From a virus (lineage: Duplodnaviria > Heunggongvirae > Uroviricota > Caudoviricetes): 30,959 nucleotides of DNA. The DNA lies in IMG/VR virus record IMGVR_UViG_2531839474_000010, positions 1 through 30,959 of that record, one strand, 5' to 3'. A program made the translations under genes and the position numbers. Each line of letters opens with the position of its first letter. Positions within the stretch are counted from its first letter, which is position 1. The notes under the pieces were generated by a model. The model did no database searches. It saw nothing but the letters and a program-made list of their open reading frames with translations, and was not told where the DNA came from. Positions 1-30,959 of the stretch are shown here, piece after piece.

Positions 1-1254
1 ATGCTGGAACAAATGGGCATTGCCGCGAAGCAAGCCTCGTATAAATTAGCGCAACTCTCCAGCCGCGAAAAAAATCGCGTGCTGGAAAAAATCGCCGATG
101 AACTGGAAGCACAAAGCGAAATCATCCTCAACGCTAACGCCCAGGATGTTGCTGACGCGCGAGCCAATGGCCTTAGCGAAGCGATGCTTGACCGTCTGGC
201 ACTGACGCCCGCACGGCTGAAAGGCATTGCCGACGATGTACGTCAGGTGTGCAACCTCGCCGATCCGGTGGGGCAGGTAATCGATGGCGGCGTACTGGAC
301 AGCGGCCTGCGTCTTGAGCGTCGTCGCGTACCGCTGGGGGTTATTGGCGTGATTTATGAAGCGCGCCCGAACGTGACGGTTGATGTCGCTTCGCTGTGCC
401 TGAAAACCGGTAATGCGGTGATCCTGCGCGGTGGCAAAGAAACGTGTCGCACTAACGCTGCAACGGTGGCGGTGATTCAGGACGCCCTGAAATCCTGCGG
501 CTTACCGGCGGGTGCCGTGCAGGCGATTGATAATCCTGACCGTGCGCTGGTCAGTGAAATGCTGCGTATGGATAAATACATCGACATGCTGATCCCGCGT
601 GGTGGCGCTGGTTTGCATAAACTGTGCCGTGAACAGTCGACAATCCCGGTGATCACAGGTGGTATAGGCGTATGCCATATTTACGTTGATGAAAGTGTAG
701 AGATCGCTGAAGCATTAAAAGTGATCGTCAACGCGAAAACTCAGCGTCCGAGCACATGTAATACGGTTGAAACGTTGCTGGTGAATAAAAACATCGCCGA
801 TAGCTTCCTGCCCGCATTAAGCAAACAAATGGCGGAAAGCGGCGTGACATTACACGCAGATGCAGCTGCACTGGCGCAGTTGCAGGCAGGCCCTGCGAAG
901 GTGGTTGCTGTTAAAGCCGAAGAGTATGACGATGAGTTTCTGTCATTAGATTTGAACGTCAAAATCGTCAGCGATCTTGACGATGCCATCGCCCATATTC
1001 GTGAACACGGCACACAACACTCCGATGCGATCCTGACCCGCGATATGCGCAACGCCCAGCGTTTTGTTAACGAAGTGGATTCGTCCGCTGTTTACGTTAA
1101 CGCCTCTACGCGTTTTACCGACGGCGGCCAGTTTGGTCTGGGTGCGGAAGTGGCGGTAAGCACACAAAAACTCCACGCGCGTGGCCCAATGGGGCTGGAA
1201 GCACTGACCACTTACAAGTGGATCGGCATTGGTGATTACACCATTCGTGCGTAA
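1..1254 (+). CDS. proA: Gamma-glutamyl phosphate reductase, complete 417 aa
   Basis: Full-length ORF from ATG at 1 to stop at 1254; translation recognised from memory as enterobacterial ProA. Host gene. Confidence 0.93.
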
Positions 1255-1368
1255 ATAAAACCGGGTGATGCAAAAGTAGCCATTTGATTCACAAGGCCAT
1301 TGACGCATCGCCCGGTTAGTTTTAACCTTGTCCACCGTGATTCACGTTCGTGAACATGTCCTTTCAGG

Positions 1369-1444
1369 GCCGATATAGCTCAGTTGGTAGAGCAGCGCAT
1401 TCGTAATGCGAAGGTCGTAGGTTCGACTCCTATTATCGGCACCA
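1369..1444 (+). tRNA. thrW: tRNA-Thr, anticodon CGT
   Basis: 76-nt sequence GCCGATATAGCTCAGTTGGTAGAGCAGCGCATTCGTAATGCGAAGGTCGTAGGTTCGACTCCTATTATCGGCACCA with cloverleaf arms, anticodon loop CATTCGTAATG and 3' CCA. Known integration target for P22-type integrases. Confidence 0.93.
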
Positions 1445-1458
1445 TTAAAATCAATAAG

Positions 1459-2622
1459 TTACACATCATTAGTACCTTCCTTATTTTTTGACTGGGACAA
1501 ATTTGGGACCGATGGGTTCAGGATCGAGTCTATTTGCCGTGCGTGTTCGGTAAGGTGATTAGGTGCAAGGTGAGCATATCGACGAACCATTTCGATAGAC
1601 TCCCAGCCTCCCATTTCCTGTAACACTGACAACGGGACTCCGGCTTGAACCAGCCAACTTGCCCAGGTGTGTCTCAAGTCGTGAAATCTGAAATCATCAA
1701 TACCAGCCCGTCTCAGCGCCGCTTTCCAGGCTGTGTTTGCGTCATACCGCATCTTCCTTACTGTTGGCGCTTTCGTTCCGTCTGGTTTGGTACAGCTTTC
1801 CTTGTACACAAATACCCAACGGTGATGATTCCCGATTTGTTTTTTCAATACGCGACATGCAGTATCATTCAGCGCAACGCCAATTGCGCGGTTTGATTTA
1901 CTCTCTTCCGGGTTTATCCATGCCACCCGGCGCTGCATATCTATTTGTTGCCATTCAAGGTTGATGATGTTCGAGCGTCTTAAGCCTGTTGCCAGTGCAA
2001 ATTCAACAACAGACTTTAATGGCTCCGGACATTCATCAATCAGCCTTTGTGCTTCATGGGGCTCCAGCCAGCGGATCCGTTTATTCTTTGGTTGAGGCAC
2101 TTTAATAATTGGTGCCTTATCCAGCATTTTCCATTCACGCTCTGCGGCTCTTAGTAGGGCCTTTATAAATGAAAGATGCGTAGCCTTCGTTGCAACGGAC
2201 GCTGGTTTTGGCGTGTATTCTGGAACAGGTTTCCCTTTTTTTCTGCATGCTTCTGCCCTGAGTTTCCAGTTTTCCTCATGACGCCGGTTCGTCATTTTCT
2301 GCATTGCTGAATAAATTTTTGATTCAGTAATGTCTCTTAGTTGCATTCCTGCGAAATGTTGAAGCCAGAATCCGATCCGGCTTTTGTCATCGTCCAGTGA
2401 TTTTTTATGTGCTTTCTCTTCAAGCCACCTGACACACGCTTCCTCGAACGTTATATCAGGTATTTCACCAAGTTTGCTGACCCGCCATGCTTCAGCCTTT
2501 AGCTTGTCATGGAGTTCTGTCGCCTGCCTTTTGTCCTTTGTTCCAAGAGACTGTTTAAATCTTTTACCGTTCGGCAATGTGAAACTGGCGTACCATATTT
2601 CACCTCTGCGGAAGAGTGACAT
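1459..2622 (-). CDS. int: Tyrosine-type phage integrase, P22 Int-like, 387 aa
   Basis: 387-aa ORF beginning [33 protein letters not shown], with C-terminal HDLRHT and RY tyrosine-recombinase motifs; lies directly beside the tRNA. Confidence 0.93.
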
Positions 2623-2849
2623 TTTCTTTCCTCTGTTATGCCATCACCCGCGCTCACCTTGATAGTATGCAGCGGAGACTGAAGCGCCGCAATGCAGGCT
2701 TGTCGCGTTGTGAGGTAAGGAGATTTTGGTTTAGTGGGGTCTTTGCGTGTTGCCTGTAGGCGGCCTGTTCGTATCCAGTTGGTAGCGGTAGGTCTGGATA
2801 TCTTGAGAAACTGACAGGCCTCATCGAGTGTGAGGCTGTATGATTCCAT
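2499..2849 (-). CDS. xis: Excisionase
   Basis: ORF read from the internal ATG giving [31 protein letters not shown] (HTH-like); overlaps the int 5' end in another frame, as is usual for xis-int. The ORF track's upstream start at 2879 is possible. Confidence 0.65.
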
Positions 2850-3099
2850 GGTTACCTCTGCTTTTTGAACGCATGTCACGTAACTTCTTAATGTGTTCTG
2901 CCGTTTCGATCTCTTCTGCTATCCGATCTGCATCAGCTTTATTCACAGGTTCAAAGTCATGATTAAAGCGGAACATGCTGGCGATACATGTTCTGCCTTT
3001 TCGGATGTAGTGAACTTTGTTGTGGGTAGAACGCAGGATTTTGCAGGGAGTGCCGTGGTGGTCGACGTACCAGGTGTTAGGAAAAATGATTCTGAACAT
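2821..3099 (-). CDS. Hypothetical phage early protein, 92 aa
   Basis: ORF with GAGGTG 5 nt upstream of the ATG at 3099; same strand and position as the int-proximal early-left genes. No recognisable motif. Confidence 0.5.
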   Translation of the reverse strand: MFRIIFPNTWYVDHHGTPCKILRSTHNKVHYIRKGRTCIASMFRFNHDFEPVNKADADRIAEEIETAEHIKKLRDMRSKSRGNHGIIQPHTR

Positions 3100-3146
3100 T
3101 TTTACACCTCAGTTGGACGATGTTGAAATTTGCTGCTTTGAGGCCA

Positions 3147-3365
3147 TCACAATCCCCATTGTTTGTTCTTAAGTTCGATCTCCTCCTGGCAACTTGCACA
3201 AGTCCGACAACCCTGAACGGCCAGGCGTCTTCGTTCATCTATGGGATCGCCACACTCACAACAATGAGTGGCAGATATAGCCTGGTGGTTCAGACGACGC
3301 ATTTTTATTGCTGTATTGCGCTGTAATTCTTCGATTTCTGATGCTGAATCAATGATGTCTGCCAT
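3147..3365 (-). CDS. TraR/DksA-family C4 zinc-finger protein, 72 aa
   Basis: CxxC...CxxC arrangement (CCECGDPIDERRRLAVQGCRTCASC) in a 72-aa protein, typical of phage TraR-like proteins. Confidence 0.7.
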   Translation of the reverse strand: MADIIDSASEIEELQRNTAIKMRRLNHQAISATHCCECGDPIDERRRLAVQGCRTCASCQEEIELKNKQWGL

Positions 3366-3413
3366 CTTCCATTAATCCCTGAATTGTTGGTTAATACGCT
3401 TGAGGGTGAATGC

Positions 3414-3441
3414 GAATAATAAAAAAGGAGCCTGTAGCTCC
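3414..3441 (-). terminator. Weak candidate intrinsic terminator within the early-left operon
   Basis: Short GGAGC/GCTCC stem at 3427..3441 followed on the minus strand by a TTTTTTATTATT tract (plus-strand A-run 3414..3426). The stem is only 5 bp. Confidence 0.3.
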
Positions 3442-3463
3442 CTGATGATTTTGCTTTTCATGT

Positions 3464-3745
3464 TCATCGCTCCTTAAAGACGCCGTTTAACATGCCGATC
3501 GCCAGGCTTAAATGAGTCGGTGTGAATCCCATCAGCGTTACCGTTTCGCGGTGCTTCTTCAGTACGCTACGGCAAATGTCATCGACGTTTTTATCCGGAA
3601 ACTGCTGTCTGGCTTTTTTGATTTCAGAATTAGCCTGACGGGCAATGCTGCGAAGGGCGTTTTCCTGCTGAGGTGTCATTGAACAAGTCCCATGTCGGCA
3701 AGCATAAGCACACAGAATATGAAGCCCGCTGCCAGAAAAATGCAT
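3464..3745 (-). CDS. Hypothetical phage early protein; start ambiguous (TTG 3778, ATG 3745 or ATG 3679)
   Basis: ORF downstream of the methyltransferase on the same strand; no recognisable motif. Confidence 0.45.
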   Translation of the reverse strand: MHFSGSGLHILCAYACRHGTCSMTPQQENALRSIARQANSEIKKARQQFPDKNVDDICRSVLKKHRETVTLMGFTPTHLSLAIGMLNGVFKER

Positions 3746-3755
3746 TCCGTGGTTG

Positions 3756-4313
3756 TCATGCAGCCTCCCGACGGGCAAGAATCCTTGAGCCGAACGCCAT
3801 CAACTCTCCACGATCAACGGTCGTAAAGTGGCAGTGTGTACGGGGGTATGGGTGCCAGATAATGAGCATCGAGCCTTTATTATTTCCACTGACGGGTTTC
3901 CCGGTGAGTGGGTTAATAAATGCCAGTCGTCCTGCCGTGATGAATCTGACCTCACTGGCGGTTTGTATCGCTTCATGAAACCATCCGACAGATGTGTCAG
4001 CAGGCAATAACATTACACATCCCACACTACTGAATTTGTTTTCAGTGGCTGCCTTTTTCACAAAAGGGGAAATATTGCTGTATGGTGGATTCAACCAGAC
4101 ATAACCAGAGGCATATCCCATTGCTTCAGGCCATGAAGTGGTTAATGTGTTCTGCTCCTGTGAGATAAAAAGCCGACATAGTCGGTTTTTTTCGTTGGCT
4201 GCAGCATCAAGTTGAAAAACGAACTCTGCATTCAGCGCAGCAAAAATCTCTGGTGGTGTGCGCCAGCTGTCGCGATGTTCGGCAGGAGTATTGCTTCCGG
4301 TGAAATCAGTCAT
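3756..4313 (-). CDS. Phage-type DNA N6-adenine methyltransferase (Dam family), 185 aa
   Basis: Contains WLNPPYS (the NPPY motif IV of N6-adenine MTases) in a protein of the size of the small phage Dam family; no cognate restriction gene nearby. Confidence 0.8.
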   Translation of the reverse strand: MTDFTGSNTPAEHRDSWRTPPEIFAALNAEFVFQLDAAANEKNRLCRLFISQEQNTLTTSWPEAMGYASGYVWLNPPYSNISPFVKKAATENKFSSVGCVMLLPADTSVGWFHEAIQTASEVRFITAGRLAFINPLTGKPVSGNNKGSMLIIWHPYPRTHCHFTTVDRGELMAFGSRILARREAA

Positions 4314-4467
4314 ACAGCCCCCGTTTATTATTTATCTCCTCAGCCAGCCGCTGTGCTTTCAGTGGATTTCGGATAACAGAAAGGCCGGGAAATACCCAGC
4401 CTCGCTTTGTAACGGAGTAGACGAAAGTGATCGCGCCTACCCGGATATTATCGAGAGGATGCTTCAT
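4306..4467 (-). CDS. Small hypothetical protein, about 54 aa, not in the ORF track
   Basis: Minus-strand reading [26 protein letters not shown]...; its ATG overlaps the exo stop (ATGA) and its TGA overlaps the methyltransferase ATG, a translational-coupling arrangement at both ends; GGAG lies 8 nt upstream. Confidence 0.4.
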
Positions 4468-5144
4468 CGCCATTGCTCCCCAAATACAAAACCAATTTCA
4501 GCCAGTGCCTCGTCCATTTTTTCGATGAACTCCGGCACCATCTCGTCAAAACTCGCCATGTACTTTTCATCCCGCTCAATCACGACATAATGCAGGCCTT
4601 CACGCTTCATACGCGGGTCATAGTTGGCAAAGTACCAGGCATCTTTTCGTGTCACCCACATGCTGTACTGCACCTGGGCCATGTAAGCCGATTTTATGGC
4701 CTCGAAACCACCGAGCCGGAACTTCATGAAATCCCGTGAGGTAAACGGGCATTTCAGTTCAAGGCCATTGCCGTCACTGCATAAACCATCGGGAGAGCAG
4801 GCGGTGCGCATACTTTCGTCGCGATAGATGATCGGGGATTCAGTAACATTCACGCCGGAAGTGAACTCAAAGAGGGCTCTGGCGTCGTTCTCGTACTGTT
4901 TTCCCCAGGCCAGCGCCTTAGCGTTAACTTCCGGAGCCACACCGGTGCAAACCTCGGCAAGCAGGGTGTGGAAGTAGGACATTTTCATGTCAGGCCACTT
5001 CTTTCCTGAGCGGGGCTTTGCTATCACGTTGTGAACTTCTGAAGCGGTGATGACGCCGAGCCGTAATTTGTGCCATGCATCATCCCCCTGTTCGACAGCT
5101 CTCACATCGATCCCGGTACGCTGCAGGATAATGTCCGGTGTCAT
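4464..5144 (-). CDS. exo: Lambda-type exonuclease (Red-alpha), 226 aa
   Basis: Translation [40 protein letters not shown]... is near-identical to recalled lambda Exo; same length. Confidence 0.96.
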
Positions 5145-5926
5145 GCTGCCACCTTCTGCTCAGTGGCTTTCTGTTTCAGGAATCCAAGAGCTTTCACTGC
5201 TTCGGCCTGTGTCAGTTCTGACGATGCGCGAATGTCGCGGCGAAATATCTGGGAACAGAGCGGCAATAAGTCGTCATCCCATGTTTTATCCAGGGCAATC
5301 AGCAGAGTGTTAATCTCCTGCATGGTTTCATCGTTAACCGGAGTGATGTCGCGTTCCGGCTGACGTTCTGCAGTGTATGCGGTATTTTCGACAATGCGCT
5401 CGGCTTCATCCTTGTCATAGATACCAGCAAATCCGAAGGCCAGACGGGCACACTGAATCATGGCTTTATGACGTAACATCCGTTTGGGATGCGACTGCCA
5501 CGGTCCGGTGATTTCTCTGCCTTCGCGGGTTTTGAATGGTTCGCGGCGGCATTCATCCATCCACTCGGTAACGCAGATCGGATGATTACGGTCCTTGCGG
5601 TAAATCCGGCATGTACAGGATTCATTGTCCTGCTCAAAGTCCATGCCATCAAACTGCTGGTTTTCATTGATGATACGGGACCAGCCATCAACGCCCACCA
5701 CCGGAACGATGCCGTTCTGCTTGTCAGGGAAGGCGTAAATTTCTTTCGTCCACGGATTAAGGCCGTACTGGTTGGCGACGATCAACAATGCGATGAACTG
5801 CGCATCGCTGGCATCACCTTTAAATGCCGTCTGGCGAAGAGTGGTGATCAGTTCCTGTGGGTCGACAGAATCCATGCCGACACGTTCAGCCAGCTTCCCA
5901 GCCAGCGTTGCGAGTGCTGTACTCAT
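5141..5926 (-). CDS. bet: Lambda-type single-strand annealing protein Bet (Red-beta), 261 aa
   Basis: Translation [48 protein letters not shown]... matches recalled lambda Bet; overlaps the exo start as in lambda. Confidence 0.96.
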
Positions 5927-5931
5927 CCGTT

Positions 5932-6228
5932 TTATACCTCTGAATCAATATCAACCTGGTGGTGAGCAATGGTTTCAACCATGTACCGGATGTGTTCTGC
6001 CATGCGCTCCTGAAACTCAACATCGTCATCAAACGCACGGGTAATGGCTTTTTTGCTGGCCCCGTGGCGTTGCAAATGATCGATGCATAGCGATTCAAAC
6101 AGGTGCTGGGGCAGGCCTTTTTCCATGTCGTCTGCCAGTTCTGCCTCTTTCTCTTCACGGGCGATCTGCTGGTAGTGACGCGCCCAGCTCTGAGCCTCAA
6201 GACGATCCTGAATGTAATAAGCGTTCAT
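5932..6228 (-). CDS. gam: Gam, host RecBCD inhibitor, 98-aa short form
   Basis: Translation [47 protein letters not shown]... matches the lambda GamS region. Confidence 0.93.
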
Positions 6229-6303
6229 GGCTGAACTCCTGAAAATGGCTGTGAAAATATCGCCCGCGAAATGCCAGGCTGATTAGGAAAACAGGAAAGG
6301 GGA

Positions 6304-6714
6304 TTAGCGATTCAGGCCGTTACCGCGTCCGTCGAGAAAAACTTCCACGAGCAAATCACGGGTATAAGTGCGCTCGATGCCGCGATGCAGATAAAGCCGT
6401 CCGCGTAAATTAGCTGATGCAGTCCAGGTACCATCTTTGTGTTTGACCAGCATTCCTGGCATGACCGCACCTCGATTAACGGTCTGCGTTCCGTAATGTT
6501 GATGAACCATAAAAACTCCTGCCCGTAAGCTGGGCTGCTGAACATATAGAGACTTCTGCGCGTATTCAGGCGGTGGATGGCCGCCGGTTGTCATAACTAA
6601 GTCGCCTCGTTGAAGCGACTGAGGTATGAAGTGTTGAGTTGATTTCAGCTGGTCACACCGACGTTCACGCGTCCGCTTCACCCCTCGCACTCCCCGGAGC
6701 CTGCTGAAATTCAA
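6304..6714 (-). CDS. Hypothetical early-left protein; first gene downstream of the putative pL/OL; start uncertain (6714 or ATG at 6594)
   Basis: 136-aa ORF with an Arg-rich N-terminus ([15 protein letters not shown]) ending just upstream of gam. Function unknown. Confidence 0.4.
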
Positions 6715-6769
6715 GCTGCGGATCTAAGCGGTCATCGCAACGGTGAAGTTATAAATTTTGTGATACCAA

Positions 6770-6870
6770 CATCGATGCAATAGCATGACAATAGCAATGG
6801 CTATTGATGTAGTCAATAGCAATTAGTATTGATAATGTTTGATATACTTGTTCTGATTGATAATTAAATG
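6770..6870. promoter_or_regulatory. Putative left operator/promoter region (OL/pL)
   Basis: AT-rich intergenic DNA with three direct CAATAGCA copies (6778, 6789, 6814), the palindrome CAATAGC-AATG-GCTATTG (6789..6806) and three ATTGAT motifs (6802, 6828, 6856). The same motifs recur between cI and cro. Confidence 0.4.
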
Positions 6871-7059
6871 AATTTTTATAAAAAAGAGTATGAAGACTTA
6901 TTGGTGTGGCTGAAATTTGTACAGCTTTAATGTGCCTCGTGACAGAGGGGCATCGGGTTGTGGTGAGCTCGGTAGGTTGGCAGCAAATTTAATCGAATAT
7001 TGGTAGTCTGAGTTCTTATGTGTATTTTTTAGTCAGTTGCTAAATGATACATAAATGAC

Positions 7060-7096
7060 TTATTAGCCCCGCCATCGCTTTGTACGGGGCGTTTAT
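7060..7096 (-). terminator. Candidate intrinsic terminator directly after the SIR2-like gene, possibly bidirectional
   Basis: GC stem GCCCCG (7066..7071) / CGGGGC (7085..7090) followed on the plus strand by GTTTATTTAATTT; sits next to the stop of the 7097..8704 gene, separating it from the putative OL. Confidence 0.45.
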
Positions 7097-8704
7097 TTAA
7101 TTTATGTTTTCAACATTTCCATGAATCAACAAGTCGTAGGCAAGAAATAGTTTCCTATACTGGGTTTTTAAATTGTCAACGTCGCATGCCTTGAATTGAA
7201 CAAACGCTTCTTTTTTAACATAATCTTCAATCTCCTCTTTGGGGATATTTTTTATGTTCTTAATGACTATAGACAATTCTTTGTACTTTTTGAACGTTGC
7301 ATTCTTTATATCTTTGATGTTGGTGTAAATTTTATTTGCATTGATTTTATCTAAGGTGATTTTATTGAGCAAGTCGTCTAGTTTTCCGTGGCGTTCAATG
7401 CGTTGATTTAGTTTTAACACATATTTAGCTGGCAAACTTAACTCTTTCAAATTACATGAGGTTATAGTTTTTGAAAATGGAAGCTGTAATGAGTTTACTG
7501 AACCTAATATGAAATCTATGGCTAATTTATTAGATATTTCATTTTTATCAAATAAGTAGTCTTCAAGATAATTTATTTCTTTAACTTGTGTGAATACATA
7601 CTTTTTATCGCCTAGAGCAACAACTAAATTTTTTCCTTGTTTAACACTTTCTTCAAGTCTGTCTAAGTCAGAAGGTGAAACCAATAGAGTATCTAAGTGC
7701 CCTTTTTCACCCTCATTAATGATAAGTGTTTTAATGGCTCTTTGATACCTTAAAACATCATAAGGTGAGAGCCCTTCATCAACAGCACTGATCTCATCAT
7801 AGATCTGTTTATAGTTATCTGTTTTAACAGATGTATATGTAATTTGTAGCTGTTGATCGGTAATCTGTTTTGGTACTACTTCCTGTTCATTCTCTTTATA
7901 TTCAATCAAAATTATTCTTTCAGCTGATTTTCGACCATCTTCTCTAGGTAGTTGTGAGGAAAAATCAGAAAGAAGTTTCTTTACATTCCTGTCAGTTAAA
8001 GAATATCCAAGAAAAACTATTGGATTTTTAATCATGTTAGATAGTATCTTGGCACTAATGAGTATAGATTTGTTGTCATATTTTTCGTAATCATCTTTAT
8101 TTATGATTATTGAGTGTGGATCCTTTATATCACCATGGATTTTGTATAACTCACTCCATCCAATAGTATCTTCGAAAAAACCATTATTTCCAATATAGAG
8201 TTTTGGAGTTACATTTTGCTCTTGAAGTAAATTTTCTATGAAAGCATCATAATTTGTAGTGATGATTATCTTGGCCTTTTTTATTAATGTTTTAAATGAT
8301 GCTAATTCATCAAGATTTACATCCTTTCTGATTGTGTTATTAGAAAATCTTTGGCATATAGCGTATTTAAATGGTGAAATATCTTCACTAAAAACCCTCT
8401 TGGCATCTAGTCCATTTAATTTTAATTTGCCAGTCCTAAACAATAGATTGTAATCATTTTCAATTTTACTTGCTGCCTCTGTATAAATCTTATGATCGAT
8501 ATCATTATCACTGTTATTTTTATGTGATTCTTTTATTGTTAAAAGATAACTATAGAAATCATTTGTGGGATTTGTTATTTTCCAATACTCGTTTAATAGC
8601 TCTTCCCACGTTGGGTAGTTCTCTAAATATCTTTTTGAAATGCCTGAGCCAATAAAGACTATTGGGTAATTTTTGAATTCAAAATTTTTTTTTGACATAT
8701 CCAT
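7097..8704 (-). CDS. SIR2-family (SIR2_2 / ThsA-DSR-like NADase fold) protein with an uncharacterised C-terminal domain, 535 aa; candidate anti-phage effector
   Basis: Ordered motifs: Gly-rich loop VFIGSGIS (res 16-23), TTNYD (res 149-153; N151 codon at 8252..8254), KIHGD (H190 codon at 8135..8137), FLGYSLTD (res 231-238). Asn-to-His spacing is 39 residues, close to the roughly 40 recalled for ThsA/DSR2. Strongly AT-rich (about 30% GC by eye) against a roughly 50% phage background. Same strand as cI, immediately downstream. Confidence 0.75.
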   Translation of the reverse strand: MDMSKKNFEFKNYPIVFIGSGISKRYLENYPTWEELLNEYWKITNPTNDFYSYLLTIKESHKNNSDNDIDHKIYTEAASKIENDYNLLFRTGKLKLNGLDAKRVFSEDISPFKYAICQRFSNNTIRKDVNLDELASFKTLIKKAKIIITTNYDAFIENLLQEQNVTPKLYIGNNGFFEDTIGWSELYKIHGDIKDPHSIIINKDDYEKYDNKSILISAKILSNMIKNPIVFLGYSLTDRNVKKLLSDFSSQLPREDGRKSAERIILIEYKENEQEVVPKQITDQQLQITYTSVKTDNYKQIYDEISAVDEGLSPYDVLRYQRAIKTLIINEGEKGHLDTLLVSPSDLDRLEESVKQGKNLVVALGDKKYVFTQVKEINYLEDYLFDKNEISNKLAIDFILGSVNSLQLPFSKTITSCNLKELSLPAKYVLKLNQRIERHGKLDDLLNKITLDKINANKIYTNIKDIKNATFKKYKELSIVIKNIKNIPKEEIEDYVKKEAFVQFKACDVDNLKTQYRKLFLAYDLLIHGNVENIN

Positions 8705-26984: not shown

Positions 26985-28060
26985 ACGACAATGTCACGCT
27001 ACGGGTAAATGGCCGGGAGTGGAATGGCTGGACATCGGTGCGCATCGGTGCCGGTATTGAACGGCTGGCGCGGGATTTCAGTGTGGAGATCACTCGCCAG
27101 TGGCCGGGAGATGAGGGTATCACCACGCTTCAGCCGCGCATTAGAAACGGTTCAAAAGTGGAAGTGCTGATTGGTGATGAGCTGGTGATCACCGGCTGGG
27201 TGGAGGCGACTCCCGTTCGTTACGATGCCCGTTCGGTCAGCACCGGTATTGCCGGACGTAGTCTGACGGCTGACCTGATTGACTGTGCAGCCGAACCGAC
27301 ACAGTTTAACGGACGCTCGCTGGTGCAGATTGCGCAGGCGCTTGCTGCGCCTTTCGGCATTGAGGTGGTGAACAGCGGTGCGCCGTCGGGTGTTATTCCT
27401 GATGTTCAGCCTGATCACGGTGAAACGGTGATTGAGGTAATCAACAAAATACTCGGTCAGCAGCAGGCACTGGCTTACGACGACCCGCACGGCAGGCTGG
27501 TGATTGGCGGTATTGGCTCAACGCGGGCACATACCGCGCTGGTACTCGGGGAAAACATCCTTTCCTGCGATACGGAGAAGAGTATCCGGGAGCGATTTTC
27601 TGTTTACCAGGTGGCGGGGCAGCGTGCCGGGAACGACGATGATTTCGGTGAGGCCACCACCACCGCGCTGCGGGCCCGCACAGAGGACGCATTTATTGCC
27701 CGTTACCGTCCGATGTATATCAGGCAGACAGGGCAGGCTACGGGGGCAGGTTGTATTGTCCGTGCGGACTTTGAAGCCCGACAACGGGCGGCGCGGACGG
27801 ATGAAACCACCTATGTGGTGCAGGGCTGGCGACAGGGTAACGGTACGCTGTGGCAGCCCAACCAGCGGGTGATTGTCTTTGATCCGGTCTGTGGTTTCGA
27901 CAATACCGAACTGCTTGTTTCGGAAGTCACGTTTACTCAGGACCAGAACGGCACCCTGACGGAAATCCGTGTCGGCCCGCCTGATGCTTATCTGCCTGAA
28001 CCCGAAGCCCCCGGCGCGCGGAAAAAGAAAAAAGCCAGAGTACAGGAGGACCCGTTCTGA
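26981..28060 (+). CDS. Mu gpP-like baseplate hub / tail protein
   Basis: 359-aa ORF coupled to its neighbours in the Mu-like baseplate order. Confidence 0.8.
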   Translation: MNDNVTLRVNGREWNGWTSVRIGAGIERLARDFSVEITRQWPGDEGITTLQPRIRNGSKVEVLIGDELVITGWVEATPVRYDARSVSTGIAGRSLTADLIDCAAEPTQFNGRSLVQIAQALAAPFGIEVVNSGAPSGVIPDVQPDHGETVIEVINKILGQQQALAYDDPHGRLVIGGIGSTRAHTALVLGENILSCDTEKSIRERFSVYQVAGQRAGNDDDFGEATTTALRARTEDAFIARYRPMYIRQTGQATGAGCIVRADFEARQRAARTDETTYVVQGWRQGNGTLWQPNQRVIVFDPVCGFDNTELLVSEVTFTQDQNGTLTEIRVGPPDAYLPEPEAPGARKKKKARVQEDPF

Positions 28061-28608
28061 TGAGGACGATTGAAGCCATGCAGCGACAACTCCTCGGCCT
28101 GATTGGGCGGGCCGTGGTGAAAAGCATCAGTGCCGCCACGAAATGTCAGACCGTGGATGTGTCCCTGATTGCCGGTGAACCCAAAGCCGGGGTTGAACAT
28201 CTTGAACCCTACGGTTTTACCGCAAGGGCAAACAGCGGTGCGGAAGCGGTTGTGTTGTTTCCGGATGGCGACCGTTCTCATGCGGTGGTTGTTACGGTGT
28301 CGGACCGTCGCTACCGCCTGAAAGGGCTGCAGACGGGCGAGGTGGCTGTCTATGACGATCAGGGGCAGTCCGTGACGCTGACCCGGGAGGGGATCGTGGT
28401 GGACGGTGCAGGTAAAACGATCACGTTTCGCAATGCACCTGAAGCACGTTTTGAAATGGACCTGGAAGTGACCGGACAGGTGAAAGACCTGTGCGACTCC
28501 GGCGGCACCACCATGTCAGCGATGCGGCTTGCCTATAACGGGCATCGTCACAGAGAGAACGGTCAGGGCAGTAACACCGACAAACCGGATAAAGCGATGG
28601 AGGCATGA
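28060..28608 (+). CDS. Baseplate spike / assembly protein V-like (Mu gp45-like)
   Basis: 182-aa ORF in the conserved position; overlapping start and stop. Confidence 0.78.
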   Translation: MRTIEAMQRQLLGLIGRAVVKSISAATKCQTVDVSLIAGEPKAGVEHLEPYGFTARANSGAEAVVLFPDGDRSHAVVVTVSDRRYRLKGLQTGEVAVYDDQGQSVTLTREGIVVDGAGKTITFRNAPEARFEMDLEVTGQVKDLCDSGGTTMSAMRLAYNGHRHRENGQGSNTDKPDKAMEA

Positions 28609-29033
28609 TGGAACTGTGGCTGACGGTGAACGGTAAACGCACCTGCGCCAGCGCACCGCTGGATCCGCTGACCCGCTCCGTGGTGATTTCCCTGTTTACC
28701 TGGCGGCGGGCGGAGCCTGATGACAACGCCGACGTCCCGATGGGATGGTGGGGGGATACCTGGCCTGCGGTACAGAATGACCGTTACGGCTCCCGACTGT
28801 GGCTGCTTCAGCGCAGCAAACTGACCAATCAGCTGGTGCAGACGGTAAGGGGGTATATCCGCGAATGCCTGCAATGGATGATTGATGATGGCGTGGTGTC
28901 CCGTATTGATCTGGATATCCGCCGCACCGGGATTAATGAACTGGGTAACAGTATCACTCTCTGGCGTCGTGACGGACCGGTAATGATTTCTTTTGATGAT
29001 CTGTGGAGTGCGATAACGCATGGCGGACAGTGA
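28605..29033 (+). CDS. Mu gp46-like baseplate protein
   Basis: 142-aa ORF in the conserved position between the spike and baseplate-J genes. Confidence 0.75.
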   Translation: MMELWLTVNGKRTCASAPLDPLTRSVVISLFTWRRAEPDDNADVPMGWWGDTWPAVQNDRYGSRLWLLQRSKLTNQLVQTVRGYIRECLQWMIDDGVVSRIDLDIRRTGINELGNSITLWRRDGPVMISFDDLWSAITHGGQ

Positions 29034-30078
29034 ATTTCAGCGCCCGACGCTGGCAGAAAATATCAGTATGCTCCGTAACGATTTATTCGCCAGGCTGGAC
29101 GTCAGCGACACGCTCCGGCGCATGGATGAAGACGTGCGGGCAAAGGTGTATGCGGCGGCGCTGCATACGGTTTACGGTTACATCGATTATCTGGCAATGA
29201 ACATGCTGCCTGACCTGTGCGATGAGTCCTGGCTGGCGCGACATGCTGCGATGAAACGGTGTCCGCGCAAGGGGGCCACGGCTGCCAGCGGGTATATGCG
29301 CTGGGAAGGTGTCAGCGATGGCCTGAAGGTGACCGCCGGGAGTGTTATTCAGCGCGATGACCTGGTTCAGTACACGGCAACTGCCGATGCAACCAGCTCC
29401 GGTGGTGTCCTGCGCGTGCCGATCGCCTGCTCAAGTTCAGGCGCGGTCGGTAACGCTGACGACGGTACGTCATTAATCCTGGTCACGCCGGTGAATGGTC
29501 TGCCGTCTTCCGGTGTGGCTGACACCCTGACAGGCGGATTTGATACTGAAGATCTGGAAACGTGGCGCGCCCGCATCATTGAGCGGTATTACTGGACGCC
29601 GCAGGGCGGGGCTGACGTGGACTATGTCGTCTGGGCTAAAGAAGTGCCCGGCATTACCCGCGCATGGACATACCGTCACTGGATGGGAACGGGAACTGTC
29701 GGTGTGATGATTGCCAGCAGTGACCTGATTAATCCCATTCCGGAAGAATCAACGGAAACGGCGGCAAGACAACACATTGAGCCACTGGCCCCGGTGGCAG
29801 GCTCTGATTTGTATGTATTCAGGCCGGTGGCGCATAAAGTGGATTTTCATATCCGCGTGACGCCGGACACACCGGAAATACGGGCTGCCATCACCGCAGA
29901 GTTGCGTTCGTTCCTGCTGCGTGATGGTTATCCTCAGGGAGAACTGAAGGTATCGCGTATCAGTGAGGCGATTTCCGGTGCGAACGGGGAATACAGCCAT
30001 CAGTTGCTTGCCCCGGCGGACAATATCTCCATTGCAAAAAATGAACTGGCGGTTCTGGGGACGATTTCATGGACGTGA
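29020..30078 (+). CDS. Baseplate J-like protein (Mu gp47-like)
   Basis: 352-aa ORF; size and order within the baseplate cluster. Confidence 0.82.
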
Positions 30079-30653
30079 CAAACGATGATTACATCCGCCT
30101 GTTATCGGCACTGTTGCCGCCCGGTCCTGCATGGTCAGCCAGCGATCCGGCGATTGCCGGTGCGGCACCTTCATTAACCCGCGTTCATCAGCGTGCGGAT
30201 GCCCTGATGCGGGAGCTGGATCCGCGCACCACCACTGAACTGATAAACCGCTGGGAGCGTCTGTGCGGTCTGCCGGATGAATGTATTCCCGCAGGGACAC
30301 AGACCCTTCGCCAGCGTCAGCAACGGCTGGATGCGAAGGTTAATCTGGCGGGCGGCATCAATGAGGATTTTTACCTTGCACAGCTTGCTGCCCTGGGCAG
30401 ACCAGACGCCACTATCACGCGATACGATAAAAGCACGTTCACCTGCTCATCGGCCTGTACTGACGCAGTGAATGCGCCGGAATGGCGGTATTACTGGCAG
30501 GTCAACATGCCAGCCGCCACCAACACCACCTGGATGACATGTGGCGATCCCTGTGATTCCGCACTGCGTATCTGGGGCGACACCGTTGTCGAGTGCGTGC
30601 TTAACAAACTCTGCCCTTCGCATACCTACGTAATTTTTAAATATCCGGAGTAA
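30069..30653 (+). CDS. Mu gp48-like (DUF2313-like) baseplate / tail-fibre-proximal protein
   Basis: 194-aa ORF preceding the tail-fibre gene; family assigned from memory. Confidence 0.75.
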
Positions 30654-30656
30654 TCC

Positions 30657-30959
30657 ATGCATCGTATAGACACGAAAACCGCGCAGAAGGATAAGTTCGG
30701 CGCGGGTAAGAACGGTTTTACCCGTGGTAACCCCCAGACCGGCACACCTGCCACCGATCTGGATGATGACTACTTTGACATGTTGCAGGAAGAACTTTGT
30801 AGCGTGGTGGAGGCCTCCGGTGCCAGCCTGGAGAAAGGGCGGCATGACCAGATGCTTACCGCACTTCGTGCGCTGCTGTTAAGCCGCAAGAATCCGTTTG
30901 GCGATATCAAATCGGATGGCACTGTGCAAACGGCTCTCGAAAACCTTGGTTTGGGAGAA
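30657..30959 (+). CDS. Tail fibre protein, N-terminal 101 codons; runs off the window end
   Basis: Starts [48 protein letters not shown], the conserved N-terminal domain of enterobacterial prophage tail fibres; no stop before the window end. Confidence 0.78.

Follow-up and report, generated by a model that had tools for sequence, protein, structure and literature searches.

The gene at positions 3756–4313 of the window, by which we mean the whole 30,959-nt stretch of tailed-phage DNA analyzed here, raises the question of whether it encodes an orphan adenine methyltransferase, to which family such an enzyme belongs, and what it does for the phage that carries it. The minus strand has an ORF of 185 aa at this position (ATG at 4313–4311, TGA at 3758–3756), which is exactly where the initial annotation had placed a phage N6-adenine methyltransferase, and profile searches bear the assignment out. 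The protein matches Pfam PF05869 "Dam" with 190.5 bits (cutoff 28.1; E = 2.3e-56) over profile positions 1–168 of 169, and the NCBIfam equivalog TIGR01712 "phage N-6-adenine-methyltransferase" with 166.9 bits (cutoff 97.05), both full-length matches above the curated cutoffs. It also matches PHROG 111, "DNA methyltransferase" (E = 7e-78), and its best PADLOC matches are "oMTase" (orphan methyltransferase) models. No restriction endonuclease gene adjoins it, as had likewise been noted from the start; its neighbors are a homolog of lambda orf60a (DUF1317) and an orf61-like ORF, both flanking genes being 97.6–97.7% identical to lambda DNA, and the locus has no adjacent, co-oriented cognate endonuclease of the kind that marks a type II restriction-modification system. 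We thus regard it as nearly certain, for both family identity and orphan status, that this is an orphan adenine methyltransferase of the T1/HP1 phage type.

The sequence motifs expected of an active enzyme are in place. Catalytic motif IV, N75-P-P-Y78, is encoded at 4080–4091 on the minus strand (AAT CCA CCA TAC) and reads WLNPPYS in translation. In both alignments of homologs that we made, N75, P76, P77, Y78, and S79 are unvarying, including the 14-sequence alignment, which takes in Enterobacterales homologs together with the T1-like (Tls), HP2, and VT2-Sakai enzymes; the NPPY motif named in the initial annotation (residues 75–78) is thus invariant in 14 aligned homologs. An inactivating mutation in this motif, which had been named as grounds for rejecting the assignment, was looked for, and NPPY proved intact. 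A motif-I-like D36-A-A-A (4197–4208, minus strand) is found where the first predicted strand (residues 33–36) ends, with D36 and A39 invariant and A38 nearly invariant in the 14-sequence alignment, where W17, T19, and P20 of an N-terminal W-x-T-P element are invariant too. D36 is presumably the acidic residue that binds AdoMet, and the W-x-T-P and (L)D-x-x-A elements are presumed to form the cofactor/substrate pocket. In an AlphaFold model built from 25 sequences (mean pLDDT 82.7, pTM 0.81), D36 ends strand 33–36 and NPPY directly follows strand 71–74. The best matches of this model in a viral structure library are models of phage DNA N-6-adenine-methyltransferases (TMq 0.72–0.82, E down to 1.8e-20), with giant-virus PCIF1-like proteins ranking lower, and its best fold matches in the PDB are SAM-dependent adenine methyltransferases. 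The protein is therefore predicted to share an alpha/beta methyltransferase fold with the members of its family. Against Enterobacter and Klebsiella orthologs (76–80% amino acid identity) dN is 0.14–0.20 and dS is saturated, so that for these distant pairs only the qualitative statement dN << dS can be used rather than a ratio; for the sole close pair, with the copy in phage PhiR30_1, dN/dS is 0.19. By these measures, the gene is intact and has evolved under purifying selection.

As for the label "Dam family" in the initial annotation, it holds in the sense of PF05869 and the T1/HP1 enzymes but not in that of E. coli or T4 Dam. A Pfam search with the 185-aa protein returned only PF05869 at E ≤ 0.01 and no match to PF02086 (MethyltransfD12), the family of E. 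coli/T4 Dam; the locus lacks that match, the DPPY motif, and the inserted DNA-recognition domain by which the latter enzymes are recognized. A sequence search of the PDB gave no match at E ≤ 1, so there is no solved PF05869 structure for direct comparison. The best solved structures in the fold search are those of the cap-specific adenosine methyltransferase PCIF1/CAPAM (TMq 0.52–0.58), followed by tRNA and rRNA methyltransferases, while E. coli Dam structures align partially, over about 116–151 columns, with a TMq of 0.26–0.33. Among the papers citing PF05869 is one about fungal DIRS and Ngaro retrotransposons (PMC3783388). According to Iyer et al., PCIF1 and the methyltransferases of DIRS elements belong to an M.EcoKI/M.TaqI-like group, apart from E. 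coli/T4 Dam (PMC4738411). The enzyme probably works like Dam but is no close family member of the host Dam, and "Dam" is a functional name for a protein whose predicted fold is nearest to the NPPY/NPPF enzymes of the PCIF1 type.

The genomic setting is that of a lambda-like prophage whose integration site is the tRNA-Thr gene next to proA: the window begins in proA, which is followed by tRNA-Thr (1369–1444) and then by the prophage. An integrase gene (1459–2622) is followed by a DUF4222 gene and a TraR-like gene, all three on the minus strand, and from there the same strand carries, in order, the orf61-like ORF, the methyltransferase, orf60a, exo, bet, gam, kil, a SIR2-like gene, and a cI-like repressor gene (8811–9539). 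The late region (13719–30959, plus strand) encodes terminase, portal, prohead protease, and capsid proteins along with a contractile tail sheath. This is a module of the myovirus type, fused here to a lambda-like early region. Such a mosaic is uncommon: any one complete E. coli genome in our collection covers at most 86% of the window's first 25 kb.

Within the early region, the methyltransferase gene sits in a sharply bounded cassette. Positions 3170–3759 and 4311–6307 are 97.6–97.7% identical to lambda 30418–31008 and 31194–33190 (blastn), and between them the window has a non-lambda segment at 3760–4310 in place of lambda 31009–31193, the body of orf63, as delimited by blastn and junction alignments. 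The latter show lambda homology resuming exactly at the shared ATG (4311–4313) and breaking off one base beyond the shared stop codon (3756–3758). The methyltransferase thus replaces lambda orf63 from start codon to stop codon, an ORF-for-ORF swap typical of lambdoid mosaicism. The slot belongs to the exo-xis genes, which have been reported to affect lysogenization and induction (PMC3824215). Enterobacter and Klebsiella prophages have an ortholog in the same region between recombination genes and integrase; in all three genera the methyltransferase gene lies immediately downstream of the recombination module, irrespective of the kind of recombinase (Red-beta/exo here, RecT/YqaJ in Enterobacter, RecT/gp157 or ERF in Klebsiella). 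In one Klebsiella locus (L009, 2690–4603; GCA_033541585.1), a 74%-identical ortholog forms the C-terminal domain of an uninterrupted 637-aa ORF, the N-terminal part of which is a C5-cytosine methyltransferase (PF00145). This ORF would be a bifunctional m5C/m6A fusion, and PF00145 and PF05869 are combined in several database entries as well (P0051, P0060, and others). Genes resembling homing endonucleases (HNH_3 with AP2 or NUMOD4) lie directly downstream of the ortholog in Enterobacter (L008, 4555–5049) and Klebsiella (L009, 4600–5741); the 30,959-nt window has none.

The gene upstream of the methyltransferase, the 55-aa orf60a homolog (4306–4473, minus strand; Pfam PF07026, E = 8.8e-32), ends in a TGA at 4308–4306 and so overlaps the methyltransferase gene by 8 nt, which suggests that translation of the two is coupled; the methyltransferase ATG is preceded, at a distance of 4 nt, by a G-run (GGGGG). 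Downstream, the orf61-like ORF is annotated in RefSeq with 71 aa (3464–3679, minus strand), its frame being open up to a TTG at 3778. The start codon of lambda orf61 falls within the replaced segment, and a 1-nt indel relative to lambda lengthens the frame by about 40 codons, to a stop at 3464. An unannotated hydrophobic ORF of 27 codons, MTTTECIFLAAGFIFCVLMLADMGLVQ, lies at 3676–3759 on the minus strand, with its ATG overlapping the methyltransferase stop codon as ATGA; lambda has the identical ORF, overlapping the stop codon of orf63. A pattern scan finds a terminator-like hairpin with a T-run (3425–3443, minus strand) just beyond the orf61-like ORF, where this stretch of the leftward transcript may end.

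Transcription would start at a candidate pL at 6788–6816 on the minus strand (TTGACT-17-TATTGT with TG), found by pattern scan and positioned by analogy with lambda. It is overlapped by an operator-like 21-nt palindrome at 6800–6820, picked up in the same way, and sits in the gap that separates the SIR2 gene from kil, upstream of the methyltransferase operon. The order kil-gam-bet-exo-orf60a-[slot]-orf61, all on the minus strand, is that of lambda, and it is this synteny that speaks for the early-left operon to which the gene had initially been assigned. We recognized no N-like antiterminator ORF between the candidate pL and kil, so the expression model rests on synteny; and since terminator-like hairpins are also found within the operon by pattern scan, for example at 4381–4403, expression of the distal methyltransferase gene is not assured.

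The methyltransferase was already known, and the initial finding is confirmed as correct. In RefSeq genomes the CDS is WP_000129282.1, "phage N-6-adenine-methyltransferase," and over the surrounding 1.3 kb the chromosomes of two RefSeq E. coli strains, DAM and ANT, match the window at 100% identity. The full cassette is present in 244 of 5,426 complete E. coli genomes, chromosomal in all of them, and these copies are identical or at least 98.5% identical, with the ORF intact. An isolated, plaque-forming phage, PhiR30_1, encodes a protein 98.9% identical to it. Among the best 120 of 598 homologs found in a protein search (65–99% identical), nearly all bear the name "phage N-6-adenine-methyltransferase," and those with a named source are from Escherichia, Klebsiella, Enterobacter, Citrobacter, and other Enterobacterales. 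This is, in short, an ordinary and widespread gene, annotated in databases beforehand. In the literature on PF05869, its E. coli prophage members, and the Dam enzymes of lambdoid phages, we found no functional study of WP_000129282.1 and no measured specificity. E. coli B and BL21(DE3) have a remnant of the cassette (e.g., NZ_CP053602.1, 537507–537873; 99.2% identity) that corresponds to the 3′ two-thirds of the gene (query positions 1–367 of 551) and is annotated as "DNA N-6-adenine-methyltransferase." In some records, from E. coli B derivatives and other strains, the truncated cassette adjoins replication protein P, and it is apparently a leftover in a different prophage context.

The condition of the prophage bears on whether the gene has any use at present. 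An IS3-family element of 1,310 bp (12099–13408), with 25-nt inverted repeats and HTH_Tnp_1 and rve ORFs, lies directly against the 3′ end of replication gene P; its terminal sequence and length fit IS629. Between this element and the terminase small subunit gene (13719), there is no nin/Q/lysis module. Because of the IS629-like insertion and the missing module, this copy of the prophage is probably a defective one, in which case the methyltransferase may be idle, without purpose, in its present host.

The initial annotation had also described the gene as co-located with a defense candidate, hinting at a functional link. The candidate is a 535-aa SIR2_2-domain protein (7097–8704, minus strand) that matches PADLOC candidate PDC-S25 from end to end (E = 1.3e-235). 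It does lie in the same half of the prophage, 2.8 kb from the methyltransferase, but in a separate module, between the cI-like repressor and the candidate pL, so that exo, bet, gam, kil, and that promoter separate the two genes. The slot is the cI-adjacent one in which lambda has rexAB, a moron slot that is expressed in lysogens. At 99% identity or more, the SIR2 gene is found in 166 complete E. coli genomes, many of them O157:H7, as against 244 for the full methyltransferase cassette. O157:H7 strain DEC4E shares the SIR2 gene and the immunity region but has orf63/DUF1382 in the methyltransferase slot; conversely, a BamE-like gene takes the SIR2 slot in strain DAM, whose methyltransferase is identical to ours, and PhiR30_1 has the methyltransferase with two other genes there. 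The consistent co-occurrence and shared transcription unit of a two-gene system are thus not seen. The two genes assort independently, and the functional pairing hinted at finds no support.

What the enzyme is likely to methylate can be judged from its characterized relatives. M.EcoVT2Dam of the Stx2 phage VT2-Sakai is "known to target GATC" (PMC6602927), and we take it to be orf32 because this is the sole methylase-like gene annotated in the VT2-Sakai record. Phage T1 Dam (M.EcoT1Dam) is described as modifying DNA to G(m6)ATC, and M.Btr190III, a prophage relative of it that appears silent in its native host, methylates GATC when cloned, with marked off-target activity (PMC4996451). HP2 Dam, from a Haemophilus phage, is annotated as shown to methylate in E. 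coli. GATC is the main reported target of the four characterized members considered here (T1, HP1/HP2, VT2, M.Btr190III), which are 35–47% identical to one another or to our protein. Since relatives this diverse target GATC, it is the best prediction here too, perhaps with relaxed fidelity, and by this analogy we consider it reasonably likely to be the target. With 107 GATC sites in its 29.5 kb, the prophage offers abundant substrate. Usage of the site was discarded as a hint, the observed/expected ratio of 0.68 lying within the spread of GGCC (0.61), CTAG (0.56), and ACGT (0.76). Set aside as comparators were the nonspecific enzymes of the Hia5, Hin1523, and M.EcoGII type, which are reported to be related to E. 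coli Dam or to belong to another family (PMC3299994), and M.EcoGIX ("SAY," single-strand specific), which is plasmid-borne and tied to conjugation.

The explanation that we favor, and consider quite likely as a whole, is that a PF05869 cassette that replaced orf63 is expressed from pL and methylates phage DNA at GATC before packaging. The product would be a small DNA N6-adenine methyltransferase that has a single domain, depends on AdoMet, and belongs to the "Dam" family of phages T1, HP1, and VT2; it would be carried on a one-gene mosaic cassette. It would be silent in the lysogen and transcribed from pL upon induction or infection, its translation coupled to that of orf60a, and it would act on the GATC adenine, perhaps with some relaxed off-target methylation, in keeping with the characterized relatives. 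Fast-replicating phage DNA would be fully methylated before packaging and would not stay hemimethylated, and progeny would be protected in the next host from methylation-sensitive restriction of the GATC type. Host Dam under-methylates rapidly replicating lambda DNA. It is from this lag, from the position in a repressed early operon, and from the general behavior of orphan methyltransferases of mobile elements that we infer full methylation of replicating phage DNA before packaging as the biological role, to which we would give even chances. Since E. coli hosts have a Dam of their own, a phage GATC enzyme looks partly redundant. According to a review, semispecific orphan methyltransferases of mobile elements protect exported DNA, and many phages encode Dam homologs (PMC12707154).

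Several other readings have to be weighed against this one, and most concern the substrate. The enzyme could be an active m6A DNA methyltransferase of relaxed, nonspecific, or non-GATC specificity, serving as a broad antirestriction or counterdefense modifier rather than as a Dam equivalent. The nearest characterized enzymes, the GATC-proven relatives among them, are only 40–47% identical to it, the T1-Dam relative M.Btr190III shows significant off-target methylation, orphan methyltransferases of prophages and plasmids are often promiscuous (PMC4659465; PMC12707154), and the protein has no separate target-recognition domain, its 185 aa covering the whole profile. Such a modifier is nonetheless unlikely, because T1, HP1/HP2, VT2, and M.Btr190III all act mainly on GATC despite an identity of 35–47%, and the nonspecific Hia5 and Hin1523 belong to the family related to E. 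coli Dam (PMC3299994). That RNA or single-stranded nucleic acid is methylated instead of duplex DNA is very improbable: PCIF1/CAPAM, which acts on mRNA caps (m6Am), and the tRNA/rRNA methyltransferases do come out as the nearest solved structures, but the PDB has no PF05869 structure, the viral-library matches are phage DNA methyltransferases, and the family members T1, HP1/HP2, VT2, and M.Btr190III methylate DNA. The constant placement beside a recombination module, if functional rather than positional, would allow the enzyme to methylate recombining phage DNA; we think it improbable that it is such a recombination-licensing factor, rapidly methylating new or recombining phage DNA, perhaps with relaxed specificity. 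Were this so, MutH-directed mismatch repair and methylation-sensing defenses would be blinded during Red-type recombination, beyond any effect on restriction.

The remaining readings deny the enzyme a role in the phage life cycle or give it a partner. It is distinctly unlikely that the gene is a silent passenger, intact yet functionally irrelevant in a decaying prophage and never usefully expressed in the present host. The IS629-like element that abuts gene P, with terminase next and no nin/Q/lysis module in between, and the truncated copy in E. coli B/BL21 are what decay would leave behind, and prophage methyltransferases are commonly silent in lysogens; yet such silence is expected of a lytic-phase gene and is no argument against a phage function, the ORF is intact and nearly invariant in the 244 complete genomes and in plaque-forming PhiR30_1, and purifying selection across the family is strong. 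As for the SIR2-like PDC-S25 gene, their shared place in the leftward half of the prophage is what could make the methyltransferase the modification half of a defense or self-protection pair. We find this extremely doubtful, since DEC4E, DAM, and PhiR30_1 contradict it by independent assortment, the early genes and the candidate pL/operator lie in between, lysogens express the SIR2 slot but repress the early operon that holds the methyltransferase, and PADLOC files the latter as an orphan.

The significance of the locus beyond its correct annotation is small: it offers an intact orphan methyltransferase in an ORF-precise swap for orf63, separate from the SIR2 defense gene. It also calls for caution with the label "Dam," which here denotes an NPPY enzyme of the T1/HP1 type and no homolog of host Dam. 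GATC methylation by a prophage is masked by host Dam, so such enzymes can confound the interpretation of methylomes, and they can alter the restriction sensitivity of released phage.

Compared with known systems, the favored reading places the protein among phage enzymes and at a distance from its functional namesake. With the alpha-class Dam of E. coli and T4 (PF02086), it shares membership in the general Rossmann-type methyltransferase superfamily and probably the product, G-m6A-TC, but it has NPPY where these have DPPY, and no separate DNA-recognition domain. With lambda orf63 (DUF1382), it shares the slot between orf60a and orf61, down to the positions of the start and the stop codon; orf63 itself encodes an unrelated 63-aa protein without methyltransferase features. 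Phage T1 Dam is likewise an orphan and is 45% identical across the catalytic core (41–43% for the Dam of T1-like Tls), but it comes from a virulent siphovirus and is longer, at 237 aa: its N terminus extends about 45 aa further, and 14 residues are inserted ahead of the GR(L/V)(A/N)F strand. The Dam of HP1/HP2 is a single-domain orphan of 172 aa from a temperate phage, with 40% identity; it differs in belonging to a P2-like phage, in reading LDTCA instead of LDAAA, and in its divergent C terminus. M.EcoVT2Dam, copies of which are present in many Stx phages, is likewise a PF05869 orphan of a lambdoid E. coli phage, with NPPYS and LD(A/S)AA motifs and 175 aa as against 185, and orf32 is 47% identical to our protein over the full length. 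The VT2-Sakai gene lies, however, among the rightward nin genes, flanked by a ninB-like gene and ninE, rather than in the leftward exo-xis region, and an identity of only 47% points to separate acquisitions.

Follow-up and report, generated by a model that had tools for sequence, protein, structure and literature searches.

Positions 6770 to 6870 of the window, by which we mean the whole 30,959-nt stretch of a lambdoid E. coli prophage that we analyzed, very probably form the OL/PL control region of that prophage, with two 20-bp operators placed on a leftward sigma-70 promoter. The region lies where OL/PL is expected, carries dyad sites of the family found between cI and cro, has these sites overlapping a predicted promoter, and shows covariation of the sites with the repressor domain that binds DNA. 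The initial annotation had proposed a left operator with one recognition motif in common with the cI-cro operators, on the far side of a cI plus SIR2-like unit from OR. This proposal is supported by operator matrices, by Pfam and PADLOC calls, and by a comparison of related loci in which 77 of 77 agreed for each of two repressor types.

Location of the region and gene content of the locus

We first describe the locus, the features of which are collected in Table 1. The region sits between the early-left genes (kil, gam, bet, and exo) and a minus-strand unit of SIR2 and cI. This placement agrees with that of OL in the annotated phages 4A7 and PhiR68_2, which have the same immunity, and with the "O-L region" of phi80. 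Downstream of cI, the SIR2 gene occupies the position of rexAB in lambda and of bstA in BTP1. Its 535-aa product is a full-length match to the PADLOC candidate defence family PDC-S25 (E = 1.3e-235).

The sequence of cI fits a cleavable repressor of the LexA/cI type, with an HTH domain, an S24 domain, an Ala-Gly site, and a Ser/Lys dyad. The alignment shows no variation in the AG cleavage site (VSAGPG) or in the GDSM and VKR motifs, and the N-terminal domain matches the DNA-binding domain of 434 repressor in the PDB (E about 1e-5).

Beyond the IS3-family element that follows gene P, terminase genes (13719-15952) and a tail-sheath gene (21419-22915) take the place of the nin/Q/lysis region. Coverage of 11400-14400, which includes the IS3 junction, stays below 80% in every complete E. 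coli genome. This may be a lambdoid prophage that was truncated or that became joined to a myovirus-type element. Given the IS3-family element after P, the prophage may also be defective, and PL would then perhaps be biologically irrelevant in the current host.

Table 1. Features of the early region and of the predicted control elements; bit scores refer to the operator motif
Feature	Position	Strand	Description
Lambdoid E. coli prophage, early region	30,959-nt window		IMGVR_UViG_2531839474_000010
Integrase	1459-2622	minus	
exo/bet/gam	between integrase and kil		left of OL
kil	6304-6510	minus	cell-division inhibitor; PGAP annotation of an essentially identical prophage
Gene-free stretch in annotation	between kil and SIR2 gene		550 bp
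Low-GC cassette	6748-8814		OL/PL allele, 230-bp spacer, and SIR2 gene; blastn breakpoints against PhiR68_2
Orphan weak half-site	6777-6786	minus	ATGCTATTGC, the first CAATAGCA copy; 6.3 bits
OL1	6788-6807		20-bp palindrome, halves ACAATAGCAA and TGGCTATTGA; over PL -10 and spacer
PL (predicted)	6816..6788	minus	-35 TTGACT (6816..6811), 17-bp spacer, -10 TATTGT (6793..6788), TG before -10
OL2	6813-6832		20-bp site, halves TCAATAGCAA and TTAGTATTGA; centre 25 bp from OL1 centre
Degenerate distal part of OL	6829-6880		
Weak half-site	6829-6838		TTGATAATGT; 5.1 bits
Weak half-site	6851-6860		TTCTGATTGA, holds the third ATTGAT; 5.6 bits
SIR2_2-domain protein, 535 aa	7097-8704	minus	Pfam SIR2_2, E = 1.3e-23
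cI repressor, 230 aa	8811-9503	minus	Pfam HTH_3 (N-terminal) and Peptidase_S24 (C-terminal)
PRM (predicted)	9539..9511	minus	TTGACC-17-TAAATT; -10 at 9516..9511
OR3	9513-9532		halves TTTATACGCT and TGCGTATTGA; 19.0 bits, OR-derived matrix
OR2	9538-9557		right half alone good; 9.5 bits, OR-derived matrix
PR (predicted)	9554..9582	plus	TTGATT-17-TATTAT, TG before -10
OR1	9563-9582		halves TTAATACGCA and TTGCTATTAT; 28.0 bits, OR-derived matrix
Possible extra operator-like 20-mer	9598-9617		halves CCAATAGGAA and TTGATAATGA; over cro ribosome-binding site and ATG
cro, YdaS-like	9614-9841	plus	driven by predicted PR
cII analogue, YdaT-like	9866-10411	plus	driven by predicted PR
Replication genes O and P	right of cII analogue		
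IS3-family element	12153-13366		HTH_Tnp_1 ORF and rve ORF; directly after gene P

The repeated motifs are pieces of one operator half-site

Three kinds of repeated element had been reported from the region, and most of their details were reproduced. Three direct copies of CAATAGCA are present at 6778, 6789, and 6814 and absent from the rest of the 31-kb window. The palindrome CAATAGC-N4-GCTATTG occupies 6789-6806 as claimed. ATTGAT occurs three times, at 6803, 6828, and 6856, with spacings of 25 and 28 bp instead of the 26-28 bp given earlier. The motifs also recur in the cI-cro region, with ATTGAT at 9528, 9553, and 9607 and GCTATTG at 9550. While CAATAGCA, GCTATTG, and ATTGAT are all real, they are not separate elements but overlapping pieces of a single 10-bp half-site. 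This half-site approximates TTGCTATTGA, has the consensus T[T/G][G/C/A][C/G]TATT[G/A]A, and is arranged as 20-bp inverted repeats.

The motifs stand out from their AT-rich background, as the initial annotation required. With dinucleotide-preserving shuffles of 6770-6870 (GC about 30%) as the null, three copies of ATTGAT arose in 42 of 20000 shuffles and three copies of CAATAGCA in none of the 20000. The OL and OR regions have the exact 10-mers TTGCTATTGA, CATTGCTATT, and ATTGATAATG in common and share 12 8-mers. In 1483 other 117-bp windows, the number of shared 8-mers averaged 0.33 and never exceeded 4; of 5000 shuffles of the OR sequence, only 2 reached 12. No picking of sites is involved in this shared k-mer test, which is hence without selection bias. 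Searched with up to three mismatches, the idealised 20-mer TCAATAGCAATGGCTATTGA matches only 6788-6807 and 6813-6832 in the window, against an expectation of 0.00 from 100 whole-window shuffles.

These counts weigh on the possibility that the similarity is due to chance in AT-rich, low-complexity sequence, or is the non-functional relic of a duplication. The composition of the region would suit such an origin, as would the first CAATAGCA and the third ATTGAT, which are without a palindromic partner. However, neither full site was produced in 20000 local shuffles, just as the three CAATAGCA copies were not, and the cores of the sites are kept across otherwise unalignable alleles, which makes this explanation extremely improbable. 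We find it equally hard to credit a role for the repeats in replication, recombination, or packaging (as iterons, or as an ori, att, or pac site). Direct repeats spaced about 11 and 25 bp are superficially iteron-like, but the motif recurs exactly at the cI-cro promoters; the distance to O and P is about 3.5 kb rightward, and that to the integrase gene about 4 kb leftward. The lambda replication origin lies inside O.

Operators at OL match those at OR

We scored the region with a matrix trained solely on four cI-cro half-sites, so that the OR sites are themselves training sites. Although not a fully blind test, in that the training half-sites were picked after the OL motif was known, this search gave OL1 27.7 bits (second best in the window) and OL2 25.2 bits. 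OL1 and OL2 are the best non-training matches in the window; the best score outside OL and OR in the 31 kb was 5.5 bits. Among 20000 dinucleotide shuffles of the local AT-rich segment, none attained 25.2 bits, and the highest score was 21.4. In the reverse test, a matrix derived from OL recovered the OR sites.

OR as a whole spans 9513-9582, with site centres 25 bp apart. Downstream of the predicted PR start, at 9598-9617, is a possible further operator-like 20-mer to which the OR- and the OL-derived matrix each give 15.6 bits; it has the 10-mer ATTGATAATG in common with the edge of OL2 (6828-6837).

Operators and predicted promoters have mirrored geometry

Promoters were predicted by a consensus sigma-70 scan, independently of the operator matrices. 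PL transcription would start near 6781 and read leftward into kil-gam-bet-exo. The outer edge of OL1 is also the outer edge of the PL -10 element, a 3-bp gap separates OL1 from the -35 element, and OL2 overlaps the -35 element over 4 bp. OR1 and OR2 lie on PR in the identical register, with the same 3-bp gap to the -35 element and the same 4-bp overlap. At PRM, the spacer and -10 element are covered by OR3, while OR2 abuts the -35 element. The scan was not enriched for promoter matches overall (12 candidates in 3.5 kb versus 12.6 expected by chance). Therefore, we place weight on the mirrored OL/OR geometry and not on promoter likeness as such.

The cI ATG (9503) follows the end of the predicted PRM -10 element at a distance of 8 nt and lacks a Shine-Dalgarno sequence upstream. 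Thus, the cI mRNA is probably leaderless. Leaderless repressor mRNAs are known from lambda cI and CP-933P paaR2 (PMC8630535).

We also looked for a rightward promoter or small gene at 6868-7095, and the consensus scan detected no plus-strand promoter in 6770-7100. Within this interval, the spacer at 6900-7060 has a strong positive GC skew (0.29-0.43). Directly after the SIR2 stop codon, at 7066-7095, the plus strand reads as a hairpin (GCCCCG...CGGGGC) followed by TTTATTT. As an intrinsic terminator, this hairpin reads as more suited to rightward transcription than to the cI-SIR2 message, and it may be bidirectional.

OL/PL lies in a mosaic cassette with the SIR2 gene

Homology to phages with near-identical cI (4A7, PhiR68_2, and others) stops at 6747 and restarts at 8815. 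Both ends of the intervening cassette are sharp; the left one is some 34 nt from the predicted PL start, on its downstream side, and the right one is a single base beyond the cI stop codon. GC content within the cassette is 26-36% in most 200-bp windows (42% at 6900-7099), compared to about 50% in the flanks. The interval from cI to N is a known mosaic hotspot (PMC8585504). Because OL/PL is located inside the cassette, the operators appear to travel with the defence cargo and not with cI. Of 5426 complete E. coli genomes, 166 contain the OL-SIR2 module.

A blastn search of 6748-6900 in "distant" mode against 50,697 phage records returned no match. Other OL alleles were located via flanking anchors, as blastn could not align them. 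The OL alleles of 80 IMG/VR loci that have an identical cI form three classes, unalignable outside the sites. All three classes, like the alleles of phages with near-identical cI, nevertheless retain two 20-bp sites 25 bp apart and the embedded promoter TTGAYW-17-TATTRT, and the same promoter arrangement is readable in the class A and BTP1 alleles.

In a comparison of 43 different class A OL sequences (loci L007-L086, identical cI), variability is highest in the OL1-OL2 spacer and in the outer positions and post-OL2 spacer. The variable columns correspond to 6808-6812 and 6831-6838 of the window, while site cores and flanks are nearly invariant. Seven class B sequences differ in 8 columns, 5 of which are within the 45-bp OL1-OL2 stretch. 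This allelic variability may represent switch tuning or recombination scars.

The left operator of this allele has two detectable full sites

The operators had been described as tripartite, which holds reasonably for OR, but the OL allele of the window has two detectable full sites. To the right of OL2, the best 20-mer scores at most 0.9 bits, compared to 25-28 bits for OL1 and OL2. We considered a third operator in the registers 6829-6848, 6838-6857, 6841-6860, and 6857-6876, and none scores as a full site. Three operator sites are not universal among lambdoid phages.

The remaining motif copies, the third ATTGAT (6856) and the first CAATAGCA (6778), are part of no full palindromic site. The half-site that contains this CAATAGCA copy is located at the predicted PL start, 11 bp away from OL1's left half and without a partner half, and is poorly conserved in other OL alleles. 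On the distal side come two weak half-sites and then the block TGNTTGATA...AAWGAATTWAT, which the OL alleles conserve. In class A and in BTP1, the alleles include a good third half-site (TTGMTATTAA or TTGTTATTAT) as well as a fourth (TTGCTATCAA). From this comparison, the SIR2-linked OL allele looks like the version with a degenerate distal part.

It is possible, if unlikely, that OL/PL is no fixed part of the backbone but belongs to an exchangeable defence cassette, so that cargo exchanged at the rex position would come with its own OL/PL allele, matched of necessity to the resident repressor, and that the allele tunes defence-gene dose. Should cI form a lambda-like loop between OL and OR, the degenerate distal sites beside strong OL1 and OL2 would weaken repression of PRM at long range and yield more cI-SIR2 expression. 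Were such tuning real, polymorphism in the operator spacers and outer positions would reflect selection on switch settings.

Operators covary with the repressor's DNA-binding domain

We compared operators and DNA-binding domains across BTP1, PhiR26_1, a Klebsiella phage, and IMG/VR loci. The cI of BTP1 is 86% identical overall, has the identical HTH stretch SQGALAKASGVAQPTIWRLTSGNARGSTKIVEIANALGV, and is accompanied by the same half-sites at OL and OR. The cI of PhiR26_1 is almost identical in its C-terminal domain and differs in its HTH (SQAAIQKIETG versus AQPTIWRLTSG). PhiR26_1 has GGTTGTT-type sites at both OL and OR, inside flanks homologous to those of 4A7-type phages. In IMG/VR, type-1 sites are present at OL as well as OR in all 77 window-type loci, which lack type-2 heptamers, and all 77 PhiR26_1-type loci show the reverse pattern; the loci in both sets are related by descent and represent few independent swap events. 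This natural swap of the HTH domain is still the strongest available evidence that the sites are cognate to cI, and we infer from the covariation that the repressor binds OL. Our literature search found no binding, footprint, transcription-start, or reporter data and no operator definition for this immunity type, and searches on BTP1 operators and on the string TTGCTATTGA found nothing relevant.

The swap also bears on whether the repeats could be promoter-like hexamers and AT-rich DNA upstream of a strong early promoter, or sites of host nucleoid proteins such as IHF or H-NS, instead of repressor operators. TATTGA and TTGAT do resemble -10 and -35 elements in a region of such low GC content, and the ends of half-sites double as the PL -10 (TATTGT) and -35 (TTGACT). 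In addition, class A alleles carry a perfect IHF consensus, TATCAAACATTTA, on the PL-sense strand of the distal block (read by eye). However, the sites form inverted repeats of 20 bp, in which the inner GC/CG (half-site positions 3-4) plays no part in a promoter, and the HTH swap switches the motif completely at OL and OR together while flanks and host stay unchanged. The IHF-like match is missing from the window allele, from BTP1, and from locus L071. We consider it improbable that the repeats are anything of this kind. An IHF site in the distal block was dropped as a feature, as it fits class A alleles only.

Covariation by itself leaves room for a different reader of the sites. The YdaS-like Cro, or another phage regulator, might read them mainly or exclusively, with cI acting at OR alone; sequence cannot separate cI from Cro binding, and both genes covary with the operators. 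On the other hand, the GVAQPT[IV]WR helix is found in both proteins and is nearly identical between them (GVAQPTIWR in cI, GVAQPTVWR in Cro). Silencing of kil is a necessity for a prophage, and PL would be toxic if left unrepressed. Among characterised lambdoid switches, none is known in which cI and Cro use different sites. For CP-933P, there are data for shared use of sites by the repressor and a Cro-type protein (PMC8630535). Taken with these points, a left operator that cI does not use is quite improbable.

The PL leader and the absence of N

Neither PGAP nor related phage records annotate an N gene after PL. Between the predicted PL start (~6781) and the kil ATG (6510) lie about 270 nt of conserved, GC-rich sequence, in which most records annotate no gene. 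An Rfam scan of 6000-10600 under an E-value threshold found no match to any known put, nut, or sRNA family, and folding of the PL leader (6546-6782, minus strand) gave no unusual stability (z = -0.95). The phi80 homologue of 6571-6630 sits immediately 3' of gene N, which suggests that the N segment is absent in this lineage. A PL transcript with nutL and N was thus not recognised in the lineage. N-less lambdoid phages such as HK022 exist, and N is not defining for OL.

An alternative ORF at 6304-6714, with a TTG start, has an arginine-rich N terminus that resembles the ARM motifs of N proteins. Its variable columns are distributed 20/19/18 by codon phase, with no sign of coding, in a heterogeneous alignment that makes this a weak test. 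The PL leader also contains a boxA-like CGCUUAGA upstream of a hairpin.

Proposed operation of the switch

Binding, cooperativity, the transcription start, any OL-OR loop, and SOS inducibility are all inferred for this phage, and the following scheme is conditional on them. In a lysogen, OL1 and OL2 would be bound by cI dimers, with probable cooperativity, so that PL is shut and the genes from kil-gam-bet-exo through xis-int are silent. The same cI at OR1 and OR2 would shut PR and, from OR2, activate PRM to give the cI-SIR2 transcript. The S24 domain with its AG, GDSM, and VKR motifs implies RecA-stimulated self-cleavage and SOS induction, and such cleavage of cI would open both PL and PR. The YdaS-like Cro should read the same sites as cI, with the same helix. 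The distance between OL1 and OR1, 2775 bp, is compatible with lambda-like looping.

Comparison with known lambdoid switches

Read from its sequence, the region is a lambda-type OL/PL in function and architecture, a control element of a classical kind, and its recognition leaves the understanding of lambdoid switches unchanged. It does provide a concrete operator definition for an immunity type that is widespread in E. coli and Salmonella, among 4A7-like coliphages and BTP1-like Salmonella phages. This definition can be used to annotate PL, PR, and PRM, to predict homo- and heteroimmunity, and to design reporters for the defence gene cotranscribed with cI.

As in lambda, OL/PL lies between the early-left operon and a unit of cI and accessory genes, its palindromes are common to OR, site 1 covers the -10 element and spacer while site 2 covers the -35 element, and cargo is carried at the rexAB position. 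A leaderless cI transcript from PRM is likely here as well. The OL-OR distance is about 2.8 kb here and about 2.4 kb in lambda. In contrast to the 17-bp lambda operators of the TATCACCGC type, the sites described here are 20 bp long and built from the half-site TTGCTATTGA. The region further differs from lambda in having two convincing OL sites and no N gene or recognisable nutL after PL, in its YdaS/YdaT type of Cro and cII, and in carrying a SIR2 protein in place of RexAB as cargo.

The 434 operators have CAAT...ATTG outer elements in common with the sites in the window. Operators of 434 are 14 bp, with the form ACAA-N6-TTGT. In the window, CAAT and ATTG are 10 bp apart, compared to 4 bp in 434, and the recognition helix differs.

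The closest relatives of the region are the immunity region of BTP1 and the PaaR2/YdaS/YdaT region of CP-933P. The Salmonella phage BTP1 has a PL of the form TTGATA-17-TATTGT and a defence gene directly downstream of cI (PMC8585504). BTP1, unlike the phage studied here, belongs to the P22-like podoviruses, has an N gene after PL, and carries BstA as its cargo, and its OL has clearer third and fourth half-sites than the window allele. The repressor/YdaS/YdaT region of CP-933P forms a lambda-like switch with repeats common to PR, PRM, and PL (PMC8630535). It resembles the present locus in its cargo downstream of the repressor gene, its YdaS-type Cro and YdaT-type cII, its leaderless repressor mRNA, and its palindromes common to PR/PRM and PL, some of which have one good half. 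In contrast, PaaR2 has no S24 peptidase domain, its palindromes are 18 bp long (GTTTAGTAA type), and its cargo is a toxin-antitoxin system. The CP-933P switch has been studied experimentally (PMC8630535), whereas the region described here is known from its sequence.

Follow-up and report, generated by a model that had tools for sequence, protein, structure and literature searches.

A SIR2-family gene in a prophage immunity region

The window, meaning the whole stretch of DNA that was analysed (30,959 nucleotides; IMG/VR virus record IMGVR_UViG_2531839474_000010), is a prophage integrated beside tRNA-Thr(CGT), and the positions of its features are collected in Table 1. The junction of the integrase gene, tRNA-Thr(CGT) and the host gene is the likely attachment site. 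The genes run in the order integrase, Dam methylase, exo, bet, gam, kil region, SIR2 gene and S24 cI-like repressor; beyond the repressor, on the opposite strand, lie YdaS (cro-like), YdaT, O and P. The usual nin, Q and lysis genes are absent after the IS3-type transposase gene that follows P, and terminase and myovirus-type late genes come next. The prophage is either mosaic or rearranged. In the Escherichia coli O157:H7 copy of the SIR2 locus (locus L001), by contrast, the nin region is normal.

Table 1 Positions of the features in the window (numbering from its first nucleotide).
Feature	Position	Strand	Details
Aldehyde-dehydrogenase-family host gene	1-1254		
tRNA-Thr(CGT)	1369-1444		Adjoins integrase
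Phage integrase	1459-2622		
Dam-type DNA adenine methyltransferase	3756-4313		PF05869; early-left region
136-aa ORF	6304-6714		Between gam and the SIR2 gene; no Pfam match
Putative left operator/promoter	6775..6820	-	21-bp perfect palindrome GCTATTGACTACATCAATAGC; promoter/hairpin scan, motif search
SIR2-family gene	7097..8704	-	535 aa; ORF list, composition, PADLOC, phrog_2695, RefSeq
C-terminal all-alpha domain	7100..7579	-	Residues 376-535, ~10 helices
Neck	7580..7786	-	Residues 307-375; conserved, low-confidence model
SIR2 (SIR2_2, ThsA-like) domain	7787..8704	-	Residues 1-306; GSGIS glycine loop at 19-23
cI-like repressor (HTH + Peptidase_S24)	8811..9539	-	Pfam; RefSeq in L001
Putative right operator	9545..9585		cI/cro-like spacer, same GCTATTG motifs as left operator
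IS3-type transposase (rve, HTH_21)	12479-13366		Directly after replication gene P
Tail sheath gene	21419-22915		

The open reading frame was confirmed at 7097-8704 on the minus strand (535 aa), and the segment on which the initial annotation had focused is internally consistent: in the translation, bases 7097-7927 correspond to residues 260-535 plus the stop codon. The gene forms an AT-rich island, with a GC content of 31.7 % against ~0.46-0.52 in the flanks, and this low GC marks it as horizontally acquired cargo. The richness in Lys, Asn and Ile that had been attributed to residues 260-535 proved not to be specific to that region. Residues 1-259 are equally rich (K 11.2, I 10.8, N 9.7 %, compared with K 12.3, I 10.1, N 7.6 % for residues 260-535), and since the two halves of the protein are alike in this respect, the bias stems from the low GC content of the gene as a whole.

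The start of the gene (8696-8704) offers two ATG codons in frame, Met1 and Met3. An AAGG Shine-Dalgarno-like motif is located 3 nt from the Met1 ATG and 9 nt from the Met3 ATG, and RefSeq takes Met3: in the near-identical locus L001 (99.6 % DNA identity) the annotated product is a 533-aa 'SIR2 family protein' starting at the third codon. The true start of the gene is probably at 8698.

The cI-like repressor gene, encoded on the same strand, immediately precedes the SIR2 gene and is therefore its likely co-transcription partner; to judge from position only, the two are probably co-transcribed. Downstream, the palindrome GCTATTGACTACATCAATAGC overlaps a promoter-like sequence, TTGACT-17-TATTGT (6788-6820), and further GCTATTG half-sites are found there. 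The motifs shared between this site and the spacer on the far side of the repressor suggest that left and right candidate operators bracket cI and the SIR2 gene. For the interval between gam and the SIR2 gene, RefSeq gives one short 'cell division inhibitor' gene and leaves ~590 bp before the SIR2 gene unannotated.

Window 6200-9600 was compared with related lambdoid phages. In phages whose gam/kil and cI flanks are 96-97 % identical to those of the window, the gap between these flanks is occupied by GevT/GevA, HipA/HipD, an ASCH-domain protein or a transmembrane protein. The rexAB position is thus a hotspot for cargo genes. The RexAB proteins of lambda and their mechanism are unrelated to the protein studied here, and their genes occupy the same slot of the immunity region, between the repressor, which lies upstream, and the left operator/promoter. 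Such a slot implies that the gene is expressed in the lysogen and excludes other phages.

Domain layout and catalytic residues

A full-length structure was predicted with AlphaFold2 from 46 homologues (mean pLDDT 83.5). The only Pfam domain found on the whole protein was SIR2_2 (PF13289), at residues 146-285 (E 1.3e-23). In the predicted structure the strands at residues 264-269, 278-283 and 288-295 and the helix at 298-306 belong to the SIR2 Rossmann-type fold, and the alignment to ThsA (HMMER; PDB 6lhx, 8bto) extends to residue 310. The SIR2 domain is followed by a long helix (314-333), by two segments with pLDDT <50 (337-344 and 357-371), and by about ten helices spanning residues 376-528 with pLDDT ~86-97. 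A separate model of residues 307-535 only gave the same layout. The non-SIR2 part of the protein thus begins at about residue 307 (window 7100-7786), and the confidently folded extra domain comprises residues 376-535. The initial annotation had placed the boundary at residue 260, which is too early by ~50 residues if counted to 307, or by ~115 if counted to 376, because the SIR2 fold in both the model and the ThsA alignment reaches ~306 and ~47 SIR2 residues were included in the supposed extra domain. Its description of residues 260-535 as helical applies from residue 298 onward in the models; the residues before that form SIR2 strands.

The sequence marks looked for in SIR2 NADases of anti-phage type are present, namely a SIR2_2 domain, its glycine loop and a paired Asn and His. 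Residues N151 (8252-8254) and H190 (8135-8137) align with N112 and H152 of ThsA, the residues whose mutation abolishes the NADase activity of that enzyme. All 46 homologues share N151, the TTNYD motif and the GSGIS loop without change, and H190 is kept in at least 90 % of them. As judged from these sequence features, the gene product is a probable NAD-destroying SIR2 enzyme. A structure search returned KomC, SeThsA, AVAST5, FAM118B, EfAvs5 and SIR2-HerA as the closest folds; all of these SIR2 proteins are anti-phage or immune proteins, and several have been solved as helical filaments. It is quite improbable that the protein is a lysogenic-conversion enzyme outside defence, such as a protein deacylase or ADP-ribosyltransferase that modifies a target of host or phage origin and recognises it through the tail.

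A family-specific C-terminal module

The C-terminal tail was compared with known domains at the level of both sequence and fold. No recurrent family was found by Pfam scans of 30 tail sequences, and NCBIfam gave no match on the protein. Neither a comparison of the tail profile with all PDB sequences nor a Foldseek search of the tail against 350,542 PDB chains produced a significant match, the latter giving nothing at E <=0.001 (best 0.27). The best hit in the profile comparison, to PadR/LmrR-type regulators over residues ~392-486 (E 0.077), is weak, and it is the observation that would speak for a degenerate winged-helix DNA-binding unit within the helical domain through which the protein senses phage DNA, an idea that is given very little weight here. 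The sole resemblance in fold was a weak one to HEAT/ARM-type helical repeats, of a generic kind, and no internal repeats were found in the tail by hhalign of sub-blocks. By eye, the tail had been described as free of any recognisable HEAT-like motif, the very type to which this weak resemblance points.

The same description had listed SLOG, TIR, Macro and nucleotide-binding motifs as missing from the tail, which was borne out by the Pfam, NCBIfam, PADLOC and PDB searches. Neither SLOG/STALD nor Macro was found in the tail by Pfam or PADLOC; the PADLOC models for ThsA match residues 147-259 only, i.e. the SIR2 part. Homology to SLOG had been named beforehand as the refuting result, and it was searched for and not found, the tail being all-alpha and SLOG alpha/beta. 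The presence of a large non-SIR2 C-terminal module that matches no described domain is supported by the sequence and fold searches.

The distribution of the tail was determined with a profile of residues 307-535 searched against 1.84 billion representative proteins, and 104 matches were obtained at E <=0.001. The full-length matches are all 515-546 aa long and carry the tail at ~300-535, and the weakest of them still have an N-terminal SIR2_2 domain. Short matches are fragments; a contig end truncates one of them, and another is a remnant that begins with the end of a SIR2 domain. Since the tail is seen only behind this one type of SIR2 domain, it is specific to the family and not a shuffled module. 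A 341-aa protein of the representative library, P0172, consists of a DegT-type aminotransferase N-terminal part joined to residues 149-335 that match the tail (E 9.6e-27), and may be a chimera produced by assembly or gene calling.

The three parts of the protein differ in conservation. Mean pairwise identity among the 46 homologues is 59 % in the SIR2 core (residues 146-306), 52 % in the neck (307-375) and 35 %, the lowest of the three, in the helical domain (376-535). Seven neck residues (G311, P314, L337, L341, V361, A363 and G365) are invariant. A conserved motif, LDxxLVSPxDLxxLE...GKNxVVALGDKK, covers neck residues 337-371 (window 7592-7696), and pLDDT is <50 at 337-344 and 357-371 in both models. 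Based upon these predictions, the stretch 337-371 may require an oligomer or a binding partner in order to fold. Because the neck is strongly conserved but unmodelled, the regulatory element may be the neck and not the helical domain.

The fastest evolution of the helical domain fits a specificity module; faster change is also expected of a mere scaffold under weak constraint. The tail could accordingly be mainly an oligomerisation scaffold, holding either a resting oligomer or an active filament, with sensing carried out by the neck, by the helical insertion of the SIR2 domain (residues 33-142) or via a change in a host metabolite. The closest solved SIR2 relatives act via tetramers and filaments, and a neck that is as conserved as the catalytic core and poorly modelled as a monomer is what would be expected of assembly-dependent folding. 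Moreover, the tail is never joined to another effector, in contrast to sensor modules of the usual portable kind. A pure scaffold, however, is not expected to diverge much faster than the remaining protein, and in one-protein defence systems recognition is usually carried by the non-effector part. The scaffold reading is considered unlikely. The role of sensor or autoinhibitor, which we prefer for the tail, is plausible by analogy and from the evolutionary rate only.

Comparison with known systems and proposed mode of action

The protein belongs to a family that has already been catalogued. PADLOC assigns residues 1-528 to profile positions 1-526 of 528 of PDC-S25 (PDLC04967, E 1.3e-235; the second PDC-S25 model is PDLC04968), the tail alone matches positions 263-526 of the PDC-S25 model (E 1e-98), and phrog_2695 is matched over the full length (E 8.1e-203). 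On its sequence the window protein is a member of PDC-S25 / phrog_2695, and nothing in that sequence sets it apart, so the 'new variant' suggested in the initial annotation was in fact known as a PADLOC candidate and a phage protein family. PDC-S25 is a bioinformatic candidate family only. One mention of it was found in the literature, a PADLOC prediction in an E. coli O157:H7 strain, and the literature searches yielded no functional study of the PDC-S25/phrog_2695 family.

The genomic neighbourhoods of relatives are diverse. In an unrelated prophage of Morganella, whose replication module differs, the repressor is followed by the SIR2 gene in the same order as in the window. A 44 % identical homologue in Streptococcus phage Javan227 lies between integrase and repressor, the Enterococcus faecalis copy adjoins restriction-modification genes and a HepT/MNT pair, and the Bacillus velezensis copy comes after the lysis genes of a PBSX-like element. 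Neighbours differ among the window and loci L001, L002, L003, L004-6 and L007, and no conserved partner gene was found across them. The neighbourhoods examined contained no HerA, short Argonaute/APAZ or KomA/KomB gene, the neighbours being the repressor, kil/gam and unrelated genes. In the window and five other loci, no TIR, cyclase or other signal-making gene was found beside the SIR2 gene.

Among characterized systems, the SIR2 part is closest in sequence to that of ThsA of type I Thoeris (SIR2-SLOG; PDB 6lhx, 8bto, 7uxt), and the C-terminal module of the window protein differs in being all-alpha, with no SLOG/STALD. Membership in type I Thoeris was rejected, as the protein has no SLOG/STALD tail and no ThsB (TIR) gene is adjacent in the window or the five loci. 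KomC of the Kongming system is a 264-aa SIR2-only protein that works with partner proteins, whereas the window protein has no Kom partner nearby, and SIR2-HerA systems need HerA. Avs5/AVAST5 (SIR2-STAND) proteins possess a STAND NTPase, and the solved Avs5 chains are 768-833 aa long as against 535 aa here; no NTPase domain was detected in the window protein by Pfam or NCBIfam. DSR1 and DSR2 are one-protein SIR2 systems, like the window protein, which gave no match to DSR profiles or structures. The large helical-repeat C-terminal region of DSR2 has been reported to recognise a phage structural protein, the tail tube, and among known systems DSR2 offers the closest functional parallel to a sensor formed by an alpha-helical tail.

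The kinship with ThsA raises the further alternative that the tail binds a small-molecule signal, as the SLOG domain of ThsA does with isomers of cyclic ADP-ribose. The signal would be a nucleotide of phage origin or the product of a signalling enzyme whose gene lies elsewhere in the host. The SIR2 domain of the window protein is nearest to ThsA in sequence and near to KomC and SeThsA in fold, and SeThsA is reported to be activated by a signalling nucleotide. This reading is nevertheless improbable, given that none of the six loci has a signal-making gene adjacent, that SLOG/STALD and Macro went unmatched, and that the tail is all-alpha whereas the known receptors SLOG and Macro are alpha/beta folds. 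No ligand-identifying feature was seen in the tail.

The reading that is cautiously favoured is that of a one-protein, prophage-carried abortive-infection NADase in which the neck and the fast-evolving helical domain together form the trigger module. In the lysogen the SIR2 gene would probably share a transcript with the cI-like repressor, like rexAB in lambda, and residues 1-306 would constitute a ThsA/KomC-like SIR2 NADase that is held inactive. Upon infection by another phage, the C-terminal module (neck 307-375 and helical domain 376-535) would lift the inhibition, most likely by direct binding of a phage protein. The analogy with the C-terminal region of DSR2 points to a phage protein bound by the helical domain as the likeliest trigger. 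Release would probably drive higher-order assembly or filaments, as in the closest solved SIR2 relatives, whose structures make activation by assembly likely. NAD+ would then be hydrolysed, and the infected cell would no longer support phage growth. A more specific form of this proposal, which is put forward only tentatively and may well be wrong, is that residues 376-535 represent a new fold class of direct phage-protein receptor and that neck residues 337-371 act as a strand-exchange element or latch that turns binding into SIR2 filaments. If true, this would amount to a minimal, partner-free coupling of recognition to NAD+ depletion, residing in the immunity regions of lambdoid prophages, among them prophages of E. 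coli O157:H7.

Among the effectors of bacterial immunity, SIR2 NADases form a major class, with relatives that act in the innate immunity of humans, and the main question about them is how each one is switched on. The PDC-S25 family offers a compact case, a single 535-aa protein with no partner gene and with a regulatory module that has no known relative. Finding its trigger would extend the list of phage sensors by a new type of recognition module. Homologues of ~530 aa occur in the Enterobacterales (Leclercia, Kosakonia, Yersinia, Proteus, Providencia, Morganella and Xenorhabdus) and in the Firmicutes (Enterococcus, Streptococcus, Listeria, Carnobacterium and Bacillus), the family also being carried by temperate phages of streptococci and other Firmicutes, with identity to the window protein reaching down to ~41 % among the matches listed. 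The E. coli allele was present at >=99 % identity in 166 of 5426 complete genomes, always on the chromosome, and many of these were O157:H7. As the family is common, it may shape which phages, therapeutic ones included, are able to infect the strains that carry it. In Lactococcus phage BK5-T, a 36 % identical homologue at 23715-24914 covers residues 13-412 only and carries an annotation of two ORFs, so that this copy is either split or truncated.
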